This document shows, one piece after another, positions 1 through 64,000 of a DNA stretch of 64,000 nt (position 1 is the first letter of the stretch; the number at the start of each line of letters is the position of its first letter). Under the pieces are notes generated by a model. That model was not told where the DNA came from. It searched no databases and saw only the letters and a list, made by a program, of their open reading frames with translations. Source of the DNA: Candidatus Woesearchaeota archaeon. GTDB taxonomy: Archaea; Nanobdellota; Nanobdellia; Woesearchaeales; JACPBV01. The stretch is taken from assembly GCA_016188175.1 (NCBI GenBank), contig JACPII010000002.1:4865-68864 (forward strand). The letters are read 5' to 3'. The translations under genes were made by a program, and so were the position numbers.

Positions 1-219
1 CCATTTTTCTAACTCTTTATTTTCTCCTCTAGGGGAGCAAGAATATGGTCCACTGCCAGCATGACAAGCAGCTTGCATCTTACACAAAGTTCTCATGAAT
101 GGACTATCCTCAGTAATTGCACCTTGGAATGGCCTGAATATAAAGAAAATGAGAAAATAAATCAAAACTATCCACCCGATTATTTTCAATGGTTTTAGAG
201 AATCTTTTTTCTTTTTCAT
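1..219 (-). CDS. Partial membrane protein: N-terminal 73 aa in window, C-terminus beyond window start. ATG at 219-217, MKKKKDSLKPLKIIGWIVLIYFLIFFIF TM helix, no stop before position 1.
   Basis: Manual translation of the minus strand at 1-219. Open to the window edge. N-terminal TM helix right after a Lys-rich n-region. Confidence 0.3.
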   Translation of the reverse strand, partial: MKKKKDSLKPLKIIGWIVLIYFLIFFIFRPFQGAITEDSPFMRTLCKMQAACHAGSGPYSCSPRGENKELEKW

Positions 220-346
220 AACCTTCCATCCATGCAGCCATAGATCAAAATAGCAAGAATAAACAATACCAGCAATAAACCCCCTTTTTTCAAACCGCTA
301 ACCCCCAATTTTTTGAATTGTACTGCTCAAACTTTAAAAAACTTCC

Positions 347-1033
347 TCAACCTTCCGACGAGTTCACTTCTACCCCATCTGAAACATTAACACTTGCATC
401 CCCACTCTCAGTTTTATTCGGCTGATTTACGTCAGAAATAATCTGGCCAAAAGAAATCCCAACAAAGTCAGCCGAACTCAGGTTATCACTATCAGTCACA
501 TTGAAATAAAACGTATGGTTGCCAATCGAGAAGTTATATCGGGTAAACAGCGTTCCATTCCCAACCACCCCATCAATAGAGGATTTCCATATAAGTGAAG
601 CATTTGTTAAAGTGCCATCTTCAAAGTCGCTATAGGAGGACCAAAAGGTAATGTTATCACCATGGGTAAAGCTTTGGGTATTTCTTGGAGAAATAATAGA
701 AGTAATGGGATATTGGGGTTCTTTAACCGTAACGACTACACTCGAAGAAACTGAGTTACCGTGGGAATCAATTACGGTTCCTGTTATGGTATGTGTTCCA
801 ATAGCCAAATTCTTATTTATTGAGTTACCAATTCCCAACGTCCCATTTATACTAGAAGTCCAAACAATAAGATTAGAGATATTCCCATCCTGCGGGTCAG
901 TTGCATTGCCAATAAAATTGGTTGTTACTTTATAGGATATCAGCTTTCCATCTTCCGGGGAAGTAATATTGATAATTGGAGTGCCCTCTTCAACCGTTAT
1001 ATTGACTTGAGCAAGACCAATTTGATCAGTCAC
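347..1033 (-). CDS. Secreted/cell-surface protein with two tandem ~95-aa Ig-like/PKD-like beta-sandwich repeats and many N-x-S/T sequons. The annotated start is GTG at 1033. An in-frame hydrophobic signal-peptide-like stretch (LGNFIYLLSLIFLFSLTGSS, 1129-1034) precedes it without an ATG/GTG/TTG.
   Basis: ORF track. Repeat pattern GTHTITGTVIDSHGNSVSSSVVVTV / GNHTFYFNVTDSDN. Manual upstream translation. Confidence 0.6.
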   Translation of the reverse strand: MTDQIGLAQVNITVEEGTPIINITSPEDGKLISYKVTTNFIGNATDPQDGNISNLIVWTSSINGTLGIGNSINKNLAIGTHTITGTVIDSHGNSVSSSVVVTVKEPQYPITSIISPRNTQSFTHGDNITFWSSYSDFEDGTLTNASLIWKSSIDGVVGNGTLFTRYNFSIGNHTFYFNVTDSDNLSSADFVGISFGQIISDVNQPNKTESGDASVNVSDGVEVNSSEG

Positions 1034-1132
1034 ATCAATCGCTTTCAGTGTAATGGTATGGTTACCGGTAGATGAACCTGTTAAAGAAAAAAGGAAGATT
1101 AAACTTAAAAGATAGATGAAATTACCCAGCTA

Positions 1133-2437
1133 CTACGAAAATTTGCCTTTTTGCTTCGCCCAACTCTTCAGCCGTAATGCATTCAGCTTAATAAATCCGA
1201 CGGCATCGGTCTGGTCATAGCCGCCCAAAACATCCATGCTTGCGACCTTTTCATGGTAAAGAGATACGGGAGATGACCTTCCCGTTATAATAACGTTTCC
1301 TTTATAGAGTTTCAGGTTTACCGTTCCCGTAACATTCTCCTGCGCCTTGTCCATGACAAGCTTCAATAGCTCAAATTCGGGCGAATACCAAAACCCATTG
1401 TAGATGAGCGAAGCAAACTTGGGGATTAAGGAATCACGGATCTGCTTCACTTCCCTGTCCATCGTCAATCCTTCAATATCAAGGTGCGCCTGCATAAGCA
1501 CTGTCCCCGCAGGGGTTTCGTAAACCCCCCTTGATTTCATCCCGACAAAGCGATTTTCGACCAGGTCAACCCGGCCAATTCCATTTTTCCCGGCAATAGT
1601 GTTAAGATAGGTAAAAAGCTTCTGAGGGTCGGTGTAAGAAAGTTTATTTGTTTTGTCAATGAGCGTCACGGGAATCCCTTTTTCAAATTTGATAGACAGT
1701 TCGGTAGCCTTATCCGGAGCTTGTTCCGGGCTTGCGGTCATCTCAAACATCTCTTCCTTCGGCTCGAACGATGGATCTTCCAAAACTCCAGCCTCATAGC
1801 TGATGTGCATCAGGTTTGCATCTGAGCTGTAAGGCTTAGCTTGGGTCGCCTTGACCGGAATCCCGTTCTGCCCGCAAAAAGCGATCATATCCTTTCTCCC
1901 TTTGAACGCTGCAAGGAATTCCTTGTCTTTCCAGGGAGCGATGATTGTTGCATCCGGCAGAAGGGTGAGATACGCAAGCTCAAAACGCACCTGGTCGTTT
2001 CCTTTTCCTGTAGCCCCATGAGAAACAAAAGTTGTTTTCTCCTTCTTGGCTATCTCAACCTGTTTTTTGGCGATCAGCGGCCTTGCAAGAGAAGTCCCCA
2101 GAAGGTATTTGCCCTCGTACACAGCATTTGCCTTAAGGGCAGTAAAAACATAATTAGTGATAAACTCTTTCTTGAGGTCCTCGACGTACACCTTCGAAGC
2201 CCCGATCTTCAATGCTTTCTCTTTTGCAGCCTTAAAGTCCTCTTGCTGCCCAAGGTCGGCGATGTAGGCAACTGCTTCAAAGCCCTTGTCGATAAGCCAT
2301 TTCAGGATGACTGAAGTATCAAGGCCACCGGAATAGGCTAGTACTACTTTTTTGTTTGAAATGCAAACCACCCTTGCTTCATTTAGAAGAAGGTTTATAT
2401 ATAAAGGTATTGACCGAGCCCGGATAGAAATAGACAT
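1133..2437 (-). CDS. argG: Argininosuccinate synthase
   Basis: [20 protein letters not shown]-loop motif, full-length ~434 aa, in an arg cluster. Ends with tandem TAG TAG. Confidence 0.95.
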
Positions 2438-2456
2438 AATTGTTTAGATTAGGACA

Positions 2457-3299
2457 TTACACCAGCCCTTCCTTCTCCTCAAACCCCAGCGCCAGATTCA
2501 TATTCTGGACCGCCTGCCCTGATGCCCCCTTGACGAGATTATCCAGGACGGAAACAACAACGAGCTGGTTATTTTTGTCGATCTCAAACCCGCCGATTCG
2601 GCAAAAGTTGGTGTTCTGGACGCTTTTGATATCGGGAACCCCGTCCGTAACTATTTTTACAAAAGGCTTTCCCTCGTAATAACTCTCAAAGATTTGGATA
2701 ATCTTCTCTTTTGTCATTTTTTTTCCAAGCAGGATATGCGCCGTGCACATGATCCCCCTGAATGCCTGAAACACATGAGGCGTGAATGAGATTTTCGCCT
2801 TCAGAAACTGCTCAATCTCAGGCTTATGGCGGTGTTCGGTAAGCTTGTAGGCAACAACATTCCCCTGGAGCAGGGATGGATCCTTTGCATAAGCGCTCTC
2901 TTTCCCGGCCCCGCTCCAGCCGGAAATGCAGTCAAAGACAATGTATTTTGCAATCTTTTGGATGGGAAGCGAGCCAAGCAGGCAGGCGGTTGCATAACAG
3001 CCGGGATTTGCGATTATTCTGGCTTTCTTTATTTTCTCCCCATGCAGTTCAGGAAGCCCATACACTGCCGGATTTTTCTTGCCAGGAAATTTCGCCTGAT
3101 ATGTTGATTCGTAAGATTTTGGATGGGCAAAACGGAAGTCTGCGCTAAGGTCGATGATATGCGTGCAGGCTAGTTTCCCGGCGTACTCGAATGCAGCGGT
3201 AGGGGGGACTGCCAAGAAGATGCAATCCAGCCCCATCTTGTTTATTTCGGGAACTGAATAATTGGTGTACACCTCACTCCCCGCATATTCTGGATACAT
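2457..3299 (-). CDS. argC: N-acetyl-gamma-glutamyl-phosphate reductase (ArgC/LysY). The ORF as called is N-terminally truncated. The in-frame upstream codons (to ~3437) encode KRNVGIIGASGYTGFELIKIL (Rossmann motif) but contain no canonical start.
   Basis: ORF track plus manual translation of 3300-3476. Conserved catalytic region (NPGCYATA) in the called part. Confidence 0.85.
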   Translation of the reverse strand: MYPEYAGSEVYTNYSVPEINKMGLDCIFLAVPPTAAFEYAGKLACTHIIDLSADFRFAHPKSYESTYQAKFPGKKNPAVYGLPELHGEKIKKARIIANPGCYATACLLGSLPIQKIAKYIVFDCISGWSGAGKESAYAKDPSLLQGNVVAYKLTEHRHKPEIEQFLKAKISFTPHVFQAFRGIMCTAHILLGKKMTKEKIIQIFESYYEGKPFVKIVTDGVPDIKSVQNTNFCRIGGFEIDKNNQLVVVSVLDNLVKGASGQAVQNMNLALGFEEKEGLV

Positions 3300-3448
3300 C
3301 TCTTTTATTTTCTTCCCGGCATTGCCCGTGCTGTTAACAACTTTAAGGCTTACCCCTTTGTGTTTGGCCAGGATTTTAATAAGCTCAAAGCCCGTATATC
3401 CGGATGCCCCGATGATGCCGACGTTACGTTTTTCATTCTGCTTTCTCC

Positions 3449-3580
3449 GTATTTGTTTAGCACCTTCGAAATCCTAGACGATGAACCACAGGCGCTGCGT
3501 CCCCGTAAGGGACTTCCCCCCGCAACGCGCTCGCCGTCGATAGACAAAAGGATTTCGACCTTAGGGTGCTAAACAAATAC
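3449..3580 (+). mobile_element. Palindromic MITE-like element, family A-D copy A (TIR GTATTTGTTTAGCACC...GGTGCTAAACAAATAC, core CTGCGTCCCCGTAAGGGA). Fills the argD-argC intergenic spacer.
   Basis: Near-perfect ~40 bp terminal inverted repeats. About 90% identical in inverse orientation to 5943-6075. Confidence 0.6.
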
Positions 3581-3588
3581 CTCTCTCC

Positions 3589-4815
3589 TTATTCTGCGAC
3601 TGCCTCAAATGCCTGGTCAAGTATCTTTACGGCGATGTCCACTTCTTTCGTGCTGATGACTAGAGGCGGGAGAAAGCGCAGGTATACATCATTTACGCAG
3701 TTTACTAACAACCCGAGCTCAAGGCATTTCTCCGTAATTTTTCTATTTACGCAGTTTACTAACAACCCGAGCTCAAGGCATTTCTCCGTAATTTTTCTTC
3801 CAGGAATTTTCAATTTCATGCCAAGCATAAGCCCCATCCCGGAAACACTCTCGATGAACGGATATTTTTTCTTAAGCTGAGTGAGCTTTTCCTTGAAATA
3901 ATCCCCCGTTTTGGCTGCATTGCCCATAAGATTATGCTTCCTGATATATCCGATCGTCGCAAGCGCTGCCGCACAGCTGACGTTATTCCCGCCAAAGGTC
4001 GCTCCGTGGTCCCCGGCAGAAAAATCAATCCCTTTTTTTGCTATGCAGGCGCCAATAGGGATCCCATTTCCCAAGCCTTTCGCGGCGGTAACGATATCAG
4101 GAACAATGGCCTCGTGCTGGAAGCAAAAAAACTTTCCCGTCCTCCCATTTCCGGTCTGGACCTCATCAACGATCAGCAAAATATTGTGTTTTTTGCAGAT
4201 GCCCGAAACTTTTTTTAGGTAACCTTTTTCCGGAACTATAACCCCTGCTTCTCCCTGGATAGGCTCGATGATGGCAGCAGCGGTCTTTTCCGTAATCGCC
4301 ATTTCAATCGCACCGGCATCACCGTAAGGAACAAAAGAAAACCCGGGAACCAACGGCTCAAACTTTTTCTTAAATTTCTCTTTCCATGTCGCCGATAAGC
4401 TTCCAAAAGTCCTCCCATGGAATGCATGCTCGCAGCTTATGATGTCTGTTTTCCCGGTAAAAGCCCTTGCAAGCTTGAGCGCAGCTTCGTTCGCCTCCGT
4501 CCCCGAATTGCAGAAGAACGTTTTTTGAAGGCCCGAAAGTGCAGCAAGTTTTTTTGCCAGCTCAACCTGCGGCTTAGTGTAATAGAGATTAGTCACGTTG
4601 GTGACTTTTTTCACCTGCTGGGAAACAGCCCGAGAAACCTCAGCATTCCCGTGCCCGGCCGAAACAGTCGCAACCCCGCCGACGCAGTCAAGATATTTCT
4701 TTCCCTGGGAGTCCCAGACCCAAACCCCCTTTCCTTTTTCCAAAACAGCCGGATAACGGAGGTAACTCTGCATCAGATATTCTTTTTCCCCTTTAAATAT
4801 TGCATCCACGTCCAT
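3589..4815 (-). CDS. argD: Acetylornithine (or LysW-lysine) aminotransferase, class III PLP aminotransferase. Carries an internal in-frame 18-aa tandem duplication (RKITEKCLELGLLVNCVN x2).
   Basis: Class III aminotransferase motifs (GGVATVSAGHGN, PLP-Lys region DEVQTGNGRTG). Clustered with argC and argG. Confidence 0.9.
   Translation of the reverse strand: MDVDAIFKGEKEYLMQSYLRYPAVLEKGKGVWVWDSQGKKYLDCVGGVATVSAGHGNAEVSRAVSQQVKKVTNVTNLYYTKPQVELAKKLAALSGLQKTFFCNSGTEANEAALKLARAFTGKTDIISCEHAFHGRTFGSLSATWKEKFKKKFEPLVPGFSFVPYGDAGAIEMAITEKTAAAIIEPIQGEAGVIVPEKGYLKKVSGICKKHNILLIVDEVQTGNGRTGKFFCFQHEAIVPDIVTAAKGLGNGIPIGACIAKKGIDFSAGDHGATFGGNNVSCAAALATIGYIRKHNLMGNAAKTGDYFKEKLTQLKKKYPFIESVSGMGLMLGMKLKIPGRKITEKCLELGLLVNCVNRKITEKCLELGLLVNCVNDVYLRFLPPLVISTKEVDIAVKILDQAFEAVAE
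3691..3798. repeat. Perfect 54-bp tandem direct duplication (2 copies) inside the argD coding sequence
   Basis: 3691-3744 is identical to 3745-3798 (ATTTACGCAGTTTACTAACAACCCGAGCTCAAGGCATTTCTCCGTAATTTTTCT). Confidence 0.95.
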
Positions 4816-4897
4816 AAGGCAATTTACCCCAAAGGATTATATAAACCTATTGCCTGAAAGAAAACAACCTGGACAAGAATGTTTTTTTTGGGACAGA

Positions 4898-5902
4898 TTA
4901 AGAAAACCGCTTAAGTTCAGCAGTAACCCTTTCCTCAAAACCTTTTCCAAGGATACCATCGCCGATTGCATGAGAGAGATACTCCGAAATCGTTTTTTCC
5001 TGGACGGGAGTTAAGCCATACTCAAGCGGACGGGGGAGCTTTTTATCAGCGCCAAAAAGAACATGCATGGCATAGATTATTCCCTCGCGATACCTGCTTC
5101 CAGGATACAAAGATTGGATGGCATTCCATATGGGCAAGTTGAGGGATTGCATTTCTTGGTTATCATCCGCTGGAAGAAGTTGCAGCCTCTTAAACAAAAG
5201 AGGAACAACATTTGCCCCCGAAGGGACAAAGCCATCGCAGCCTTGTTGGGAAAAGTATAATGCATCCGTTTCACTGCCGACCCAAAGGAACTTTTGCCGC
5301 ATGTGTGCAATATGTAAAGCTTTTGAAGTATATTCTCTCGGATTTGAACTTTTCATCCCAATTATCCTGTCCAATCCCAACGCCTCAGAAAGTATACCTA
5401 GAACATACGATGTCCCGAAGAGCCTTTCAAACTCATACAATGCAATGGGCATCGTGGTTTTATCATGAACTTCTTTAACGTGATAAAGAACCTGCTCAGG
5501 TGTAAGGAAGAAATGTGGCGGAGGAGGTAAAACAGCAACATCAACCTCCCTTGTTTGTCCAAGAAATCCATCGATGTATTGGATAGTCTCCTCAGTCCCC
5601 CTTTGAGGAACACCTGCAAACACCAGCCCGTCCCGGCCCCTTCCAAGGTCTGATGCAAGCGCAATCAGCGACCTGCTCGTTCCTTCTGGCGCAACAGGCG
5701 CTGCTCCTGTCGTCGACCTTGCAAACACATGGAACCCATGAGAAAATGCCCTTTCAACAATCTCCCTTGCAACCCGGGAATCGAGCCCCTCACCGACTCT
5801 TTCCAGCGGCGTCGGAAGAGGCTGGATGATTGATGTTCCCTTTCCAAGAATTTCACGGATCTGCTCGAGAGATTTCCCCATAGGCATGGGATTAACGTTC
5901 AA
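4898..5902 (-). CDS. Dihydrodipicolinate synthase/N-acetylneuraminate lyase family class I aldolase (DapA-like)
   Basis: Schiff-base Lys region IIGMKSS and C-terminal GCDGFVPSGANVVP, matching the DapA-family pattern G-I/M-K-E/S ... GG.G..S..AN..P. Confidence 0.65.
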   Translation of the reverse strand: MNVNPMPMGKSLEQIREILGKGTSIIQPLPTPLERVGEGLDSRVAREIVERAFSHGFHVFARSTTGAAPVAPEGTSRSLIALASDLGRGRDGLVFAGVPQRGTEETIQYIDGFLGQTREVDVAVLPPPPHFFLTPEQVLYHVKEVHDKTTMPIALYEFERLFGTSYVLGILSEALGLDRIIGMKSSNPREYTSKALHIAHMRQKFLWVGSETDALYFSQQGCDGFVPSGANVVPLLFKRLQLLPADDNQEMQSLNLPIWNAIQSLYPGSRYREGIIYAMHVLFGADKKLPRPLEYGLTPVQEKTISEYLSHAIGDGILGKGFEERVTAELKRFS

Positions 5903-5942
5903 TTTTTAAGGATTATGTTTTGTAAAAAAATATCCTTTTTGT

Positions 5943-6075
5943 GTATTTGTTTAGCACCCTAAAGTCGAAATCCTTTCATCTACCGACGACGAGCGCGTCG
6001 CGGGGGGTTGTCCCTTACGGGGACGCAGCGCCTGCGGTGTATCGTCAAGGATTTCGAAGGTGCTAAACAAATACC
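5943..6075 (-). mobile_element. Palindromic MITE-like element, family A-D copy B (inverted relative to copy A)
   Basis: About 90% identity to the reverse complement of 3449-3580. Same TIRs. Confidence 0.6.
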
Positions 6076-6308
6076 TTTTTGTCAAAAACACCCCGCCCTA
6101 AAGCCCCAAAGGGATACCAGAAACGCAAAAGCGTTTCTCCGTAGGCAGGGCGTGTTTTTGAGCACTCAGAAATTGCCATCTTACTCCGGGCTAAAGCCCA
6201 GAGATTGCGATTGGCAATTTCTGTTGTTTCAATCATCTTTATTCTTACTAAAAAGTAGTTAATATATAGGAAGGTTTAAATATCCGACAAAGCTTCTGGC
6301 CGATTGCC

Positions 6309-8876
6309 ATGGGCTCCCCCCTTTCCCTTACACTGGACGACAAGCTTTCGATGCTCATTCATCGTGGATTTGATCGCCAGGAAGCGCTCGCTATTGTGGG
6401 ACAGCACCTCAAAGACAATACTTTCGACACAGGGCTGGACACCCTCTCAAGGGCGCTTGTCGTCGGAAAGGCTTTTGATAACGATGGGCATTGGAAAGGT
6501 TATATTCCTCTTGAAGATTTCAAACTTGTTCAAATTTTAGATAAAGTTGAAGGGAGGGATGGAAAGGGTTTGTATGACCAAACAGGCCGCCCAACCTCAC
6601 TTCTTCAAGAAGCCCGTGCAGGATACACAGGATTTAGGGAAAACCATCCGCAGGCAATAAAAAATGCAAAAATTGCCGCAGGGATTGCATTAGTTTTATG
6701 TGCTCAAGTAATTTCAGGTTGTGGAAATCCCCAGCAAAACAATGGCGATTCTTCCATTGATGCAGAAGCCCCTCCAGAAGCCCACTTTCCGGCTCAACTC
6801 TTACCGCCGGGCGGGGATTGGAAAACCTACCAGCTTCCGGGAATAGGTTTAGATGGGATCACTTCAGAAGAAAACCAAGCCCTTGGGCTGTTCTCATTGG
6901 TGGATACTCCCTCGCGACGAAAGATGGAAGGTGAATATCAGTATTTCATCGAGCAGTATGTTGTTAATGGCAAAGGCACAGATCATTTTCGGTTCAAGCT
7001 TTCCCATTGGGACAAAACAAAGGGCATTGAAGTTTTTGAGTTTGAGCCGCTGAATAGGGAAACCGTTGAGCGCCTGGAGCAAAAGCTCAGGGAAGAGGAA
7101 AAGAATCCCATCCCCGAGCAGCCGGGCGCCATCGGAGAAAAGAAAGAGGATGGCCAAAGTACCCGGCAGCAGGGAAATCTCCGTGACGAGGTCTTCAATC
7201 ACGGGGATGTTAAACCGGGAGAAGCAGACAAAACCAACCGGGAAGTCTTAGCTCCACATATCTATCGTGAAAGCCTCTTTAATGACCCGGGGATTATTTT
7301 AAAGGTCAGTGGCGCAATAAACGAGTTTCCTTATGATTTTTCTCCACTGGAAAGGCAAATTTCCTATGAGAAGGCGCTTAATCCGGGCCTGCCCGAGCAG
7401 CGGATAAGAAACTATTTTGGCAATCTTAGCAATAAGGTTGCCCATGCCCTGATAGGCATTTCCGGAAAGGCAACTCTGGATGATGCCGTTATAGAGCTTA
7501 AAAAAACAAGGGACGGAAAAATAGCTATAATCCGGACTATCGCCGAATCTCTCATCAGGCAAAATTGGGTTTATCGTCCGGTCGAAAAGCTTGGAGACTC
7601 ATTTAATCCAGGCCATGTCAGGGACAATTATGTTTATTCAGACTGCAATACCTGCCTCCAGGATGCATATCTTGAAGTTGCAAGGAACTTAGGGCTGCCC
7701 TTATTTTTTGTGTGTGCGCCGAATCACGCGTACGGCCTCTGGAAAGACAAGTTTCACTCAATTGAGGTTGAGGCAACAGCCTCAAGAGCAAAGAAGTACC
7801 GGGAAGAGACAGATCAAGAAGGCAATACCAAAGTAGTTGAATTGCACCAGGATGTTCCGGATTATGACCGCCTCACTTCCGCCCTTGGAACCCATCACTC
7901 CGACAGTAGGCTCACCTCCCGCGGGGAGAAGCGTGTCCAGACAGGCGCATGGTTTTCTCCCGTAACAGAAAGCCCCCATCTTGATGAGATAATCCGGCTT
8001 TCCCTAAACTCCGACAGGCTGGAAAAATTTTACCGCCAGCTTGAGGAAAACCCGATGGTAATTGCTGAGATAATGAAGATTACTGATGGAGATTCTAAGG
8101 TTGGATATAGAAGCACAAACCCATGGGTGATCGATAATGTGCATGAAAGGTTAAAGGCTGCAATTGAGGCATCTCTTGAGGTTGGAGCTCCCATCCTCGC
8201 CAGAAAGGCAACAGATTTTCTTGAAAAATATTTAAAAAAGCATAATGTCAGTTTTATGGAGGATGAAAATAATATCCCGCTCCTAAGGCGAAGGATCTAC
8301 TCATTGGAAAACCCCCGGGACCTTGCCGCGAAGCTCAACACCGTCGATGAGCGCATTTATGATGGCAGGGGCCTGCGGGAAACCCTTGAAGAAAAAAAGA
8401 AAGATTATCAGGCAAGGTATAATGCTGCCGCAAGGGCAAACAACTTTACCCCTTTTTTAGAATTTTTGGTCCAGGAAACGGGGGAGAGCGCAGCATGGGT
8501 GCCGTTGGCTGGAGTGATGGGCCAATATCTCCAGAATAACAACCCCCGGGAAGCAGACGAACTGGCTGAGAAAGGACGGAAAAAAATAACTGAAATAGTC
8601 CAGGGAATTGCGGATGAAGCTGATAAACATGATGAAGGGACACCCGAAAATGATGTTGCCAGTTATGTTGCAAATAACATTGTGAATATGCTCCTGGGAA
8701 AAAGGTTCCGTTCTGCCTTAAGAACGGGCCCATGGGAGGATTTGGGAATTCCGCAGGAAGAATGGGCTGCCTACAATAAGATTTACCGGCAATATGAAGA
8801 CTTCCAACAGACGGCTTACAACCTGTCAAGGCTCCTCGTCAGTGAGTTAAAAGTAAAATTCCAAGGCCAAGAATAA
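6309..8876 (+). CDS. Large hypothetical membrane-anchored protein (855 aa). It has a hydrophobic segment plus lipobox-like ISGC at residues ~125-140 and a possible transglutaminase-like Cys/His/Asp core (DCNTC...NHAYGLW...EVEAT).
   Basis: ORF track, long ORF with coding-like composition. The motif resemblance is only from memory. Confidence 0.55.
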   Translation: MGSPLSLTLDDKLSMLIHRGFDRQEALAIVGQHLKDNTFDTGLDTLSRALVVGKAFDNDGHWKGYIPLEDFKLVQILDKVEGRDGKGLYDQTGRPTSLLQEARAGYTGFRENHPQAIKNAKIAAGIALVLCAQVISGCGNPQQNNGDSSIDAEAPPEAHFPAQLLPPGGDWKTYQLPGIGLDGITSEENQALGLFSLVDTPSRRKMEGEYQYFIEQYVVNGKGTDHFRFKLSHWDKTKGIEVFEFEPLNRETVERLEQKLREEEKNPIPEQPGAIGEKKEDGQSTRQQGNLRDEVFNHGDVKPGEADKTNREVLAPHIYRESLFNDPGIILKVSGAINEFPYDFSPLERQISYEKALNPGLPEQRIRNYFGNLSNKVAHALIGISGKATLDDAVIELKKTRDGKIAIIRTIAESLIRQNWVYRPVEKLGDSFNPGHVRDNYVYSDCNTCLQDAYLEVARNLGLPLFFVCAPNHAYGLWKDKFHSIEVEATASRAKKYREETDQEGNTKVVELHQDVPDYDRLTSALGTHHSDSRLTSRGEKRVQTGAWFSPVTESPHLDEIIRLSLNSDRLEKFYRQLEENPMVIAEIMKITDGDSKVGYRSTNPWVIDNVHERLKAAIEASLEVGAPILARKATDFLEKYLKKHNVSFMEDENNIPLLRRRIYSLENPRDLAAKLNTVDERIYDGRGLRETLEEKKKDYQARYNAAARANNFTPFLEFLVQETGESAAWVPLAGVMGQYLQNNNPREADELAEKGRKKITEIVQGIADEADKHDEGTPENDVASYVANNIVNMLLGKRFRSALRTGPWEDLGIPQEEWAAYNKIYRQYEDFQQTAYNLSRLLVSELKVKFQGQE

Positions 8877-8912
8877 AAACAAGAATATAAACTACAAAAG
8901 ATATCGATGGGC

Positions 8913-9407
8913 TTACAGCCCGGTCTCCCCTTCATCCTGCCTATCCCTTCTGATAACTTTCACCGCATCCATCTTAACCGTAATCGGAATCGGCACGGCA
9001 GCCTCAAGGAGCTCGACGACAACTTCTTCCTTCTGCTTGTCAATCCTCGTTATCTTCGCATTTTCTCTCTTGAAAGGCCCAAGGATGATTTCTACGATAT
9101 CGTTCTTCTGGATATTCATCTCGCGCTTGACCTGCTCAAGCATATGCTCAATCTCCTTATATTTGATCGGCTGGGGCAGGATGCCTCTCGCGTAGGGGAC
9201 ATTGAACGCAGCCTGCTCAGCATCAGTCTTTGTCGCGGCCTCGATAAAGATATAGCCCCGCATCCCATGCGGCCTGATGATGCCATAAACCTCAAGCTTC
9301 TTTTTTTTAACATTGGACGTGATAAAATCCATGACCTGGTCTTCCCGGTTTGCGGTTGTCCGCAACGCAAACACCGTCTCATTTTCCTTGTTTTGCTGTT
9401 CTTCCAT
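8913..9407 (-). CDS. spt5: Transcription elongation factor Spt5 (archaeal NusG)
   Basis: NGN domain (FALRTTANREDQV) plus KOW motif (DIVEIILGPFKRENAKITRID). Conserved secE-spt5 adjacency. Confidence 0.9.
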   Translation of the reverse strand: MEEQQNKENETVFALRTTANREDQVMDFITSNVKKKKLEVYGIIRPHGMRGYIFIEAATKTDAEQAAFNVPYARGILPQPIKYKEIEHMLEQVKREMNIQKNDIVEIILGPFKRENAKITRIDKQKEEVVVELLEAAVPIPITVKMDAVKVIRRDRQDEGETGL

Positions 9408-9419
9408 GGTAGTTGTGCC

Positions 9420-9611
9420 TTAGGAAAAAAAAATTATTTTGATGAACTGGATGAGGAACCCGATCAGCCCGATGATGAGCATCCCCAGCGCGGAAACCTT
9501 GACGGTAGTGGCAAATTCCTGCTTGTCCGGCCTCTTGGTCACCCGCAGCACACGGAGGGACTCAAGCAAAAAGCCCTTAAAACGGCCCCACAGCGAGATT
9601 GTTTCTTCCAT
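9420..9611 (-). CDS. secE: Protein translocase subunit SecE/Sec61-gamma
   Basis: 63 aa, single C-terminal TM, immediately upstream of spt5. Confidence 0.8.
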   Translation of the reverse strand: MEETISLWGRFKGFLLESLRVLRVTKRPDKQEFATTVKVSALGMLIIGLIGFLIQFIKIIFFS

Positions 9612-9612
9612 C

Positions 9613-10740
9613 TTAATGCAAAAAGTCTATGCCAAGCTCCTGCTCGATCTCACGCTTCTTCTTGTCGGAAAGCCGCTTGTCCGAGCCGAATATTTGCGAA
9701 GATCGGACTCCAGTAACGATGAGCATCGTGCGTATGGTTTTGTTGAGGTCTTTATAAATTGTTGCCCCCCATATGATTTTTGCGCTCTCGGACAGGGCTC
9801 CCGAGACGGTTTCGACAACCTGTTTGGCTTCCTCTAAGGTCATATCTTCTCCCCCGCAGACATTGATGAGAGCCCCGGTCGCGCCGGTGATATCGACGTC
9901 AAGAAGAGGATTGTGTATCGCTTTTTCAACGGCCTCACGGGCCCTTTCTTCAGAATCTGATTCTCCCACACCGATAAGGGCAACCCCTCCCCCTTTCATG
10001 ACCGTCCTGATATCGGCAAAATCAAGATTGACGAGGCCTGCGGTGGTAACGAGCTCAGCGATCCCCTTCACCGCATTGGTAAGTATCTCATCAGCAACCT
10101 TAAAGGCGGTGTGCAGCGGCAGATCGGGCGCCAGCTCAAGAAGTTTGTCATTAGGGATCACGATAAGGGTATCGACGATCTGCTCGAGCTTTTCTAATCC
10201 CATGAGCGCATTTTCATTCCTGAATTTCCCTTCCATGGCAAAAGGCATCGTCACAACACCGACGGTAAGGGCACCGAGCTTCTTGGCGATTTCCGCAACG
10301 ACCGGCGCAGAGCCTGTCCCGGTGCCGCCGCCAAGCCCGCAGGTGATAAATGCCATATCGCATCCCTCGAGGGATTTTTTGATATCCTGTTCCTGCTCCC
10401 GCGCAGCTTCTTCCCCCAGCTTAGGGTTAGAGCCGGCGCCAAGCCCCTTGGTGACATCCCTTCCGATGAGAATTTTTTTGTCAGAGGTAGTGTACAAGAG
10501 ATCCTGTGCATCAGTATTGATGGCGATAGTCTCCGCGCCTTTGATGCCAACCTCAGATATCCTGTTCACGGTATTGTTTCCGCCGCCGCCGCATCCGATG
10601 ACCCGGATAGTGGCACGCTGGCGTTTGAGGAATTCCTCTAATTCCGCATCGACAGCATTCCTGCTCCTGTTGGCAGCATCTCCTTCCTGAGAAAACTTCC
10701 TGTCGGCAACTTCCCGGGCTTCCCTGATGATAGTTTCCAT
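9613..10740 (-). CDS. ftsZ: Cell division GTPase FtsZ. Start taken at METIIREA (10740). The longest ORF would extend to 10860, into the FKBP gene.
   Basis: GGGTGTG tubulin signature and [12 protein letters not shown]. The ATG at 10738-10740 lies directly after the stop of the upstream gene. TATA-like TTTAAATA sits about 40 nt upstream. Confidence 0.9.
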
Positions 10741-10745
10741 TTCTT

Positions 10746-11477
10746 TTATCTGCCCCCCGTTGGTTTTTGTTGCTTCCCTATATTTAAATTTTCTCCTTTT
10801 TTTCCCTCTTTGGGAATAGTGATTTTTTCGAAGGACACGCTCTTTATCTCGGGGATGCATTCCTGGATATTTTTCGTATAGGCCTCCCGGGCATTAGGGG
10901 GAAGTTCCTTTTTGAGCTTGATGATAGCTGATGCCCCATCGCACTCGACCGAATGTTGTTCATGTGCAAAGAGAAGCCTGGCCTGTGCCTCAATTTTTTC
11001 CTTGGTATCGTTAAGGATTCTCTTGACGGTAAACTGGTACGTGAGGTCCTTTCCTGCAAGCGGATGGTTAAAATCGACGAGGGTCCGGCCGCCGCTCACC
11101 GACCGGATCCTGCCAAGGATGCCGTCAATGTTCACCGCAAGGCCCGGCTGGGGCTGGATACCCTGGGCAACGAATTTTGAAGTTGCGATAAGCTGGATCA
11201 ATTTTGGATCTTTCATCCCATAGGCATCTCCCGCGGAAATGTCCAGAGAAAGCTCTTTCCCAACCTCCTTTCCCGGCAACGCAGCTTCAATTCCCTTCAG
11301 AAGCTGCCCCTGTCCAAGGCAGACGATGACGGGCCCCATCTTGTCCTTCTCGCCCATCATGCTATTTTCTTTCGCAAGCTTTTCTTCCGTCGTATCCACA
11401 AGCTCATGGGTATCTTTAGTCCAGGCAGAAAACGAGCATTCGATAAAATCATTTTTTTTAACGGTTTCCATATACAT
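10746..11477 (-). CDS. Long-type FKBP peptidyl-prolyl cis-trans isomerase (FKBP domain with IF insert plus C-terminal domain)
   Basis: FKBP motifs ([24 protein letters not shown]). Confidence 0.85.
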
Positions 11478-12110
11478 CGTTAGTCAGCGGTTAGTCGCAA
11501 TGCAGCCTTCTCAAGAAAGGAGCATCATGAAGGGGAGCTATTTCATTTATAAAAGTATCGAAGAAAAAAATCACCCCGAGCTAACAAGGTAATGATTGCG
11601 GTTGGCTTTCCGGATATTGCCGGGCAGTAAGTCGCGCAAATGAGATATTGTCAAGGCACCCCGGCAGAAAAAAGACTCCGGCGGGTGCTGGACAGTAAAA
11701 GCAGAATCTGCAGGCAAGGAGATTAATTTCCGTAAGTGGATATCCTTGCCCATATTGGCGGACTTCAACAGAAATCCGACACCTCCCGTCAAAGACGGGG
11801 GGGATTGCTCGCCCTCCGTTGCGAAGCAACCGGAACGCTGGATTATCCCTCCGGTCGCTCGGTCGGATTCAAAGAAATGTACGTATTTCTTGAACACGAA
11901 ATTCTTAAGGAATTTCGTTGTTTCTGAGAATAAAGATATTCCCGCTGCATTTCCAGCAGGTTTACACCATCAGTTAAAAACTGATGGAATATCCTTATTC
12001 AACAATGATCATCCGAATATTAAAGTCCGCGGCTATAACGCTTGAGAATGATAAAAAACGCTTTTTTGCCGATATACTTCTTCTGAGCATCCAGCTTCGC
12101 GGGCTTCGGC

Positions 12111-12126
12111 GAAACCTTTATAAATA
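12111..12126 (+). promoter_or_regulatory. Archaeal BRE+TATA promoter (GCGAAACC TTTATAAATA) driving a structured noncoding transcript and the tRNA downstream
   Basis: Consensus-like CGAAA BRE directly 5' of TTTATAAATA. No CDS downstream for ~480 bp. Confidence 0.5.
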
Positions 12127-12428
12127 AGTCGCCTTTCCAACCCACGATGGCTTTCAATCTTTCTATGTTAGAGGGTACGCTCTAGTCTTGCGTTGAAAAC
12201 CTCTTTGTGGGGGAGTGAAAGCCATGCACGGATGGATGCCCTGGTAGTGTAGTCTGGCACAGCCAAAACTGCTGCAGCAGCTATCATGAAGCCTTGTCAC
12301 GGCTTCGACTCGGGTTCAAAACATTTCTCCGCAGGAGAAATGAGCAAAGAGTGCGTTCATGTTGGATTCCGCATTCGCTCAATCCAACTTGCCTGCCGGG
12401 GAGCGTGAATGTCCCGACCAGGGCGTTC

Positions 12429-12523
12429 GGGCTCGTAGCTCAGCCTGGTAGAGCACCTGGAGGGACGGAACCCTGGTGAAGCTTTTAACCAGGTCGTCGC
12501 GCGTTCGAATCGCGTCGGGCCCA
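12429..12523 (+). tRNA. tRNA-Lys(UUU) with a ~21-nt intron at a non-canonical position (immediately 5' of the anticodon loop). Mature length 74 nt.
   Basis: Manual fold. Acceptor GGGCUCG/CGGGCCC, D arm GCUC/GAGC with G18G19, T arm GCGCG-UUCGAAU-CGCGU. Removing AGGGACGGAACCCUGGUGAAG leaves anticodon loop CUUUUAA. Confidence 0.7.
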
Positions 12524-12625
12524 TTCATCCCATCGAACGGAGTGAGATGGGATTATGAGTATGCCAGTGCCCCTTGGAATAGTCCATGAGGTTGAAACTG
12601 GGATTTGCCCATTGGTTCAATTACC

Positions 12626-12868
12626 ATGAAAAAAAAATTTGAAATCAGTGAGCATAGATTAGTGCCAAAGCATACCAAGCTTAGTGACAAAGAAAAAGAG
12701 GAGCTCTTGGCAGCCTATCAGATAACCAATAAAGAATTGCCAAAGATAAAGAAGAACGATCCTGCAATTTCCTCCCTTGAGGTGAAAGAAGGGGATGTCA
12801 TAAAGATCGTGCGCCCTTCCCTGACGTCCGGAGAATCCACATTCTACAGGGGTGTTGTCAATGTTTAA
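12626..12868 (+). CDS. rpoH: DNA-directed RNA polymerase subunit H (Rpb5)
   Basis: HRLVPKH...GDVIKIVRPS...YR signature. ATG at 12626, downstream of the TTG-called start. Heads the rpo cluster. Confidence 0.9.
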   Translation: MKKKFEISEHRLVPKHTKLSDKEKEELLAAYQITNKELPKIKKNDPAISSLEVKEGDVIKIVRPSLTSGESTFYRGVVNV

Positions 12869-14342
12869 GTTCGGAACCATCCTTATCGAGAAGCATTTCA
12901 AAGAGCACAGCTTTGTCAATTCTAACATCGAGTCTTTCAACCATTTCATTGACGTGGAATTGCACAACATCATCGAGGAAAACAGGGAGATAGTCCCTAC
13001 CATTATTCCCCACAACATCGACGACTACAAGATCACCCTCGACAAGATCTGGGTTACCAAGCCTGAGATCACCGAAGCTGACGGCAGCAAGCGGAACATC
13101 TATCCCGTCGAAGCAAGGCTGAGGAAGCTTACCTATTCTTCTCCCGTGTTTATCGAGGTCAGCGCCCATATCAACGACGTCCAGCGGGAATCCTTTACGA
13201 CGCAGATCGGGAACCTGCCCATCATGCTCAAGAGCAAGAACTGCCACCTGCACAAGCTCAGCCCCGAAGAGCTGATAGCCCAGGGAGAAGACCCTGACGA
13301 CCCAGGCGGCTATTTCATCATCAACGGAACAGAGAAGGTCCTCATCAACATCGAAGACCTCGCGGCAAACCGTATGCTCGTAGAAAAGGAATCGGGCAGC
13401 CGCCTGTTTATCGGCAAGCTGTTTTCTGAACGGGGCTCATTCAAGATTCCCCATACCCTGGAACGCCCTAAGGACGGGATATTTTATTTAACATTCACCC
13501 GGGTCAAGAAAATCCCCTTGGTTGTCCTCATCAAGGCGCTGGGAGTTCTCAAGGACGAGGAGATCACCAACCTTATCTCAAAAGAAAGGAAATTCGACGA
13601 GGTCCTCATCAACCTGATAGAGTTCGTCGACATCAAGACCCAGGATGACGCCATCGACTATATCGCGAAGAGGATCGGCATCACTCAGTCGAAAGAGATC
13701 CGGGTCGAGCGCATGCAGGAAATTCTTGATAAGTATCTTCTTCCCCACCTCGGCATCAACAAGGAGGACCGGCCGACAAAAGCATTCAACCTGTGCAAGA
13801 TGATCAAGCGTTACTTGGCTGCATCCAATGATGAGATTCCGCTGGACGATAAGGACCATTATATCAATAAGCGCTTAAAACTGAGCGGAGACCTTCTTGC
13901 TGACCTGTTCAGGGTAAACCTCAAGGTCCTCATCGGGGATCTCTTGTACAACTTCCAGAGGATTGTGAAAAGAGGAAAATTCCCCAGCATTAAAGTCATT
14001 ATCCGGGACAAGCTGCTGACCCAGCGGATTTACAGCTCAATGGCCACAGGAACATGGGTTGGCGGAAGGAAAGGAATTTCCCAGCGGATCCAGCGCCTTA
14101 ATTTCCTTGAGACGTTGAGCCATTTGCAGCGGGTTGTTTCCCCATTATCCGCATCACAGGAAAATTTTGAAGCCCGGGAGCTCCATCCGACCCATTTGGG
14201 TAGGCTCTGCCCCATCGAGACCCCAGAAGGGACCAATATTGGCCTGCGAAAGAACCTTTCCATGCTTTGCTCAATTTCCGCTCAAAGTGACGAGAGCCAG
14301 GTCCTTCGGGTCATGAAGGAATATGGATTAAGATCAATATAA
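12861..14342 (+). CDS. rpoB2: DNA-directed RNA polymerase subunit B'' (N-terminal half of split B)
   Basis: Conserved RpoB N-terminal domains. Overlaps the rpoH stop. Confidence 0.95.
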   Translation: MFKFGTILIEKHFKEHSFVNSNIESFNHFIDVELHNIIEENREIVPTIIPHNIDDYKITLDKIWVTKPEITEADGSKRNIYPVEARLRKLTYSSPVFIEVSAHINDVQRESFTTQIGNLPIMLKSKNCHLHKLSPEELIAQGEDPDDPGGYFIINGTEKVLINIEDLAANRMLVEKESGSRLFIGKLFSERGSFKIPHTLERPKDGIFYLTFTRVKKIPLVVLIKALGVLKDEEITNLISKERKFDEVLINLIEFVDIKTQDDAIDYIAKRIGITQSKEIRVERMQEILDKYLLPHLGINKEDRPTKAFNLCKMIKRYLAASNDEIPLDDKDHYINKRLKLSGDLLADLFRVNLKVLIGDLLYNFQRIVKRGKFPSIKVIIRDKLLTQRIYSSMATGTWVGGRKGISQRIQRLNFLETLSHLQRVVSPLSASQENFEARELHPTHLGRLCPIETPEGTNIGLRKNLSMLCSISAQSDESQVLRVMKEYGLRSI

Positions 14343-14361
14343 AAAAACAAGAGACAAAAAA

Positions 14362-16164
14362 ATGCCGGAAGTTTACCTGAACAGCAAGTTTGTAGGGCAT
14401 ATCGATGAGCCGCGCCTTTTCGTCGAAAAGATGAGGGAAGGGAGGAGAAGGGGCAGCGTCGGGACCCAGGTCAATGTCCATTTTGACGAGCAGCAGGACA
14501 TTGTGGAGATAGAATGCGGAAAGGGAAGGGCAAGAAGGCCCCTGATTGTCGTAAAAAACGGGCAGCCATTGTTAACCGAACGCCATATCCGGCAGCTGGA
14601 GAGGAATGAGATTACCTGGAAAGACCTCATCGAACAGGGAGTGATCGAGTATATTGATTCAGCTGAAGAAGAGAATTGTTATGTTGCTTTTTTCGAATCT
14701 GACCTTACACCAGAGCATTCCCATCTGGAAATTGCTCCCCAGGCGATGCTGGGCCTTGCCTCTGCGCTTGTCCCTTATGCAAACTTTAACCAATCCACCA
14801 GGCTGAATGCAGGATCGAAAAATCAGAAGCAAGCCCTGGGATTATATGTCTCAAATTATTATTTGCGGATGGATATGGATGTCAACGTCCTTCAGGAGCC
14901 TCAGGTTCCCGTCGTCCAAACAGCTATCCATAAGATTTCCGATTACCAGAAGCATCCCGCAGGGCAGAATATTGTCGTTGCGATCATGAGCTATAAAGGA
15001 TACAATATGGAAGATGCTATCATCCTGAATAGGGGATCGGTCGAGCGCGGCCTTGCGAGAAGCACTTATTTCAGGCCATCGATTGCAGAAGAGCTGCGTT
15101 ATGCAGGGGGCCTTGTTGATGAGATATGCATTCCTGATAAAGATGTTAAAGGATACAAGAGTGAGCGTGATTACCGGCTATTGGAGGATGACGGAGTTAT
15201 CAGCGCGGAATCCCAGATCGCTGAAGGTGATGTTATTATTGGAAAAACTTCCCCGCCGAGATTCCTTAGCAGCCTAGATGAATACAGCCTCTCTTCAAGC
15301 ACAAGGAGAGAAAGCTCAGTTTCCGTAAAGCACGGTGAGCGCGGAGTGATTGATTTTGTCCTGATAACCGAGAACGAAGAGGGGAATAAGCTAGTCCAGG
15401 TCCGTGTTCGTGATGACAGGATTCCCGAGATCGGAGACAAGTTTACCAGCAGGCATGGGCAGAAAGGTGTTGTTGGCCTGGTAGTTCCCGAAGGAGACAT
15501 GCCATTTTCCGCAACAGGGATCAGGCCGGATTTGATATTTTCCCCCCATGGGATCCCTTCACGTATGACGATCAGCCACCTCATCGAGATGGTCGCGGGA
15601 AAAGTTGGGGCTTTGAGCGGAAGGTATGTTGATGGAACCGCATTTGACGCAGAGCCCGAAGAAAAGCTCCGCAAAGAGCTCCTTAACCTTGGTTTCAGGG
15701 AGAATGGTGTTGAAACTTTTTACAGCGGCGAAACCGGTGAAGAGTTTCAGGCGAAGATATTCGTCGGGAACATGTATTATCTCAAGCTCAAGCACATGGT
15801 TGCAAATAAGCTCCACAGCAGGGCGCGCGGGCCAATCCAGCTCCTGACCAGGCAGCCGACAGAAGGAAGGGCCAAAGAAGGCGGATTAAGGCTTGGAGAG
15901 ATGGAAAAAGACACATTCATCGCCCACGGCGCTTCCCTGCTTCTCAAGGAGCGCTTTGATTCAGACAAGACATTAGTCCCCGTCTGCGAAGGCTGCGGCA
16001 CCATCGCCATCCATGATGAGTTCAAGAAAAAATCCTACTGCCCCATATGCGGCGATAATGTTGAGATCTATTTTGTCGAGATGTCCTACGCCTTTAAGCT
16101 TATCCTCGATGAGTTCAAGTCGTTATGCATTTACCCTAAGCTCGTGCTAAAAAGCAAATATTGA
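14362..16164 (+). CDS. rpoB1: DNA-directed RNA polymerase subunit B' (C-terminal half of split B)
   Basis: RpoB C-terminal catalytic motifs and the Zn ribbon CEGCGTIA...CPICG. Confidence 0.95.
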   Translation: MPEVYLNSKFVGHIDEPRLFVEKMREGRRRGSVGTQVNVHFDEQQDIVEIECGKGRARRPLIVVKNGQPLLTERHIRQLERNEITWKDLIEQGVIEYIDSAEEENCYVAFFESDLTPEHSHLEIAPQAMLGLASALVPYANFNQSTRLNAGSKNQKQALGLYVSNYYLRMDMDVNVLQEPQVPVVQTAIHKISDYQKHPAGQNIVVAIMSYKGYNMEDAIILNRGSVERGLARSTYFRPSIAEELRYAGGLVDEICIPDKDVKGYKSERDYRLLEDDGVISAESQIAEGDVIIGKTSPPRFLSSLDEYSLSSSTRRESSVSVKHGERGVIDFVLITENEEGNKLVQVRVRDDRIPEIGDKFTSRHGQKGVVGLVVPEGDMPFSATGIRPDLIFSPHGIPSRMTISHLIEMVAGKVGALSGRYVDGTAFDAEPEEKLRKELLNLGFRENGVETFYSGETGEEFQAKIFVGNMYYLKLKHMVANKLHSRARGPIQLLTRQPTEGRAKEGGLRLGEMEKDTFIAHGASLLLKERFDSDKTLVPVCEGCGTIAIHDEFKKKSYCPICGDNVEIYFVEMSYAFKLILDEFKSLCIYPKLVLKSKY

Positions 16165-16179
16165 GGCGAAAAACCGACG

Positions 16180-18942
16180 ATGGCAGAACAAGAGCAACCA
16201 ACCCCGATCGAAGAGGCAGCCGAACCAGCATCCTCAGAGGTAATTATCCCCGAAGGAAGTGAAGTCCCCGAGGACGTCCTTGAAGAAAGTGAAGTTCCCC
16301 CCTCCACGGATAAAAGCCCTAAGGTGAGGATTGATCCTGAAGAGCAGATTGCAGGCAAATCCGTCCGCAGCATCATCTTTTCTGTGTTTTCTCCAAAAAC
16401 AATTAAGCAGATGTCGTCGGCAAAGATCGTTACTCCGGAGCTGTATGATAAGGAAGGTTACCCGGTAGATGGCGGCCTGATGGATATCCGCCTCGGAGTG
16501 ATTGATCCGGGCCTAAAATGCAAAACCTGCGGCTCAAAACTGAAGGAATGCTCAGGCCACTTTGGGTATATTGAGCTTGCAAGGCCGATAATCCACATCA
16601 AGTTTGTCCCCCTTATTATGACGCTGCTGAAGTGCAGCTGCCAGGGCTGCGGCAGGGTCCTCATCCCAAAAAATAAAGTTGATACGGCGAAGAAAGAGCT
16701 TGGCCGGATAGAAGAGGAGTTGGGCATTGAAGAGCGGAGAAGGTCGGTAAAAGATATCATCACTAATTTGAAAACTATCAATAAATGCCCATGGTGCAAA
16801 TCAAAGCAGTCCAAGATAGCACTGGAAAAACCAACAACATTCCTGGAAAATGAGAAGAGGATAAGTCCGATCGAGATTAGGGCCCGCCTGGAAAAGATTC
16901 CCGACGAGGATCTCGAATTGTTCGGCCTCCGCCCCCAGAATTTTAGGCCGGAATGGAGCATATTGACGATTCTTCCCATTCCGCCGGTGACCATGAGGCC
17001 TTCCATTACATTGGAATCCGGAGAGCGCTCTGAAGATGACCTTACCCACAAGCTTGGGGACATCGTGAGGATCAACCAGCGCTTGTTCGAGAATATCAAC
17101 GCGGGTGCGCCAGAAATAATCATCGAGGACCTCTGGGACTTGCTCCAATATCACGTGACTACCTATTTTGACAATGAAGTTGCCCAATTGCCTCCTGCAA
17201 GGCACCGAAGCGGCCAGCCCCTCAAGACGCTTTCCGAGCGTATCAAGAGCAAAGAAGGCCGGATCCGCCATAACCTCGCAGGAAAAAGGACAAATTTCTC
17301 CGCAAGGACAGTGATCAGCCCCGACCCTATGCTGGGCATAAATGAAGTTGGCGTTCCTTTTGAGATTGCCATGAAGCTCACCGTTCCTGAAAGGGTCAAC
17401 GAATGGAATATTGCCTATCTGAAAAATTTTGTGAAGAACGGGCCGAAGAAATATCCGGGAGCTAATTATATCGTTAGGCCGGACGGAAAGAAAAAGAAGC
17501 TGACCGAAGAGACCATCGAGGCAAGCGTAGAGGAATTGCAGCCCGGGTATGTGGTCGAGCGCCAATTGATGGACGGAGACATCGCCGTCTTCAACCGTCA
17601 GCCCTCCCTCCACCGCATGTCCATGATGTGCCATCGGATAAGAGTGCTGCCGTTCAAGACCCTCCGGCTCAATCCAGCAGTGTGCAATCCTTATAATGCA
17701 GATTTTGACGGTGATGAGATGAACCTGCACATTCCACAGACCGAGGAGGCGCGTGCAGAAGCAGAAATACTTATGGAAGTTCAGACCCAGCTCATCAGCC
17801 CAAGGTACGGCCTTAGCGTCATTGGATGTGTCCAGGACTCAATTTCCGGGCTGTACACCCTAACCAAAAGGAGTGACATTGACCGAAAGCTTGCCCTTGA
17901 CCTTCTTGCCGCGACAGGCATTGAGGATTTTTCAAGGCTTCCCAAAAGGGAAAAAGTTTCCGGAAAAGAGATTGTTTCCGTCCTGCTTCCCGAAGATTTT
18001 ATGTTTTTTGGTGAAAAAAGAAGCGACTTGGGAGTCGAGGGGAAGGAAAAAGAGGATATCACCGTCATCATCAAAGACGGAAAACTTCTCTCGGGTGTCC
18101 TCGACCGGAATAATCTAGGCGAGGGTTCAGGTTTGCTCTTGAGAACTATCCACAAGAAGTATGGAAAAGAGTTCAGCCTTGATCTGCTCGGCAAGCTCTT
18201 TAGGCTCGGGATTGAAGTGCTTCTCCGTTTAGGGTTTTCGGTCATCATTTCCGACACCGACCTCCCCGAGAAGGCCCGGCAGGAGATTAAAGAGACCCTC
18301 ACCCAGGCTGATCGTGAGGTTGAAGAGCTTATCTCCCTTTACCATAATAACAAGCTTGACACCTTCCCGGGAAGGACGCTGCGTGAGACGCTGGAATTGA
18401 AGATCTTAGAAGTGCTCAACCGCGCAAGAAACAAGACCGGAGAAATTGCTGCTACCCATGCCGACAGGGACTCTCCGACAATGGTCATGGCGGACTCTGG
18501 CGCCCGGGGAAATCTGCTCAACCTCGCCCAGATGGCAGCCTGCGTCGGCCAGCAGGCAATGCGGGGAAAACGGATTGATAAAGGATACCGGGGCAGGACT
18601 ATTTCCGCGTTTAAGAGGGAAGACTTCAGCCCCCACGCCCGCGGATTCATCTCCAACGGGTTTAAATCTGGCCTTACCCCTTTTGAATTTTTCTTTGGAG
18701 CGATGACCGGAAGGGACTCGCTGATGGACACCGCACTCAGGACACCGAAGAGCGGGTACCTCTACCGAAGGCTTGCTAACGCGATGCAGGACCTTAAGGT
18801 GGAATACGACCATACGGTAAGGGATGCCGGAAAACGGATTATCCAGTTTTCTTACGGAGAAGATGGAGTGGATGTCGCAAAATCAGAAAATGGGGTCATC
18901 AATGTTCAACGCCTGTTTGGGGTTCACGGGGGCCAGGACTGA
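16180..18942 (+). CDS. rpoA1: DNA-directed RNA polymerase subunit A'
   Basis: Zn-binding [23 protein letters not shown] and the catalytic [12 protein letters not shown]. Confidence 0.95.
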
Positions 18943-18946
18943 CAAG

Positions 18947-20074
18947 ATGAGCATCGCCAACGAATACAAGGGAAGGCTTCCCAAGAAGATCCTCGATGAG
19001 GTGGCCAGCTTGACCCAGGGCTCATCAGAAGCCAAAGTTCGGAAATTGCTTGAAGAAGCCTCCAGGGAGTATGAGCAGGCAAAAGTTGAGCCGGGAGAGT
19101 GTGTAGGGATAATTTCTGCCGAAAGCATTGGGGAGCCGGGAACCCAGATGACGCTCAACACATTCCATTTCGCAGGAGTTGCCGAGATGAATATCACGAT
19201 GGGGCTTCCCCGCATTATTGAGATATTAGACGGGAGGTCTGAGATTAGCACCCCGATGATGGAGATTTATCTGAAGCAGCCCTACTCCAAAGGCAAGGAT
19301 TTGAAAGAGGTTACCCTCGCGATCAGGCAGACTCTGTTGAAAGACATCGTTTCCGAATTCCTCATCAATGTTGCCGACTTCTCGATTGAGGTAAAGCTCA
19401 GCCAGGAGCGGATAGCGGAGATTGGCGCAAACATCTCTTCCATCGCCGCTGCCGTAAAACAGGCCGCAAAAGGATATAATGTGAGCGCGGGGAAGGATTC
19501 CCTCGTCTTAAAGAAAAAAGAAAGGGACAACGGAATCAATGCCCTTTACACCGATAAGGAAAAGATCAAGCAGATTTCGATCCAGGGAGTAAAAGGGATT
19601 ACCCAGGTCCTCCCGGTAAAGCGCGGGGATGAATATGTCATCATCACTGCAGGGACCAACCTCAAGGAAGTTTTATCTCTGGAATTCGTCGATGATTCAA
19701 GGACAGTCAGCAATGATGTCGCTGAAATAGCCAAGATTTTAGGGATTGAGGCAGCCAGGCAGGCAATCATCAATGAAGTCTTTAAGGTCATCGAAAGCCA
19801 GGGCCTTAATGTGGATATACGCCACATCATGCTCGTCGCAGACACCATGTGCAATCTCGGAGTCGTTAAGGGCATTACCCGATATGGAGTCGTTTCGGAA
19901 AAAGCATCCGTCCTCGCAAGGGCAAGCTTTGAAACTCCTATTAAGCACATCTTGAATGCCGCATTGATCGGGGAAGAGGATAAGCTCGATTCTGTTGTTG
20001 AGAACGTCATGATAAACCAGCCCACACCCGTGGGTACCGGCCTTCCGGGGCTTGTCACCAAGGTGAAGCGCTGA
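18947..20074 (+). CDS. rpoA2: DNA-directed RNA polymerase subunit A''. Start at MSIANEYKG after the rpoA1 stop. The longest ORF overlaps rpoA1.
   Basis: Conserved A'' region. ATG at 18947, 5 nt after the rpoA1 TGA. Confidence 0.92.
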
Positions 20075-20352
20075 TGGCGGCTGAAATTCACACAGAAAGC
20101 GAGGAAGTGAAGAAGATTCTCAAGGACCAGGATATCATTATCGGTGCAGAGCGGACGATGAAAGCCCTCCGCACGGGTAAAGTTGCCCAAGTCCTCATCG
20201 CTTCCAACACCCCCGACAAGACGAAGAAAACGGTCGAGCATTATGCCAATCTCTCCGGCGCATCTGTCCGCCCCCTGGGGCTTACCAACGATGAGCTTGG
20301 TGCAGTCTGTAAGCGCCCCCACTTGATTTCTTTGTTGAGCATCAGGAAATAG
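20074..20352 (+). CDS. rpl30e: Ribosomal protein L30e
   Basis: 92 aa. ATG overlaps the rpoA2 stop (TGATG). Conserved position in the rpo cluster. Confidence 0.88.
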   Translation: MAAEIHTESEEVKKILKDQDIIIGAERTMKALRTGKVAQVLIASNTPDKTKKTVEHYANLSGASVRPLGLTNDELGAVCKRPHLISLLSIRK

Positions 20353-20356
20353 AGCT

Positions 20357-20797
20357 ATGAAGCCAGTCACGTTTGACATAGAAGCGATGCAGTATCTCCA
20401 GCTTTTTGAGCGGTTCGCGGGAGCGCCCGCAAAAGATTGCATCTCCCAGGAGAATCTGCACTTTGACACCGTGCAAGAGCAGCTCCTTTTTGTTGTAGAT
20501 GAGAGATATATCGGGAAGGCAATTGGCCGGCAGGGCGCCAATGTAAAAAAGTTGGAGCAGGCCTTCCGGAAGAAGGTCAGGATTGTTGCTTTCTCCGATG
20601 ACCCCTGCACTTTTATTCAAAACCTGATAGCCCCCCACAGGGTAAAGGGGATTGCCTGCGAAAATGGAGTCGTTACCATCGAAGGCGGGGATACCCAATC
20701 CAAGGCATTGCTTATTGGAAGGGACAGGAGAAGGGTCAACCAGCTCAAAGACATTGTCAGAAGATATTTCCCCATCGAAGAGATAAAGATAATCTGA
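20357..20797 (+). CDS. nusA: Transcription termination/antitermination protein NusA (archaeal, KH domains)
   Basis: KH motifs (IGKAIGRQGANVKKLEQ, LIGRDRRRVNQLKDIV). Conserved position. Confidence 0.85.
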   Translation: MKPVTFDIEAMQYLQLFERFAGAPAKDCISQENLHFDTVQEQLLFVVDERYIGKAIGRQGANVKKLEQAFRKKVRIVAFSDDPCTFIQNLIAPHRVKGIACENGVVTIEGGDTQSKALLIGRDRRRVNQLKDIVRRYFPIEEIKII

Positions 20798-20829
20798 TGA
20801 GAAAAGGTCAGATGATAAAACATACGAGG

Positions 20830-20913
20830 GTTGTTCGTAGCTTGTTTTTCCACGGGAAAAACAAAGCATACTCACGTTGTTCGTAGCTTGTTTTTCCACG
20901 GGAAAAACAAAGC
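20830..20913 (+). repeat. Tandem duplicated 38-bp hairpin unit (GTTGTTCGTAGCTTGTTTTTCCACGGGAAAAACAAAGC x2, 8-bp spacer) between nusA and rps12
   Basis: Copies at 20830-20867 and 20876-20913. Each folds into a ~12-bp stem with a T-rich 5' arm. It is followed by a TATA-like TTTAAAAA at 20915-20922. Confidence 0.85.
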
Positions 20914-20936
20914 TTTAAAAATCAATTGGGAATACT

Positions 20937-21383
20937 TTGGGTTTTATGGGAGGAAAAACACGCGGTTTATTCGGCGGGAAATCTCTCCGGAGAAGGAGGG
21001 CCAAGTCTAGATGGTACAATAAATGGTACACTAGGCGGATGAAGCAGCTTAAGGAGAAGTCAGATCCGCTTGAAGGATCCTCCCAGGCAAGAGGCATTGT
21101 CCTTGAAAAGGTCCAGTTCGAGGCAAAGCAGCCAAACTCCGCTATGCGTAAATGTGTCCGTGTCCAGCTTGTCAAGAATGGCAGGCAGGTTACTGCTTTC
21201 TGCCCGCGCGACGGTGCAACAAAGCTCATCGATGAGCACGATGAAGTCATCGTGGAATGCATCGGCGGCGCGATGGGAAAATCCAAGGGAGACATCCCGG
21301 GTGTCCGTTGGCAGGTCATAAAGGTCAACGACCAAAGCCTGAGGGCATTGCAGAAAGGAATCATCGAAAAAGCAAGAAAGTAA
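20937..21383 (+). CDS. rps12: Ribosomal protein S12 (TTG-called start; first ATG at 20946)
   Basis: KSDPLEG...[14 protein letters not shown]...TAFCP signature. Confidence 0.93.
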
Positions 21384-21435
21384 AAAATTAGAGAAGCCAA
21401 CTTTTCATACAGCAAAAAAGGAAAAGGAACAAAAA

Positions 21436-22035
21436 ATGAGCGACGTCCTTGCATTCAACCGATGGGATACCAACGGGATCACGGTTGCCGATCCAGGGTT
21501 GGAAAAATATATCACCCTTGATGCAAGGATAATTCCCAAGACAGGTGCCCGATACCATGGGAACAAATTCCACAAGAGCAGGGTCTTCATCATCGAGCGG
21601 CTCATCAACAAGGTCATGATACCGGGCCATAAGACGAAAAAACACTTCAAGACCAGCGGCCATATCACAGGAAAGGCCCACACCGCTTTTAGGCTCGTCG
21701 AATTGACGCTGCGCCAGATCGAGAAGCAGACGAAAGAAAACCCCATCAAGATTTTTGTCAAGGCGTTGGAAAACGCAGCCCCCCGGGAAGAGATCATCAC
21801 CATCGAATATGGCGGAGCCCGTTATCCAAAAGCAGTTGAATGCGCCCCGCAGCGAAGGATTGATGTCGCGCTCCGATTGATGGTCCAGGGAGCCTACCAT
21901 CGCTCCTTCAACAATAAAAAGACGATGGTGGAGTGCCTGACGGAAGAGATCCTGAATGCGTATAACCTCAACCAGGCCTCAAACGCGATTTCAAGGAAGC
22001 TCGAGATAGAACGCCAGGCAGATTCGAGCAGATAG
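21436..22035 (+). CDS. rps7: Ribosomal protein S7
   Basis: Conserved S7 fold sequence, follows S12. Confidence 0.93.
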   Translation: MSDVLAFNRWDTNGITVADPGLEKYITLDARIIPKTGARYHGNKFHKSRVFIIERLINKVMIPGHKTKKHFKTSGHITGKAHTAFRLVELTLRQIEKQTKENPIKIFVKALENAAPREEIITIEYGGARYPKAVECAPQRRIDVALRLMVQGAYHRSFNNKKTMVECLTEEILNAYNLNQASNAISRKLEIERQADSSR

Positions 22036-22144
22036 CTGGTTTCAGGGATAACTTCTTTTGGTTTATCTCTTCTGTTTTGCGAAACAATAATGAGTGCCTA
22101 TGCTTCTCGGAAAATTCAATCTAAGATATAACGCTCAGGTGCAT

Positions 22145-22498
22145 TTATCTTTTTTTCAGAAAATCATTCACCTGCCACAGTTTTCCAGGTCTCTCTCCTG
22201 GTCCGCGGCATCCGCAGGAATCAAAACCAAAACCACTCTTGTATAAAATTTCCACCTTTTTCCATTGTTTTATTTCAGAGAGTTTGGGTGCTTTGAAGTC
22301 ATGACCCATATAATTCATCCTGTCCCCGCATTCAGGGCATATAGCAATAATCTCTCCTGATTTTTCAGAACTTCCAGAATTTGGTCTCCCAAAAGGATGC
22401 AAGGTGTTATAGTCAGTCTCTGTGTCAAGCTTAAACGATTTTCTACATTTAAAACATGCAAAGGGTAATTTGTACTTATGCTCTGCATACCTGCACAT
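22145..22498 (-). CDS. Hypothetical zinc-ribbon protein (CxxC...CPxC pairs)
   Basis: ORF track. Cys pairs at C14/C17 and C54/C57. Convergent with rps7, occupying the place where fusA/tuf would be expected. Confidence 0.45.
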   Translation of the reverse strand: MCRYAEHKYKLPFACFKCRKSFKLDTETDYNTLHPFGRPNSGSSEKSGEIIAICPECGDRMNYMGHDFKAPKLSEIKQWKKVEILYKSGFGFDSCGCRGPGERPGKLWQVNDFLKKR

Positions 22499-22794
22499 GG
22501 TCAGGGGGGATGGAGCATTGTTCTTAAATTATTCTTTTAGGGAGAACACTTGAGACGATAAAGGCTGAGCCTAATGCCTGAAGAGGGCAATAAACAAGGG
22601 ATTATTAGGGTGTGGAACAGTAAACCTATGCACCGAGCCAAAATAAGTTATGCCGCATCACGGTTAGCCCGTAAGCAGTGTTTATTCGGGGATTATTAGC
22701 AAAATTTATATATAAGCAATTTTATTAATATAATAATAAGCTACTTAATAAGTATAATCTAAAAATTGATCGACAGACAGTAAGTTCCGATAAA

Positions 22795-23001
22795 ATGGAA
22801 AAGATAGAGCTAAAACGGAAACTCTACAAAAGAGGGAGCAGCTTCGAGACAACGATACCCATGCCCCTCCTTTTTGCCATCGAAAAGAAGGCAAAGCATT
22901 ATGTCATCTTTTCTTACGACGACCAGACAAACCGCTGGTACATCAAATTTGAAAAAGTTGAAAAAGAGAGCGTCGAAGACACGATAAGCCAACATGTATG
23001 A
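22795..23001 (+). CDS. Small AbrB/SpoVT/MazE-type swapped-hairpin DNA-binding protein
   Basis: RKLYKRGSSFETTIPMPL resembles the k.GnS..vtIP motif. Overlaps the start of the P-type ATPase gene. Confidence 0.5.
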   Translation: MEKIELKRKLYKRGSSFETTIPMPLLFAIEKKAKHYVIFSYDDQTNRWYIKFEKVEKESVEDTISQHV

Positions 23002-25798
23002 TAAACCATTGAGGGAGGTTTTTTCCCTCCTGAAAACTAGCGAAAGGGGCATTTCCCAGAAGGAGGCAGAGCTTCGTATAGAAACCTATGGAAAAAATCT
23101 GTTGAAGGAAAAGAAAAAAGAATCTCCGTTCTGGCTTTTCCTCAGGCAGTTCAACAGCGGCGTTGTGTACATCCTTATGGGGGCGCTGGTGATTTCCCTC
23201 ATCCTTCCTTTCTATGAAAAACAAGCTTCCCAAGTGGCCGCTGCGGATTTCATCGACGCGATTGTCATTGCAGCGATCCTCATCCTCAACGCAGCCCTCG
23301 GATTCATCCAGGAATATCGGGCAGAGAAAGCCATTGAAGCGCTGAAAAAATTGTCATCGCCGCGGGCAAAAGTCATCCGAGATGGCAAAGAAAAGATTAT
23401 TGATGCATCAGATATCGTTCCAGGTGATGTTCTCCTGCTCGAAGAGGGAGAAAAAATTCCTGCTGATGCAAGGATTTTCGAGTCGATCGAGCTTGAGACT
23501 CAGGAAGCTGCATTGACGGGGGAGTCAACACCTGTCGAAAAGACACCCGGATCAGTCCACATAACTGCAGGAGTTGCCGACCGGTCAAATATGGTCCACG
23601 CCGGAACTATCATCACCAGGGGGAAGGGAAAGGCTGTTGTTTCTGCGACCGGGATGAGCACTGAAATCGGGAAGATTGCAGAGCTTATGCAGATGACTGA
23701 AGAGATAAAAACTCCCCTGCAGGAAAAGCTCCAGCACCTCGGAAAGCAGCTCGGCATCATTGTTGTCTTTATTGCGCTCATGGTCTTTATCACCGGCTAC
23801 CTCAAGGGCCAATTCAAGCCGGTTGACCTTCTTTTGGCAAGCGTAGCGATTGCGGTTGCAGCAGTCCCTGAGGGCCTTCCCGCCGTTGTTACAATCTCTC
23901 TCGCGCTCGGCGTCAAGAGGATGGTAAAGCGCAATGCACTCGTAAGAAAACTTCCCTCCGTCGAGACCCTCGGCTCAACATCGGTTATTTGCACCGATAA
24001 GACAGGAACATTGACCTGCAACCAGATGACGGTAAAAAAGTTGTTTGCCAACGGCCGGATCATAGACGTTAGCGGAGAAGGATATTCCATAAAAGGCATG
24101 TTTTCCCACAACAACAAGCCCATCGACAAAAAAAGTATCAAGACCCTCCTCGAAATTGGATCGCTTACTAACAATGCAAAGATAGACGGGAACGAATTCC
24201 TTGGAGACCCTACGGAAATTGCCCTGTTGATATCGGCAGAAAAAGCCGGCATGGCAAAAGCCGGCCTGGAAAAACACTACCCCCGATTAGGCGAGCTCCC
24301 GTTCAACTCCCAAAGGAAGGCGATGGCAACCGTCCACAAACGAGGGGGAAAATATGTCACTTATGTGAAAGGGGCACCCGACGTTATCCTCAAGGGCTGT
24401 ACCAGATTGCTGATGGACAACAAAGTGAAGGTGCTGACTCAGGAAGAGAAAATGAATCTGCTCAGTATAAATGAAGCATTTGCAGGAAATGCCCTGCGCG
24501 TTTTAGGGTTTGCCTACAAAGAAGGGAAAGAGGCAGCATTGCAGGGCATGACTTTTGTTGGGCTTCAGGCGATGATCGATCCCCCGCGCCCCGAGGTTAA
24601 AGAGGCGATTGCAACATGTAAAAAAGCAGGCATCCGTGTCATCATGATAACCGGAGACCACTGCGGGACAGCAAAAGCCATTGCAGAAGAGCTCGGCATC
24701 GAAGGGAGCGCAATAACCGGGGAAGAGCTTGAACGGATGGATGACCTTGACGAGCAAATCTCCAGGATTGGCATCTTCGCGAGGGTCAATCCCGAGCATA
24801 AAACAAGGATTGTGGATGCATTAAGGAAACGCGGCCACGTCATCGCCATGACAGGCGACGGTGTCAATGATGCTCCTGCAATAAAAAATGCAGATATCGG
24901 TATTTCGATGGGCATCATGGGGACCGATGTGGCGAAGGAAGCATCAGACATGATATTGACCGATGATAACTTCGCTTCCATAGTCCATGCAGTCGAGGAA
25001 GGCCGCGGGATTTACGCCAATATCAAAAAATTTGTCACCTACCTGTTAAGTTCAAATCTTGGCGAAGTCCTCACCTTGTTTGTCGCGATAATATTTTCTG
25101 CATTTTTCCACAATGGCCTTCCCCTTCTTGCCGTCCAGATACTTTGGATAAACCTGGTTACTGACGGGCTTCCCGCCCTTGCATTAAGCGTGGACCCGAC
25201 GGACCCTGATATCATGAACCATAAGCCCAGGCAAAAACACGAGCGCATCATTGGGAAGGGCACGTTGGCGACGATTGTCTTGGTCGGCGTCATCATGATG
25301 CTGGGAACGTTGGGCACCTTTAAGTTCGCGATGGGCAATCCGCAATCCATTGCATTTTCAGGCCATCCTGTTTTGGAAGATTGGCAGTTTGAAGGATCCT
25401 TCCGCTCATTTTTAGCTGATGGCCAACCGGAAGAGAACAAAAATTCACAGGACGTTAGCTTAACCGCGCCAGGCCGATTAGAACTGAAAAAAGAGCACCT
25501 CCTCAAATACCCCCAGACGATGGCTTTCACCGTCCTTATGATGTTCCAGATGTTCAACGTCCTCAACTGCCAGACAGAAAAAAAGCCCATCTTAAAAAGA
25601 GGCTTGTTCACCAATCCCTGGCTTTGGCTGGCAATCGGGACCTCCATTGTTCTCCAGCTTGTTGTGATATACACCCCGCTCAGCGCATTTTTCCGGACAG
25701 TTCCCCTTTCCCTGAAAGACTGGGGGATTGTCATCGCAGTCTCCTCAACCGTCTTGGCCATTACCGAGCTCGTAAAGCTGGTGAGAAATAGGAAATGA
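22994..25798 (+). CDS. Cation-transporting P-type ATPase (P2-type, Ca2+/Mg2+-like)
   Basis: DKTGTLT phosphorylation motif, TGDGVNDAPAIKNADIGISMG hinge, 10 TM layout. Confidence 0.9.
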   Translation: MYDKPLREVFSLLKTSERGISQKEAELRIETYGKNLLKEKKKESPFWLFLRQFNSGVVYILMGALVISLILPFYEKQASQVAAADFIDAIVIAAILILNAALGFIQEYRAEKAIEALKKLSSPRAKVIRDGKEKIIDASDIVPGDVLLLEEGEKIPADARIFESIELETQEAALTGESTPVEKTPGSVHITAGVADRSNMVHAGTIITRGKGKAVVSATGMSTEIGKIAELMQMTEEIKTPLQEKLQHLGKQLGIIVVFIALMVFITGYLKGQFKPVDLLLASVAIAVAAVPEGLPAVVTISLALGVKRMVKRNALVRKLPSVETLGSTSVICTDKTGTLTCNQMTVKKLFANGRIIDVSGEGYSIKGMFSHNNKPIDKKSIKTLLEIGSLTNNAKIDGNEFLGDPTEIALLISAEKAGMAKAGLEKHYPRLGELPFNSQRKAMATVHKRGGKYVTYVKGAPDVILKGCTRLLMDNKVKVLTQEEKMNLLSINEAFAGNALRVLGFAYKEGKEAALQGMTFVGLQAMIDPPRPEVKEAIATCKKAGIRVIMITGDHCGTAKAIAEELGIEGSAITGEELERMDDLDEQISRIGIFARVNPEHKTRIVDALRKRGHVIAMTGDGVNDAPAIKNADIGISMGIMGTDVAKEASDMILTDDNFASIVHAVEEGRGIYANIKKFVTYLLSSNLGEVLTLFVAIIFSAFFHNGLPLLAVQILWINLVTDGLPALALSVDPTDPDIMNHKPRQKHERIIGKGTLATIVLVGVIMMLGTLGTFKFAMGNPQSIAFSGHPVLEDWQFEGSFRSFLADGQPEENKNSQDVSLTAPGRLELKKEHLLKYPQTMAFTVLMMFQMFNVLNCQTEKKPILKRGLFTNPWLWLAIGTSIVLQLVVIYTPLSAFFRTVPLSLKDWGIVIAVSSTVLAITELVKLVRNRK

Positions 25799-25944
25799 TC
25801 TATAGCTTGAACACAAATAATTGGCCAAAATATTTTGTGTTCTCTGGAAGAGTCGCGCGATAGGTATTGCTCAATTATTAATTCCGCCACTATATAAAGG
25901 AAAAGACAGGTAACACACCCTAATTCCTAAAAGGAGCCAAGAAA

Positions 25945-26901
25945 ATGCTCAAAACCATCCTCTCGCTGAATCCGATAGTATTCCATTCCCTCATTGTCAT
26001 TGCAAGCCTCATCGTCCTTGCAAAATCAGCCCATTACATTGTCCTGGGCATCAGCAACTATGCAAGAAAAATCGGGGTTTCCGATTATTTGATTGGCCTC
26101 CTGGTCATTTCAGTCGGAACAGCAGTCCCCGAGCTTGTTGCATCGATCACCGGGGCATCCATCGGCCAGGGTGGCATTGTTTTTGGAACTATCCTTGGTT
26201 CGAGCCTGTTTAAGATACCCCTCCTCGGCCTCGTCCTGATTATCGCAAGAAAAGTGACCATTGACAGGGAAGTGAAAACTAACCCCCCGATTCTTTCTTT
26301 TGTCGGGACGATGCTCCCGTTTGCCCTCATTCTCGATGGGGTTCTTTCAAGGGCTGACGGGATTCTTCTGCTGATGGTGTTTCTCTGGTATTGTTACAGG
26401 CTCTGGACAGCAGAAAAAAAGTTCGGAAAGCTCAAGAGCAATGTCCCCTTCCGCATCATCTGGAAAGACGCATTGATCTTCCTCATCGCCCTTGCCGCGC
26501 TCCTGCTCTCCGCCCGGTGGCTTGTTTTTTCATCAATGGTCATGTCTGATTATTTCGGGATCTCCCCTTTCCTTGTCGGCCTGATTGTCATCGGCATCGG
26601 GGCATCTGCTCCCGAGCTCCTTGTCCAGATAACATCGATCAGGAAAAAGCACAACGACATCGCGTTTGGAAATGCAGTTGGTTCCTTGGTTGCAAATTCG
26701 GCATTTGCCCTGGGCATTGCCCCGCTCGTGAAGCCTATCGCCATCGAGCCTTTGTCCCTCCTCTCGACCGGCATTTTTTTCCTTCTTGGAACGGTCGCCG
26801 TCATCTACCTCATGGAAAGGAAGGAAGTGAATTGGAGGCATGGGATAGCGCTTATTCTGTTGTACATCACATTTTTAGGGATAGAACTTGCTGTCGGATA
26901 A
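25945..26901 (+). CDS. Ca2+/cation antiporter (CaCA family, YrbG/NCX-like)
   Basis: Two alpha-repeat motifs (GTAVPELVASITGA and GASAPELLVQITS). SD-like AAAGGAG 8 nt upstream of the ATG. Confidence 0.85.
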   Translation: MLKTILSLNPIVFHSLIVIASLIVLAKSAHYIVLGISNYARKIGVSDYLIGLLVISVGTAVPELVASITGASIGQGGIVFGTILGSSLFKIPLLGLVLIIARKVTIDREVKTNPPILSFVGTMLPFALILDGVLSRADGILLLMVFLWYCYRLWTAEKKFGKLKSNVPFRIIWKDALIFLIALAALLLSARWLVFSSMVMSDYFGISPFLVGLIVIGIGASAPELLVQITSIRKKHNDIAFGNAVGSLVANSAFALGIAPLVKPIAIEPLSLLSTGIFFLLGTVAVIYLMERKEVNWRHGIALILLYITFLGIELAVG

Positions 26902-26916
26902 CTGTTTGTAAACTGG

Positions 26917-28722
26917 TTACGGAACTGGTATCCCGAAGGGAACCATAGCAACATCCCTCAGGTCAATTGAAATTTCCAATGGACTCACAGAAATCCCATG
27001 TTTAATTGCAAATGGGGTTGGGTTGCCGAAAGGGGTTACTTCAAGTTTTCTTTCTAGTGAGCCTTTTATAAGGTCCAAAGGAAGTGCCAAGGTATCTCCT
27101 TGCTGATATATCTTTCCTGTCGAGGGAACCAGAATCCTTACTGGTGGCTTGATATATTTCTGAACTTCCTCATAAAACCCGGGAACAAAAGAAACATAAA
27201 CCCAGTCTCCTGAGATAGATGAATTTTCAATGATCCTATCGGTTAAGTCCACCTTTAACCAATAAAAGAAGTCCCCCCCTGAAGGTTCTCCCCTTGGAAA
27301 TGCTCGAAAAGCAACCCGGTGTCCATTGATATTTCCGATTGTTCCCGCAAGAGGAACGTCCCGGGTTATACCCCCCTCGCCCTTAAATGAAAAAATTCTC
27401 CTTTCCCAGTCAAAATATTGGAACACAACTTTACCAATGTCTTTTATATTATAGGTTGACCCTGCGGCAACCTCCCCCTGGGATTCAAACCCAGCCCTAA
27501 AATTATAGGGGTCACCTAATTTGAATAATCCTTCAGCAAATAATTTTAAAATGGCCCTCTTGTTCTCGACGGGCAAGCCGCCACTCGAAGCCCCTTCACT
27601 GCTCTCTGCCGGAATACCGGGTTGAGCGGGAATGGTATCCCTCCCCGGAATAAATGGGACTGATGGATAGCGGGGACTAGCGTCCCTTGGGGAAGATGAA
27701 CGGGAAGGGAAAGGGCCTGCTCTATTTCCAAGGTTACCAACAAAGTAGATAATCCCGCTCAACACGACAGCAGCCGTAACCCCATAACCTATGATCCGCG
27801 GAATCTTTGAACCTCGCCCTCCTTTAGCAAGAGGATACAAACCAGTCTTTGCTCGACTGCCATTTCCCCCCGGGGAAATTTCTGCAGGGAGATATAACCC
27901 TCGCCCATAATCGAGAACTGTCCCCCTAAAAATGGAAATATCTTCCAGGGCTAAAGGTTTTGCTGCCGTTCCAGTAAGAATAGAACCAACCTTTTCTTCG
28001 ATGGTCGCAGGCAAAAGATAGTTTGCGATCGAGGCAAGCTCTTTTTGTGATTTACCCAAATCAACTACAAGGTTACCCATCTCCTTTAGTTTTTCATGCT
28101 TGGCTCTTTCGTAACTCCCCCTTAAATGATTAACAACATCACCGCTTGCGGGTTTTCCAAAAAGCGATTTTGGAAGCACAAACGGTGCATCAATTACCCC
28201 CTCCAAATCAGAAATCCTTTCCTCAACTTTGCTTACATGCCTTCCAAGCTCCTGTCCACGCTCAAAATTTGTTCGCAGGCTTTCCTGATATTCGTAAAGT
28301 TGATGATAACCAGAAACAACCCCATCCAGATAATTATCCCCCGTTACAACCCGCCCGTCGGTCAGAAGGGTGATAAACGGGCTCGGAATTCTTTCCACGG
28401 AACAAATCTCCTGTGCGGAAAGTGTAATTCTCCCATCTGCATTTACAGGAACAAACACATAACTTTTTTCCAACTCATCCTCAAGAGAAATTATCCTGCA
28501 CCCTAATTCAACCGAGGTCAACTTGCTTCTCAAAAAATCCAGACCGATGGTTTTTGGCACCCCTAACCCCGGGGCGGCATATTCTTGTGAAAATGCCTGA
28601 TGAAATCTGTTCAACGCTTCCCGGGAGAGTGTTCCCTGGCGCGCATCCCCGGTTGTTCCGCCATCATCATGGAAAATCCCCCGAAAGGATTCCTTAAGAA
28701 TTTTGCTCGTTGTATTAACCAT
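26917..28722 (-). CDS. Hypothetical single-pass membrane protein (start taken at MVNTTSK, since a TATA box lies ~25 nt upstream; the longest ORF runs to 28830)
   Basis: ORF track. Central TM IIGYGVTAAVVLSGIIYFVGNL. Divergent from the methyltransferase gene. Confidence 0.55.
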   Translation of the reverse strand: MVNTTSKILKESFRGIFHDDGGTTGDARQGTLSREALNRFHQAFSQEYAAPGLGVPKTIGLDFLRSKLTSVELGCRIISLEDELEKSYVFVPVNADGRITLSAQEICSVERIPSPFITLLTDGRVVTGDNYLDGVVSGYHQLYEYQESLRTNFERGQELGRHVSKVEERISDLEGVIDAPFVLPKSLFGKPASGDVVNHLRGSYERAKHEKLKEMGNLVVDLGKSQKELASIANYLLPATIEEKVGSILTGTAAKPLALEDISIFRGTVLDYGRGLYLPAEISPGGNGSRAKTGLYPLAKGGRGSKIPRIIGYGVTAAVVLSGIIYFVGNLGNRAGPFPSRSSSPRDASPRYPSVPFIPGRDTIPAQPGIPAESSEGASSGGLPVENKRAILKLFAEGLFKLGDPYNFRAGFESQGEVAAGSTYNIKDIGKVVFQYFDWERRIFSFKGEGGITRDVPLAGTIGNINGHRVAFRAFPRGEPSGGDFFYWLKVDLTDRIIENSSISGDWVYVSFVPGFYEEVQKYIKPPVRILVPSTGKIYQQGDTLALPLDLIKGSLERKLEVTPFGNPTPFAIKHGISVSPLEISIDLRDVAMVPFGIPVP

Positions 28723-28814
28723 TAATAAGTAGTCAATTGCACCCCATTTAAAAACCTTTGGTAAGTTTAAACCCGCACACAACCTATAAAAGAAGCACCC
28801 AACCCACCAGCAGT

Positions 28815-29753
28815 ATGGACGACCCACCAACTTTCAAGCCAGGGTTTATCGGGCGCTATCAAAAACTTACCGATTGGGAAAAATTCAGGGAAATATCCCT
28901 CACCTACTTAAGGCGCTCCATCAGGGTAAACACCTTAAAAATCAATATCCCCGATCTAAAACGCCGCCTTGAAAAAAAAAGCTGGTTCCTGACACCGATC
29001 CCCTGGTGCAAAGAAGGGTTTTGGGTAGAGCATCAGGAAGGCCGGAGAGATATCGGGAACACCGTCGAACACCAGCTCGGCTATTATTTTGTCCAGGAAG
29101 CTGCTTCCATGATTCCGCCCCTGGTCCTTGATCCTCAGCCCGGAGAAATCAATCTTGATATGTGCGCTGCACCCGGAGCGAAGACATCACAAATCGCCCA
29201 ATTGATGAAAAACAAAGGCATTCTCATCGCCAATGATTACAAGGGAGAACGCCTCCAGCCGTTGGGAATTAACCTCCAGAAGATGGGCCTCACCAATGCA
29301 GTTATAACCCTTATGGAAGGAAGGTATTTCATAAAGTCAGGTATCCACTTTGACAGGGTTTTGGTCGACGCACCCTGTTCAGGCACAGGGAACATCCGCC
29401 GCTCCTACAAGACTATCCAGATCTGGAATCCTGACGCCATCAGGAGGCTGGCAGGCCAGCAGAAAACTTTGATCGAGACAGGATTCTCGATTCTGAAAGA
29501 GCAAGGCACCCTTGTCTATTCAACCTGCAGCCTCGAGCCCGAAGAAGACGAGGGCGTAATTGATTTCTTGTTGTCAAGGCACAAAAATGCAAGACTGGAA
29601 GAAGTAAATCTTCCTGGCTTGAAGAAAAGCCCGGCCATCCTTGAATTTGAAGGGAAAACCTACAATCCGGAAATAAGGAAATGCCTGCGCATCTGGCCCC
29701 AAGATAACGATACCGAAGGGTTTTTTGTTGCGAAGATTATAAAACATCAATAG
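28815..29753 (+). CDS. RNA (tRNA/rRNA) cytosine-C5 methyltransferase, NOL1/NOP2/Sun family
   Basis: SAM motif DMCAAPGAKT, catalytic DAPCSGTG and TCS. TATAAAAG 25 nt upstream of ATG 28815 (leaderless). Confidence 0.85.
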   Translation: MDDPPTFKPGFIGRYQKLTDWEKFREISLTYLRRSIRVNTLKINIPDLKRRLEKKSWFLTPIPWCKEGFWVEHQEGRRDIGNTVEHQLGYYFVQEAASMIPPLVLDPQPGEINLDMCAAPGAKTSQIAQLMKNKGILIANDYKGERLQPLGINLQKMGLTNAVITLMEGRYFIKSGIHFDRVLVDAPCSGTGNIRRSYKTIQIWNPDAIRRLAGQQKTLIETGFSILKEQGTLVYSTCSLEPEEDEGVIDFLLSRHKNARLEEVNLPGLKKSPAILEFEGKTYNPEIRKCLRIWPQDNDTEGFFVAKIIKHQ

Positions 29754-29763
29754 CAAAAAGAAC

Positions 29764-29995
29764 GTAATTAGTCAGGAGCCTGAAGTTTTGGTTTTGACAT
29801 TCCTATTTATCCGGTCGGGAAACCCAACAACAATGGCGAGGCGAGGTCGGGGCCGCCCTCCTCCTGCAAGGCAGGAACGCTAGATTCTCCTCCGTCCGAA
29901 GGACCGGGCTCACCCCTCCGGGGTGACCGAGCAGGGCAAATCCGAGCGAAGCGAGGATTTGACCGTCGAGCCCATTGTTGTTGTTGTTGGGTTTC
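29764..29995 (+). repeat. Repeat family E copy 1. Structured ~200 bp element with an internal TIR pair (CGGGAAACCCAACAACAATGGC / GCCATTGTTGTTGTTGTTGGGTTTC) and four internal hairpins. Left border of the island.
   Basis: 29764-29961 is ~95% identical to 41338-41543 in direct orientation. Confidence 0.8.
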
Positions 29996-30073
29996 TTGGT
30001 TAAGCCAATTCAGCCGGCTAACCTATTACAAAAGAACAATAACTATAAATATACTCAGCGATTACTTTTGACG

Positions 30074-30634
30074 ATGGAAAGGGGAGTAAGTGACCTTAAC
30101 ATTCTGGAAAAATTTGCCTTGGAATTTACACATATTGTTGAGCAATACGGCAGGTATATCATCGTATCCGGTTTTGTCGCTATCGTGCATGGGCGTTCCC
30201 GTGCTACGGAGGACATTGACATGATTCTGGAAAGGATAAGCAAGGAAAAGTTTGTCCAGCTCCACGCCCATCTTGAAAAAGAGGGATTTGAATGCATTCA
30301 GGGCGAAAATCCTGTGATGCTGTATGATGAATATCTTGCGCAAAATACCCCCCTTAGGTATATCAGGAAAGGAATGCCTTTGCCAGATATGGAGATCAAG
30401 CTTGCAAAAGATAAGCTGGATGAGCTGCAGTTGCAGGAACGCACAAAATTGCCGATGACAAACCTGCCTTTTTGGTTTTCCAGCATCGAAACCAATATTG
30501 CGTTCAAAGAAGAGTATCTGAAATCGCCGAAGGATTTGGAGGATGCAAGGCATCTCAGGGTGTTATACGAGGGCATTCTCAATGAAGAACAGATTAATAG
30601 ATGGAAAGTGCTGATCAAAAAGGTGAGGCTGTAA
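30074..30634 (+). CDS. Nucleotidyltransferase-fold protein (Pol-beta superfamily-like). Start taken at MERGVSDL. The longest ORF starts inside repeat E at 29975.
   Basis: YIIVSGFVAIVHGRSRATEDIDMIL resembles the NTase hG[GS]x9-13Dh[DE]h motif. Confidence 0.5.
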   Translation: MERGVSDLNILEKFALEFTHIVEQYGRYIIVSGFVAIVHGRSRATEDIDMILERISKEKFVQLHAHLEKEGFECIQGENPVMLYDEYLAQNTPLRYIRKGMPLPDMEIKLAKDKLDELQLQERTKLPMTNLPFWFSSIETNIAFKEEYLKSPKDLEDARHLRVLYEGILNEEQINRWKVLIKKVRL

Positions 30635-30849
30635 TGGCAGACAAAGAACGATTGCAGCAGATAGACCGTTGGGCAGCATATTGCAAAGCGGAGCCGGAAA
30701 AAGCAAAAAAAGCAGTCAATGGACTAGTCGATGCCCAGATCGACATCGCCAACAGATTCTATCAGAGGTTGAGGAAAACCCCAGAAGGTAGAAAGACTTA
30801 CGAAAAGCTACTGAAGCTGAGGATGGAAAGGTCGGGAAAGGGCAAGTAA
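30634..30849 (+). CDS. Small hypothetical protein (71 aa), start overlapping the stop of the NTase gene (TAATG). Possible partner subunit.
   Basis: ORF track plus overlap geometry. Confidence 0.4.
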   Translation: MADKERLQQIDRWAAYCKAEPEKAKKAVNGLVDAQIDIANRFYQRLRKTPEGRKTYEKLLKLRMERSGKGK

Positions 30850-30925
30850 AGCTGGCTCCTGGCTTTCTGAAACTTATTTAAAAAAAATCGGCATATTTTT
30901 ATAAGGAAGAACTGCAAAATACTTT

Positions 30926-33900
30926 ATGCGAGTTTCATCCACTTCCCTCCTGTTGATTTCTGTCGGCTTCATCCTTGCCATTCCTTTTGCTTATAGCCCC
31001 GTAATCGAGAGGGGTGGCTGCAGCCTTACCCTCAACGCAATGGCTGACGACGTCATCTGGGTTACTTTAACGAGCGGAACGGATGGAAGCATTAAAGCTG
31101 AGGGAAATCCTGGAAGTACCGGCTCTGACAGGTTTGAAAACCCCTTCAAAGCAAACCCAGGAGATATTCTCAGGGTAAGGGCGATTGACACAAAGCCCTG
31201 TGGGGCAGGGTTTGGAAAGCCTATTGGCTTTGAGTCATGGGACATTTTTAAAACGAGATGGATGGGGTATGAGCCAGCAACCGTTGAAGCAGCTTCCCCC
31301 AAGACATTCCTTGAATCACCGATAATTCTACCTAATTCGCCTGTCGGCATGAAGGTTACCAAGAATGGCAAGGATATTATCGACTACAAGATACAAACAT
31401 ACTTTGATCCGAACGATAATAAATGGAAGTTTCCGGAAGGCTGCGGAACTCCTGGGTGGTATCCAGACCCCAAGGATTTTTCTGACCGCTATCAGCCAGT
31501 ATATAAAATAGTTGACTGGTATAGGCCAGACGTGGTTGTGAAGGGGGGATATTGGGGCGACGATGGGGCGTATCATGACCCCGTCATCGAGAGAAATCCT
31601 GCAAAGGGCTATGTCTTCTACGACAGCGGAAATATTGTCTTAAGCCATACGTGCAAATGCGAAAACATTGGCTCCAGCTTTCCCACAATCCAGGGAACAT
31701 CCTCAGGAATTCTCAATGGCAAGTTTGTTGAGCTTTATGACTACTGTACTGATGGGACAGTTGACCAGCTAACAGGATTTCCCTCTGAATTTGTGTTTGA
31801 TCTCAGCTCAGATAAATATATCCCTTCCTATTTTGATTCAGAGGCGCTTAAATGGCACCCCTCTCCAAACGGAATCGCCCGAGCAGAACTCACCCATGTT
31901 GCAAAGGGTTCTTGTTCGGAGGGAGAAACGGGGCCATTGGAGATTTCCGTAAAAGAATGCCCCCAAGGCTCAAAATGTGTGGCTGGCGCTTGTTCCTGCG
32001 GCGACAGCGACAGGAAGGGGAAATATTCTAGGATTGATGTAAAGGGCACCACAACGGGATTTGATTATGGAAAGGCCCTAACCCACACCGATTTTTGTGT
32101 AACTTTTTTCGGGGATGAACAAAACAAGGGGGCATTCTATCCCTATACGACAAATTTCAAGAGTGTCGAAATCCCCTGCCCGCCAGATGAGCCGGGAAAG
32201 GGGCCATGTTACAGGGTTGTTCCCCAGGAAAACAAGAATATGGATTTACCGTCATTTGAATCTCTGCAAAAGAAGTGGAGTTCAGGCGGGGATGCTGCCT
32301 ACCAGGGCATTATGAAACTGGCAACATACGATAATAGTGGAAACAATGTTGGAAATGCCGTCATTGAAGGCGATTGCGTATATGACAAATCAGTCAAACT
32401 GAGTATAGCTCCCTGCGCACAAAGCTGCAGGGATGGAGCCTGCGTTCCGTATGAGGGGGCTAAAGTGGATATCTATCCGGCAAGAGATGAAGGAAAAAAG
32501 CAGGAATCTGGCAAGGAAATATCAGAACCATCAATCAACGAAAGGGAAGCGATAGTCTGCAAGGCAACACTTTCAAACCCTCCAAAAAACATTTATGTGA
32601 ATGTTGTCAAAGAAATTGACGGAATAAAATCAGCCTATGTGGCAAGGGGAGTTCCCCCGCCCGGCTGCAAGATTAATCCAAATTCCGCTGAATGCAGGGG
32701 ATATGTCCAATGCAAGGAAACAAACGCAGGAGTCACTTGCGTATCTCTCATTGACCCAGTGGAAGGTTCTGGCTTCCCCTACCCCCAGGTCGAAAAGATG
32801 CCATTTGATTTTAACGGAAAAAAGTGGAACCAGAGAGCGCTTCTTTCATGCGAGGTGGAGGTTGATGGAAAAAAATACACTTCCCAAAACAAAGTTAGGG
32901 TGAGGGGGAATGAAAAGAATAAGGATTTTTACCCGCAAAAAAGTGTTTTCCTTGTCCCTTTTAACGGGCTGTACCACGACGTCCTCAGCATTCTCCCTGC
33001 AGCAATTTGGGAAGACAAACAAGACAGGTATTGGTGCTCTCACCCAAAAACATCGGACAATAAAGAAGTTGGTGATAAATGTTATTACCCATTTTTGGTA
33101 TATCAAAAGGAAGATTCATTATACGACATCGAAAGCATTCGCTATTTTATCAATCAGCAATACAACTCCCTTCCCCAGGGCTCCGATGTCACCATCTTTA
33201 GCATTGGAAAATTCCTTAGTGAGTCTGGGATTAACGCAAAGGAAGTAAAAGAACTCTCTCCTTCTGACGTGTTGAACGAAAACTACTTTTGGAAGGAATT
33301 CTCAACCGTTGTTGTAGCCAATCTTGACCCCATTTCCTACAATGAAGCAATTTTGGGAGCTCAGCTTGCCTCCTACCTAAACGCCCCACTGATGTTCGCA
33401 TCGGACAGGGCAACCGCCACGTGGATAAATCTCTTCAAAAACCCTTCCAAAAAATATAGTGTGGTCCTCATGCCAGGCGTCGAACAGGGAGTGATTGACG
33501 ATATTGCAAAAAATGGCCATTTCTTGGTGAAATATGAAAATGGAGATTTTTCATATAACGATGGAAAACCTGAGCAAACCTTCAAACAGGAGGAAGATGT
33601 CCAGAAAGCATTACAGATCCACAAGCGGATTGACAAAATAATAATCGCCAACCCCTCCGACAAGCTATCCGCTTTCTGCGAGAACAATCTTCCCTTCCAA
33701 GGCCTTCCTGCCCTGAAAGAGTGGTATTGCCGAACATCGTTATCTGCCCCTATCCTCGCAGCAGGAAGGGATTGGCTGCCCACATTTGTTTATACGACAA
33801 GGTCAGCCCCAGGAATTTTCTTTTCCTCAGAAAGCAAGCAACAGGGATCAGGAACAAGGGAGGGAGGAGAAAAAGGAGCAGGCCAGGCCGAAACAGGTTC

Positions 33901-36900
33901 AACGAAGGCCGATGCAGCCTCCCAAGCACCAGCCCTTTCTCCGCCATCTAACCCGGAAGAGGAGATTGTCTCAATTGCAAAAAAACAAATTCAACCCCAG
34001 GTAGCTTCTATCTTAAGCTCATTTAAGCCAAAGTACGCCTTATTCCTTGCAGCGCCTAAAGCCATCCCGCTTAGCAAAATGAAAGGAAGTGATGGCCTCC
34101 AACGCTTATCACTGGACCGCTCCTATGTTGACCTAAATTTTGACGGGAAGGAAGACATCCCATTCGGAAGGCTCTATACAAAAACGATAACGGGAACTTC
34201 AGTGTACATGAATAGGATACTCTCAAACACCCAGCAGGAAAAGAATACATTTCTCTCTGTTGCGCACTCTTTCGAAGACCTCCAGACTCATTTTGACACA
34301 TTGGACATGCAGCTTCCATCCATGGGATACGACGAGGCTGACTGTTATCTCGCTTTTGATCCTTTAGGGAGATGCCAAAAAGGGGTTCCCCCCTCACCCT
34401 ACGACCCATACCAAGAAAAAAAAATAATATATTACGATGACCACGGAAGTTCCGACCAATGGAGCTCGACAATCCCCGCAAAGGATATTCCGCAATTGAG
34501 TTCCTCCCTCGTTATCTCAGATGCCTGCCTCACCAACGATTATTATAACTCCCCCGACGGGTATGTTTTTGGACCGGAAGCAATCGAAAAGGGAGCCCTT
34601 TCCTATCTGGGGGGTGTGGGAACTACTGCTGCCCGGGAAGGCCACATCCTGCAATCCGGAATTGGAGAAGATTTATTCAGGCTCGTTGTCAGCGAGAGAA
34701 ACCTTGACCTAGGCACTGCCCTCCAAGAGCTTTACCGGGGACTGACACCTGTAAGCAGCGACTACCTCCTCCTCGGTGACCCAACATTTACCCCATCCAT
34801 CCCAAGATTTTCATATCCTTATATTGTTAGACATGACCTCCAGGATAACCCAACATTGGGCTCCTCATTCTCTTTCCAGGTGTCAGACCAAGATGGGCCA
34901 GATAACGTTGGAGACATTAAGGTTCTCATCACAAGAAAAGAGGATAATGTCGTAAAAGAGGTCGCCCCAAAGTGCGAAAAGAGAAGCGACCATTGGTCCT
35001 GCACGATGGCATTCGATGATCTGTCTCTCATGCAAAAGGACCTTCTCGTGGAGATGAGGGCATATGACAAGAAAAACGAAAAATACGGTGCCGTCTACAA
35101 AGATGTTAAAAAAATCAAAGTTATTGAAATATCGGTCGTTGAATGCCGAATGGAGACTTCAGGCGTTGAGGGAACATGCACCGCGCATATCAAGGTTCAA
35201 AAGGACAATATCGGGGAGGTCAAATTCACCAAGCTTGAGGGGGGAATAATAAATCCCCCTTATCCAGAAAATAAAGGATGCGCATGGTCGAATAATAACC
35301 ACGAGTACCTCTGTAAGTTCACGTTTACCCCAGAAGACCCCGGGGATTACAAGATAAAGGTTGATGCAGAAACAAAATCTGTTGACGATGCTGGCAAGCC
35401 ATTTTCGGACGATGAAACGACGACATTCCGGGCATCCCCCATTGATGTCGCCAGGTATAGTTGCACAGAGTCCTTAGACCATCAAAAATGGGATTGTAAA
35501 TTAGATGTTAAGGCCAAAAAAGGGGACTTGGGCAAAGCAACGCTATCCAGCATTTCTGGGCCAGCAATTGCCCCACCAGAGCCTCAAGGAGGCTGCGTAT
35601 GGAACGAGGAAAGGGGATTAAATGTCTGCACATTCCTGTTTACCTTTCCAAAAGTTGGAAAGTATTCCCTCGTGTTTTCTGCATTCACCAATTCAATCGA
35701 TCCCAAGGACGGGAAGCCGTTCTTTGATTTTGAATATTTTGAAAAAGACCTCAACCCGATAAAGATTTCGTGGATAGAATGTTCCACTCCCAATATCGAC
35801 CAAGAGATTGTTTGCACAACCACCATGTACGTTGACCCAGCACAATGGGGGGATGCAGGGTTCTCTATTTTAGAAGGGGGGCCATATGAGCCGACACCAC
35901 TTACAACAAACTGTAAACAGGAGGGTCAAGAAAAGATAGAAGTTGTATTAAAGCCGAAGGTTAAATGCGAGACGAAATTTACTCCAAAAAGTGCTGGAAC
36001 CTACCGAATTGAGATGAAAGTGTCCACCAAACCGGCCGATGGAACCCAACCCCTAACGGGTACAGTGGAGACCACCCTAAACGTTAAAGCTATAAAAATG
36101 ACAGATATTGATTGTGGAGAATCAGTTATCGGAGCTGTTACCAAATGCATGGTCAACATTCTCGCCCCTAAAAACACATTGGGAACAGTTACCCTGGGGG
36201 CAGAGAAGGGATTTATTGACCCGGGCTCTGTTCTCGTCGAATGCCAATGGGACGGTAATAAATTTTATGACTGCGAATTCGAATTTACCCCCGGACAGGA
36301 AGGCGCACTTCTCATAAAAGTAGCCGCCGCTTCACTTTTAACAGACTCAAATAACAACCCCTATTCAGCTGAGGCCGAAAAACAGATTAATGTCGGGAAC
36401 ATCAAGATTAAGATTACCTCATGGAGCATAGTTGTTTTGGGAGTAAAAGGAAGGTTGTATTTCAAGGTTAAGGCCAAAAAAGATTCCTTTGACAGAGCAA
36501 TTTTGGAGAGGAAAGGCGGGGCAGAAGTTGATATCCCCGCTCCACAGGCGCAATGCGAATGGAATGAAGAACGGGCATTATTCACATGCAAAGCTGAATT
36601 TGTTCCCAAAGCTATAGGCTCCACCACCCTCCAGGCCACCGCATACCTAAAAGAGCCGGCAAGTAACCCTGCCGCCGCTACAGTCTCCCTTTTTGATAAA
36701 ATATCCGCATTGCAATGGGGTTTCCCTGGATGCAATCCAGCAATTATAGGAAGGAATGTTATATGTTCAATCGAGATATATTCATCCAAGGAGCTATTTA
36801 ACGGATTGACAATAAAAAAAGAAAGCGGGCCGGAGGTCGAAATTCCAGATGCGCCATCCTGCTTATGGAGGGAGCAACCCCAGCGGTTTGAATGCAAGTA

Positions 36901-37048
36901 CAGTTTTACCCCAAAAGGAACGGGAAAATTAAAGTTAGTGTTGACTGCAGAAATTCATCCCCCGGGAGGCAGCCCCATAAAGGTGAGCAAATCTCTTGAT
37001 TTCGAGCCGTTATCCATTATTAAAGATGATACCGAGGTAAAGCCATGA
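30926..37048 (+). CDS. Giant secreted/cell-surface protein (2040 aa). N-terminal signal peptide, Cys-rich N-terminal region, a clan CD (gingipain C25-like) cysteine peptidase core around residues 1150-1300 (HGSSDQW ... SDAC ... LLGDPT), a low-complexity linker, and six C-terminal ~105-aa Ig-like repeats with motif C-x-W-x5-7-C-x-F-x-F-x-P.
   Basis: ORF track. Signal peptide MRVSSTSLLLISVGFILAIPFAYS. TATA TTTTTATAAGG ~25 nt upstream (leaderless). Motif comparison from memory. Confidence 0.85.
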   Translation: MRVSSTSLLLISVGFILAIPFAYSPVIERGGCSLTLNAMADDVIWVTLTSGTDGSIKAEGNPGSTGSDRFENPFKANPGDILRVRAIDTKPCGAGFGKPIGFESWDIFKTRWMGYEPATVEAASPKTFLESPIILPNSPVGMKVTKNGKDIIDYKIQTYFDPNDNKWKFPEGCGTPGWYPDPKDFSDRYQPVYKIVDWYRPDVVVKGGYWGDDGAYHDPVIERNPAKGYVFYDSGNIVLSHTCKCENIGSSFPTIQGTSSGILNGKFVELYDYCTDGTVDQLTGFPSEFVFDLSSDKYIPSYFDSEALKWHPSPNGIARAELTHVAKGSCSEGETGPLEISVKECPQGSKCVAGACSCGDSDRKGKYSRIDVKGTTTGFDYGKALTHTDFCVTFFGDEQNKGAFYPYTTNFKSVEIPCPPDEPGKGPCYRVVPQENKNMDLPSFESLQKKWSSGGDAAYQGIMKLATYDNSGNNVGNAVIEGDCVYDKSVKLSIAPCAQSCRDGACVPYEGAKVDIYPARDEGKKQESGKEISEPSINEREAIVCKATLSNPPKNIYVNVVKEIDGIKSAYVARGVPPPGCKINPNSAECRGYVQCKETNAGVTCVSLIDPVEGSGFPYPQVEKMPFDFNGKKWNQRALLSCEVEVDGKKYTSQNKVRVRGNEKNKDFYPQKSVFLVPFNGLYHDVLSILPAAIWEDKQDRYWCSHPKTSDNKEVGDKCYYPFLVYQKEDSLYDIESIRYFINQQYNSLPQGSDVTIFSIGKFLSESGINAKEVKELSPSDVLNENYFWKEFSTVVVANLDPISYNEAILGAQLASYLNAPLMFASDRATATWINLFKNPSKKYSVVLMPGVEQGVIDDIAKNGHFLVKYENGDFSYNDGKPEQTFKQEEDVQKALQIHKRIDKIIIANPSDKLSAFCENNLPFQGLPALKEWYCRTSLSAPILAAGRDWLPTFVYTTRSAPGIFFSSESKQQGSGTREGGEKGAGQAETGSTKADAASQAPALSPPSNPEEEIVSIAKKQIQPQVASILSSFKPKYALFLAAPKAIPLSKMKGSDGLQRLSLDRSYVDLNFDGKEDIPFGRLYTKTITGTSVYMNRILSNTQQEKNTFLSVAHSFEDLQTHFDTLDMQLPSMGYDEADCYLAFDPLGRCQKGVPPSPYDPYQEKKIIYYDDHGSSDQWSSTIPAKDIPQLSSSLVISDACLTNDYYNSPDGYVFGPEAIEKGALSYLGGVGTTAAREGHILQSGIGEDLFRLVVSERNLDLGTALQELYRGLTPVSSDYLLLGDPTFTPSIPRFSYPYIVRHDLQDNPTLGSSFSFQVSDQDGPDNVGDIKVLITRKEDNVVKEVAPKCEKRSDHWSCTMAFDDLSLMQKDLLVEMRAYDKKNEKYGAVYKDVKKIKVIEISVVECRMETSGVEGTCTAHIKVQKDNIGEVKFTKLEGGIINPPYPENKGCAWSNNNHEYLCKFTFTPEDPGDYKIKVDAETKSVDDAGKPFSDDETTTFRASPIDVARYSCTESLDHQKWDCKLDVKAKKGDLGKATLSSISGPAIAPPEPQGGCVWNEERGLNVCTFLFTFPKVGKYSLVFSAFTNSIDPKDGKPFFDFEYFEKDLNPIKISWIECSTPNIDQEIVCTTTMYVDPAQWGDAGFSILEGGPYEPTPLTTNCKQEGQEKIEVVLKPKVKCETKFTPKSAGTYRIEMKVSTKPADGTQPLTGTVETTLNVKAIKMTDIDCGESVIGAVTKCMVNILAPKNTLGTVTLGAEKGFIDPGSVLVECQWDGNKFYDCEFEFTPGQEGALLIKVAAASLLTDSNNNPYSAEAEKQINVGNIKIKITSWSIVVLGVKGRLYFKVKAKKDSFDRAILERKGGAEVDIPAPQAQCEWNEERALFTCKAEFVPKAIGSTTLQATAYLKEPASNPAAATVSLFDKISALQWGFPGCNPAIIGRNVICSIEIYSSKELFNGLTIKKESGPEVEIPDAPSCLWREQPQRFECKYSFTPKGTGKLKLVLTAEIHPPGGSPIKVSKSLDFEPLSIIKDDTEVKP

Positions 37049-37944
37049 AAAGGGGAACATTCCTGTTTTTCGTCGTTGTAGAAATACTGCTCACTGCCGG
37101 AATCGCCTCTTCAAATCTGGAAACTTACATTTCAAGCCCTGATTTGGATTATGAGCCTGGAGAGACAATCGAAATAAAGGCGTTTATCGAAAACCCCACA
37201 AGCCAGACAAGAGACCTCACCATCGAGACAGATATTGAGTTTCCAAACAGGGAGCACTCCGGTAAGCCTATCCCGGAACCTGTAACTCTGGAACCTGGCA
37301 GATACCGCATAATAACCCATTCCCTCCGCGTAGAGCCAACCTATCCATCAGGGGAATATATTTTCCGATTGAAGATAGTTGAAGGAGAAAATATTATCAA
37401 AACGGAATCCTATTCCGTTGAGGTAAAAAATACCCTCTCAACGTTTAAACAGACATCATTCCAGTTCTGCCTGACAGCTGATTGCTCAGCTCCCCTCCCC
37501 GCCAGTGTTGGCAGGCTCCCCCTCACAGCCGAACCCATCACCCTTCAGGCAATTGGATGGGAAAGCCCCGTACTATCAGGGACAGTGACAGCCCCAGACC
37601 AGCAAACAACCCCTCTGGTTTTTTCCGGACAAAATGCGGAAATTATTTTTTCCGAAGATGGGCCCTACCGGATTGAGATTACTGCATCGAAAGAAAAATA
37701 CCAGGAATATATTAAAGTGATTGACCTCGAGATATATCGCGGTGATGTAAAGATCGAATATCTCAGAGCCTGCTCCGCAGATGGAATCTGCAAAGATGGC
37801 GAAAACCCAGGAAACTGCCCACAGGACTGTGTGCCGGCAGAAGGGCTTGAAAGCGAGTTCATAGAGACTGCAAAACAATGGCTCTTTGGTCAAACAATTC
37901 TTCAAAGGATGATTAGCCTTCTGGCGAGCATTTGGAAACCTTGA
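37045..37944 (+). CDS. Secreted hypothetical protein (signal peptide, Cys-rich C-terminus), translationally coupled to the giant gene (ATGA overlap)
   Basis: ORF track. MKRGTFLFFVVVEILLTAGIASS signal. Confidence 0.7.
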   Translation: MKRGTFLFFVVVEILLTAGIASSNLETYISSPDLDYEPGETIEIKAFIENPTSQTRDLTIETDIEFPNREHSGKPIPEPVTLEPGRYRIITHSLRVEPTYPSGEYIFRLKIVEGENIIKTESYSVEVKNTLSTFKQTSFQFCLTADCSAPLPASVGRLPLTAEPITLQAIGWESPVLSGTVTAPDQQTTPLVFSGQNAEIIFSEDGPYRIEITASKEKYQEYIKVIDLEIYRGDVKIEYLRACSADGICKDGENPGNCPQDCVPAEGLESEFIETAKQWLFGQTILQRMISLLASIWKP

Positions 37945-38030
37945 TCTTATTGGAGATTCATCCAGATTATGCCCCCATCTTCTCTCCCGCGCCCCCTATT
38001 TCTTTTTTCTCGCCACCCAGCCATTCGATA

Positions 38031-39299
38031 TCACAAAGCCTTTTTCCATAAACTGCTGGGCCGGTGCAAAATATCCTCGCAATCCCTGAATACCCTGCGA
38101 GTATGCTCCATTGAAAAAGGAACATCCGGATCAATAGCGTCCCGGACATCCAGAGCCGGCCATAAGCCGACGGAAGTGAGTTGGTTGGCCCTTCCAAAAA
38201 AGATTTGGCTTGGGCTTGGCCTTTCAACCCAGGAATCACCAAGCGTCCGATGGAGGGACGCATACCAATCAGCAAACCGGCGTACCCGCGCAAAGTCAAA
38301 ATACTGGAGCATCCCGAGCTTTTCCAAAAGGCACCTGATTTCCACCCTTTCCAGATAAGCCCCCCGATTGACAACATACAAAGTTTCAGAGTTCATCAGC
38401 CACCCTATCGCCATAAGGGTGTTTTTCGCAAGGGGATCGCGGGGAACAAGAGTTTTCCCTGTTTGGACAACCTCAAGCCCGTATCTTCCCGGTTTTTGCC
38501 TGACGATGGCATCTGCACTCCGCACAGGCTCGAATTGCAATGGAAACGGTTTGCTTTTCCCAAACGCGCACCTAAATGCTTCCTCATAACCATTCTTGAC
38601 AAGAAAATGTTCACCCCTCCGGGCGAGAGCGTCAATTTGCTCATAACGGTCCCGTTTACCGGTGATTAAGAAAACTCCAACAATATCCAGGAACCCCTGC
38701 GGAGTTGAAAGATTGGCTGAACCTGCTATTCGCAACGGAGAATTCCCGCAAACACTATAATTAAATGCCCCCCACTGAGTGACCTCAGTTTCAGTGCTCA
38801 TATCATCGGAAGCCGCCGCCATAACCTCATCCAGCCCAGCAAGCGCAGCATCCGCTTTCTGAGACTTTGCTGCAAGAACTCTCTCGTCAGATGGCGCCCC
38901 CCTGATAAAGGCAGGGATGCCATCAACCTCAACCGAAAGCTCAGAAAAACCGCCCCTGTATTTTCCTGAATGGTTGGGATCAGGATAAATGCCGAGAGCC
39001 CCACGTGCTTCATCAGGAACTCCAGAAAGGCTGCTTCTTGCCCTGTCAAAATAGGGGCTCATAAATTCCCTTGAGCCAACGACCGCCTCAGAGATGAGGG
39101 GAAGCCTTGGATCATTGGTGACCGCATACAATCTATCAAAAAAAGAAGTAAATGCCCTTCCCCACGGAGGGATAAGCAGTGTGATGGGTTCCCGATTCAT
39201 ATCCAAGGAGAACCCGAAATGGTTTATAAACCTGATGAGGGGAATCCGCAAATAAGAAATGACCTTAATCCGCCCGAACAACCATAAGGGCATTGCCAA
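38031..39299 (-). CDS. Hypothetical protein (422 aa), island gene
   Basis: ORF track only, no recognizable motif. Confidence 0.55.
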   Translation of the reverse strand: MAMPLWLFGRIKVISYLRIPLIRFINHFGFSLDMNREPITLLIPPWGRAFTSFFDRLYAVTNDPRLPLISEAVVGSREFMSPYFDRARSSLSGVPDEARGALGIYPDPNHSGKYRGGFSELSVEVDGIPAFIRGAPSDERVLAAKSQKADAALAGLDEVMAAASDDMSTETEVTQWGAFNYSVCGNSPLRIAGSANLSTPQGFLDIVGVFLITGKRDRYEQIDALARRGEHFLVKNGYEEAFRCAFGKSKPFPLQFEPVRSADAIVRQKPGRYGLEVVQTGKTLVPRDPLAKNTLMAIGWLMNSETLYVVNRGAYLERVEIRCLLEKLGMLQYFDFARVRRFADWYASLHRTLGDSWVERPSPSQIFFGRANQLTSVGLWPALDVRDAIDPDVPFSMEHTRRVFRDCEDILHRPSSLWKKAL

Positions 39300-39377
39300 A
39301 ATACGAAATAAGCTGACACTTTTGTAGGTGTGGTAGGTTATGTCAAAATGGGTATTCCGAAAAAAATGTATCCCTTT

Positions 39378-39923
39378 TTATCTGCAGCACTCGCAGCTTT
39401 CCTTCCAGCATGCAGTGATCAAGGAATTATCTTTCTCCCCGGAAGAGATAAAGCGGCCCTTCCACTCCCTCGCTTTCCCTATGCAGGCAGAAAACGCGCA
39501 GGAACGAAGCTGCTGGGTTCCCTCCCCCGGAACCAAACACGTATCAGGAACCGGCCAGAATGCGCTGTCGGGCGGAGAGCCAAAACCCGCTGAGCATTTG
39601 TCTGCATCCCAATCTGGAGGAAAAAAACGCTCCCCCACCGTTTCCTCAGTAATCAGCGCTCCCGATGAGCCTTTAGCTTCATCCCAAGCCCATTCGGACG
39701 TGAACGAATATAATTCAAGAGCCGTCGCCCTTCCAACGGTTTGAACACTCCCAAACACAAGATAGGCAAGCAGCCAAACCCCAATTACTGCCGAGAATAT
39801 TGCAATGACCACATCAAGCTCCTTGGGAAGCTTATGATGGACAAGATGCTTTTTTACCATAGCCTGATATTTGAATGCTGATTTATTAAGGTTTCTAGGT
39901 TTTGTAGAAGGTTTAGTATGCAC
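39378..39923 (-). CDS. Hypothetical membrane-anchored Cys-rich protein
   Basis: ORF track. TM helix DVVIAIFSAVIGVWLLAYLVF. C-terminal CxC and CC clusters. Confidence 0.5.
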   Translation of the reverse strand: MHTKPSTKPRNLNKSAFKYQAMVKKHLVHHKLPKELDVVIAIFSAVIGVWLLAYLVFGSVQTVGRATALELYSFTSEWAWDEAKGSSGALITEETVGERFFPPDWDADKCSAGFGSPPDSAFWPVPDTCLVPGEGTQQLRSCAFSACIGKAREWKGRFISSGEKDNSLITACWKESCECCR

Positions 39924-40055
39924 ATACTAGGTTTACCCAAGTTCAAGCTGAGCCATAATAAATGTAGGATAGGTATAAACCAAAACTGATGGGATTATAA
40001 ACAACTGCTGGCTAAAGAGCCTACAAAGTTCTATCCTATCCCGAGCCTAAAAAGA

Positions 40056-41294
40056 TCACTTGGGGGGCTGTTGCCGGCTTAATTCAATCTTTAATTGTTC
40101 GTCACTCATCGGACGAATGGTGACATAGTGCGCCGTAGCTATCACTTTGCATGTAGGTTCAGGAGAAAGGATAAAAGGAACCGAGAGGTCAAGGACAAAT
40201 CTTCCCGGACCCAATGGCCTTAAATCTGTATCATGCTGCTCAACACCGACAGTTTTTGCCATATTTGGCGCATATATGGTATAGATGGAGAGTACATCTT
40301 CCTTAGTTGCCCCAGTCACAGGAATCTGAAGGAGCCATGAAATGACCTCGCCGATGGTCAATGTTGTGGTATAGTCTTCATTAGTACCGCAGGGCATAAG
40401 GAGAGCATGGCCCCCTCCACTCATAAGACGGAAAAAATCAGCCTTGCAGTATTGCTCAAGAAGACTCCTGCCAAGAATAAATGATGAAGGCTTGTTCTGT
40501 CCAAGAGCTTGAGAGTTTCCAAGGGAATAAATGATTAACCTGTCCAAACGTGGGCCGCGATAGCTCTTCAAAAACTCAAAAATTCCCAGTGGGTTGGGAA
40601 ATGTTTCAAAACGAACATTATCAAAATCCAAGTTTACCCTTCTTCCCAGAAGGAGCCGGTCTATTCCTGAACTGTCGGTAAAGTCTGGATTGACGACTGC
40701 ATTTCTCTTTGCAAGAGTGTACGCCAATGGTTCCTGAAATTCGAGATTGTCAGGAATTCCCATTTCGGGAGTAAATTTGACTCTCCAATGTGTTGTTGAA
40801 AGATCTGAGAATTCCCCAACCAGGAGGCACATGACGTTAAATCTATACCTTGCAGGGTCAATTTCTTTTACAGGAACGGTAAGTATCTCCTGTCTTCGTG
40901 GTTTTTCCCACTGCTCATAGGGAATAGTAGTGCAGCCAGAGCCGGCCAAACACCAGTACAAAGCAGCAATGCCAATGCCAGTTGATGATCGATTTATAGG
41001 TGATGGCTCTGATGATGAATTTGATGATGATGGGTTTGATGATGACAGCCCCGTTGGTAGCGGTCCCCTCGAAGCGTAAGGCGCTGGAGTTCCATAAAGG
41101 GAGATAGTAGAAGGGGTAGGTAGGTAAGTTTTTGAACCACTTTTTGTTAGAGCATCCTTAGCCTTTTTACCCCCGGGGGGGCTTGAGAGCCGCCTCTTTG
41201 ATTTGTTTCCCAAACTCCCGGAAAAGGATTCTCGCCTTACACCTCCGGCATTCCGGAAGTGCTGGTGAACAAATGTTTGGCTGCGGTGATTCAT
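40056..41294 (-). CDS. Hypothetical protein with a Ser/Pro-rich ~100-aa N-terminus followed by a hydrophobic segment plus lipobox-like LAGSGC
   Basis: ORF track. TATA ~30 nt upstream of ATG 41294, adjacent to repeat E2. Confidence 0.55.
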   Translation of the reverse strand: MNHRSQTFVHQHFRNAGGVRRESFSGSLGNKSKRRLSSPPGGKKAKDALTKSGSKTYLPTPSTISLYGTPAPYASRGPLPTGLSSSNPSSSNSSSEPSPINRSSTGIGIAALYWCLAGSGCTTIPYEQWEKPRRQEILTVPVKEIDPARYRFNVMCLLVGEFSDLSTTHWRVKFTPEMGIPDNLEFQEPLAYTLAKRNAVVNPDFTDSSGIDRLLLGRRVNLDFDNVRFETFPNPLGIFEFLKSYRGPRLDRLIIYSLGNSQALGQNKPSSFILGRSLLEQYCKADFFRLMSGGGHALLMPCGTNEDYTTTLTIGEVISWLLQIPVTGATKEDVLSIYTIYAPNMAKTVGVEQHDTDLRPLGPGRFVLDLSVPFILSPEPTCKVIATAHYVTIRPMSDEQLKIELSRQQPPK

Positions 41295-41337
41295 CGGGGG
41301 AAAAGAATGGAGCTCCCCTTAAAAATATAGATGGCTT

Positions 41338-41543
41338 GTAATTAGTCAGGAGCCTGAAGTTTTGGTTTTGACATTTCTACTTATCCGGTCAGGAAACCCA
41401 ATAACAATGGCGAGGCGAGGTCGGGGCCGCCCTCCTCCTGCAAGGCAGGAACGCTAGATTCTCCTCCGTCCGAAGGACCGGAACACTACGCTCACCCCTC
41501 CGGGGTGACCGAGCAGGGCAAATCCGAGCGTAGCGAGGATTTG
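41338..41543 (+). repeat. Repeat family E copy 2 (lacks the right TIR, has a 8-nt insertion). Right border of the island.
   Basis: Direct repeat of 29764-29961. Confidence 0.8.
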
Positions 41544-41645
41544 GGCTTTGAATGCGTCCATTCCATCCGGCCTTTGACTTGTGGTGTCGGATTTCTTTTG
41601 AAAACCCCCTAAATTTATATACACCTTTATTCCCCTTCCCCAACT

Positions 41646-44402
41646 ATGAAAAGTCCCAGCAAGCCCCAGATCATCGTAACAAGCGCATTGCCCTACGCGA
41701 ACGGCCCCATTCACGTAGGCCACCTTGTCGAATATATCCAGACAGACGCCTATGTAAGATTCCTCAAGCTCACCGGCGAAAACGCGCTTTACTGCTGCGC
41801 CGACGACACCCACGGAACCCCCATCCAGATCCTTGCAGAAAAAGAAGGCATCCTTCCGGAACAGCTGATCCAGAGGTACCATCAGGAGCACCTGAGGGAT
41901 TTCACTTCCTTCTCCATTGAATTCGACTCCTATTATTCGACGAACAGCAGCGAAAACAAGCAGCTCAGCGACCTGTTCTTTGAGCGCCTGAAAAAGAAAA
42001 AACTCATCTACACAAAAGAAGTCGAGCTCTCTTACTGCAGCCGATGCAATAGATTCCTTCCGGACAGGTATATCAAGGGCAAATGCCCAAAATGCAGCGC
42101 TCCTGACCAGTATGGGGATGTGTGCGAGCAATGCAACTCCACCCACGCAACGACCGACCTTGTTGACCCCTACTGCACCGTCTGTGGAACTCCCCCGGCA
42201 AAAAAGAGATCGAGCCATTATTTCTTCAGGCTCAGCTCATTTGCAGGATTCCTCAAAAGATGGTTTGCATCAAATAAAAGCCTCCAGCCGGAGATCAAGC
42301 ATTACCTCGAAAACTGGATCAAGGAAGGCCTCCAGGACTGGGACATCTCAAGAGACGGACCTTACTTTGGGTTCAAGATTCCCGGCGAAGAGGATAAATA
42401 TTATTATGTCTGGCTCGACGCCCCCATAGGATATATCTCAAGCTTCACTCACGCGATAGGCAATGACATCAAACAGGGGGAAAAGGGATGGAACAGCTCA
42501 ACGATTACCCATTTTATCGGTAAAGATATCATCTACTTCCACTTCTTGTTCTGGCCGGCTATGCTCGAAGCAGCAGGGTTCAAGCTTCCGGAAACCATCG
42601 TCGTCCATGGTTTTCTCACGGTAAACGGCGAAAAGATGTCCAAGAGCAGAGGCACATTCTTCACCGCAGAGGAATTCGCGAGCAAATACCCGCCGGAATT
42701 CCTCAGGTTCTATTACGCGAAGTCCTTGAGCAAGAAACTGGCAGACATCAACCTGGACTTTAAGGACTTCTACGAGGCTATCAACAATGAATTGGTCGGC
42801 AACATCGCCAATTACTGTTACCGGGCGCTGTCCTTCACCAACAGATTCCTCAATTCCGAGGTTGGGGAAAAAGCCAGGGATCCGAAGCTGGAAAAGACAA
42901 TATTGGAAAAAGCCGAAAAGATCAGGGGCGCCTATGCATCGTTCAACTTCAGCGAGGCAGTTAAGGAAATACTCGCCATCGCAGACCTGGGAAACCAATA
43001 TTTCCAGAAGGCCGAGCCCTGGAAGCTCGTGAAAGAAGATAAGGTGTCAGCCCAGCAAGCCGTGGCGTTGAACCTCAACATCGTAAAGATCCTTTCCATC
43101 CTGCTCGCTCCGATACTGCCGGCCTTCGCCAAAGAGCTCCAAAGCCAGCTCGGCATTGACAGATCATCCTGGAAAGACATCAATTTCACATTTGAAAACA
43201 AGACCATCGGCGATGCAAAGATTGTCTTGAACAAGATAGATGCAGAAGCCCCAGCCCTGGAGAAGAAAGAGCCCCGTAAGGAAATAAAAGTATCGACTGA
43301 GCCAGAAGCGAAAGCTCTGGGCATAAAGGTTGTCTGGGCAAGGATCGATGATGTTAATATCAAAAACAAGCACGAAGGTTTGGAGAGATATAAGAAAGTC
43401 ATCATTGAAGAAATAAAAAGTAAAGGTCTCTTGAACATCCCCTTCATCAAGGGGTATCATGACCTCTACGGCAGGTGCAATGTGTCCGATGGTGAAACTC
43501 CGCCGGAATACCTCCTGCGCCTCATCAAGGAAAAAGGAAGGCTTCCTTCTATCAATACAGCAGTAGACGCATACAACCTTGTCAGCCTGAAATACGCCCT
43601 TTCCTTGGGTGCCCACGATATCAGCAAGATACAAGGTAACGTTTCCATGAAAGTTTCTTCGGGCGGTGAAGAGTTCATCCCCTTGGGTTCAAAAGAGCCG
43701 GTACAAGTAAAGAAAGGAGAATATGTTTGCGCGGATGAAGAGCACGTCCTCTGCTGGCTTGATATCAAGCAGGGGATGTACACGCCGGTAGCCGCAAACA
43801 CAAAAAGCATCCTTCTGTATGCCCAGGGAAATAAGAACACCCCTGAAGATTCTCTAAGAAAATCGGTCGAGGAAGCCTGCAATCTTATTACAAAATACTG
43901 CGGAGGAGAATATGTGATCCTTTCCGAAAAGGAAGAATCTGCCCGTTTCCCGCTCAACCTCAAGGTCGGCAAAATAATTGGCGTCAAAGACCATCCTGAC
44001 GCGGAAAAGCTTTACATCCTGCAGGTCGACTTAGGAAACGAAAAAAGGCAGCTGGTTGCCGGATTGAAGGGCTATTACCCGAAAGAAGCCCTGCTCAACA
44101 AAAAAATAATCGTAGTTGCAAACCTGAAGCCGGCAAAATTAAGGGGCATCCTCAGCGACGGCATGCTCCTGGCAGCAGATGACGGAAAAACGGTTGAAGT
44201 GCTCCACCCGGAAGGAAACCCCGGAGATAAAGTCACCTGCGGGGATGCAGAAAACAGCACAGAAACGGTAACGTTTGAGGACTTTATGAAATCAACAATC
44301 GTAGTCAAGGATCGTCATGTCGTTTGCGATGGAAAGCCGTTGGACGTCAAGGGAAGATTGGTAAGTGTCAATAAAACGGGAGACGGGGCGAAAGTTCGAT
44401 AA
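41646..44402 (+). CDS. metG: Methionyl-tRNA synthetase. The core is followed by an inserted B3/4 (PheT editing-domain-like) domain and a C-terminal EMAP/Trbp111-type tRNA-binding domain, that is, a YtpR-like module fused to MetRS.
   Basis: HIGH (PYANGPIHVGH), KMSKS, Zn knuckles CSRC/CPKC. The B3/4 consensus (VDayN...HAhD...GE.f..L....AD....G......T) and the tRNA_bind motif (VGKIIGVKDHPDAEKLYILQVDLG) match from memory. Confidence 0.93.
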   Translation: MKSPSKPQIIVTSALPYANGPIHVGHLVEYIQTDAYVRFLKLTGENALYCCADDTHGTPIQILAEKEGILPEQLIQRYHQEHLRDFTSFSIEFDSYYSTNSSENKQLSDLFFERLKKKKLIYTKEVELSYCSRCNRFLPDRYIKGKCPKCSAPDQYGDVCEQCNSTHATTDLVDPYCTVCGTPPAKKRSSHYFFRLSSFAGFLKRWFASNKSLQPEIKHYLENWIKEGLQDWDISRDGPYFGFKIPGEEDKYYYVWLDAPIGYISSFTHAIGNDIKQGEKGWNSSTITHFIGKDIIYFHFLFWPAMLEAAGFKLPETIVVHGFLTVNGEKMSKSRGTFFTAEEFASKYPPEFLRFYYAKSLSKKLADINLDFKDFYEAINNELVGNIANYCYRALSFTNRFLNSEVGEKARDPKLEKTILEKAEKIRGAYASFNFSEAVKEILAIADLGNQYFQKAEPWKLVKEDKVSAQQAVALNLNIVKILSILLAPILPAFAKELQSQLGIDRSSWKDINFTFENKTIGDAKIVLNKIDAEAPALEKKEPRKEIKVSTEPEAKALGIKVVWARIDDVNIKNKHEGLERYKKVIIEEIKSKGLLNIPFIKGYHDLYGRCNVSDGETPPEYLLRLIKEKGRLPSINTAVDAYNLVSLKYALSLGAHDISKIQGNVSMKVSSGGEEFIPLGSKEPVQVKKGEYVCADEEHVLCWLDIKQGMYTPVAANTKSILLYAQGNKNTPEDSLRKSVEEACNLITKYCGGEYVILSEKEESARFPLNLKVGKIIGVKDHPDAEKLYILQVDLGNEKRQLVAGLKGYYPKEALLNKKIIVVANLKPAKLRGILSDGMLLAADDGKTVEVLHPEGNPGDKVTCGDAENSTETVTFEDFMKSTIVVKDRHVVCDGKPLDVKGRLVSVNKTGDGAKVR

Positions 44403-44412
44403 CAACCAGTAT

Positions 44413-44611
44413 GTATTAAGCTCCTATCGGAGCGGCTCTGCAATCTTCAAAACTCCCGATGGATTGTACGATGGCCCTGCGTCCCCGTAAGGGAAGGCGA
44501 AAAGTTCCGGTGCCTTTGGCACGGAGGGCGACCCCCGCGACGGTCTTGTTGTTTTCATCAATGGAGTTTTGACCTTAGGATGGCAGAGCCGCACTTAACG
44601 GAGCTTAATAC
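44413..44611 (+). mobile_element. MITE-like element, family A-D copy C (TIR GTATTAAGCTCCTATCGGAGCGGCTCTGC / GCAGAGCCGCACTTAACGGAGCTTAATAC)
   Basis: Terminal inverted repeats. Shares a core with copies A and B and 62337-62603. Confidence 0.6.
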
Positions 44612-44621
44612 ATGCACAACC

Positions 44622-45100
44622 ATGGTAAAAATCCAACTCCCGGTAGAGCACGAGATCAGCCTCTGGCTTGACACCTATGACGATATTTTCTCAGACTTTG
44701 ACCCGCGGCCTTATTCCGAACGCGCTCTCTCCGGCTTAAGCTCCTCCTTCCCGAAACCCAGAGAAACAGCGCCCATGAGTCGACCATCAAGCATCGCTTA
44801 AAGGAGCATTTCCAGAAGCACAACCGGGAGTTCAAGCGAAGAAGGAAAGAAATTGCGCTTCAGGGGGTTGCATTTGTCATCCTGGGAGTAGCCCTCATGT
44901 TCATCGCCTCCCTCATCCTGTTCAAAACAAGCGAAGACAGCCTAGGCAGGAGCTTCCTTATCGTTCTTCTGGAGCCCGCCGGATGGTTCCTCTTCTGGGA
45001 AGGCCTCAATCTCGTCATCTTTGAATCAAAGAAGATCCAGCCGGACTATCTTTTCTATGACAAGATGAGCAGGAGCCAGACGCAGTTTAATACCTATTAA
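44622..45100 (+). pseudogene. Frameshifted (or mis-sequenced) gene for a small membrane protein. The N-terminal part in frame 0 (44622-44801) and the C-terminal part in frame +2 (44702-45100, two TM helices) overlap. One extra A in the AAA run at 44764-44766 fuses them.
   Basis: Manual three-frame translation. Both parts have coding-like composition, and the second has no start of its own until 44897. Confidence 0.4.
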
Positions 45101-45334
45101 AAAGAATATTTCCTGTAATTCTCGATCAGTTATTATTGGTAACTCTCCCCGGGGTAAGGGGCGGTTGGAAAAGGATATTTTCTCAGCCCTTCCCCACCAT
45201 AAAATTTTGGAGATTCTTTATCTGGATTTTCTAAAGGCACATCACCCTAAGATCCCCCCACTATCCCGCGGCCTACAGATTTCGATTGCCAATAAATAGT
45301 TAAGTTTATATAGTAAATAACCTTTTTTAGGGTT

Positions 45335-45925
45335 ATGGATGAACAAAATGAACCACTAATCACACTTTTCGGAAAAGTAGAGCTTGCTACGATAGAAAAA
45401 AAACTGAAAGGGACAAAGCTCAAGCAGACAGAAAAAAACTACCTATCGCGCTCCATCCGGCCAAAATTAAGGGCTGCACAGCTTGCCATTGGGCTGAACC
45501 TGTTATCAAGGATAAGCAACAGGAAAAAAGAGAATACTATTTTGATTGAAAATAACCTTGATTTTTATGGATACCCCTTGATAGGAATAAGAAAACGGCC
45601 AATAAAAAGATTCATCGAAGCAATCCCCATACTGATAACAAAAAACCCAATTGACCCGTTCAAATTGCTTGAGATTGCAGCAAAACACGGCATAAAAAAC
45701 CAGATAGGGTACCTGTTGGAAACAGCATTCACCATAAAGCCGGTGCCAAAGCTCAAGCCGCTTCTCAAATACCTGGAAGATTCCAAAGAGCAGCGCATCC
45801 AGCAATTAGTCGAGGGTGATGCAGAGTTTCTGAAAAAGACTTCCCCCTCAAGGATAAAAAGATGGAATCTGTTAGGTAGGTTCTTTGACGAAGATTTCAA
45901 GGCATTGGCAGAGGCATACCCATGA
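45335..45925 (+). CDS. Hypothetical protein, upstream partner of an NTase-like gene (ATGA overlap)
   Basis: ORF track. Confidence 0.5.
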   Translation: MDEQNEPLITLFGKVELATIEKKLKGTKLKQTEKNYLSRSIRPKLRAAQLAIGLNLLSRISNRKKENTILIENNLDFYGYPLIGIRKRPIKRFIEAIPILITKNPIDPFKLLEIAAKHGIKNQIGYLLETAFTIKPVPKLKPLLKYLEDSKEQRIQQLVEGDAEFLKKTSPSRIKRWNLLGRFFDEDFKALAEAYP

Positions 45926-46425
45926 TCGATAAGAGCGCCTTGCTCCAATGGCTAAAGGAGATAGACCTCAGACTCAAAAGCAGGATGACCATTGTAGCAG
46001 TTGGCGGAACTGCAATGACCTTATTAGGTTTGAAGCCCTCAACAATAGACATTGACCTGTGTGTAACCGCAAAGGATAAACTCAAACTTGAAAGCACCGC
46101 AGGAAAGAAGTTTAGGGTGGATTTTTTTACCGACGGTTATATCTTCTCCGAGCAGTTGCCGGAGGATTACGTCGAAAAGGCAAAAGAGATCCTCGCATTG
46201 AAGAACCTTGTCGTGAAAGCGTTAAGCCCTGGGGATATTATCATCACGAAAGCTGCTAGGCTTAATGCGCGGGACGAGGAAGACATCAAATCTTTAGTGA
46301 AATTCGTTGCCAGGGAAGAATTGATTGAAAGATTTTCCCAAGTTGTTGGAACATATGCAGGCAATGAAGAGCAATACCGATATCACATGGAAGTCATATT
46401 GAGAAGGTTCTACAGCCAGCCATAG
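45922..46425 (+). CDS. Nucleotidyltransferase-fold protein (AbiEii/MNT-like)
   Basis: IVAVGGTAMTLLGLKPSTIDIDLCV NTase motif. Confidence 0.5.
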   Translation: MIDKSALLQWLKEIDLRLKSRMTIVAVGGTAMTLLGLKPSTIDIDLCVTAKDKLKLESTAGKKFRVDFFTDGYIFSEQLPEDYVEKAKEILALKNLVVKALSPGDIIITKAARLNARDEEDIKSLVKFVAREELIERFSQVVGTYAGNEEQYRYHMEVILRRFYSQP

Positions 46426-46484
46426 CTTCCACCCATCTTGCACCCTTCCAAAAGTATTTATATACTGCCATCTTACCGGTTGGT

Positions 46485-48689
46485 ATGACAAACCCATTAC
46501 CGTCAGTAGGTAGAAAACAGAGGAGTAGGCCAAGACAGCAAGCCCCCTTGCTCCCAATGATTGCGCTTTCAGTCATTCTTCTGTTTATAGCATCCTGCAA
46601 GATTATCCCTGAGCCAGGAACCTACAAAGACACCCAGTTTTTTGACCCGGAAAAAGACCTAAGGCCATTGACCTTCTCATCGGAAGACCAGTTCAATTCT
46701 TTTTTTAAGCAATATCAGCAGGGAAGGGATTTCGGAGGCTTTGGGGGCGTTTTCCGTAGCGATGTCGCGATGATGGAAAGCGCCGTAGTAAGCAAGGCAG
46801 TTTCTCCCGAAGCAGCCCCATCCGCTCAAAGAGACTTCTCGAAGACAAACGTTCAGGTTGAGTCGATCGACGAAGCAGACATCATCAAGACAGACGGCAA
46901 TTATATTTACACGATCACCGAAAAAACGTTGTTTATCATCAAGGCCTACCCTGGCGAGGACGCTGAGCTCATTTCAACGGTTCAGCTTGACAACTACCCC
47001 CAAGGAATCTTCATCGACGGAGATTACCTCGGAGTGTTCGGCAATACGGACCATCCAAAGCTCCTCAATAAGCTTGGCATCGGAAGAACCCGGGGGATGT
47101 CCTTCTTTACTAGGTATAATGTTGCAGATAAAAAAAACCCTAAGGTTGAAAAGGAATTCAAGCTTGAAGGCAGCTATTTTGAAGCAAGGATGTTCGGAGA
47201 TTATGTTTACCTTGTTACCGTAGCGTGGCCCGATTCACGGCTCCATTACCCCACCCCCATCATCATGGAAGGGACCGTGCTTAAATCGATGCCCGTCAGC
47301 GACATCATCTACTTCCCCATCCCGTATGACAGCCCCCAGATGGCGACCATCTATTCCTTTAAGCTCTCAGAGCCAGAAAAAGATATCACCTCAAAGACAT
47401 TGGTCGTAGAAGGCGCCAATAACCTGTACATGTCGGAAAACAATCTGTATCTGACCTACACAAAGTATATCAATGAATGGCAGATAAGCCAGAAGATAAC
47501 GAAGGAGGCTGTTGAGCCAATGCTCTCACCGGAAGAAAGATCGTTTGTCGAAAAGATAAAAGCAGCAGACCCCGATATCCTATCCCCCGGAGAGAAAGAG
47601 CAGAAGATCATGCAGGTCATCCAGGATTTTATCAATGCTCTCGATGGTGAAGGCCAGGAAGCGCTGAGGGATGAGATTGAGAAGAAAGTTCAGAACACCT
47701 TGCAAGAGTATGAATTCCTTGAGTACACCGTCATCCATAAGGTATCCCTGGACAAAGGCAATATTGAGGTCAAAGCTTCAGGGAGTGTTCCAGGCCATAT
47801 CACCAACCAGTTTTCTCTTGACGAAAAAGATGATGTTCTGAGGATTGCCACGACTGCGAATGAACGATGGCAGATATCAAAGGAACAAGACGCAAGGGGA
47901 GAAGGGGAGAAACCCGCAGGACAGGCTGAAAAGACGAGGATCACGATCATGCCCCCCATAAGAAGGTCCTCCTCATCCAACAACATTTTCACCCTTGACA
48001 AAAGCCTAAAAATTCTTGGCTCACTCAAAGGCCTTGCAGAAGGGGAGCAGATATACTCCGCGAGATTCATCGGCGGCCGATTGTATATGGTCACGTTCAG
48101 GCAGGTTGACCCGTTCTTTGTCATTGACTTAAGCAATCCAACCAATATCAAAGAGCTCGGAAAGCTGAAGATTCCCGGGTTCAGCAGATACCTCCACCCC
48201 TACGATGAAGACACCATCATCGGCATCGGAAGGGATGCGTCGGACGAAGGCAGGCAGAAAGGGATCAAGATTTCGCTGTTCGACGTGTCCGATGTAAAAA
48301 ACCCCCAGGAGATTGCAAAATGGGCAGCAAAAGAGCGTTATTCCCAAACAACAGCAGAATGGGAGCATAAAGCATTCCTCTTTTCAAAAGAAAAGGAGCT
48401 CCTGGTCATCCCCGGATATAATTACGACTACAATGACCGTGATGGAAGCTACAACGGGGCATTGGTATTCAAAATCACCAAAGATGACATCAAGCTAAGG
48501 GGCATCATCGACCACTCAGAAGCAAAGCGGCAATGGTATGCCCCCCAGGTTGAAAGAAGCCTGTACATTGAGGAACTGCTCTACACCAAATCTCCAACGC
48601 TGCTCAGGATCAATGAGATAGAGAGTCTCGAAAAAGTGAAGAACATTGAGCTGAAAAAGGATAAAGAAGGTCCGTATAAGATGTACTGA
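46485..48689 (+). CDS. Secreted lipoprotein with a C-terminal beta-propeller domain (COG4880-type archaeal family)
   Basis: Lipobox LFIASC after a signal peptide. Family resemblance from memory. Confidence 0.65.
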   Translation: MTNPLPSVGRKQRSRPRQQAPLLPMIALSVILLFIASCKIIPEPGTYKDTQFFDPEKDLRPLTFSSEDQFNSFFKQYQQGRDFGGFGGVFRSDVAMMESAVVSKAVSPEAAPSAQRDFSKTNVQVESIDEADIIKTDGNYIYTITEKTLFIIKAYPGEDAELISTVQLDNYPQGIFIDGDYLGVFGNTDHPKLLNKLGIGRTRGMSFFTRYNVADKKNPKVEKEFKLEGSYFEARMFGDYVYLVTVAWPDSRLHYPTPIIMEGTVLKSMPVSDIIYFPIPYDSPQMATIYSFKLSEPEKDITSKTLVVEGANNLYMSENNLYLTYTKYINEWQISQKITKEAVEPMLSPEERSFVEKIKAADPDILSPGEKEQKIMQVIQDFINALDGEGQEALRDEIEKKVQNTLQEYEFLEYTVIHKVSLDKGNIEVKASGSVPGHITNQFSLDEKDDVLRIATTANERWQISKEQDARGEGEKPAGQAEKTRITIMPPIRRSSSSNNIFTLDKSLKILGSLKGLAEGEQIYSARFIGGRLYMVTFRQVDPFFVIDLSNPTNIKELGKLKIPGFSRYLHPYDEDTIIGIGRDASDEGRQKGIKISLFDVSDVKNPQEIAKWAAKERYSQTTAEWEHKAFLFSKEKELLVIPGYNYDYNDRDGSYNGALVFKITKDDIKLRGIIDHSEAKRQWYAPQVERSLYIEELLYTKSPTLLRINEIESLEKVKNIELKKDKEGPYKMY

Positions 48690-48714
48690 TTTTGTTATAG
48701 TAAACCGCACAAAT

Positions 48715-48860
48715 ATGTCAAGAACCACCTTTCAATAGACCAGTGGCATGGTTAAGTGGCAAGAAACCCTCGAAGTGGTTCTTGACACTTGAAATTCCAC
48801 CATACTGTGGTGGTTCTTGAGCACAACTCATTCCACCATTCAATAGAATGGTGGAATTTC
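48715..48860. promoter_or_regulatory. Cluster of inverted/direct repeats in a convergent intergenic region. It contains TGTCAAGAACCAC / GTGGTTCTTGACA (13-bp inverted repeat), a third GTGGTTCTTGAGCAC, and GAAATTCCACCAT / ATGGTGGAATTTC (13-bp inverted repeat).
   Basis: Read directly from the sequence. No ORF. Confidence 0.4.
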
Positions 48861-49187
48861 ATTGTTTGAACATTTGGATATGCGATTTACTATAGAGGAC
48901 TTTGGATAACCCGCTGGATGCGGGATTATTCAAAGTAATCCATAGCAACTGATACAAATTATAATACGACGTGTCAGTTGGTATGCTCAGAAGACGCAAA
49001 AATTTTGTATCAATATTACGTCTTCTGCTGTATTAGAGTTTTGAAAAAACTTTGTATGTTATTCAAACTCCCTATAATAGCAAACCTCGCAAAAGTTCAA
49101 TAATTTACGAGATTTGCGATTATAACAAAAGCCGCACTAATCCCGACCTTGATCCCGGGCTGTCGATGAATAAATACCAAAAAAATA

Positions 49188-50042
49188 TTACCCCAGCAGC
49201 CCAATAATCTCAGAAGGCAGCCTCGCCACTTTAACCCCGATTCGCTCAAACGCATTTATTTTTGACTCTGCAGTCCCTGCATTCCCTGTGATGATGGCGC
49301 CCGCATGCCCCATCCGTTTTCCCTTAGGGGCATGCACCCCCGCAATATACGCGACAACTTTTTTCGAAACGTGATTCTGGATAAACTCCGCCGCCCTTTC
49401 TTCCTGGTCACCGCCAATCTCACCGATCAAGACAATTTCCCTTGTCTCATCGTCCTTCCCAAAATAGGCGAGCGCGTCAATAAAGTTTGTCCCGACGATT
49501 TGGTCTCCGCCGATGCCGATGACGGTGCTCTGGCCAATCCCCTTTCTAGTCATCTGCTCGATGATCTCGTAGGTCAGAGTGCCAGACCGGGAGATAACAC
49601 CCGTATTCCCTTTGCTGAAGATATGCCCGGGCATTATTCCCAGCTTGGTTTCCCCGGGAGTGATGATCCCCGGGCAGTTTGGCCCAATGACGAGCCTCTT
49701 TTTTCCCCGGGCAAATTCAATGATGGAAAGAACATCGTGCAGGGGAACATTCTCCGTGATAAGCACAGTATCAAGGCCATTCGACAATGACTCGAAGGCA
49801 GCATCTTTTAAGAATTTGGCCGGAACAAAAATGATGGAAAAGTCAGCCGGATGCATCGCAAGGGCGTCTTTCACCGTCCCAAAGACAGGAACACCCTCGA
49901 CGGACTGTCCGGCCTTTCCCGGAGTGACCCCTGCAACGATCTGAGTCCCGTACTCAAGCATGAGCTTTGTATGAAAGCTTCCCTGCTGGCCCGTAATCCC
50001 CTGGACAATTACCTTTGTGTTTTTACCGACTAAGACAGCCAT
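49188..50042 (-). CDS. sucD: Succinyl-CoA synthetase alpha subunit (start at MAVLVGKNT)
   Basis: CoA-binding GITGQQGSFH and phosphohistidine region. ATG overlaps the sucC stop. Confidence 0.93.
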   Translation of the reverse strand: MAVLVGKNTKVIVQGITGQQGSFHTKLMLEYGTQIVAGVTPGKAGQSVEGVPVFGTVKDALAMHPADFSIIFVPAKFLKDAAFESLSNGLDTVLITENVPLHDVLSIIEFARGKKRLVIGPNCPGIITPGETKLGIMPGHIFSKGNTGVISRSGTLTYEIIEQMTRKGIGQSTVIGIGGDQIVGTNFIDALAYFGKDDETREIVLIGEIGGDQEERAAEFIQNHVSKKVVAYIAGVHAPKGKRMGHAGAIITGNAGTAESKINAFERIGVKVARLPSEIIGLLG

Positions 50043-50043
50043 G

Positions 50044-51177
50044 TTACAGACTCCCGGCCAGCTCAACAATTTTTTTGGCGCATTCTTCCATAGACGATAA
50101 CGAAGATATCCCTTTACCTTCCAAAATCCTCCGGCCTTCCTGCTCATTCGTCCCTATCATCCTCACCGCAAGGGGAACATCGATAGCCTTTCTGCCGACA
50201 AAATCAACGATCCCTTGGGCAATAAAGTCGCAGCGGGTTATCCCCCCAAATATGTTGATGAATATTCCCCTGGGCTTTTTCATCATGCAGAGCTCAAGTG
50301 ATTTTTCCATAACCTCGACAGAAGCCCCTCCGCCGACGTCAAGGAAATTAGCCGGCTTTCCCCCATAGTGATGGAGGACGTCAAGAGTCGCCATCACCAG
50401 CCCAGCGCCATTCCCGATGATCGCGATATCCCCGTCCAGCTCAACATATTGGATTCCAAATTTGTTTGCTTCTTTCTCAATGTCGGTCAAGGACTCTTCT
50501 TTCCCGGAGGCAAATTCCGGATGCCGGAATAGTGCATTGTCATCGATGACCAATTTCGCATCAAGGGCGGCAAATCCATGGCCTGTAAGCGCAAGGGGGT
50601 TTATCTCAACCAGCTCAGCATCATATCGGACAGCGATGGAATGCATTTTTCTGATGATATCGGCCAGTTTTACAGCAGCGCCGGGCTCCAACCCCAAAAC
50701 CCCGATGGAATCTTTACAGAGGGCATCGATGTGTGATAAGCCATCTTTTCCCCGGATAGGGGCCTTGATGATTTTTTCCGGGCTTTTGGCCGATATCTCT
50801 TCGATATCAATCCCCCCCTCCATGCACAGGATAAGGCTCAGGCACTTTTCAACCCGGTTCACCGCCAGGGACACATATATCTCTTTCAGGACCGCCGCCT
50901 TTTCCTCGACCAATACCTCTTTGATCCGGAAGCCCTTGATGTCCTTCCCGATAAGCTCGGAGACGGCATCCTGAACCCGGCTCCTCTTGACAATTTTGAT
51001 TCCCCCGGCCTTCCCCCTCCCGCCCGTCAGCACCTGGGCTTTTACAACAAGCTCTTCCCCCGATAACGAATTGATTTTACTGCCGATAGAGTCAGCACGG
51101 CTAACCACAAACCCAGCCAAAACAGAAATTCCATTGTCCCGGAATATATCCTTTCCCTGATACTCTTTGAGATTCAT
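50044..51177 (-). CDS. sucC: Succinyl-CoA synthetase beta subunit
   Basis: ATP-grasp N-terminus MNLKEYQGKDIF, adjacent to sucD. Confidence 0.93.
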   Translation of the reverse strand: MNLKEYQGKDIFRDNGISVLAGFVVSRADSIGSKINSLSGEELVVKAQVLTGGRGKAGGIKIVKRSRVQDAVSELIGKDIKGFRIKEVLVEEKAAVLKEIYVSLAVNRVEKCLSLILCMEGGIDIEEISAKSPEKIIKAPIRGKDGLSHIDALCKDSIGVLGLEPGAAVKLADIIRKMHSIAVRYDAELVEINPLALTGHGFAALDAKLVIDDNALFRHPEFASGKEESLTDIEKEANKFGIQYVELDGDIAIIGNGAGLVMATLDVLHHYGGKPANFLDVGGGASVEVMEKSLELCMMKKPRGIFINIFGGITRCDFIAQGIVDFVGRKAIDVPLAVRMIGTNEQEGRRILEGKGISSLSSMEECAKKIVELAGSL

Positions 51178-51200
51178 AAGGCACCAAAAAAAGCAGACGC

Positions 51201-51731
51201 TCAGGCGCTTCCCAGGGCGTACCCAAACCCGATAGCCTCAACATTCTTCTCAATAAACTTTGGAGGGAGAAAACTTTCTATCTTCAATGAGGCGATGTCC
51301 ACCCCAAGGAATTTTAATATCCTCCCCAGGATGATCATGTTCAGGAATTTTTCGCTCCCAAATTTTGAGAGAGAGGCGCTTTCAAACCCAAAGTGCTCAT
51401 CCGCACGGTAAAGGCCGCTGGCGAATACGGAATCATCGACGATAGAATACTTCGCCTTGAAATCATGCTTGGTCTTGAAAAACCTCAAAAGTAAGTCCCC
51501 CGAATCGATGATAGGATTGGATATCTTTTTTTTGGAAAACACAAGGTCCGCGACAATGGTCCCCCCCCTGACCTGTGCGTCATAATGCATGATCAAGGAT
51601 ACCTCATTCCCGAGATGCGCAAGGATTGAGCTTAAGGTCGATGTTAAAAGCTTGATGCCCTGCCCGGCTTCCCCGATTACCTTAATCTTGAATTCTCCAT
51701 CACCCCGGGAAGCGGAATTGTTCGTATTCAT
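51201..51731 (-). CDS. korC: 2-oxoglutarate:ferredoxin oxidoreductase gamma subunit
   Basis: IKVIGEAGQGIKLL gamma-subunit motif. Operon order delta-alpha-beta-gamma next to sucCD. Confidence 0.85.
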   Translation of the reverse strand: MNTNNSASRGDGEFKIKVIGEAGQGIKLLTSTLSSILAHLGNEVSLIMHYDAQVRGGTIVADLVFSKKKISNPIIDSGDLLLRFFKTKHDFKAKYSIVDDSVFASGLYRADEHFGFESASLSKFGSEKFLNMIILGRILKFLGVDIASLKIESFLPPKFIEKNVEAIGFGYALGSA

Positions 51732-52462
51732 GTTTTCACGATGCCAAGCTCAAGGTCGCCCAGTTTTCCCGCAGGCGAAGGATTGACCTTGTAGTTTTTC
51801 CTGATAAGGTCAAGCATTTCGGGAGCATCCTTGAATCCAAGCCTCCTTCCGTTGTTCTCGATGCAGTAGGAGATGACCTCAATAAAGGAAAAGCCTCCAC
51901 GCGAAATGCCCTCCTGGATGCTCTTTTTAAGATGATTGAGATGGAAGACTGAGGATCGCGCATAAAAGTGATCTTTGTTCGAGGTTATCAGCCCCTGCGC
52001 ATTGACCGGGTTATAGGGGCTTCCTTCAGGGCTCGTCAATGTTACCGTCCCTTTTTTTGTCGTGGGAGACATCTGTCCGCCCGTCATGCCATATATTTCA
52101 TTGTTTATGCAGATGACGCACATCTCCACATTCCTCCTTGAGGTATGCAAAAGATGATTTCCGCCGATGCCGAGCAGATCCCCATCACCGCTGATGACAA
52201 CAACTTTCAATTTCCTGTTTCCCCTCTTCACGCCCTCTGCCATCGCAAGCGCCCTTCCATGCAGCCCGTGGAGGCTTTCTACGTCAAAATAGCCGGCTGA
52301 TCTTCCGCTGCAGCCGATTCCTGAAACGACAACAACATCCTCCTTGGGAATCTTAAGCTCATCGATCGCCATAGCAGCATATTTGAGGACGATGCCAATC
52401 CCGCAGCCTGGGCACCACGTAGAAGGCATCCTTTCCCATTTGATATAATCTTTATAGCTCAT
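51728..52462 (-). CDS. korB: 2-oxoglutarate:ferredoxin oxidoreductase beta subunit (TPP-binding). Start at MSYKDYIKW.
   Basis: TPP motif GIGCSGR...GDGD and WCPGCG. Confidence 0.9.
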   Translation of the reverse strand: MSYKDYIKWERMPSTWCPGCGIGIVLKYAAMAIDELKIPKEDVVVVSGIGCSGRSAGYFDVESLHGLHGRALAMAEGVKRGNRKLKVVVISGDGDLLGIGGNHLLHTSRRNVEMCVICINNEIYGMTGGQMSPTTKKGTVTLTSPEGSPYNPVNAQGLITSNKDHFYARSSVFHLNHLKKSIQEGISRGGFSFIEVISYCIENNGRRLGFKDAPEMLDLIRKNYKVNPSPAGKLGDLELGIVKT

Positions 52463-52469
52463 CAAAAAC

Positions 52470-52520
52470 CACCATCCTGGAAAGAAGAACAGTAAAAAAA
52501 CACCATCCTGGAAAGAAGAA
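52470..52520. repeat. 20-bp perfect direct repeat x2 (CACCATCCTGGAAAGAAGAA at 52470-52489 and 52501-52520) in the korA-korB spacer
   Basis: Read directly from the sequence. Confidence 0.9.
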
Positions 52521-52532
52521 AAGCCATGTTCC

Positions 52533-53582
52533 TCATCGGGCCTCAGTAGGGTAACTTTCCAGTTTGCCATTGGAAAGCCCCTCAATCTTCTCTCCGACAA
52601 CCGTTGGATCCAAATCACCGCCAATCAGCGAGATTCCTTCAACATCCCTTTTCAATACTCTTTCAATCTCACCTTTATACTGGCCGTCGTTCATTTCAAC
52701 GACGATTATGCGTTCATAGCCTGAGGCAATCTCTTTCAATTCTTTCTCAAGCACCGGGAACATCCGTATCGGCCTGAAGAGGGAATATTTTCCGATGAGG
52801 GGCAGCACAACACGCGAGACGATGCCAAACGCGATGATCAATGTTTTTGCGTCATCGCCCCTGAGATATTCAAAAAAGTTGTACCTGTCGGAAACCGATG
52901 TGGCCTTGCTCTTCATCTTCTGAAACCACTCCCGATAGTAGTCAGAATTCATCGTGCAAGGAATCCCATTCTTGCTCAGCAGGCCGGTAAAATGCCGGTT
53001 TCCCCCTCCCAGACCAGGGATAGTCCTGGGGACGATGGCGCAGGGGATCGCATCCAGGTCGACCGTTTCCATCAGATGCCCCACGAAGCCGTCCATCAAA
53101 AAGATGACCGGGCTCCGGGATTCTTCCGAAGCGTTGAACGCCTCTATCGCATAACGGTAGCATTCCTCGACAGAGTTTGGATAAAAAACAATTTGGGTAT
53201 AATCCCCGTGGCTTCCATGCTTTGCCTGCAGGATATCCCCCTGTGCAGGAAGGGTTGGCATCCCCGTGCTGGGGCCGACCCTCTGGACATTGACGATGAC
53301 CATCGGAACTTCCATCATATGCCCCAGCCCGATTGCCTCCTGCATCAAAGACATTCCTGGCCCTGACGTGCTCGTCATCGATTTTCTCCCGGAGAGGCTT
53401 GAACCGACAATCATGTTTGCCGCCGCTATCTCATCTTCAGTATGGACAAACTCAATCCCTTTGTTCGCAAGGAAATGCATGATTTCAGAAGCGGGAGTGA
53501 TCGGGTAGCCTGCAAAAAAAGTCATGCCTGCCTTAAGGGCGCCCAGCGCAACTGCATGGTTCCCCATCAGCAACTCTTTCAT
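52533..53582 (-). CDS. korA: 2-oxoglutarate:ferredoxin oxidoreductase alpha subunit
   Basis: Conserved alpha-subunit N-terminal domain. Confidence 0.9.
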   Translation of the reverse strand: MKELLMGNHAVALGALKAGMTFFAGYPITPASEIMHFLANKGIEFVHTEDEIAAANMIVGSSLSGRKSMTSTSGPGMSLMQEAIGLGHMMEVPMVIVNVQRVGPSTGMPTLPAQGDILQAKHGSHGDYTQIVFYPNSVEECYRYAIEAFNASEESRSPVIFLMDGFVGHLMETVDLDAIPCAIVPRTIPGLGGGNRHFTGLLSKNGIPCTMNSDYYREWFQKMKSKATSVSDRYNFFEYLRGDDAKTLIIAFGIVSRVVLPLIGKYSLFRPIRMFPVLEKELKEIASGYERIIVVEMNDGQYKGEIERVLKRDVEGISLIGGDLDPTVVGEKIEGLSNGKLESYPTEAR

Positions 53583-53779
53583 TTTTCAACCTCAATGGCG
53601 AAATCGGGGCAGAACTTTTCGCAGAGTTGGCACTTCGTGCACTTCCCCAACGACACGATCTCATTCCCTTTTATCATAAGGTCCTTCGCCGGGCAGATAT
53701 AGACGCAGATAGAGCAGAGCTTGCAATATCCCTTGATCCAGGTAAGGGGCCCCCCGATTTTTTTCTTTTCAGCTTCCAT
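53579..53779 (-). CDS. korD: 2-oxoacid:ferredoxin oxidoreductase delta subunit (2x[4Fe-4S] ferredoxin). ATG at 53779; a GTG alternative exists at 53791.
   Basis: Two CxxCxxCxxxCP motifs. Confidence 0.85.
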   Translation of the reverse strand: MEAEKKKIGGPLTWIKGYCKLCSICVYICPAKDLMIKGNEIVSLGKCTKCQLCEKFCPDFAIEVEK

Positions 53780-53847
53780 ATCAATAAACACTTGCGATAA
53801 ATATCAATAAACACTTGCGATAAATATCAATAAACACTTGCGATAAA
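53779..53847. promoter_or_regulatory. Three perfect tandem copies of a 23-bp unit (TATCAATAAACACTTGCGATAAA) abutting the korD start codon, in the divergent kor/thrS promoter region. Each unit carries a TATA-like TTTATTGATA on the kor strand.
   Basis: Read directly from the sequence. Confidence 0.6.
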
Positions 53848-53953
53848 GGCAAGCCCATCTGAAGGGCATAAACGGAGGTATTTAAACTTTTTCAATGAAA
53901 AAATCTTAATAAAACCACAACCTTAATATACATTTTACCTCCCCCAGCGGATT

Positions 53954-55816
53954 ATGAGAATCCTCTTGCTGCACTCAGACTTTATCAAATTCCAGGCTGA
54001 AAAGCAGGCGATCAAAGACGCAGAAAAGATAGAAAAAGCAGAGCACGAGGTGCAGGAATGCCTCGTCGTCCTCACCTCTGTCGAAAAGAGAGACGAAAAT
54101 AACCCCGATGCAGTGATCAAAAGATATGCGAAAGAGGTTGATGATGTCGCAAAGCAGGTTAAGGCTGACAAGATTGTCATCTACCCCTATGTCCATCTGA
54201 CGACAGACCCTTCTTCCCCCCAGGCTGCCCTGCAAATCCTGAAATCGTGCGAAGAGGAGCTGAATAAGTCCTACAAAGTCACCCGGTCCCCTTTTGGATG
54301 GTACAAATCTTTTACATTAGCCTGCAAAGGCCACCCATTAGCCGAACTTTCAAGGGAGTTTGGCCCTGAAGAAACAAAAGAAGATGAGTCCCAGGCATTG
54401 AAGTCAGAGAAAAAGCTCGTCTCAAGCTGGTTCATCCTCGACACCGAGGGAAAGCTCCACGACATCGGAAAGTTTAATTTCAAAGGCCACGACAACCTCA
54501 GGAAGTTTGCTTTCTACGAAAAGGACAAGGACAGGACGATGACCCAGGAGCCTGCCCATGTTCCCTTGATGAAAAAATTGGAAATTGCGGATTACGAGCC
54601 AGGCAGTGATTCGGGAAATATGCGCTATTATCCCAAAGGGAGGCTTATCAAATCCCTTCTGGAAACCTACATCACGGAAAAGGTCATCGATTACGGCGGG
54701 GTAGAAGTGGAAACGCCCATCATGTATGACATGGCTCATCCGACGCTGTCAAAATACCTCCAGAGATTCCCCGCAAGGCAGTATAAGATTGAGTCGGACA
54801 AAAGAAACTTTTTTCTGAGGTTTGCAGCCTGCTTCGGCCAGTTCCTCATCGCCCACGACGCAACCTTGAGCTACAAAGACCTCCCCTTGAAGCTTTACGA
54901 GCTGACACGGTACAGTTTCCGAAGGGAACAAAGGGGCGAGCTTACCGGCTTGCGAAGATTGAGGGCGTTCACCATGCCCGACTGCCACGCTTTGGTCACC
55001 GGCCTCAACCAGGCAATAAGCGAATTCAAGCTCAGAAACAAGCTATGCTTCGATGTCCTTGAGAATGTCGGCATAAAAAAGGAGGATGTCGAACTTGCAG
55101 TCAGGGTGACGAAAGAATTTTATGAGAGCAACAAAGATATCGTCCTCGGCCTTGTAAAGGCGATCGGAAAGCCGGCTTTGGTGGAGATGTGGGACGAAAG
55201 GACATTCTATTTCATCCTGAAATACGAGCTTAACTTTGTTGACAGCCTGGACAAAGCATCGGCATTAAGCACCGACCAGATAGACGTCGAGAACGGGGAA
55301 CGGTATGACATCAAATTCACCGACAAAGACGGCCAGAGAAAGCATCCATTGATACTTCACTGCTCCCCCTCGGGAGCTATTGAAAGGAATATCTATGCTC
55401 TGCTGGAAAAAGCTGCGATGCAGCAAAAGCAGGGAAAGACCCCCTCATTCCCCTTATGGCTGTCTCCGACCCAGGTAAGGATAATCCCTGTCACTTCAGA
55501 GTTCACCGCATTTGCAGGACAGTTCGTGGACGAGATCGCCAAAGAGAACATCAGGGTTGACATCGACGACCGGGAGCTTCACGTCGGCAAGAAAATCCGC
55601 GAAGCCGAGATGGAATGGTGTTCCTTCATCCTGGTCATCGGAGAAAAAGAGAAGAACCTCCAAAAGCTCCCCATCAGGGTCAGAGGAAACAAAGACCTTG
55701 TGGAGATGGCCCTCAAAGACCTCATCGCCGAAATAAAAGAAAAGACTGCGGGCATGCCTTTCAAAAGATTGTCGCTGCCGAAAGAATTGAGCCGAAGGCC
55801 GGTGTTTGTCGGGTAG
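53954..55816 (+). CDS. thrS: Threonyl-tRNA synthetase, archaeal type with the N-terminal archaea-specific editing domain
   Basis: Class II core motifs, archaeal N-terminal domain. TATA TTAATATAC ~25 nt upstream (leaderless). Confidence 0.92.
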   Translation: MRILLLHSDFIKFQAEKQAIKDAEKIEKAEHEVQECLVVLTSVEKRDENNPDAVIKRYAKEVDDVAKQVKADKIVIYPYVHLTTDPSSPQAALQILKSCEEELNKSYKVTRSPFGWYKSFTLACKGHPLAELSREFGPEETKEDESQALKSEKKLVSSWFILDTEGKLHDIGKFNFKGHDNLRKFAFYEKDKDRTMTQEPAHVPLMKKLEIADYEPGSDSGNMRYYPKGRLIKSLLETYITEKVIDYGGVEVETPIMYDMAHPTLSKYLQRFPARQYKIESDKRNFFLRFAACFGQFLIAHDATLSYKDLPLKLYELTRYSFRREQRGELTGLRRLRAFTMPDCHALVTGLNQAISEFKLRNKLCFDVLENVGIKKEDVELAVRVTKEFYESNKDIVLGLVKAIGKPALVEMWDERTFYFILKYELNFVDSLDKASALSTDQIDVENGERYDIKFTDKDGQRKHPLILHCSPSGAIERNIYALLEKAAMQQKQGKTPSFPLWLSPTQVRIIPVTSEFTAFAGQFVDEIAKENIRVDIDDRELHVGKKIREAEMEWCSFILVIGEKEKNLQKLPIRVRGNKDLVEMALKDLIAEIKEKTAGMPFKRLSLPKELSRRPVFVG

Positions 55817-55867
55817 CTTGTTCTAATGAGACTAAGTAACATAAAGAAATGAGACTTAGTCACATAT

Positions 55868-56320
55868 GTGACCAGATACCAAAAAGTTTATATACCCAGT
55901 CACATAAACAAGCCTATGAACATTGACGACCACCTTAAGGCATTCCAGGAACACAAAGAAGCCATCTTTGATTGGGCCATTGGTGTAAAGGGTATCCTGA
56001 ACTCTCAAAGGATAATAGGCCTGCATGCCTCGCGGGGAATTATTGAGCTCTTGTCTGCTTTCCTCCATGAAGAAGAAAAGATTACCAGCGGAGCCCAACT
56101 CAACCATCGGTGGTTTAAATCGAGAAAGTGCGGGGAAAGGTTGCCTGAATTTTCCAAGAAAGAAGTGATTACTCCCCAGCTCGTCGAGCTGGAACTGCTT
56201 TGTGAGGATCTGACCTATGGGAAAAAGAAACCCCCTAAAGACATTGAAAGGGCAATCCGCCTGTTTAATGAGATAGAGAAGGAGATTTCAGAGCTGCGGG
56301 AGCACCATGAAAAAAAATGA
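55868..56320 (+). CDS. Hypothetical protein, possible HEPN-like partner of the downstream NTase (overlapping genes)
   Basis: ORF track plus gene overlap. No clean Rx4-6H motif seen. Confidence 0.35.
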   Translation: MTRYQKVYIPSHINKPMNIDDHLKAFQEHKEAIFDWAIGVKGILNSQRIIGLHASRGIIELLSAFLHEEEKITSGAQLNHRWFKSRKCGERLPEFSKKEVITPQLVELELLCEDLTYGKKKPPKDIERAIRLFNEIEKEISELREHHEKK

Positions 56321-56921
56321 CCTTGTCGCGTATGCCTCAAGCTTCGCCTCCTTTCTCTTGAAAAGGCAGCAGCAAATAAGGCGAATCATTCTCTTCGGCT
56401 CCGTCGCAAGGGGTGATTTTGACAAAGAAAGCGATATTGACCTGTTTATTGAGACCGATGAGCCAAAAAACGAGATTCAGAACGTGCTGGAGTTGTATGA
56501 AAAATCCCAGGGCAGCAGGAACTTTAGGCTTGAAGGTATTGAAAACACCATCGTGCTTAAGGCAGGGAAGCTTGAAGAATGGCCTTCACTGAGGCGGAGC
56601 ATGCAATCGGGAGGCATTGTGCTGTATGGGCCTTTTAATGAGCTTCCTGAAAAATTACAGCATTGCCTCCAGATAAGGATTGTTGCCGGAGCGAGGATAA
56701 GGAGTGAAAAGATTAAGCTCTGGAGATTAGTTTACGGCTACAATCAAAAAGTTGGAAAAAAGAGCTACAGGAGCCAGGGGATGGTAGGGAAGTGTGGGGG
56801 AAAAAAGATAGCTCCGGGAATATTTTTTGTTCCCATCGAAAACAGCTATGAGATAGAATCTTTTTTAAAAGAGAAGAAGATTGAGTTTAAAGCCACAGAA
56901 GTGTACATCCCTGCAATATGA
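56307..56921 (+). CDS. Minimal nucleotidyltransferase (MNT/MntA-like) with a C-terminal extension
   Basis: LFGSVARGDFDKESDIDLFIE, the canonical GSxARGx9SDIDL motif. Confidence 0.75.
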   Translation: MKKNDLVAYASSFASFLLKRQQQIRRIILFGSVARGDFDKESDIDLFIETDEPKNEIQNVLELYEKSQGSRNFRLEGIENTIVLKAGKLEEWPSLRRSMQSGGIVLYGPFNELPEKLQHCLQIRIVAGARIRSEKIKLWRLVYGYNQKVGKKSYRSQGMVGKCGGKKIAPGIFFVPIENSYEIESFLKEKKIEFKATEVYIPAI

Positions 56922-56958
56922 CGGTTGAGCAGAAGGCCGGTGTTTGTCGGCTGAATAG

Positions 56959-57357
56959 TTATTTTCCCATAAACAATGCCCCTTCTTCGCCGCTAAAGTC
57001 AGAATCACAAGTGAGCACCTTCGCATGGTGGCTAAGACCAGTTGCAAATATGATTGCATCCCCCGTCCCCCACCCTTTCTCAAGCCTGAGAAGGGCGGCG
57101 TTCAAAGCGATATCCTCATTTACAGAGATGACAAAGCTCATTTTCCGGATAAAGTCAATAAACCTCTGGCAAGACGGCTCTTTCTTCTTGAGAAGATAAT
57201 AATAAACTTCAGTAAGAGTAAGTGAGCTGATAAAAAGGCTTTGTTCCTTATCGAGAATCTCCTGGAGCTTTTTGCCGGTTGCGCTCCCCCGCAAAAGCTC
57301 AATCCACATGCAGGAGTCAACAACGATGGACCCAATCATCAATTGTTCTTTTTCCAT
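56959..57357 (-). CDS. vapC: PIN-domain ribonuclease (VapC-like toxin)
   Basis: Acidic PIN residues (VVDS..., TCDSDF). Confidence 0.8.
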   Translation of the reverse strand: MEKEQLMIGSIVVDSCMWIELLRGSATGKKLQEILDKEQSLFISSLTLTEVYYYLLKKKEPSCQRFIDFIRKMSFVISVNEDIALNAALLRLEKGWGTGDAIIFATGLSHHAKVLTCDSDFSGEEGALFMGK

Positions 57358-57554
57358 TTGGTTTCAAGCCGGTCAAATTCTTCTCTTTTAAACGGCCCCA
57401 GCCCTTTTGCAGTTCCGAAGAAGTTTTCCTTCGGCCGCTTTAACTCACGGACAAGCTTCTGCATGAGCTGGTCGAAGGATTCTGATGCAGTCTCCTCTTT
57501 GGCATATTTGAGCATCCTATAAGTTTCTTCACTGACAGCAATCGTTGTTGACAT
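57339..57554 (-). CDS. Small RHH/VapB-like antitoxin candidate overlapping vapC
   Basis: 71 aa. Beta-strand-helix pattern TIAVSEETYRMLKYAKE. Overlap with the PIN gene. Confidence 0.5.
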   Translation of the reverse strand: MSTTIAVSEETYRMLKYAKEETASESFDQLMQKLVRELKRPKENFFGTAKGLGPFKREEFDRLETKWKKNN

Positions 57555-57659
57555 TTATATCACCATAAGTTATAAACATATATCTTATATTTAAATCTTT
57601 CGCTAAGGAAGAGCAATATCAAGAAAACTCTTAAAAACACCCCCTTAACCATCATCGTT

Positions 57660-59012
57660 ATGGTCCTCTCAAAGCTGTCCGATTCCCTTAAGAACACCTT
57701 AAGCAAGATAGCCCAAGCCATCTTTGTGGATGACAAGCTCCTCAACGAGCTCGTCAAAGACCTTCAAAGGGCCCTTCTTCAGGCAGATGTCAACGTGAAG
57801 CTCGTTTTTGACCTCACCAACAGCATCAGGGACCGGATAAAGAAAGAAGAGGCTCCTAAAGGGCTGACGAAGAAAGAGCAGCTCATCAATACCGTCTACG
57901 AAGAGCTGGTGAAATTCCTCGGTAAAGAGCAATACAAGCTCGATATAGCCAAAAAGCCATTCCTCATCATGCTTGTCGGCCTTTACGGCTCGGGAAAGAC
58001 AACCTCATCGGGAAAGTTAGCATCGTACTTCACCAAGAGGGGCCACAAAGTTGCCATCGTCGGGCTGGATGTCCACCGGCCGGCTGCGATGGACCAGGTT
58101 GAGCAGGTCGCAAAAAAAGTAAATGTTGTTTCCTTTACCGACAAAAAAGAAAAAAGCCCCATTGCCCTTTGGAACAGGTTTAAGGAAGATTTGAGAAAAT
58201 ATGATGTTGTCCTGATTGACACGGCAGGAAGAGATGCCTTAAGCGATGATCTCATCGCTGAGATAGAGTCCCTCAACAATATCATCCAGCCCGATGAAAA
58301 ATTCCTCGTCATCTCCGCAGATATCGGCCAGGCAGCCCAAAAACAGGCAGAAGAATTCCATCGATCGTGTGCCATCACCGGAGTCATCGTCACCAAGATG
58401 GATGGGACGGCAAAGGCCGGTGGAGCTTTGTCAGCCTGCGCGATCACCAAAGCCCCGATCGTCTTTATTGGAGTCGGTGAAAAGCCGGACGACCTTGAGC
58501 ATTTTAACCCACCCGGATTTGTCGGCAGGCTCCTCGGAATGGGAGACATTGAAGCGCTTCTCGAGAAAGCCAAAGAAGCGATAACCGAAGAAGATGCAGA
58601 AGACCTCAGCAAGCGGCTCCTGAAAGGCGAATTTACCCTCATCGACCTTTTTGAGCAGATGGAAGCGATGTCCAAGATGGGTCCCTTAGACAAGATCATG
58701 GAGATGATACCCGGGTTCAGCCAGATCAAGCTGCCCAAGGAAATGCTTCAGGTCCAGCAGGGAAAGCTCGAAAAATGGAAGCACGCCATGCAGTCGATGA
58801 CAAAATCGGAGTTGGAGTCGCCAGACGAGATGATCGACAGCGATAGGATTGAGCGCATCGCAAAAGGCTCGGGAGTTTCGTTAAGCGACATCCGCCTGCT
58901 CATCAAGCAATACCGTGAAGGCAGGAAGATGGTCAGGATGCTCAAAGGCACCGGCGGAGATACAAACAAGATAATGAAAAAGCTGCAGGGCAGGATGCCC
59001 AAGATGTTCTAA
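57660..59012 (+). CDS. srp54: Signal recognition particle protein SRP54
   Basis: N domain, G domain GLYGSGKTTS, Met-rich M domain. Confidence 0.95.
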   Translation: MVLSKLSDSLKNTLSKIAQAIFVDDKLLNELVKDLQRALLQADVNVKLVFDLTNSIRDRIKKEEAPKGLTKKEQLINTVYEELVKFLGKEQYKLDIAKKPFLIMLVGLYGSGKTTSSGKLASYFTKRGHKVAIVGLDVHRPAAMDQVEQVAKKVNVVSFTDKKEKSPIALWNRFKEDLRKYDVVLIDTAGRDALSDDLIAEIESLNNIIQPDEKFLVISADIGQAAQKQAEEFHRSCAITGVIVTKMDGTAKAGGALSACAITKAPIVFIGVGEKPDDLEHFNPPGFVGRLLGMGDIEALLEKAKEAITEEDAEDLSKRLLKGEFTLIDLFEQMEAMSKMGPLDKIMEMIPGFSQIKLPKEMLQVQQGKLEKWKHAMQSMTKSELESPDEMIDSDRIERIAKGSGVSLSDIRLLIKQYREGRKMVRMLKGTGGDTNKIMKKLQGRMPKMF

Positions 59013-59197
59013 ACTGCTGCAGACTGAAGTCCGCTAAGGGTTCTTTCCTATCCCGAGCCTAAAAGGATGGCAAAGGTGTTCATAAGAGTTTGATTGAAAT
59101 CTTACAAGCCCAAAGCCAGGATAAGAGAGTTTATAAAAAAATAATAATGCCTCCGGCCATACGGACGGTTACTGCAGAATTTCCCAGAAACCCCGCC

Positions 59198-59686
59198 CTA
59201 ATTCACAGCAATATCTTCCTGCTTCTCAAACAGCACATGCTGCAGATACACGATCTGCATCGTAAGGTGGTGTTCTCCTGCCTTAACGTCCCTGTCGATA
59301 GGAAATTCCGAAAGGCTGAGCGCATACACATAATCTCCCGTAAATCCAAGCCCGGTATAATTGATGGAGTTTAATGTTCCCCGGGTGTAATTGAACGGCT
59401 TCCCTGTCCGCAGGATAAATTCTTTGATGGGGAGTATCGCCTTTCGGGCATCGAGCATGACGACAACGACAGCAGTATCGGGAATCAGCTCTCCAGAAAA
59501 TGTCTGCAAAGAGACCAAAGCATCAAGCGTCCTCAATGCCGAACTGACATTCCCAACAGCAAAACCAGTGATCTGGGGCTGGGAAAAGCTTAGAAATCCA
59601 AGAACGATGAGGATACTAACGACGGGTAACGCAACTGACACCGTTCTTGCTATCGTTCCCATAATTCCCCAGAACCAAGAAAACAA
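59198..59686 (-). CDS. Hypothetical membrane/secreted protein
   Basis: ORF track. N-terminal TM. Overlaps the nadB 3' end by 37 nt. Confidence 0.45.
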   Translation of the reverse strand: MFSWFWGIMGTIARTVSVALPVVSILIVLGFLSFSQPQITGFAVGNVSSALRTLDALVSLQTFSGELIPDTAVVVVMLDARKAILPIKEFILRTGKPFNYTRGTLNSINYTGLGFTGDYVYALSLSEFPIDRDVKAGEHHLTMQIVYLQHVLFEKQEDIAVN

Positions 59687-61296
59687 ACCCCCTTTTTATT
59701 TTTATCCATTATGCTGTGCTTCATCCACAGGCCATCGTTCCTTTCCGGAAAATCTTTCCTAAAGTGGCAGCCCCTGCTTTCCTCACGCGCAACCGCCGCC
59801 CTCATGACAAGCTCAGAAACGAGAAGCATGTTCCTCACCTCAAAGGATATGCCCTCATCCGTTTCCGGTTTTTCCCTCAATTGCTCAAATTCAGTTTTTA
59901 TCCGGGAAAGCTCTGCTAAACTGTTCGTTAACCCGTCCCCCGTCCTTGAAATTCCAGCATAATCTTTCATGAGCAATCTTATCTGGTCAGCGATTGATTG
60001 CATGGGGCCGGGAGAAACTTTTTTACCAGAAGAAAAATCCGTTGGAGCTTTGCCTTCAATCCCCAAACGGAAAGAGTTCACCATCCCAACACCCTGTTCA
60101 TCGCTCGCTTCACTCCGAACAGGTATTTCCCGTCGTAAAAAACCCGCCAATTGGCCTGCGAAAACAACACACTCCGAAAGCGAGTTGCTTGCCAGCCTGT
60201 TTGCCCCATGGACACCATTACAGGCAGATTCCCCTGCTGCAAAAAGCCCGGGAATCGAGGTTCTCCCAAAAATATCAACCAATACCCCCCCGCAAAGATA
60301 ATGGGCTGTTGGAGACACGGGGATGCTCTCCCGGGTTATGTCAATACCATACTGCTTGCAAGTCCGATAGATATTGGGAAAAAGAGAGATAATTTTACCA
60401 GCCCCAAGGTTCCGCATATCAAGGAACACACTTTTGCTTTTTGTCCCCTCCATCGCCTTGGCAATTTCCCTCGTTAGGACATCCCGGGGTGCAAGCTCCA
60501 ATCCGGGATGAACCCTTTCCATAAACCGCTTCCCCTCGCTATCAAGCAGGATAGCGCCTTCTCCACGGACCCTCTCCGAGATTAAAAATGCTGGTTGGGA
60601 TTGTGTAAAGGCAGTCGGATGGAATTGCACAAATTCAAGGTCGGCAACCCTTGCCCCTGCGCGGTATGCCATCGCAAGCCCGTCGCCCGTCGCCCCTTCA
60701 GCATTGCAGGTCTCGGGATATAATGACCCAACCCCCCCGGTTGCGGCCACAACAGCTCTTGCCTTAAAAAAAACCATCGTCTTTTTCCTCAAATCAAAAA
60801 AAGAACACCCCGTGCAAACATTTCCTTCTAAAGAAAAGTCGATTCCGATATGGTTTTCAACTACAACAATATTTTTTTGTTCGCCGACTTTATTAAGCAG
60901 TGTTCCGATGACGGAATTCCCGGTTGCGTCCTTTACATGGACGATTCTCCTGAACTTATGGGCACCTTCCCTCCCCAGCGCAAATCGGCCATCCTCAATG
61001 TCAAAAGGTACTCCGCATGATTTCAGCCATGCGATCTCCTGGGGAGCGTTGTTCACCAAAAGCTCAACGGCACGTTCCGAGCACAGCCCATCGCCGGCTT
61101 TTATCGTATCCCTGATATGGTGGGCAAAAGAATCATGTTCGGCAAAAACACCCGCAAGGCCGCCCTGGGCTAACCCGGAGTTCGAGCAGCCAGCATTGCT
61201 CTTGCTTACGACGGCAATCCTGAAATTGGATGGCAGCTTGAGGGCAACGCTTAACCCGGCAATCCCCGCTCCCAGAATCAATACGTCGACTTCCAT
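59650..61296 (-). CDS. nadB: L-aspartate oxidase
   Basis: FAD motif DVLILGAGIAGLSVAL. Adjacent to nadC. Confidence 0.88.
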   Translation of the reverse strand: MEVDVLILGAGIAGLSVALKLPSNFRIAVVSKSNAGCSNSGLAQGGLAGVFAEHDSFAHHIRDTIKAGDGLCSERAVELLVNNAPQEIAWLKSCGVPFDIEDGRFALGREGAHKFRRIVHVKDATGNSVIGTLLNKVGEQKNIVVVENHIGIDFSLEGNVCTGCSFFDLRKKTMVFFKARAVVAATGGVGSLYPETCNAEGATGDGLAMAYRAGARVADLEFVQFHPTAFTQSQPAFLISERVRGEGAILLDSEGKRFMERVHPGLELAPRDVLTREIAKAMEGTKSKSVFLDMRNLGAGKIISLFPNIYRTCKQYGIDITRESIPVSPTAHYLCGGVLVDIFGRTSIPGLFAAGESACNGVHGANRLASNSLSECVVFAGQLAGFLRREIPVRSEASDEQGVGMVNSFRLGIEGKAPTDFSSGKKVSPGPMQSIADQIRLLMKDYAGISRTGDGLTNSLAELSRIKTEFEQLREKPETDEGISFEVRNMLLVSELVMRAAVAREESRGCHFRKDFPERNDGLWMKHSIMDKNKKGVCFLGSGELWER

Positions 61297-61321
61297 AGTA
61301 ACCCGCTATTCGGCAACCCCT

Positions 61322-62314
61322 CTATTCCGGCGTGGAACCAACCTCAAGGCAGATGTCAATAACTTTTGGTGAATGGGTAAGTTCCCCAAGAGAGGCCACA
61401 TCGATTCCACAACCTGTATAATCAGCAACATTCGTTTGGGTTATCCCTCCCGACGCTTCAAGAAGCAGCCATGGGTAGAGCCCTTTCTCCTGCAGCAAAC
61501 GCACAATACCTTTAAGGCTTTCCGGAGGGATATTATCCAGGAGAAGTAACACTGGGACTTGCAGCTTATCTTTCACCCGGGCCAGTTCTGACGCTGCAAA
61601 AAGGGCTTCCTCTCCCGAATTGACTTCAACCTCGAAAAAAAGTGATGGTGCCATTCCAGCCCTTAAGATAGACCTATCGACGAAATCATGAAGGCTTTGT
61701 TTCAGATGCTCTTTCCCAAGCAATGAAAGATGGTTATCCTTCAGCAACACCCCATCCCACAGTCCAAGGCGATGGGTAAGCCCGCCTCCGCAATACACAG
61801 CCTTCTTGTCGAGATATCCGAGGGGCGTCTTCCTCGTCGCAGCGACAAAAACCTCGTCTTTTACATTATTAATCACCGATGATGTTAACGTTGCAATGCC
61901 GCACATCCTTTGGAGGATATCTAAAACCATCCGCTCCAAAAAGAGGATTGTTGAGGCACTTCCTTCTATCTTTATCATGCTCGTCCCCGGAAATATCTTG
62001 ACCCCATCACCGATCCGTTCAAAAACCTTTATCCCGAAGCGTTCGAAGATATAGCTTGCCTCTTCAACCCCAGAGGAAACCCCCTCTGCCTTTGAGAGTA
62101 TGTTCCCGGAGCATTGCTTCTCCCCAAGGCAGGTAAGCTGGGTAGTGACGTCTCCTCTGCCACCCGCACCCTTCTCAAAATGTATCCGTTCGACAACAAA
62201 CCGGTCAATCCATTCTTTGTAGAAACTCTCCGAAAGAGACAGCAAATTGCCGTGCTGCAGCGCCCTAACCACATCCTCCCTCCTCCCCATACCATCATGG
62301 AAAAACCGGCCCAT
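61322..62314 (-). CDS. nadC: Nicotinate-nucleotide (quinolinate) phosphoribosyltransferase, decarboxylating
   Basis: QPRTase fold sequence, pairing with nadB. Confidence 0.85.
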   Translation of the reverse strand: MGRFFHDGMGRREDVVRALQHGNLLSLSESFYKEWIDRFVVERIHFEKGAGGRGDVTTQLTCLGEKQCSGNILSKAEGVSSGVEEASYIFERFGIKVFERIGDGVKIFPGTSMIKIEGSASTILFLERMVLDILQRMCGIATLTSSVINNVKDEVFVAATRKTPLGYLDKKAVYCGGGLTHRLGLWDGVLLKDNHLSLLGKEHLKQSLHDFVDRSILRAGMAPSLFFEVEVNSGEEALFAASELARVKDKLQVPVLLLLDNIPPESLKGIVRLLQEKGLYPWLLLEASGGITQTNVADYTGCGIDVASLGELTHSPKVIDICLEVGSTPE

Positions 62315-62336
62315 TAATAATCCTTGCTTTTTCCGT

Positions 62337-62603
62337 GTGTATTAAGCTCCTATCGGAGCGGCTCTGCAATCTTCAAAACTCTTAATGTGTTTCAAGATAG
62401 CCCTGCGTCCCCGTAAGGGAAGGCGAAATGTTCCGGTGCCTTCGGCACGGAGGGCGACCCCCGCGACGGTCTGGCTGTTTTTTTCCAAAGACACAAATAT
62501 GTATACCCAATTGTTGTGTCTTTCGATATAGCAGGTGAAATTTTGCATGATTAATTTTGTCACCTGCTATAGGATGGCAGAGCCGCACTTAACGGGGCTT
62601 AAT
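62337..62603 (+). mobile_element. MITE-like element, family A-D copy D. Like copy C but with an ~80-bp internal insert made of two perfect hairpins (AAAGACACAA/TTGTGTCTTT and ATAGCAGGTGA/TCACCTGCTAT).
   Basis: TIRs and core are ~90% identical to 44413-44611. Confidence 0.6.
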
Positions 62604-62651
62604 ACATACCTTTTTCCGAAAAAGGATATGACAGGAATCATTAAATAATCA

Positions 62652-63743
62652 ATGAAGTTCTTTAGTAGAATGGACTCCCCATTCTTTCAAATAACCGAAG
62701 CTCTCAAGGAGGCCCTCAAAGGGCAGGATGATGAGAGTTCTCATTCCCCCGCCGGCCAATTCCCTTTGCTCGATAAAGACTGTTTCCACCTGATTGATTC
62801 GGCCACTGGCTTGGGTCCAGTAAAGATTGCATTTGTTGACGGGGGCAATGCAGAGATAATTGCTTCAGCAAATTTCTCCCTGCATGCCGTCAACCTAGCC
62901 CGTTGTATATATTCGGGGCCAAAAAAGATAGGGACAGCTTCAAGATCAGGATATATCCTTATCACGGCAAAGAGCCTCTCCGGCAAACTTTTTTATGAAG
63001 CAAACTTTTTCGGATACCCCCTATCAAAGGTCAGCATCGATGCTTCCCATCCTTCTATTGCCATAGGTTTCCAGCGTCCCTCCCCCGGAGCTTTAGCTTC
63101 GCCACTAAGGAAAGCGTTGGAACTTAGCCTTGCAGCGGACATGGCCCAACAGTTAGAGGATGGATCATGGATTGCGCTGGATGGAGATTTTTCAACTCCA
63201 ACTCCTTTTGAACGGGAAGCACTCAACAATCTTATCGATGCCTCTTCAGAAAGGAATATTGGCTGCCTTGCCCTCGCAAAGACAAGTGACCTCCTTTCAG
63301 GCAGGGGAGATGCGCTCATTCCATTGATAAAAGAGATATCCCCCAAACAACAGCCTTGGTTTTACGCACCTATCCCGCCAGCCCACAAAACCATCCCCGG
63401 GATGATAACCGCCGTTGCATCACTCCATAAAAGGCCATCCCACTGCTTCAAGCTCGAGGTGATTGTTCCAAAAGCAAAACCAAGCGCTGGACCCGGCATC
63501 GATCCTGAACTCAAAAACCTCAATCCCCTTATGAAAAGCCTTGTTGAAAATTCGAAAGATTCCGTCTTTCTCGGCTACCCTTACGGCTTCATTGAGGCCG
63601 ACCAGCTTGCAAGGGTCTCCAATCAGGAGAAAGGCTACCAAAAGACAAAACTCCTCGCAGCCTTGGGAAAAAACTTTCCGGAAATAAACGACTACCTTGC
63701 AACAAAAGACGCACATGCGATCCTCGACAGGATGCGGTTCTGA
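62652..63743 (+). CDS. Hypothetical protein, possibly a NurA-like (RNase H-fold) nuclease
   Basis: KIAFVDGGNAEII resembles the NurA motif I. Weak call. Confidence 0.35.
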   Translation: MKFFSRMDSPFFQITEALKEALKGQDDESSHSPAGQFPLLDKDCFHLIDSATGLGPVKIAFVDGGNAEIIASANFSLHAVNLARCIYSGPKKIGTASRSGYILITAKSLSGKLFYEANFFGYPLSKVSIDASHPSIAIGFQRPSPGALASPLRKALELSLAADMAQQLEDGSWIALDGDFSTPTPFEREALNNLIDASSERNIGCLALAKTSDLLSGRGDALIPLIKEISPKQQPWFYAPIPPAHKTIPGMITAVASLHKRPSHCFKLEVIVPKAKPSAGPGIDPELKNLNPLMKSLVENSKDSVFLGYPYGFIEADQLARVSNQEKGYQKTKLLAALGKNFPEINDYLATKDAHAILDRMRF

Positions 63744-63931
63744 CATTCAACGGATATTCAAGTTTCCTGCTTTCCCCCTAGTGCATCCATTCCTCCCAAC
63801 CTCAACTCAAAAAATAATGCCGTTCCCGACCATAAGTTTTAAATAGGGCACTGCCGAAGGTAATCTCTAGGCAGCATTTCCTGCAAAGGTTTAGATTATT
63901 AATGAAAAAAAGAAAAAAGAGGTGAACCAAC

Positions 63932-64000
63932 ATGGATAAAAGAGTCGGTAATTACGCATTTACCATTGGCGTGATTATCGCAATTGTGATGGGATTGGTT
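63932..64000 (+). CDS. Partial CDS (N-terminus of a membrane protein, MDKRVGNYAFTIGVIIAIVMGLV...), continues past the window end
   Basis: ATG preceded by the SD-like GAGGTGA at a 7-nt spacing. TATA TTTTAAATA further upstream. Hydrophobic N-terminus. Confidence 0.35.
   Translation, partial: MDKRVGNYAFTIGVIIAIVMGLV

Follow-up and report, generated by a model that had tools for sequence, protein, structure and literature searches.

The four palindromic elements (A to D) in the window, by which we mean the whole 64-kb stretch of woesearchaeal DNA analysed here, are best explained as four independent insertions of type II MITEs (non-autonomous DNA transposons, here 120-275 bp) whose apical domain would be a selected, folded cargo, a reading to which we assign a probability of about 0.85. 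The family to which they belong is widespread and present in high copy number in Woesearchaeota/Nanobdellota (DPANN archaea). Its pattern of conservation is the reverse of that of an ordinary MITE, in that the centre is almost fixed and the arms vary freely.

All four elements listed in the earlier note are real, and all are intergenic. Each is a long imperfect hairpin, and all share an exact 18-mer (CTGCGTCCCCGTAAGGGA) that occurs exactly four times in the window even with three mismatches allowed (0.05 expected by chance). A full-model covariance search of the 64 kb with filters off found only A, B, C and D. The boundaries first given for A hold, and those for B, C and D were slightly off (Table 1). 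A and B had been described as copies of ~132 bp, ~90% identical in opposite orientation; they are 91% complementary as inverted copies, both of the same length. Both open with GTATTTGTTTAGCACC and close on its reverse complement, a pattern found four times in the window against 0.33 expected, and, whichever strand is taken, both fold 7 to 9 SD better than their dinucleotide-shuffled versions. Their ends are inverted as reported, but instead of a simple repeat of ~40 bp they are built from a perfect 16-bp terminal helix, a bulge of 5-6 nt in one arm and a second helix of 10-11 bp. In C and D the terminal repeat is 12-16 bp with at most one mismatch. The sub-terminal sequence thought to be common to the copies is shared by A and C (GACCTTAGG), but is a variant in B (GACTTTAGG) and lost in D. 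C and D are 90% identical over the 5' 147 nt; C carries a 37-nt hairpin inserted between GGGA and the C-run, and the 3' inner arm of D contains an insertion or replacement of ~95 nt (62480-62572).

Table 1. Positions of the four elements, their apical domains and their flanking duplications in the window.
Feature	Position	Core-sense strand	Length (nt)	Covariance search (bits)	Remarks
Copy A	3449-3580	+	132	133	
Copy B	5943-6074	-	132	135.6	end placed earlier at 6075
Copy C	44409-44615	+	207	88.8	GTATGTATTAAGCTCC-type termini plus additional helix; placed earlier at 44413-44611
Copy D	62335-62609	+	275		same subfamily as C; placed earlier at 62337-62603
Apical domain of A	3490-3531	+			closing helix GCGC/GCGC, helix UGC/GCA, hairpin GUCCC-CGUAA-GGGAC, unpaired UUCCCCCC run
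Equivalent apical domain of B	5992-6033	-			
Equivalent apical domain of C	44472-44546	+			
Equivalent apical domain of D	62398-62472	+			
Flanks of A	3441-3448 / 3581-3588				CTTTCTCC / CTCTCTCC, 7/8 matching
Flanks of B	5935-5942 and 6075-6082				CTTTTTGT, exact 8-bp duplication
Flanks of C	44402-44408 and 44616-44622				ACAACCA, exact 7-bp duplication
Flanks of D	62327-62334 and 62610-62617				CTTTTTCC, exact 8-bp duplication

Copy A lies in the spacer between argD (stop at 3589) and argC, antisense to the arg transcript and within what is likely an argD-argC-argG operon. It had been thought to cover the argC start and promoter site. This is not the case, as the argC ATG (3436-3434), with a Shine-Dalgarno-like GGAG, is located 12 nt beyond the edge of the element, and it is the Shine-Dalgarno region itself, GGAGA(G/A)AG, that was duplicated as the target. 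Most likely, argC is expressed by read-through from argD. A putative frameshift in argC falls at 3427-3433. B is flanked by a DHDPS-family gene (start 5902, - strand) and a + strand gene at 6309. The metG stop codon is 6 nt before the start of C, and D has the nadC start (62314, - strand) on one side and a gene at 62652 on the other. A and B each retain an intact, matched duplication, so the pair has undergone neither a net inversion nor a composite transposition since insertion, and the inversion of the argD/dapA segment that the two copies were proposed to mediate is unsupported. A composite transposon made of A and B, in which a single duplication would be shared by the two outer flanks, was rejected because each has a duplication of its own; the outer flanks, CTTTCTCC and CTTTTTGT, also differ. 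A search for empty sites by exact protein look-up returned two short argG contigs only, and none for argD or the DHDPS-like gene.

Related copies are numerous. The exact core 18-mer was found at 40 genome loci, of which 37 have a full element and 3 are chance matches, and at 29 metagenome loci, 24 of which are elements. Element loci number ~36, from at least 15 Woesearchaeota/Nanobdellota MAGs, in addition to the 24 metagenome contigs, and the covariance model has 53 matches across genome loci totalling 321 kb and another 28 across metagenome loci. Copies are 121-275 nt long, and the only open reading frames that cross them are chance ones. All related copies are intergenic and most have terminal inverted repeats. 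Their flanking duplications, mostly exact and of 8-9 bp, are at non-orthologous intergenic sites, and an automated check identified exact duplications of at least 8 bp at no fewer than 16 of 36 copies (chance ~1e-4 per copy). At orthologous genes of different MAGs, the element is not at the same site. Thus, the earlier proposal of a mobile, MITE-like family is strongly supported by the terminal repeats, by the separate duplication at each copy and by dozens of further non-orthologous copies; the latter contradict the alternative that only the copies in the window exist and are conserved in synteny. Copies in the MAG CSMAG_1005 are 90-95% identical to each other, indicating recent bursts. Tandem and head-to-head arrangements occur at two loci (L067 and L060). 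One of these, a GOS contig (L067), carries the only tandem array seen, in which 129-nt core-bearing units are repeated 4.5 times head to tail. No matches to the element were found in the viral contigs searched.

Type II MITEs are shorter than 500 bp, non-coding and multicopy, have terminal inverted repeats and 7-9 bp direct repeats, and target AT-rich intergenic DNA; their transcripts are predicted to form stable stem-loops (PMC10969869). The woesearchaeal elements (<500 bp, non-coding, with terminal inverted repeats and flanking target-site duplications, and multicopy at non-orthologous sites) have all of these defining features in common with Sulfolobus SM elements, Coxiella QMITE2 and the Correia elements of Neisseria. 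In ordinary MITEs, however, the ends are conserved and the interior drifts, whereas here several unrelated types of ends surround one nearly invariant, covarying centre across many species. We know of no parent IS for the family. The overall density of ~1 copy per 10-16 kb, which rises to 3 per 8 kb at one locus (L021), agrees with the main text of a cMITE survey, where one Woesearchaea genome is among the most MITE-dense archaea at 105 conserved MITEs per Mb (PMC11602168). That survey is an automated catalogue across prokaryotes and viruses, and in its main text we found nothing on the core, structure or covariation of this family (PMC11602168). No description of the family was found in the literature searched.

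The core has the consensus NNNC-UGCG-UCCCCGUAAGGGAC-AA-CCCCCC-GCR-AC-GNNN, which is nearly invariant, ~40-42 nt long and strand-asymmetric. It forms the apex of the long imperfect palindrome, where it is laid out as 5'-NNNC UGC GUCCC(CGUAA)GGGAC AA CCCCCC GCR AC GNNN-3', and two conserved C-runs can each serve as the pairing partner of its G-run. The 33-nt centre is ~95% identical across MAGs of 37-69% GC, a value inflated by core-based retrieval (the exact core 18-mer served to retrieve 37 of the first 52 copies); ~15 secondary copies and an arm-only search lessen this bias but do not fully remove it. The arms of different subfamilies have almost no sequence in common, yet are still self-complementary. 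Hairpins were inserted independently in C, D and four other copies (L032, L049, L053 and L059), always between GGGA(C) and the C-run, and extra hairpins are tolerated at this position only. When elements were detected by their arms only, all 39 arm pairs enclosed a core (39/39). Conversely, the core-only model has 80 matches, none of which is solo, outside an element. The earlier note used the shared core as the signature of A to D, but missed that this is the most conserved part, that it covaries and that the termini around it are interchangeable.

Covariation extends over most of the predicted structure. RNAalifold predicted 39 pairs from 14 seed sequences, 18 of them with compensatory changes. 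Over 52 copies, double changes occur in 32 of the 39 pairs and 93.3% of cells are paired (75% in shuffles, 37-42% in slid controls), values to be read with the reservation that the model had guided the alignment by being fitted to it and that the arms double as DNA inverted repeats. The covariation score of 0.454 exceeds the 0.158 of shuffles (0/500 reach it) and the 0.06-0.09 of slid controls, and covariation beyond both controls is a generic mark of structured RNA, although in the terminal repeats it may also arise from amplified master copies with matched ends. Six of the seven pairs of helix 4 covary, the closing helix occurs in nine different sequence combinations, and the inner helix varies among UGCG/CGCG, UGUG/CACG, UAUG/CAUA and UGAC/GUCA. 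Conserved U.G wobbles are present in the inner helices in 32/52 and 10/52 copies. These would be C.A mismatches on the opposite strand, which hints at the core-sense strand. In the outer arms, G.U and A.C counts are symmetric (26 vs 21) and match the expectation for evolution as double-stranded DNA. On its own, the core does not exceed shuffles in stability, and A and B fold slightly better on the antisense strand.

Several unrelated types of terminal sequence surround the one centre, with duplications of 8 bp or 9 bp. The same termini also enclose other cargo in further MITEs. One (L015, 2847-3078) has the same GTATTTGTTTAGC ends and an unrelated interior; another, in the window itself (29764-30040), combines GTAAT-type ends and an 8-bp duplication (AAAAGAAC) with a different, GC-rich cargo. 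Thus, the core is probably dispensable for transposition, and the termini appear to be the determinant of mobility. Judging from the terminal repeats and duplications only, mobilisation would occur in trans: a transposase would recognise the short terminal inverted repeats and make staggered cuts that would leave duplications of 8 bp (GTAWKT-type ends) or 9 bp (GG-type ends), and insertion would target AT-rich intergenic DNA. Enzymes like those of IS256 or ISL3 would be compatible with 8-9 bp duplications and GG ends. We identified no autonomous partner or transposase sharing these ends in ~470 kb of related DNA. A search for extra copies of 12 terminus types returned, as solo occurrences, only the other MITE at L015 and a chance match beside an aRF1 gene. 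All-against-all BLAST of 230 open reading frames of the loci showed no multicopy protein, and no IS-like unit was found among long-range inverted repeats 600-3500 bp apart. A batch Pfam scan covered 128 open reading frames and listed the 25 commonest families, so that a single transposase could stay hidden.

Comparison with known structured RNAs gave nothing relevant to the elements. At the gathering threshold, Rfam models matched one tRNA only in the whole window. At E<=10 they matched A and C only as miRNA-like hairpin noise (<=17 bits), with nothing of relevance in a 3-kb region. For the elements, no family of Rfam 15 (including hammerhead, twister, pistol, hatchet, HDV and hairpin ribozymes, riboswitches and archaeal sRNAs) was at or near its gathering threshold. 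By eye, we rejected K-turn, C/D box and H/ACA motifs (the GAC-YNNAKG bulge lacks tandem G.A pairs, and UGAUGA is present in one subfamily only), a hammerhead (CUGAUGA is not conserved), a BHB splicing motif (opposed 3-nt bulges are missing) and a triplex (wrong strand polarity).

Other repeat families show partial likeness. ERIC/IRU, REP/BIME and REPIN sequences are also dispersed intergenic imperfect palindromes with sequence and hairpin conserved across species. They can affect mRNA stability or bind host proteins; REPINs are mobilised by RAYT (HUH) transposases without target duplication, and to our knowledge current mobility of ERIC has not been demonstrated. The present elements differ from REPIN and ERIC in their clear terminal repeats and duplications and in their DPANN hosts. 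Assignment to REP/REPIN was rejected given the 8-9 bp duplications and an anatomy of a single long hairpin in place of inverted doublets of short REP hairpins. PATEs derived from IS200/IS605 have sub-terminal hairpins, no terminal inverted repeats and no target duplication, and were rejected because target duplications and perfect terminal inverted repeats are both found here. The compact junction in a rod-like repeat and the array at L067 recall satellite or retrozyme repeats with small ribozymes. Unlike these, the elements match no known ribozyme model and have the insertion signature of a DNA transposon, so this is resemblance only.

We propose that the apical domain would be cargo under purifying selection whose active form is a single, folded strand; this would most likely be RNA, produced from the core-sense strand or by read-through. 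The structured RNA or single-stranded DNA module would probably serve binding or processing rather than be a transposition signal. We suggest, as a tentative proposal, that DPANN archaea may possess in the ~42-nt domain a new functional class of folded RNA (or single-stranded DNA) that travels on interchangeable MITE arms through the genomes of Woesearchaeota and serves as a protein-binding, processing or switching element, given that its G-run has two conserved C-runs to choose between. Relative to flanking genes, 38 copies have the same orientation and 26 the opposite; this is no significant bias, and the excess in the first set (32 vs 17) was not upheld in the metagenome set. The absence of bias speaks against any role tied to transcription together with the neighbouring gene.

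Possible, but in our view doubtful, is that the core acts at the DNA level, as a sequence bound by the transposase or by some host protein, or as a hairpin or cruciform that arises on single-stranded DNA in replication or transposition, and that it thereby raises transposition or retention. The core is always embedded in a transposon, gene orientation is unbiased, both strands fold well, the outer arms evolve symmetrically, and the arrangements at L067 and L060 resemble the abutted-end intermediates of copy-out/paste-in insertion sequences. However, MITEs with the same termini and other cargo make the core unnecessary for mobilisation by that transposase, compensatory changes are not expected from a double-stranded protein site, and the majority U.G wobble favours one strand. 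It is unlikely that these are ordinary MITEs without a functional core, in which conservation reflects recent, horizontal or burst spread together with core-based retrieval. The bursts in CSMAG_1005, the share of the first copies retrieved with the 18-mer and the unbiased orientation fit such an origin. Yet recent spread does not account for the old, diverged arms that surround the unchanged centre in MAGs of widely differing GC content. In addition, changes in the core are predominantly compensatory, insertions are at one site only, and the copies retrieved without the core all keep it.

Much less probable is a small self-cleaving ribozyme or circular-RNA module, in which multimeric transcripts would be cut into units as in retrozymes or satellites. 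A compact junction rich in unpaired nucleotides that do not vary, a single variable hairpin site and the head-to-tail array on the GOS contig would suit such a molecule. The hammerhead, twister, pistol, hatchet, HDV and hairpin models, however, are unmatched even at E<=10, the CUGAUGA of one subfamily is not conserved, and terminal inverted repeats with 8-9 bp duplications are a sign of DNA transposition rather than retroposition, with just one tandem array to set against them. Finally, the location of A directly before the argC ribosome-binding site, in the likely arg operon, could suggest a non-mobile regulatory or structural RNA of the arg/dap genes (an attenuator or terminator) conserved in place. 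We give this almost no credence, as it is refuted by the target duplication flanking each copy and the non-syntenic distribution; moreover, C and D adjoin metG and nadC, neighbours at other loci are unrelated, and A is antisense to the arg transcript. The interpretation as type II MITEs with a selected, folded apical cargo is therefore preferred.

These repeats break short-read Woesearchaeota assemblies and, as between argD and argC, may be misread as regulatory sites of a particular gene. MITEs are usually seen as decaying transposon skeletons in which the ends alone are important, and the present family is the opposite: one core, found with at least two classes of ends, recurs in many species of an archaeal lineage that is genome-reduced and poorly understood. 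The nearly invariant folded centre suggests a function not described so far. Were the centre to act on DNA, this would indicate that a transposition system of archaea has a requirement not recognised before. If it is a functional RNA, it would be among the first lineage-wide non-coding RNA motifs for DPANN archaea, and would illustrate how an RNA module can be dispersed by riding on transposons.

The four palindromic elements reported in the earlier note (copies A, B, C and D) are real and non-random, as follows from their identity to one another, a shared sequence and their folding relative to controls. Both A and B open with GTATTTGTTTAGCACC and close with its reverse complement, an end pattern that occurs four times in the window where 0.33 occurrences are expected, and as inverted copies they are 91% complementary. 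C and D belong to a second subfamily, whose ends are of the GTATGTATTAAGCTCC type, and their first 147 nt share 90% identity. An exact CTGCGTCCCCGTAAGGGA is present in all four; allowing up to three mismatches gave no further match in the 64 kb, where 0.05 would be expected by chance, and a full covariance-model scan of the window with filters off detected no copy beyond A-D. Either strand of A and B folds with z = -7 to -9 relative to shuffled controls. The boundaries first proposed for A were right; for B, C and D they had to be shifted slightly.

Coordinates of the elements, neighbouring genes (identities confirmed with Pfam) and other features; L numbers denote related loci from genome or metagenome scans with the core 18-mer
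Feature	Position	Strand	Length	Left flank	Right flank	Remarks
Copy A	3449-3580		132 nt	CTTTCTCC (3441-3448)	CTCTCTCC (3581-3588)	fills argD-argC spacer
Copy B	5943-6074		132 nt	CTTTTTGT (5935-5942)	CTTTTTGT (6075-6082)	divergent intergenic region
Copy C	44409-44615			ACAACCA (44402-44408)	ACAACCA (44616-44622)	starts 6 nt past metG stop codon
Copy D	62335-62609			CTTTTTCC (62327-62334)	CTTTTTCC (62610-62617)	starts 20 nt upstream of nadC start codon
argG	1133-2437	-
argC, C-terminal part	2457-3299	-
class-III aminotransferase, argD-like	3589-4815	-
DHDPS-family protein	4898-5902	-				weak match
metG	41646-44402	+
nadC	61322-62314	-
Tandem duplication in argD	3691-3798		54 nt			perfect, in frame; 18 residues repeated (ITEKCLELGLLVNCVNRK)
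tRNA gene	12429-12523					28-nt intron, identifying the source as archaeal; Rfam 47 bits; missed by ARAGORN
Short tandem duplication	20817-20908		46 nt x 2			89% identity
Short tandem duplication	52464-52523		29-31 nt x 2
Second MITE-like family, first copy	29764-30040
Second MITE-like family, other copy	41338-41545					seemingly truncated at 3' end
Second MITE-like family, partial copy	11750-11870
Two-hairpin element, window	6083-6230
Two-hairpin element, L003	~5900-6045
Two-hairpin element, L059	~960-1060
Other hairpin repeat, L021	1380-1518
Other hairpin repeat, L010	1-140
Other hairpin repeat, L025	1-135
Two full copies, L060	1467-1598; 1604-1735					opposite orientation, 5 nt between
Copy with tandem hairpin units, L032	2773-3041
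Element with A/B ends, L015	2847-3078
Distant relative, L052	3840-4000	-
Tandem array, L067	1-576					GOS contig AACY023842657.1

Each of the four window copies has its own flanking direct repeat. A scan of one genome per prokaryotic species with the core 18-mer gave 40 loci, and the whole element is present in 37; the other three (Streptomyces, Rossellomorea, Omnitrophota) are bare chance matches without it. Thirty-five full-element loci carry the labels Woesearchaeota, Nanobdellota or unclassified archaeon and two Methanosarcinales, and at both of the latter the neighbouring proteins resemble Woesearchaeota proteins. Using a script that located the outermost inverted repeat before comparing flanks, we found that no fewer than 16 of the 36 copies are flanked by exact target-site duplications of at least 8 bp (chance ~1e-4 per copy). 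GTAT/GTAA-type ends are associated with 8-bp duplications and GG-type ends (GGCTCTG..., GGCTTC..., GGTCGC...) with 9-bp duplications. The covariance model, built from 14 seed copies of ~132 nt, identified 53 sense-strand copies in 321 kb, ~15 without the exact 18-mer, with at most three copies in a single 8-kb locus. The metagenome scan yielded 24 further elements and the viral contigs scanned none. Crude ORF calls place all copies of the genome and metagenome sets between genes, as had been noted for the window, and where different loci have orthologous genes in common the element is never at the same place. Thus, the MITE-like mobile family of the earlier note is borne out by terminal repeats, individual duplications and dozens of non-orthologous copies elsewhere, rather than a syntenic set of these four. 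The family shows the features by which a recent review defines MITEs (PMC10969869); the MITE interpretation holds. In a published survey, a Woesearchaea genome ranks with the archaea richest in MITEs, at 105 per Mb (PMC11602168).

Copies A and B were inserted independently, given that each keeps its own matched duplication and the outer flanks of the pair differ. The same features rule out composite transposition, and the retained duplications exclude a net inversion of the intervening segment since insertion. The suggested A/B inversion has therefore left no sign; recombination between these 132-bp, 91%-identity repeats is possible in principle. Copy A does occupy the entire argD-argC spacer, but it does not cover the argC start as had been supposed: translation of the 5' region places the only ATG at 3436-3434, preceded by a Shine-Dalgarno-like GGAG, and both lie outside A. 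The frame of the GIIGASGYTG motif continues as far as the element. The ATG is off by one base from the downstream NVGIIGASGYTG frame, and the break falls at an A5 run (3427-3433), reflecting a genuine frameshift or else an error in sequencing or assembly; A6 there would restore MKKRNVGIIG. The duplicated 8-bp flank of A reads GGAGA(G/A)AG in the sense of the gene. Most likely, argD-argC-argG form one transcript, to which A is antisense.

Conservation in an ordinary MITE is concentrated at the ends. The ends of the A-D family belong to several unrelated sequence types and the centre, a ~42-nt folded apex, is almost constant (5'-NNNC-UGC-GUCCC(CGUAA)GGGAC-AA-CCCCCC-GCR-AC-GNNN-3'), across host metagenome-assembled genomes (MAGs) of 37% to 69% GC. 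A second conserved helix, CUUCRAAAY/RUUUYGA, adjoins it, and next to this helix comes the bulge GAC-YNNAKG, confined to the 3' arm. Copies from a single MAG are hypervariable in the 5' internal loop and linker but conserved in the core and 3' half. RNAalifold predicts 39 pairs from the seed alignment, 18 with compensatory changes. Among 52 copies, standard pairs occupy 93.3% of cells, compared with 75.3% when partners are shuffled and 37-42% when they are displaced by 1-3 columns; both partners have changed in 32 of the 39 pairs, and the covariation score of 0.454 (0.158 in shuffles) is reached by 0 of 500 shuffles. Covariation of the arms alone is weak evidence because these are also DNA inverted repeats; by sequence comparison, the apex provides what we consider the decisive part. 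Its closing helix occurs in nine complementary versions (GCGC/GCGC, GCUC/GAGC, GUCC/GGAC, GAGC/GCUC, ACGC/GCGU, GUGC/GCAC, GCCC/GGGC, GGUC/GACC, AUGC/GCAU), the inner helix as UGCG/CGCG, UGCG/CGCA, UGUG/CACG, UGUG/CACA, UAUG/CAUA or UGAC/GUCA, and the hairpin as GUCCC/GGGAC or GUUCC/GGAAC, also with U.G. Six copies (C, D and those at L032, L049, L053 and L059) have independently gained one to three extra hairpins, all at the same site between GGGA(C) and the C-run; L032 has three tandem 33-nt units there, and C and D one such unit. Variable regions of structured RNAs behave like such single-site hairpin insertions. The core G-run can pair with the 5' or the 3' C-run, and the domain may therefore be bistable.

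We take the core domain to be a putative folded single strand under purifying selection, and RNA appears slightly favored over single-stranded DNA. In support of the core-sense strand, the majority of copies (32/52) have U.G at one inner pair and 10/52 at another, and these would be C.A mismatches on the opposite strand. Against a simple RNA reading, G.U and A.C are equally frequent in the outer arms (26 vs 21), folding of A and B is slightly better on the antisense strands, the isolated core does not exceed shuffles in stability, and orientation to the downstream gene (38 same vs 26 opposite) is not significantly biased. The junction-like anatomy of the core and the array at L067, with 4.5 head-to-tail copies of a 129-nt unit at 95% identity, each carrying the core between poorly pairing arms, could be read as a ribozyme or satellite, a reading that finds no positive support. 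The L067 contig has 67% GC; the array has a period divisible by three, and several of its reading frames are open. Even permissive scans matched the elements to no Rfam 15 family. Terminal repeats and duplications rule out REP/REPIN and IS200/IS605 PATE identity. The nearest functional analogues are ERIC and Correia, conserved palindromic elements of intergenic DNA with functions in transcripts.

The core is probably dispensable for transposition because two elements lack it. L015 has the GTATTTGTTTAGC...GCTAAACAAATA ends of A and B around a different 200-nt interior. The first copy of a second MITE-like family (ends GTAATTAGTCAGG.../...CTAACCTATTAC), with an exact 8-bp duplication (AAAAGAAC), is rich in GC and hairpins in its interior, which is unrelated to the A-D core. 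When arms were searched for independently of the core, every pair detected contained it, and none of the 80 matches of a core-only model lies outside an element. The L052 relative, with GTACGTATTAAG-type ends and a core-like stretch (UGUGG-UCCCG-CCCCGUAAGGGAC-GUCCCCUCC-CACA), is missed by both covariance models; the family is therefore broader than sampled here. Also present is a two-hairpin element (GUCAAAAACAC...GUGUUUUUGAGCAC, then CAGAAAU...AUUUCUG, with CUAAAG-type loops) that adjoins MITE copies at three unrelated loci and has no Rfam match. Another hairpin repeat (GGACACAAAAAAAGCAG...CTGCTTTTTTTCGTG, loops CCUAAAGG and CUUAAAGG) lies within one MITE copy and directly next to two more from the same MAG. 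All-vs-all ORF comparison, a Pfam scan reporting the 25 commonest families and inverted-repeat scans, over ~470 kb of related DNA, identified no transposase; as a lead only, IS256- or ISL3-like enzymes would presumably suit the 8-9 bp duplications and GG ends.

The A-D family is best regarded as MITEs in which the conserved, covarying cargo outlives the ends. Possible roles of this core domain are protein binding, processing or a switch.

Follow-up and report, generated by a model that had tools for sequence, protein, structure and literature searches.

An exact in-frame 54-bp tandem duplication in argD of a Candidatus Woesearchaeota genome: recent private allele or assembly error

The arginine gene cluster and the repeat within argD

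The DNA analysed here, called the window throughout, is a stretch of 64 kb from a Candidatus Woesearchaeota genome that contains an arg gene cluster on its minus strand. The genes of this cluster, their neighbours and the features discussed in the text are the following:

1133..2437, minus strand: argG (argininosuccinate synthase), downstream in the cluster, MBI2575592.1; Pfam Arginosuc_synth found on the identical Logan product
2457..3452, minus strand: argC (N-acetyl-gamma-glutamyl-phosphate reductase) as annotated in GenBank, MBI2575593.1, 331 aa
3421..3430, minus strand: 5-bp tandem duplication, AACGT AACGT on the coding strand, at argC codons 3-5
3449..3580, no strand assigned: MITE copy A, 132 bp, in the argD-argC spacer, with 16-nt perfect TIRs and an 8-bp target duplication, CTTTCTCC/CTCTCTCC
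3581..3631, minus strand: divergent patch at the 3' end of argD, with dense substitutions; C-terminus ILYQAFHESGG to ILDQAFEAVAE in comparison with the sister haplotype
3589..4815, minus strand: argD, a class-III PLP aminotransferase of the acetylornithine family, 408 aa in the duplicated form and 390 aa with one unit
3691..3744, minus strand: copy 2 of the 54-bp unit, ArgD residues 358-375, which keeps the native downstream context DVYLRFLPPL
3745..3798, minus strand: copy 1 (the first in coding order) of the 54-bp unit, ArgD residues 340-357, RKITEKCLELGLLVNCVN, in codon phase 0 (Tandem Repeats Finder)
4898..5887, minus strand: dihydrodipicolinate-synthase-family gene, upstream of argD, MBI2575595.1
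5943..6074, no strand assigned: MITE copy B, in the opposite orientation to copy A, with 120 of the 132 element positions identical and a perfect 8-bp target duplication, CTTTTTGT

By every test run, the gene carrying the repeat belongs to the ArgD family as an ordinary member. It had been called argD in an earlier, sequence-only reading of the window, and the NCBIfam model TIGR00707 (argD, acetylornithine/succinylornithine family transaminase) bears this out, scoring 468.5 bits against a cut-off of 410 in a full-length match that the insert breaks into two stretches. At every residue the product matches GenBank MBI2575594.1, an entry from a Candidatus Woesearchaeota MAG that is placed on a 95,895-bp contig. 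Among solved structures, it is closest to the acetylornithine aminotransferases (AcOATs) 2EH6, 2ORD and 1VEF, with an identity of 38-44% to solved AcOATs, while the nearest other homologues come from DPANN archaea and are ~60% identical. A scan of GTDB genomes with the protein gives a best match of 60% identity (Woesearchaeota, Iainarchaeum), the source genome not being a representative in that collection. Six positions, D217, E218, Q220, R380, P383 and L385, are invariant in the 119 aligned sequences and K246 is near-invariant, and all of them are kept in the window protein. We take the Schiff-base Lys of AKG, the Asp of DEVQTG and the C-terminal Arg of LRFxPPL to play the PLP and substrate roles that are general to the family. 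The gene resembles other ArgD and AcOAT genes also in its setting, an arg cluster with argC and argG in which all genes lie on the minus strand, and differs from them in that its protein contains an exact internal repeat of a helix and strand hairpin of the C-terminal domain (18 residues), which is present in none of the 118 aligned homologues.

The repeat itself is exact. Tandem Repeats Finder reports a 54-bp unit with a period of 54, 2.0 copies, 100% matches and 0 indels, such that 3691-3744 equals 3745-3798, as the sequence-only reading had it, and a separate repeat search of the window recovers the same two copies. In coding (minus-strand) order, the arrangement is AAAATTCCTGGA / unit / unit / GATGTATACCTG, with a unit that begins with AGAAAA and ends with GTAAAT, and the letters at the junction between copy 1 and copy 2 are CTGCGTAAAT|AGAAAAATTACG. 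The array measures exactly 108 nt and the flanking bases add nothing to it on either side, which makes the junction blunt; the start of the unit (AGAAAA) faces GATGTA and its end (GTAAAT) faces CCTGGA, amounting to a microhomology of 0. The duplication had been described as in frame and 18 residues long, and this holds: the unit lies in codon phase 0 of argD and RKITEKCLELGLLVNCVN is encoded twice, as residues 340-357 and 358-375. Directly after the second copy follows D376-V-Y-L-R380-F-L-P-P-L, placing the repeat just before the LRFLPPL strand, again in agreement with the earlier description, with its end four residues before the invariant Arg380.

The same reading had considered the region to be repeat-prone, a view that the site itself does not support. 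With up to 3 mismatches allowed, these two copies are the only occurrences of the 54-mer in the 64-kb window, where 0.00 are expected from 100 shuffles, and the only other perfect tandem duplications in the window with a unit of at least 9 nt are one 9-mer and one 23-mer array. At the repeat there is no DNA hairpin or unusual stability (z = +1.4), and the whole window contains 0 Ns.

Single-copy alleles and the surrounding haplotype

Near-identical contigs were collected from Logan assemblies of the runs SRR12113385 to SRR12113433, an accession range that we take to be that of BioProject PRJNA640378. One of the runs, SRR12113421, is tied to this BioProject because another paper mentions the two together, without stating the link outright. 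He et al. 2021 (PMC7906910) describe the work behind PRJNA640378, a study of groundwater in California, from which we infer that the MAG of the window originates. In that study, paired reads of 150 bp were obtained and assembled filter by filter, with MEGAHIT 1.2.9 at default settings, with IDBA-UD scaffolding (He et al. 2021, PMC7906910); the bins were curated, and read-level error correction is not described there.

The site is spanned by five Logan contigs, each from a different run, with an identity to the window of 99.7-100%, and all of them carry a single unit:

L001, run SRR12113385
L002, run SRR12113433
L063, run SRR12113422
L064, run SRR12113431
L070, run SRR12113421

Single-copy variants, which the sequence-only reading had named as something to look for, thus occur in this population, in five assemblies made independently. 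Two more distant relatives, L068 (ENA, 93% identical) and L069 (GCA_964386515.1, 80% identical), are single-copy as well. Alignment to orthologs had been proposed as a further check, and it shows all 118 aligned ArgD homologues to be single-copy, with their residues aligning to copy 2; the interval between the anchors G332 and R380 measures 29-30 residues in 113 of the 118 and 47 in the window protein. On record, the duplicated allele occurs only in the GenBank MAG, MBI2575594.1 being its sole copy. The duplication is private to one assembly and without conserved function.

Several look-ups for the duplicated allele came back empty, and some of them are silent by construction. An exact look-up of the 408-aa protein finds it in 0 Logan contigs, but this absence is uninformative because an assembly at k=31 cannot traverse a 54-bp tandem repeat. 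An 84-aa C-terminal query spanning the junction returns 0 fragments that carry it. Exact look-ups of the 43-aa C-terminal cut product, of the window-type 390-aa single-copy protein, of N-terminal products ending at 349/350 and of C-terminal fragments find none of these, and say nothing about products cut at k=31, since the positive controls (the cut products of L063 and L065) are missing too and cut products are not indexed. A scan of JGI metagenomes with the 36-nt core of the unit gives 0 matches in a collection that does not hold the species.

Outside 3421-3631, the window is 99.8-100% identical to the sister contigs. Since sister strains differ by ~0.1% elsewhere and the two copies of the unit by 0%, the duplication would postdate the split of the strains. 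The population SNPs in argD (five synonymous and three non-synonymous) are too few to say anything on selection. The Logan contigs L063, L064 and L065 begin inside MITE copy B, and for L063 and L064 this indicates an upstream haplotype in common with the window; both of these stop at 3632, directly short of the first haplotype-specific SNP (3631). In the L063 and L064 samples, the window-type 3' haplotype thus probably co-occurs without the duplication, in an assembly graph that is unbranched at the unit.

Within ~400 bp of the duplication, the same haplotype carries two further changes, namely MITE copy A, between argD and argC, and the tandem duplication of 5 bp within the first codons of argC. 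The element at 3449-3580 lies 110 nt from the repeat, the distance that the sequence-only reading had given. It has the features of a MITE, being a short non-coding element with TIRs and a target-site duplication that is present in two copies and has an empty site in sister contigs. Copy A is absent from the site in L001, L002, L070, L071, L072, L068 and L069, and where it is missing the argD-argC spacer is 12 bp long in contigs of the same species and 12-14 bp long in the two relatives. A composite transposon formed by copies A and B was considered and rejected, each copy having its own target duplication.

The 5-bp duplication affects the start of argC. Three-frame translation shows that these five bases shift the ATG at 3436..3434 away from the frame in which the remainder of the gene is read, and the start chosen in GenBank is an ATA at 3452..3450, inside the end of the MITE, giving a 331-aa product that begins with MRRKQNEKRNVG. 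The intact sister allele encodes 324 aa and begins with MKNVGIIGASGYTG. On the window haplotype, canonical initiation of argC is, as predicted from the reading frames, lost. The divergent patch at 3581..3631 resembles in its window version the sequence of the relative L068; by this resemblance to a relative it is a genuine allele, probably a recombination tract, and the window haplotype is therefore real. As an observation on the haplotype as a whole, the MITE and the 5-bp argC duplication fit a decaying operon.

ArgD modelled with and without the insert

Modelling the protein with and without the insert, which had also been suggested beforehand, gives mean pLDDT values of 92.4 for the 408-aa protein and 96.3 for the single-copy allele. 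In the latter AlphaFold model, built with 118 aligned sequences, the unit comprises a helix (340-348), strand residues 351-352 and 354-355, and the next turn, and lies between the strand 330-335 and the strand 360-363, which holds the invariant Arg. In the 408-aa model, copy 2 takes the native place with high confidence (helix 356-366 and strands 369-373), while copy 1 is looped out with a short helix, and its residues 343-354 are the only ones with a pLDDT below 50. Foldseek aligns the 408-aa model to 2ord, 7nn1 and 1vef with TM scores of 0.94-0.95, as a fold-type I aminotransferase. The placement of copy 2 follows the alignment supplied to AlphaFold, in which 2124 homologue residues fall under copy 2 and 118 under copy 1, and is hence a sign of compatibility, not proof or independent evidence.

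The loop into which copy 1 is extruded, between the GLMIGxEL strand and the helix, naturally varies in length. Five homologues carry extra residues there: 5 in P0096, 6 in P0106, 14 in P0027, 14 in P0064 and 39 in P0054. These natural insertions are unrelated low-complexity sequences, none of which duplicates the helix-strand unit. The sequence-only reading had placed the duplication in a conserved C-terminal segment, which is right as far as the residues are concerned, while the net effect is an 18-residue insertion in a length-variable loop. As aligned, the duplication is equivalent to an insertion of this length at the indel-tolerant site of ArgD, with the invariant residues intact. Because the loop falls where the five homologues have their 5-39 extra residues, the 408-aa protein could well stay active; judging from models and homologues, it probably still folds and may be active.

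Extrusion of one copy of a repeated element has a counterpart in protein engineering. In helix-duplication experiments on T4 lysozyme by the Matthews laboratory, one copy reportedly remains native while the other is extruded as a loop. Short in-frame duplications under selection are outlined for bacterial ribosomal protein genes (PMC8758062). The window ArgD is like these engineered and natural cases, as far as PMC8758062 outlines them, in being in frame and recent and in having copy 1 extruded in the AlphaFold model, and unlike them in that it comes with no known selective agent or phenotype, its structure being modelled and its allele putative.

Origin and meaning of the duplication

The three readings offered at the outset from the letters alone, a very recent event, an assembly artefact and a population polymorphism, are all still live. 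At even chances, the duplication is a genuine, evolutionarily instantaneous in-frame event, private to one sub-lineage of groundwater Woesearchaeota in a population whose norm is single-copy. One event of replication or repair would then have placed a second copy of the 54 bp head to tail with the first, leaving a blunt junction. Junctions with zero microhomology are unusual for spontaneous prokaryotic tandem duplications, of which they form a minority class. Slipped-strand mispairing, in which replication slips between short direct repeats independently of RecA, is the commonest mechanism for short prokaryotic tandem duplications in general, but it leaves as its defining footprint a sequence shared between the ends of the unit and the flanks, and here not a single base is shared; neither does a hairpin or unusual DNA stability (z = +1.4) mark the site. 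The blunt, microhomology-free junction argues against slippage between direct repeats and largely refutes this model, leaving it very unlikely. A junction of this kind fits a staggered double-strand break whose ends were filled in and then joined, the logic by which transposons generate their target duplications, and this would be the likelier route. Small tandem duplications that arise from filled-in break termini are described in eukaryotic cells (PMC8355091). The window duplication is like this fill-in of the target-site-duplication type in being blunt, head-to-tail and free of microhomology, and an active-looking MITE family with 8-bp target-site duplications lies 110 nt away; it is unlike it in that 54 bp far exceed the 8-bp target-site duplication of the MITE, in that the junction contains no element, and in that the mechanism was shown in eukaryotes (PMC8355091).

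Only somewhat less credible is an error of assembly or scaffolding, in which overlapping contig ends were joined without full trimming, or one unit too many was written, and the true ArgD has 390 aa. All independently assembled contigs of this population that cover the site are single-copy (L001, L002, L063, L064 and L070), as are L068, L069 and the 118 homologues, and a real allele would have to dominate in a single sample while being rare in five more, which counts against it. Perfect identity and a blunt join are what blind concatenation is expected to produce. The site lies between clusters of population SNPs (3874/3877 on one side and 3631 onward on the other), 110 nt from a repeated MITE, in a neighbourhood where short-read graphs fragment, L063 and L064 ending at 3632. 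Furthermore, IDBA-UD was used to scaffold the MEGAHIT contigs in the probable source project, which does not describe read-level error correction, and duplicated scaffold joins, wrong repeat numbers and local sequence that lacks support are recurrent errors (Chen et al. 2020, PMC7111523). The length of the unit can be reconciled with one assembler: according to PMC7111523, the ends of metaSPAdes scaffolds overlap by n-1, which would be 54 if k=55. This value differs by source, n-1 being given in PMC7111523 and maxK elsewhere, and metaSPAdes is not the reported assembler, which was MEGAHIT at default settings. The contig-end overlaps reported are maxK with MEGAHIT, maxK-1 in the case of IDBA_UD and maxK with metaSPAdes, whereas 54 is neither k nor k-1 in the k-list 21-141 and fits neither the MEGAHIT nor the IDBA_UD value, with the link to this pipeline itself inferred. 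The boundaries of the duplication do not fall at a SNP position +/- (k-1) for the MEGAHIT k values and any known population SNP. A de Bruijn contig needs reads that bear the junction, so the error would have to come from the scaffolding step; IDBA may trim negative-distance joins blindly. An artefact would also make coincidences of both the in-frame length, a one-in-three chance, and the position in the most indel-tolerant loop. The likeness to the scaffold-join errors of PMC7111523 is accordingly incomplete: the duplicate is perfect, is seen in one assembly only and lies in a strain-variable, MITE-adjacent region from an IDBA-UD pipeline, but the documented errors have Ns between the duplicates and overlaps of maxK or maxK-1, while the window has 0 N and 54 is off the reported k-mers. 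The case for a contig-overlap artefact partly fails in this way, the absence from independent assemblies agreeing with it and the overlap length and Ns disagreeing. Whichever of the two it is, the duplication is of a common sort, be it as an event or as an error.

It is extremely unlikely that the duplication is an adaptive elaboration, in which an extra helix-strand unit was selected for its effect on oligomerisation, on the binding of partners or on substrate range, and marks the beginning of the longer insertions that some homologues have at this loop. It is in frame, sits at the loop with 5-39 extra residues in related proteins and leaves all catalytic residues intact, but its copies have not diverged, there is no second carrier lineage and sister strains in the same aquifer are without it. 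Moreover, the natural insertions in the loop are of unrelated low-complexity sequence and do not duplicate the helix-strand unit, copy 1 is disordered in the model, and the damaged argC start on the same haplotype argues against selection for better arginine synthesis.

If the duplication is a recent private allele, the models and homologues suggest that copy 2 would hold the native helix-strand position by the catalytic-site Arg380 and that copy 1 would become an 18-residue surface loop where the ArgD family naturally tolerates insertions. It would be functionless of itself, and neutral or mildly harmful. Its persistence may stem from relaxed selection on the operon, since the haplotype already has the MITE insertion and the frameshifted argC start. 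A stronger version, which we consider unlikely, is that the three fresh lesions on one haplotype (the spacer MITE, the 5 bp duplicated in argC and the 54 bp duplicated in argD), with intact sisters in the same aquifer, represent a loss of arginine biosynthesis in progress in a DPANN archaeon, and that the duplication shows the ArgD loop gaining insertions through copying of the helix-strand unit next to it.

If the duplication is an artefact, MBI2575594.1 is 18 residues too long and adds another uncorrected local error to those in public MAGs. Under either outcome, knowledge of ArgD and of duplication mechanisms is unchanged. If it is real, it would be a small, clean case of a conserved enzyme in which the in-frame duplication of one secondary-structure unit segregates, and together with the MITE and the argC frameshift it would hint at ongoing decay of arginine synthesis in one episymbiotic archaeal strain.

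The MITE pair around argD

The gene argD, together with a DHDPS-family gene, is bracketed by two MITE copies, which are found in opposite orientations:

3449-3580, 132 bp: MITE copy A, in the spacer between argD and argC
5943-6074, 132 bp: MITE copy B

Each element ends in 16-nt perfect terminal inverted repeats (GTATTTGTTTAGCACC), is flanked by 8-bp target duplications and contains a GC-rich core that looks palindromic. The two copies are identical at 120 of the 132 element positions, and copy A is absent from the 3449-3580 site in all sister and relative contigs. From 5919 onward, the Logan sister contig L001 appears to differ from the window, which is an artefact; its nucleotides 1-18 (GATGTGTATAAGAGACAG) are not genome sequence and match the Nextera transposase adapter.

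The facing ends of argD and argC

The 3' end of argD carries about 14 substitutions in 51 bp (3581-3631) relative to the sister haplotype, whereas identity to this haplotype is 99.8-100% on both sides of the patch. Within it, the window version resembles L068, the 93%-identical relative. The patch alters the final ArgD residues and has the appearance of a short recombination tract. At the 5' end of argC, a 5-bp tandem duplication, AACGT AACGT (3421-3430), which is found in the window's assembly only, throws the ATG at 3436..3434 out of frame. In the GenBank annotation (MBI2575593.1), argC starts instead at an ATA codon, 3452..3450, located within the MITE end, and is 331 residues long, compared with 324 in the sister contigs. 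The argC of the window haplotype may be non-functional, or the duplication may be a further local assembly error.

Features elsewhere in the window

12429-12523, plus strand, 95 nt: tRNA (Rfam, 47.2 bits)
53778-53847: a 23-bp unit (ATATCAATAAACACTTGCGATAA) present three times head to tail, all copies perfect

The former is probably an archaeal tRNA with an intron; ARAGORN reported zero tRNAs across the window. The 23-bp array may have a regulatory role, or its copy number may be a further point on which the assembly is uncertain. It is situated in the gap preceding a plus-strand gene at 53954, directly upstream of the apparent start (ATGGAA, minus strand, ~53777) of a small ORF that is Cys-rich.

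The argD loop and possible damage in a relative

In L069, the 80%-identical relative (GCA_964386515.1), a 1-nt frameshift at about residue 304 splits argD (contig CAYLSU010000049.1, 4001-5172) into ORFs of 313 and 64 residues; the span of the gene, 1172 nt, equals 2 modulo 3. This is either a second damaged argD in the clade or a sequencing error. Three DPANN-type homologues from the 118-sequence ArgD alignment (P0027, P0054 and P0064) contain low-complexity, Asn/Lys/Glu-rich insertions of 14-39 residues, aligned at window ArgD residues ~336-358, in the loop that effectively receives the window's 18-residue duplication.

What the first reader, a model, noticed from the sequence alone, without database searches (positions are those of the whole stretch)
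12117..12428. Promoter-driven structured noncoding region directly upstream of the tRNA; candidate ncRNA or unusual tRNA leader
A near-consensus BRE+TATA (GCGAAACC TTTATAAATA at 12111-12126) has no ORF behind it. The ~280 nt that follow contain several strong hairpins (GAAGCC/GGCTTC, TTCTCC-GCA-GGAGAA, and the 8-bp GTTGGATT/AATCCAAC). There are also long-range complementarities: GGCTTTCA 12149-12156 with TGAAAGCC 12217-12224, and GCCCTGG 12238-12244 with CCAGGGC 12418-12424. This is the size and architecture expected for SRP RNA, RNase P RNA or another structured RNA co-transcribed with tRNA-Lys. I could not place conserved motifs by eye.
Basis: partly seen in the sequence, partly recalled or inferred. 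Interest (0 to 1): 0.6.

Follow-up and report, generated by a model that had tools for sequence, protein, structure and literature searches.

The report
Hidden twice-interrupted tRNA-Asp gene plus leader
The "structured noncoding region" is mostly an ordinary aspartate tRNA gene that standard tRNA finders missed because two archaeal-type introns interrupt it, preceded by a conserved 80-base leader hairpin of unknown role.

Summary
They do not form an SRP RNA, an RNase P RNA or a new large ncRNA. Window 12238-12425 (+) is a tRNA-Asp(GUC) gene split by two bulge-helix-bulge (BHB) introns: 22 nt in the D-loop (12259-12280) and 91 nt in the T-loop at position 59/60 (12321-12411). GCCCTGG/CCAGGGC is its acceptor stem. 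GAAGCC/GGCTTC is its anticodon stem. The other two hairpins lie inside the T-loop intron. Splicing in silico gives a 75-nt cloverleaf that ARAGORN calls tRNA-Asp. It is about 92% identical (hand count) to the in-silico-spliced tRNA-Asp of relative L018. In DPANN (Woesearchaeota/Nanoarchaeia-like) relatives, the same promoter - tRNA-Asp - tRNA-Lys - rpoH locus carries intron-free tRNA-Asp genes in six loci. The neighbouring tRNA-Lys also has a non-canonical intron, at 30/31. The remaining part, 12147-12226, is a real leader. It is a long hairpin starting at the predicted transcription start, with a conserved AAUCUUUCU tract and compensatory changes across 16 sequences (window plus 15 relatives). 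It matches no Rfam family. No promoter separates tRNA-Lys from rpoH, so one transcript probably carries the leader, both tRNAs and the RNA polymerase operon. The disrupted tRNA is a new member of a known kind. Only the leader is possibly new.

The parts
12109..12126 (+). Archaeal promoter: BRE-like GCGAAACC followed by the TATA box TTTATAAATA
   Evidence: Read directly. The same RGAAAnnTTTATAAA element sits at the orthologous position in relatives, followed by a 22-nt spacer. The same TATA-N22-ATG spacing precedes leaderless protein genes elsewhere in the window.
12147..12226 (+). Leader hairpin starting at the predicted transcription start. Basal 10-bp helix ATGGCTTTCA/TGAAAGCCAT, then the conserved tract AATCTTTCT paired with a purine-rich strand, then a variable tip.
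   Evidence: MFE -30.3 kcal/mol, z = -3.0. All 16 sequences (window plus 15 relatives) fold the same way, mean z = -3.8. Compensatory changes occur in columns 4-9 of the ungapped 5' arm alignment. One copy per locus, always upstream of tRNA-Asp.
12227..12237 (+). Unpaired linker between the leader hairpin and tRNA-Asp position +1. The inferred RNase P cut is at 12237/12238.
   Evidence: Unpaired in the MFE fold. Cleavage by RNase P is inferred from general knowledge and was not tested.
12238..12258 (+). tRNA-Asp(GUC) exon 1: acceptor 5' strand, D-stem 5' strand and D-loop up to G18 G19 C20
   Evidence: Matches the 5' part of intron-free orthologues.
12259..12280 (+). tRNA-Asp intron 1, 22 nt, in the D-loop after C20. 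Relaxed BHB motif: H = UCUG/CAGC (3 of 4 pairs), bulges GC^A and AG^C, inner helix CAGC/GCUG.
   Evidence: Introns at the same site occur in L009, L018 and L021. By hand inspection of the sequence, L042 also has one. Position 17a covaries with the intron base (U-A or C-G). Removing the intron restores GGC|CUAUCAUG, as in the intron-free D-loops of L025 and L014.
12281..12320 (+). tRNA-Asp exon 2: D-stem 3' strand, anticodon arm GAAGCC UUGUCAC GGCUUC (anticodon GUC), 4-nt variable region, T-stem 5' strand UCGGG and T-loop UUCAAA
12321..12411 (+). tRNA-Asp intron 2, 91 nt, in the T-loop at 59/60. BHB motif: H = UUCA/UGAA (4 bp), bulges AA^A and UG^U, outer helix = the T-stem (5 bp). It contains the hairpins at 12322-42 and 12358-91.
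   Evidence: Thirteen of the 25 tRNA-Asp genes recovered (window plus 24 relatives) have an intron at exactly this site. Base 57 covaries with the intron base (A-U in 8, G-C in 3). No C/D boxes. No Rfam match. No similar copy elsewhere.
12412..12425 (+). tRNA-Asp exon 3: U60, T-stem 3' strand CCCGA, acceptor 3' strand CCAGGGC and discriminator G73. CCA is not encoded.
   Evidence: U49-A65 here and in L013, against C49-G65 in most relatives, is a compensatory change across the intron.
12429..12523 (+). tRNA-Lys(UUU) with a 21-nt intron at 30/31 (12460-12480). Strict BHB: outer helix 4 bp, H = CACC/GGUG, bulges UG^G and AA^G, inner helix AGGG/CCCU.
   Evidence: Rfam tRNA, 47.2 bits, with 28 nt in place of the 7-nt anticodon loop. 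ARAGORN with introns allowed reports i(33,21). The BHB motif is listed.
12524..12868 (+). 102-nt spacer with no TATA-like element at promoter distance, then rpoH (12626-12868), the first gene of the RNA polymerase operon. Probably on the same transcript.
   Evidence: The spacer's only A/T-rich octamer lies 3-10 nt before the rpoH ATG. rpoH and rpoB are confirmed by Pfam. In most relatives examined only about 14-40 nt (hand counts) separate tRNA-Lys from the rpoH start.

Best explanation
A conserved archaeal promoter (12109-12126) starts transcription at about 12147. The transcript has three non-coding parts.

1. An ~80-nt leader hairpin (12147-12226).
2. A tRNA-Asp(GUC) gene (12238-12425) interrupted by two bulge-helix-bulge introns: 22 nt in the D-loop and 91 nt in the T-loop at 59/60.
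3. Three bases later, a tRNA-Lys(UUU) gene (12429-12523) with a 21-nt intron at 30/31.

The transcript most likely runs on into rpoH and the RNA polymerase operon.

The archaeal splicing endonuclease would cut inside the two 3-nt bulges of each BHB motif, and a ligase would join the exons. The products are a 75-nt tRNA-Asp and a 74-nt tRNA-Lys. RNase P and RNase Z would free the tRNAs from the leader, from each other and from the mRNA.

Shown here: the exon/intron map, the BHB motifs, the cloverleaves, the synteny, and the conservation and covariation of the leader. Inferred: the start site, the enzymes, co-transcription with rpoH, and any role of the leader. My best guess for the leader is a 5'-terminal stem that stabilises the precursor and hides its 5'-terminal AUG.
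For: **Exons.** In-silico splicing gives sequences that ARAGORN calls tRNA-Asp(gtc). A search restricted to BHB-compatible introns picks 12259-12280 and 12321-12411. The product is a 75-nt molecule with a 7/7 acceptor stem, 5/5 anticodon and T stems, T-loop UUCAAAU, anticodon GUC, C38, G73 and G10-U25.

**Orthology.** In rpoH-anchored loci from DPANN relatives the order tRNA-Asp - tRNA-Lys - rpoH recurs. I recovered 25 tRNA-Asp genes of 73-188 nt (window plus 24 relatives). They carry 0-3 introns at the same three sites: D-loop, 37/38 and 59/60. Six are intron-free.

**BHB motifs.**
- The T-loop intron has a perfect 4-bp H, two 3-nt bulges and the T-stem as outer helix.
- H pairs 4/4 in 11 of the 13 T-loop introns. 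Base 57 covaries with the intron base.
- The D-loop intron has H 3/4 plus a 4-bp inner helix. Position 17a covaries among the relatives that share this site.
- The tRNA-Lys intron is a strict hBHBh' motif.

**Fold.** An unconstrained MFE fold of 12238-12425 already gives the acceptor, anticodon and T stems.

**No rival RNA family.** Rfam gives nothing else at E<=1 over the whole window or at E<=10 locally.

**Leader.** All 16 sequences form one hairpin beginning 1-6 nt from the predicted start, with z from -2 to -7. Columns 4-9 show up to 6 canonical pair types.

**Literature.** Disrupted tRNA genes in DPANN lineages with alpha4 EndA carrying the L3 loop are reported in PMC5829648.
Against: - There are no expression data. 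Splicing, the transcription start and co-transcription are all inferred.
- The D-loop BHB is relaxed: H has a U-C mismatch and the outer helix is only 1 bp. It would need an endonuclease with broad specificity, and I did not look for that enzyme.
- The inner helix of the T-loop intron has only 1 contiguous pair before a mismatch.
- An unconstrained BHB scan of the region returns many chance motifs. The motif alone is therefore weak evidence; it counts only together with the exon alignment.
- The narrow covariance model of the leader (R1) did not recover the window copy.
- The organism is placed only by RpoH similarity (up to 70%) and shared locus architecture.
Confidence: 0.88

Rival explanations
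1. One reading: the ~280 nt after the promoter are one structured RNA, such as SRP RNA, RNase P RNA or a new large ncRNA, co-transcribed with tRNA-Lys.
For: Size, promoter and strong folding.
Against: No SRP, RNase P or other family match even at E<=10. The helices cited are accounted for one by one as tRNA-Asp stems and intron hairpins. Relatives have intron-free 73-75-nt tRNA-Asp genes at this spot.
Confidence: 0.02
2. 12238-12425 is a dead tRNA-Asp gene broken by two insertions. The working tRNA-Asp is encoded elsewhere.
For: Neither ARAGORN nor Rfam recognises it. The 91-nt insert is far longer than the 20-45-nt T-loop introns of relatives.
Against: All stems of the spliced product pair perfectly, and the identity bases are intact. 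Both inserts sit exactly at recurrent intron sites with BHB geometry. A compensatory U49-A65 pair spans the insert. The locus is the conserved home of tRNA-Asp in relatives. No other tRNA-Asp is seen in the 64 kb, though the rest of the genome is unknown.
Confidence: 0.03
3. The leader hairpin (12147-12226) is more than a disposable precursor segment. It is a cis-regulatory RNA, or a released small RNA, that controls the tRNA-Asp/tRNA-Lys/RNA-polymerase transcript, for example by binding a protein at the conserved AAUCUUUCU tract. This is compatible with the best explanation and adds a function to it.
For: The 5' arm is conserved in sequence and the helix covaries in 16 sequences. The element sits in a fixed position at the transcript start, one copy per locus. 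It heads the operon for the catalytic RNA polymerase subunits, with no intervening promoter.
Against: No known motif was found: no K-turn, no C/D or H/ACA boxes, and no BHB in the correct orientation (and inspection). The tip is variable. Some relatives (L005, L006, L009, L010) lack the motif. Conservation of the first 20 nt could reflect promoter or initial-transcribed-sequence constraints. No function was tested.
Confidence: 0.3
4. The leader encodes a leaderless micro-peptide starting at the ATG at 12147 (MAFNLSMLEGTL).
For: An ATG lies exactly at the leaderless-mRNA distance from the TATA box in the window and in relatives. Short ORFs of roughly 6-20 codons follow in most relatives; in L021 the reading frame runs into the tRNA without a stop.
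Against: The conserved nucleotides AATCTTTCT fall in different reading frames in different relatives (L015, L024, L025, L018, L014 against L001-L004, L013 and the window). Peptide length and sequence are not conserved. The ATG is base-paired in the basal helix.
Confidence: 0.04

Closest known systems
Archaeal tRNA genes with multiple and non-canonical BHB introns (Thermoproteales, ARMAN/Micrarchaeota and other DPANN; Marck & Grosjean 2003, Sugahara 2007/2008, Fujishima 2011, Kaneta 2018 = PMC5829648)
   Same: Protein-spliced introns are defined by helix - 3-nt bulge - 4-bp helix - 3-nt bulge - helix. They lie outside 37/38 (here D-loop, T-loop 59/60 and anticodon stem 30/31), with several per gene. 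Standard tRNA finders miss such genes. They are associated with lineages whose endonuclease has broad specificity.
   Different: This is a different lineage and gene, from a Woesearchaeota/Nanoarchaeia-like MAG. The 91-nt T-loop intron is long for a non-canonical intron: relatives have 20-45 nt at this site. Splicing was not demonstrated.
Haloferax volcanii tRNA-Trp intron carrying a box C/D guide RNA (recalled from memory)
   Same: A long (~100 nt) structured intron in an archaeal tRNA.
   Different: No C or D boxes in any intron here and no Rfam snoRNA/sRNA match. The intron is in the T-loop, not at 37/38.
BHB-containing processing stems flanking archaeal rRNAs
   Same: A long helix formed by precursor sequence next to stable RNA genes.
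   Different: The leader helix here is a local hairpin entirely 5' of the tRNAs, not a leader-trailer stem. It has no correctly oriented pair of 3-nt bulges around a 4-bp helix. L026 has a mirror-image arrangement, which is not the endonuclease substrate geometry.
tRNA/mRNA and sRNA/tRNA co-transcripts in Nanoarchaeum equitans (Randau 2012; recalled from memory)
   Same: In a DPANN archaeon, tRNAs share transcripts with other genes, and processing creates the mature ends.
   Different: N. equitans tRNAs are transcribed without leaders. Here a long, conserved, structured leader precedes the first tRNA.

Membership tests
Intron-containing archaeal tRNA gene (BHB introns) | Exons assemble into a canonical cloverleaf with a defined anticodon | tested here: met
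   ARAGORN calls the spliced sequence tRNA-Asp(gtc). The 75-nt product has a 7/7 acceptor stem, 5/5 anticodon and T stems, and T-loop UUCAAAU.
Intron-containing archaeal tRNA gene (BHB introns) | The insert boundaries coincide with gaps relative to intron-free orthologues at the same locus | tested here: met
   The tRNA-Asp - tRNA-Lys - rpoH order recurs. Six intron-free 73-75-nt genes exist. Splicing the window gene restores the D-loop GGCCUAUCAUG and the T-loop UUCAAAU seen in them.
Intron-containing archaeal tRNA gene (BHB introns) | A BHB motif (4-bp helix flanked by two 3-nt bulges on opposite strands, plus at least one flanking helix) at each exon-intron junction | tested here: met
   T-loop intron: H 4/4, outer helix 5 bp. 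tRNA-Lys intron: outer 4, H 4, inner 4. D-loop intron: relaxed, H 3/4, inner helix 4 bp, outer 1 bp. H covaries across relatives at both tRNA-Asp sites. Caveat: the motif alone is common by chance.
Intron-containing archaeal tRNA gene (BHB introns) | Introns are removed in vivo (spliced tRNA, circular or linear intron detectable) | not testable with these tools
   No transcriptome data are available.
Intron-containing archaeal tRNA gene (BHB introns) | The genome encodes a splicing endonuclease able to cut relaxed or non-canonical BHB motifs | not tested
   I did not search for EndA in the window, and the rest of the genome is not available. PMC5829648 reports alpha4 EndA with the L3 loop in DPANN lineages rich in disrupted tRNAs.
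SRP RNA / RNase P RNA / other Rfam families | A covariance-model match | tested here: not met
   The only hit is tRNA at 12429-12523. Nothing else appears at E<=1 in 64 kb. Locally at E<=10 there is only noise (YrlA 18.7 bits against a cutoff of 69; HOTAIR_3).
Intron-encoded box C/D sRNA | C (RUGAUGA) and D (CUGA) boxes | tested here: not met
   No C, relaxed-C or D box in the leader or in any of the three introns.
Leaderless small ORF (for the leader) | The reading frame and peptide are conserved among relatives | tested here: not met
   The conserved tract AATCTTTCT is read in different frames in different relatives. ORF length varies, roughly 6-20 codons, and one relative has no stop before the tRNA.
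Conserved structured RNA element (for the leader) | The same helix is kept through compensatory changes in independent sequences | tested here: met
   The 5' arms align without gaps. Column 4 pairs as G-C x7, A-U x4, C-G x2. Columns 7-9 show 4-6 canonical pair types. All 16 sequences fold into one hairpin, mean z = -3.8. Caveat: the partner bases were taken from each sequence's own MFE fold. No R-scape-type test was run.

The most novel reading that the evidence does not exclude
The leader hairpin (12147-12226) is a previously undescribed cis-acting RNA element of a Woesearchaeota-like clade. It starts at the first transcribed base and carries the conserved tract AAUCUUUCU. It heads a single transcript holding tRNA-Asp, tRNA-Lys and the genes for the catalytic RNA polymerase subunits, and it regulates the stability, processing or output of that transcript. 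tRNA excision would then create the 5' end of the rpoH mRNA.
Probability: 0.3. Interest if true: 0.55.

Novelty: new member of a known kind. Interest (0 to 1): 0.3.

Why it matters
- **Annotation.** This is an essential tRNA gene that ARAGORN in default mode and Rfam both miss. In a 64-kb window they see one tRNA or none. DPANN genomes that appear to lack tRNAs probably hide them in this way, as PMC5829648 already suspected.
- **Intron turnover.** The rpoH-anchored set of 25 tRNA-Asp genes carries 0-3 introns at three fixed sites. It is a compact natural series for studying intron gain and loss and the substrate range of DPANN splicing endonucleases.
- **The leader.** This is the only part that may be new. 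It is a conserved, covarying 5' hairpin in front of a probable tRNA-plus-RNA-polymerase transcript. Regulation of archaeal RNA polymerase synthesis is largely unknown (PMC10450193 says as much), so a conserved leader there is a testable lead.

Tried and rejected
- **Whole-window Rfam at E<=1 and local Rfam at E<=10**. No SRP, RNase P or sRNA family was found.
- **Unconstrained BHB scan of 12225-12535**. It gave hundreds of chance motifs and is not usable alone. I replaced it with a search requiring a 72-76-nt product similar to intron-free orthologues.
- **Metagenome scan with ATGNCNNNNAATCTTTCTNT**. None of the 121 matches had the TATA box or a downstream tRNA-Asp.
- **MAFFT plus RNAalifold on whole leaders**. 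The 3' arms misaligned and no structure was predicted.
- **Covariance model R1 from four close leaders**. It recovers L013 (E = 0.007), L026 (E = 0.09) and L015 (E = 0.57), but not the window copy. It is too narrow, so I used my own column and partner counts instead.
- **BLAST of the three introns and the leader** against the window and all rpoH loci. No second copies turned up, so there is no sign of mobile or shared introns.
- **Leader-trailer complementarity** as a processing stem. Only 7-10-nt runs with G-U pairs were found, which is not above expectation. By eye, L006 has an 11-bp leader-trailer match; the script did not evaluate L006.
- **A hidden tRNA-Tyr or a permuted tRNA in 11480-12110**, considered because relatives have tRNA-Tyr upstream. 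No consistent cloverleaf could be built by hand, and there is no Rfam hit.
- **A micro-peptide in the leader.** Rejected because the reading frame is not conserved.

Full report
**1. The observation**

- The leader helix appears as repeat I1. Its exact core is ATGGCTTTCA 12147-56 / TGAAAGCCAT 12217-26.
- GCCCTGG(T)/(A)CCAGGGC lies at 12238-45 / 12417-24 (I7).
- GAAGCC/GGCTTC lies at 12288-93 / 12301-06 (I9).
- CATTTCTCC/GGAGAAATG lies at 12322-30 / 12334-42 (I5).
- GTTGGATT/AATCCAAC lies at 12361-68 / 12381-88 (I4).
- The BRE/TATA element GCGAAACC-TTTATAAATA occupies 12109-12126, two bases left of the coordinate given.

Folding energies exceed dinucleotide shuffles. The leader has z = -3.0, the stretch 12238-12425 has z = -3.4, and the 91-nt piece 12321-12411 has z = -2.1. 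No ORF above 61 aa overlaps the region.

**2.

Rfam at gathering thresholds finds one family in 64 kb: tRNA at 12429-12523. In that match, 28 nt replace the 7-nt anticodon loop. Permissive searches add only noise. There is no SRP RNA, RNase P RNA or small-RNA family here. ARAGORN in default mode finds no tRNA at all in the window.

**3. What 12238-12425 is**

Read as a tRNA, the stretch has these parts.

- A 7-bp acceptor stem, GCCCUGG/CCAGGGC, followed by G73.
- A D-arm start, UA GUGU AGUCUGGC.
- An anticodon arm, GAAGCC-UUGUCAC-GGCUUC, with anticodon GUC.
- A T-stem 5' strand plus loop start, UCGGG-UUCAAA.
- Ninety-one bases further on, U-CCCGA, which completes the T arm.

Removing two inserts gives sequences that ARAGORN calls tRNA-Asp(gtc).

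**4. Comparative evidence**

Anchoring on RpoH, I fetched 43 loci. The closest (55-70% RpoH identity) are MAGs labelled Woesearchaeota, Nanoarchaeia or Nanoarchaeota. Several are labelled "uncultured Methanosarcinales", but these share the same locus architecture and are probably mislabelled. In these loci ARAGORN finds tRNA-Asp(GTC) directly followed by tRNA-Lys(TTT) directly followed by rpoH. tRNA-Asp is therefore the gene expected at this place.

A pattern search recovered 25 tRNA-Asp genes of 73 to 188 nt: the window plus 24 relatives. I then asked which combination of up to three BHB-compatible inserts gives a 72-76-nt product most like the six intron-free genes. Every gene resolved into a normal tRNA-Asp. 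The introns fall at only three sites.

| Site | Genes with an intron there |
|---|---|
| D-loop, after C20 | window, L009, L018, L021; by hand inspection also L042 |
| Canonical 37/38 | 11 genes |
| T-loop, 59/60 | 13 genes |

For the window the solution is introns at 12259-12280 and 12321-12411. The mature sequence is GCCCUGGUAGUGUAGUCUGGCCUAUCAUGAAGCCUUGUCACGGCUUCGACUCGGGUUCAAAUCCCGACCAGGGCG (75 nt). By my hand count it differs at about 6 of 75 positions from the spliced gene of L018.

**5. The splice motifs**

I used the canonical geometry. On each strand, read 5' to 3', the 4-bp helix H is followed by a 3-nt bulge, and the cut falls after the second bulge base. I checked this rule on the 37/38 intron of L011 tRNA-Lys.

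- **T-loop intron.** H = UUCA/UGAA (4/4 pairs). The bulges are AA^A and UG^U. The outer helix is the 5-bp T-stem. The inner helix starts with one pair, has a mismatch, then continues UUUCUCC/GGGGAG.
- **T-loop introns across the family.** H is 4/4 in 11 of the 13 T-loop introns. Exon base 57 covaries with its intron partner: A-U in 8 genes and G-C in 3.
- **T-stem.** It shows U49-A65 in the window and L013 against C49-G65 elsewhere, a compensatory change that spans the intron.
- **D-loop intron.** This is a relaxed motif. H = UCUG/CAGC with one U-C mismatch, the bulges are GC^A and AG^C, and the inner helix is CAGC/GCUG. Among the genes sharing this site, base 17a covaries with the intron (U-A or C-G).
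- **tRNA-Lys intron (12460-12480, position 30/31).** This is a strict motif: outer helix AGAG/CUUU, H = CACC/GGUG, bulges UG^G and AA^G, inner helix AGGG/CCCU. ARAGORN with introns allowed reports the same 21-nt intron.

An unconstrained BHB scan is very noisy. The motifs count as evidence only because they sit exactly where the exon alignment requires them.

**6. The introns themselves**

- They contain no C/D boxes.
- They match no Rfam family.
- They have no similar copy in the window or in any relative.
- The 91-nt intron is two to four times longer than the T-loop introns of relatives.
- I found no sign of a separate function.

**7. The leader**

Relatives carry the same promoter, RGAAAnnTTTATAAA. 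Twenty-two nucleotides later comes ATGRC, and about 6 nt further the tract AATCTTTCT(W)TAG. The same TATA-N22-ATG spacing precedes leaderless protein genes in the window. The start is therefore predicted at 12147.

- From that base, each of the 16 sequences (window plus 15 relatives) folds into a single long irregular hairpin. Z scores range from -2 to -7, mean -3.8.
- The 5' arms align without gaps, and their partners change in step. Column 4 pairs as G-C x7, A-U x4 and C-G x2. Columns 7-9 show 4-6 canonical pair types.
- The element occurs once per locus, always in front of tRNA-Asp.
- The short ORF that starts at the ATG is not conserved in frame or length, so the constraint acts on the nucleic acid.
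- I found no K-turn, no C/D or H/ACA boxes and no correctly oriented BHB.
- A narrow covariance model recovered only three further relatives, weakly, and not the window copy.
- A metagenome pattern scan returned only chance matches.
- Some relatives (L005, L006, L009, L010) have other leaders, so the element is specific to one clade.

Its function is unknown. My best guess is a 5'-terminal stem that protects the precursor and keeps the 5' AUG out of reach of ribosomes, and that is discarded after RNase P cleavage at 12237/12238. This is inference.

**8. The transcript**

Three bases separate tRNA-Asp from tRNA-Lys. The 102-nt spacer before rpoH has no TATA-like element at promoter distance. 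In most relatives examined that spacer is only about 14-40 nt by my hand count, too short for a promoter. Pfam confirms rpoH and the split rpoB downstream, and FKBP, FtsZ and SecE upstream on the other strand.

The promoter that "has no ORF behind it" therefore most likely drives the leader, both tRNAs and the RNA polymerase operon. tRNA excision would then produce the 5' end of the rpoH mRNA. This too is inference.

**9. Comparison with what is known**

Multiple and non-canonical BHB introns are well documented in Thermoproteales and ARMAN (PMC4033280, PMC4090602, PMC3239211). Kaneta et al. 2018 (PMC5829648) analysed Woesearchaeota and Pacearchaeota genomes. [quoted passage not shown] They also noted that incomplete tRNA sets in DPANN point to unidentified disrupted genes. 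The tRNA-Asp gene here is such a case: a new member of a known kind.

The leader matches nothing I could find in Rfam or in the papers searched.

**10. Verdict**

- The SRP/RNase P interpretation is rejected.
- The "unusual tRNA leader" alternative is supported for 12147-12237 only.
- Interest is modest (0.3). The main result is an ordinary though cryptic tRNA gene. A conserved leader of unknown role is the one open lead.

Noticed in passing
window 11705-11880: This stretch of the ~630-nt ORF-poor gap upstream of the promoter folds into nested helices: GGCAAGGA/TCCTTGCC at 11714-48, and AATCCGAC/GTCGGATT at 11775-11873 enclosing three hairpins. z = -2.3 on the + strand and -3.3 on the - strand. 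Bases 11712-11755 match L014:172-215 at 84% on the opposite strand. There is no Rfam hit, and the two overlapping ORFs have no Pfam match. It may be a second unknown structured RNA. It is not a recognisable tRNA.
   Followed up: partly
window 12524-12625; L001-L004, L007, L008, L012, L014, L018: tRNA-Lys and the rpoH start codon are only about 14-40 nt apart in most relatives examined (hand counts) and 102 nt apart in the window, with no TATA box. The RNA polymerase operon therefore appears to be transcribed through the two tRNA genes, and tRNA 3' processing would define the mRNA 5' end.
   Followed up: partly
L011 ~2885-2935, L022 ~1430-1480, L023 ~2920-2975: In three relatives a fragment follows the complete tRNA-Lys, before rpoH. 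It resembles a T-arm with a T-loop insert plus the tRNA-Lys acceptor 3' strand (for example GGAAGGTTCAAAAC...ATCTTCCGGCCCG). It could be a duplicated 3' exon or a tRNA-like element.
   Followed up: no
L006 ~2768-2785 and ~2965-2980: In L006 the leader (TTCCGTCGAGG) and the trailer after tRNA-Lys (CCTCGACGGAA) are perfectly complementary over 11 bp. They bracket both tRNAs like an rRNA-type processing stem. This was seen by eye; the script did not evaluate L006. It was not seen in the window.
   Followed up: partly
window 1-64000: Rfam and ARAGORN detect one tRNA or none in 64 kb. A crude D-arm/T-arm motif scan found no further obvious candidates. Further heavily disrupted or split tRNA genes cannot be excluded.
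   Followed up: partly
window 4813, 39198, 45305: TTTATAAA-N22-ATG occurs 6 times in the window with at most one mismatch, against 1.8 expected. This is consistent with widespread leaderless mRNAs whose start codon is the first transcribed base.
   Followed up: no
L001, L002, L005, L011, L018, L019, L026, L041: MAGs labelled 'uncultured Methanosarcinales archaeon' share the RpoH similarity and the leader/tRNA-Asp/tRNA-Lys architecture of Woesearchaeota/Nanoarchaeia MAGs. One locus, L006, is labelled Acidobacteriota. The taxonomic labels look wrong.
   Followed up: no

Follow-up and report, generated by a model that had tools for sequence, protein, structure and literature searches.

A tRNA-Lys(UUU) gene of a Woesearchaeota archaeon with a strict bulge-helix-bulge intron at position 30/31

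A tRNA-Lys(UUU) gene in the genome of an uncultivated DPANN archaeon (Candidatus Woesearchaeota archaeon) carries 21 extra nucleotides in its anticodon arm, and the question that it raises is where exactly this interruption lies and how a precursor with such an insert could be restored to a regular tRNA. We analysed the gene within a stretch of 64,000 nt (hereafter, the window; mean G+C content 47.6%). Its plus-strand neighbours encode RpoH, a split RpoB (B′′ and B′), RpoA′, RpoA′′ and an L7Ae/L30e-family protein, and Spt5/NusG, SecE, FtsZ and an FKBP-type isomerase are encoded on the minus strand. The close homologues of RpoB′′ all came from Woesearchaeota or Nanoarchaeota bins.

The tRNA-Lys gene was the sole Rfam match across the window, even at E ≤ 1. 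It aligned with RF00005 over the full length of the model (positions 1-71) with 47.2 bits (E = 5.9e-07), above the gathering score of 29, and the anticodon-loop slot of the match contained 28 nt instead of the expected 7. ARAGORN run without intron search found no tRNA in the 64 kb, and with intron search (ARAGORN -i) it recovered a tRNA-Lys(ttt) with a 21-nt intron over the same interval as Rfam (Table 1). Splicing in silico gave a 74-nt product that ARAGORN recognized as tRNA-Lys(ttt). This product folds into a cloverleaf with canonical acceptor, D and T arms, the T-loop UUCGAAU and a 7-nt anticodon loop, CUUUUAA, which has U33, the anticodon UUU and a purine at position 37. The D-loop includes nucleotide 17a, the discriminator is the A at 12523 and CCA is absent from the gene. 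Group I and group II introns have a detectable ribozyme core and are hundreds of nucleotides long; the 21-nt insert did not behave as either, since at E ≤ 1 Rfam returned no match besides the tRNA. Both the covariance model and the intron search thus bore out the initial annotation, which had described a tRNA-Lys(UUU) with a 21-nt intron just 5′ of the anticodon loop and had predicted a clean cloverleaf, with these same T- and anticodon loops, upon its removal.

Table 1. Features of the tRNA-Asp/tRNA-Lys locus. Positions are those of the window; a slash inside a motif marks the predicted cut.
Feature	Position	Strand	Basis or pairing
TATA-like box TTTATAAATA, candidate promoter	12117..12126	+	sequence; conserved in L081 and L011
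Structured leader hairpin, ~79 nt, closed by AUGGCUUUCA / UGAAAGCCAU	12147..12225	+	fold; closing helix covaries in L011
tRNA-Asp(GUC) gene, two non-canonical introns	12238..12425	+	read by eye; BHB enumeration; spliced product
tRNA-Asp D-loop intron, 22 nt	12259-12280	+	relaxed motif
tRNA-Asp T-loop intron, 91 nt, position 59/60	12321-12411	+	4/4 central pairs UUCA:UGAA; outer helix is the T-stem
tRNA-Lys(UUU) gene, unspliced, 95 nt	12429..12523	+	Rfam RF00005; ARAGORN -i
tRNA-Lys exon 1, standard positions 1-30 including 17a	12429..12459	+	in-silico splicing; BHB geometry; relatives
Outer helix h, 5′ strand AGAG (exon nt 21-24)	12450..12453	+	pairs with CUUU 12482-12485 (loop nt 32-35)
Central 4-bp helix, 5′ strand CACC (exon nt 25-28)	12454..12457	+	pairs with intron GGUG 12475-12478
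5′ bulge UG/G, predicted cut 12459/12460	12458..12460	+	BHB geometry
tRNA-Lys intron, 21 nt, GAGGGACGGAACCCUGGUGAA, position 30/31	12460..12480	+	only placement with complete stem and helices
Inner helix h′: AGGG 12461-12464, loop ACGGAA 12465-12470, CCCU 12471-12474	12461..12474	+	minimum-energy fold
Central helix, 3′ strand GGUG (intron)	12475..12478	+	BHB geometry
3′ bulge AA/G, predicted cut 12480/12481	12479..12481	+	BHB geometry
tRNA-Lys exon 2, positions 31-73	12481..12523	+	in-silico splicing
tRNA-Lys anticodon loop CUUUUAA	12482-12488	+	
tRNA-Lys anticodon UUU	12484-12486	+	

Owing to a repeated G at the junction, excision of the 21 nt has exactly two equivalent solutions, AGGGACGGAACCCUGGUGAAG (standard position 31/32) or GAGGGACGGAACCCUGGUGAA (standard position 30/31), and the identical product of the two removals confirmed that the 1-nt-shifted alternative mentioned in the initial annotation is equivalent. 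By an established rule, archaeal EndA cleaves each bulge after its second nucleotide, and we scored every possible split of the tRNA-Lys gene against bulge-helix-bulge (BHB) geometry with the cut set there. The rule was calibrated on related species, where most 37/38 and 59/60 introns showed 4/4 central pairs under it. Under the 30/31 split alone, the anticodon stem was complete (5/5), the central helix had 4/4 pairs and the helices on either side had 4 bp each. A true 32/33 cut was also tried and rejected: the loop becomes AUUUUAA and just 2/4 central pairs are left. The intron is therefore non-canonical, located at 30/31 in standard numbering and elsewhere than 37/38. The initial annotation was right to place it away from 37/38; its "31/32 or 32/33" were linear counts, which exceed the standard numbers because nucleotide 17a is present, and the "32-33" label given by ARAGORN has the same cause.

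We considered whether the intron could instead occupy the canonical position 37/38, in a tRNA with the anticodon GGA (Ser). Removing GGAACCCUGGUGAAGCUUUUA does leave a 7-nt loop, and a lenient count even finds a 4-bp AGGG:CUUU "central helix" beside the anticodon stem, two of its pairs being G-U. However, the invariant U33 is missing from that loop, AGGGACA, and its position 37 is C; the GGA anticodon would sit on a Lys-type body with a 5-nt variable region. The inner helix is absent (h′ = 0), ARAGORN -i does not select this placement, and it fails in 25 relatives with an intron at 30/31 (one of them, L011, is described below), all of which have the loop CUUUUAA. A 37/38 intron with another anticodon, which the initial annotation had named as the outcome that would speak against its reading, is therefore extremely improbable, and RF00005 accepts the gene as it stands.

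We then examined the placement at 30/31 for the motif that archaeal splicing requires. The archaeal BHB motif is defined as a 4-bp helix between two 3-nt bulges at the exon-intron boundaries (PMC6379350). The tRNA-Lys precursor contains 5′-AGAG-CACC-[UG/G]-AGGG-(ACGGAA)-CCCU-GGUG-[AA/G]-CUUU-3′, a strict hBHBh′ with two 3-nt bulges and 4 bp each in the outer helix h (AGAG:CUUU) and the inner helix h′ (AGGG:CCCU). The gene has a single copy of it, located at the 30/31 pair of splice sites; folding the region for such a motif was the check proposed with the initial annotation. No bulge or flanking helix is missing or disrupted, so the intron does not belong to the relaxed BHB class. Since the motif is strict, the tRNA-Lys intron itself does not need relaxed BHB recognition, and any archaeal EndA should be able to cleave it. 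The relaxed recognition that the initial annotation invoked is thus not required for this motif; the organism does belong to a lineage (DPANN/Woesearchaeota) that has been reported with many disrupted tRNA genes and an EndA carrying an extra loop, and the relaxed case of the locus is the D-loop intron of the neighbouring tRNA-Asp.

Folding of the 95-nt precursor gave an energy that is ordinary in comparison with shuffled sequences (z = −1.35) and, for this reason, the case rests on geometry and comparative data and not on energy. The predicted minimum-energy fold was a BHB-type conformer at −40.0 kcal/mol, and an alternative fold that retains the cloverleaf and leaves the intron as a hairpin at its side reached −34.1 kcal/mol. 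The BHB conformer lies lower because the 3′ anticodon-stem sequence CCAGG also pairs with CCUGG of the D-loop, extending the outer helix. The central helix of the minimum-energy structure is out of register by one position, with C25 pairing to G31 rather than to an intron G; this register, which would be non-productive for splicing, is possible in the window gene only, because its nucleotide 31 is G.

To compare the gene with its orthologues, RpoB′′ was used to scan one genome per species, which yielded 80 syntenic loci with 65 complete tRNA-Lys(UUU) genes just upstream of rpoH-rpoB′′ (66 with the window). All 65 have the same anticodon loop as the window gene. Introns were found at five main sites in the 66 genes, namely 19/20 (n = 22), 20/21 (n = 11), 30/31 (n = 26), 37/38 (n = 24) and 59/60 (n = 41). 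Intron-free genes number five, and a single intron is present in 16 genes, two introns in 26 and three in 19. The 30/31 intron is present in 25/65 orthologues with the same geometry as in the window, so that this class comprises 26 genes. Every one of them (26/26) has 4/4 central pairs and a complete 5/5 anticodon stem for the 30/31 split only, and a cut at 31/32 would disrupt the anticodon stem in 18/26. The outer helix AGAG:CUUU is likewise found in 26/26. Of the central helices, 24 are CACC:GGUG, one is CAUC:GAUG and one, with a wobble pair, is CAUC:GGUG; in the CAUC:GAUG gene, a single case, the exon change is matched by a change in the intron. The 3′ bulge reads AA/A in 22 relatives, UG/A in three and AA/G in the window. 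The exon halves hardly vary; the intron cores (17-46 nt) show no sequence relationship and are not alignable.

These data bear on the possibility that the gene is a dead tRNA-Lys whose 21-nt insertion stays unspliced. Such a reading would fit the failure of standard ARAGORN to see the gene and the absence of an endonuclease gene from the window. However, a strict BHB lies exactly at the boundaries that restore the tRNA, and when the intron was shuffled, a 4-bp central helix accompanied by 3 bp or more of inner helix arose in 9.5e-5 of 200,000 trials (P about 1e-4). All arms of the tRNA are intact, its position beside tRNA-Asp and rpoH is conserved, and 25 other species are interrupted at the same site with the same geometry. 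The closest relative (L081, RpoB′′ 97% identical) has tRNA-Lys exons that are 100% identical to those of the window, and both flanks and intron have diverged between the two; its intron, 23 nt long, differs in the loop and retains the inner helix as AGGGA:UUCCU. Altogether, we regard a pseudogene as very unlikely.

An assembly or sequencing artefact, such as a chimeric join or a duplicated segment, was weighed on the same comparative evidence. The source is a metagenome-assembled genome, and one of the relatives, L011, illustrates that anomalous joins occur. Its gene reads CACCUG/AGUC...GGUGAA/GCUUUUAACCAGG and is spliceable only at 30/31; separately, its tRNA-Lys T-loop runs directly into the rpoH coding sequence. 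In the window, the insert is not duplicated from neighbouring sequence and is complementary precisely to exon nt 25-28, and the same architecture recurs in independent assemblies, those of the closest relative and of the 25 species representatives. We therefore hold an artefact to be scarcely credible.

On a neighbour-joining tree of RpoB′′, which represents one protein and is weakly resolved, the 30/31 intron appeared in one large clade and, separately, in the lineage of the window and its closest relative, whose nearest neighbours do not have it; presence is patchy among close relatives. This distribution points to an old intron with subsequent losses or else to repeated gain. The persistence of the site in many species could also be taken to mean that the intron, while spliced as proposed, has a selected role, for instance in protection from integration, as a checkpoint or as a modification guide, and mobile elements with tRNA genes as targets have been covered in reviews (PMC3218864; PMC4033280). 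Against such a role stand the patchy presence, the intron cores that share neither sequence nor length, and the 21 nt of the window, which hold little beyond the structure needed for excision. We consider a selected role improbable.

The 30/31 and 37/38 introns never occur together in the 66 tRNA-Lys(UUU) orthologues. Both motifs use nt 32-35, and a structural exclusion of one by the other was considered as an explanation. When metagenomes were scanned for this architecture combined with a CUU anticodon, 30 contigs came back; ~24 of them are genuine tRNA-Lys(CUU) genes interrupted at 30/31, and both introns are present in 14 of the ~24, which refuted the exclusion.

A second interrupted tRNA gene, tRNA-Asp(GUC), lies 3 nt upstream of tRNA-Lys. 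It was missed by Rfam, even at E ≤ 1, and by ARAGORN with or without -i over 12238-12425; after removal of its two introns in silico, the 75-nt product was recognized by ARAGORN as tRNA-Asp(gtc). The motif of its D-loop intron is relaxed, with UCUG against CAGC forming 3/4 central pairs, almost no outer helix and an inner helix CAGC:GCUG. The tRNA-Asp gene is present in 50 relatives, often directly upstream of tRNA-Lys and in many cases with both intron sites, and several of these relatives have a canonical D-loop motif (CCUG[GA/U]...CAGG[AA/C]), which supports the intron boundaries proposed for the window. The relaxed D-loop intron argues for a broad-specificity EndA in this organism. Further upstream, the segment 12140-12237 folds with −32.5 kcal/mol (z = −2.68) and includes the leader hairpin, with the TATA-like box ~26 nt upstream of the hairpin. 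Judged from this arrangement, leader, tRNA-Asp and tRNA-Lys probably form one transcript, which would start from the TATA-like candidate promoter.

We also looked for the processing enzymes. No EndA was detected by phmmer in the six-frame translation of the 64-kb window with the M. jannaschii protein as query (best E = 3.6; the query was validated against PDB 1a79), and none was found in 803 kb of related loci; a regular-expression screen for EndA was likewise empty. The screen for RtcB consisted of a crude regular expression only. Because the window and the related loci gave no EndA and the RtcB screen was crude, both the endonuclease and the RNA ligase of the following scheme were taken from the literature on the lineage.

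Taken together, the results make it very likely that this is a functional tRNA-Lys(UUU) with a 21-nt BHB intron at 30/31, spliced by the archaeal EndA-type route and probably co-transcribed with tRNA-Asp. In the proposed precursor, nt 21-28 (the 3′ strand of the D-stem and the first bases of the anticodon stem) would be kept outside cloverleaf pairing, so that AGAG (21-24) would pair with CUUU (32-35) of the anticodon loop and CACC (25-28) with the intron GGUG. The AGGG/CCCU hairpin of the intron would complete the strict hBHBh′, leaving the splice sites in the bulges UG/G and AA/G. We infer that EndA would then cut each bulge after its second nucleotide and that an RtcB-type ligase would join G30 to G31, after which the joined exons would refold into a cloverleaf with the loop CUUUUAA. 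The predicted junction of the mature tRNA-Lys is ...CACCUG-GCUUUUAA..., which can equally be written ...GAGCACCUG-GCUUUUAACCAGG... The locus is thus best accounted for by archaeal tRNA splicing of the ordinary kind, at an unusual site.

BHB introns at non-canonical positions of archaeal tRNAs were reportedly described by Marck and Grosjean in 2003 and by Sugahara et al. in 2008; the split tRNA-Lys of Nanoarchaeum equitans is said to have been described by Randau in 2005, and the multi-intron tRNA genes of Thermoproteales reportedly by Sugahara in 2008 and Fujishima in 2010. The non-canonical positions published to date include 30/31, 20/21 and 59/60 (Yoshihisa 2014, PMC4090602). The window intron resembles the known cases in having the same motif and in being independent of the intron core, and several introns per gene are possible in both (PMC4090602). 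The known cases are mostly from Crenarchaeota (Thermoproteales) and Nanoarchaeum, whereas here the host is a tRNA-Lys(UUU) of Woesearchaeota with a strict motif. Thermoproteales tRNA genes contain up to three introns at many positions, with fast gain and loss among related species (PMC4033280), a picture matched by the zero to three introns at five sites in the Woesearchaeota tRNA-Lys orthologues; Thermoproteales differ in belonging to another phylum and in having an (αβ)2 endonuclease with a Crenarchaea-specific loop.

The most relevant parallel is a split tRNA-Lys(CUU) found in N. equitans and in Staphylothermus marinus/hellenicus, the halves of which are joined at 30/31 through a canonical hBHBh′ (Chan et al. 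2011, PMC3218864). The amino-acid family, the break point and the type of motif are the same as in the window; N. equitans is also a DPANN archaeon, and some records label close relatives of the window "Nanoarchaeota archaeon". In contrast, the split tRNA consists of two separately transcribed halves joined in trans, and the window has a single gene with a short cis intron. The isoacceptors also differ, CUU in the split genes and UUU in the window, although cis introns at 30/31 occur in the metagenomic tRNA-Lys(CUU) genes as well. Chan et al. 2011 (PMC3218864) called the coincidence of breakage at 30/31 in tRNA-Lys intriguing. It may be, and we offer this only tentatively, that tRNA-Lys is structurally predisposed to breaks at 30/31 through a built-in outer helix, AGAG (21-24):CUUU/CUCU (32-35). 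The recurrence would then arise because AGAG is complementary to the loop sequence CUYU, so that half of the motif is in place beforehand, and an insert would merely have to end with the complement of bases 25-28 and two nucleotides. In a stronger version, the cis introns found here may represent the ancestral state behind the split gene of N. equitans.

For DPANN archaea, Kaneta 2018 (PMC5829648) reports many disrupted tRNA genes and an α4-type EndA with an extra L3 loop, and gives genome-level proportions for the single Woesearchaeota genome that it surveyed. The window, from the same superphylum, agrees with what the study describes, with one detectable non-canonical intron and a double-intron tRNA-Asp that standard tools miss. 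Apart from Kaneta 2018, our literature search returned no gene-by-gene account of tRNA introns in Woesearchaeota. Intron position 30/31 has been published before, as have DPANN genomes with disrupted tRNA genes, and the tRNA-Lys intron is a clear new example of a known phenomenon, not a new one, with the mechanism unchanged.

The finding matters, in the first place, for annotation. ARAGORN without intron search misses the tRNA-Lys, and Rfam and ARAGORN both miss the double-intron tRNA-Asp; with such tRNAs overlooked, the genome would wrongly seem to be without essential tRNAs, a gap that Kaneta 2018 (PMC5829648) suspected for DPANN genomes. Beyond annotation, the comparison of a single orthologous tRNA gene among 66 Woesearchaeota species shows how variable the number and the sites of introns can be, and Woesearchaeota provide a second natural system, besides Thermoproteales, for archaeal tRNA intron gain, loss and placement. 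Lastly, the recurrence of 30/31 in tRNA-Lys links cis introns with the split tRNA-Lys genes of N. equitans.

Among the tRNA-Lys(UUU) orthologues of 66 Woesearchaeota species, that of the window included, introns were found at five sites (19/20, 20/21, 30/31, 37/38 and 59/60), with individual genes carrying from none to three of them. The 30/31 and 37/38 introns never occurred together in any of the 66 genes. In the syntenic loci of the relatives (L001-L080), tRNA-Lys(UUU) precedes the rpoB'' match by approximately 300-450 nt. The same 30/31 bulge-helix-bulge (BHB) intron was also present in about 24 tRNA-Lys(CUU) genes located on metagenome contigs (L082-L111), 14 of which harboured an additional 37/38 intron with the central helix CUCU:AGAG (e.g. 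L094). Six hits (L087, L089, L098, L105, L109 and L110) were rejected as tRNA-Lys(CUU), being chance matches in coding DNA.

The gene preceding tRNA-Lys encodes tRNA-Asp(GUC), and in-silico splicing of its introns yields a clean 75-nt tRNA-Asp. Neither Rfam nor ARAGORN, intron search included, detected this gene in the window; the same gene was found in 50 relatives. Further upstream, a TATA-like box marks a putative promoter; a structured hairpin of ∼79 nt lies ∼26 nt beyond the box, between this promoter and tRNA-Asp. The TATA-like box is conserved in L081 and in L011, two of the relative loci, and in L011 the closing helix of the hairpin covaries (AUUAGUCU/AGACUAAU). The hairpin has no Rfam match and may represent either a leader or a small RNA.

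Features flanking the tRNA-Lys gene (window positions)
Feature	Position	Strand	Remarks
TATA-like box	12117-12126	+	TTTATAAATA
Structured hairpin	12147-12225	+	closing helix AUGGCUUUCA/UGAAAGCCAU; z = -2.68
tRNA-Asp(GUC)	12238-12425	+	two non-canonical introns; 3 nt 5′ of tRNA-Lys
tRNA-Asp D-loop intron	12259-12280	+	22 nt; relaxed BHB
tRNA-Asp T-loop intron	12321-12411	+	91 nt; position 59/60
Inverted repeat	12527-12553	+	ATCCCATC ... GATGGGAT; found by eye; between tRNA-Lys and rpoH, just 3′ of tRNA-Lys

On the 3′ side of tRNA-Lys, the inverted repeat could form a hairpin involved in termination or 3′ processing; its conservation does not extend to the closest relative, L081. At ∼612-700 of L011, the tRNA-Lys T-loop (GTTCGAATC) joins directly to an internal part of the rpoH coding sequence (…HSKLSDKERKE…). 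Both the 3′ end of tRNA-Lys and the 5′ end of rpoH are absent, which points to either a deletion or an artefact of assembly. Elsewhere in the window, a very large ORF of 2,040 aa with a hydrophobic N-terminus occupies 30926-37048 (+).

Many contigs carrying a Woesearchaeota-type rpoB'' (72-80% identical to that of the window) have been deposited under other taxon titles (L002, L007, L008, L061, L073 and others), such as ‘uncultured Methanosarcinales archaeon’, ‘Candidatus Aminicenantes bacterium’ and ‘Syntrophales bacterium’, and are probably mislabelled or contaminated bins. ARAGORN with intron search reported no tRNA in 44 of the 80 relative loci, and it assigned wrong identities to tRNA-Lys and tRNA-Asp genes that contain introns, calling them tRNA-Stop(tta), tRNA-Glu(ttc), tRNA-Ser(aga), tRNA-Met, tRNA-Ile or tRNA-Thr (L012, L027, L028, L008, L003, L045, L046, L065 and others). 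Automatically made tRNA counts for the genomes of these relatives will be wrong.
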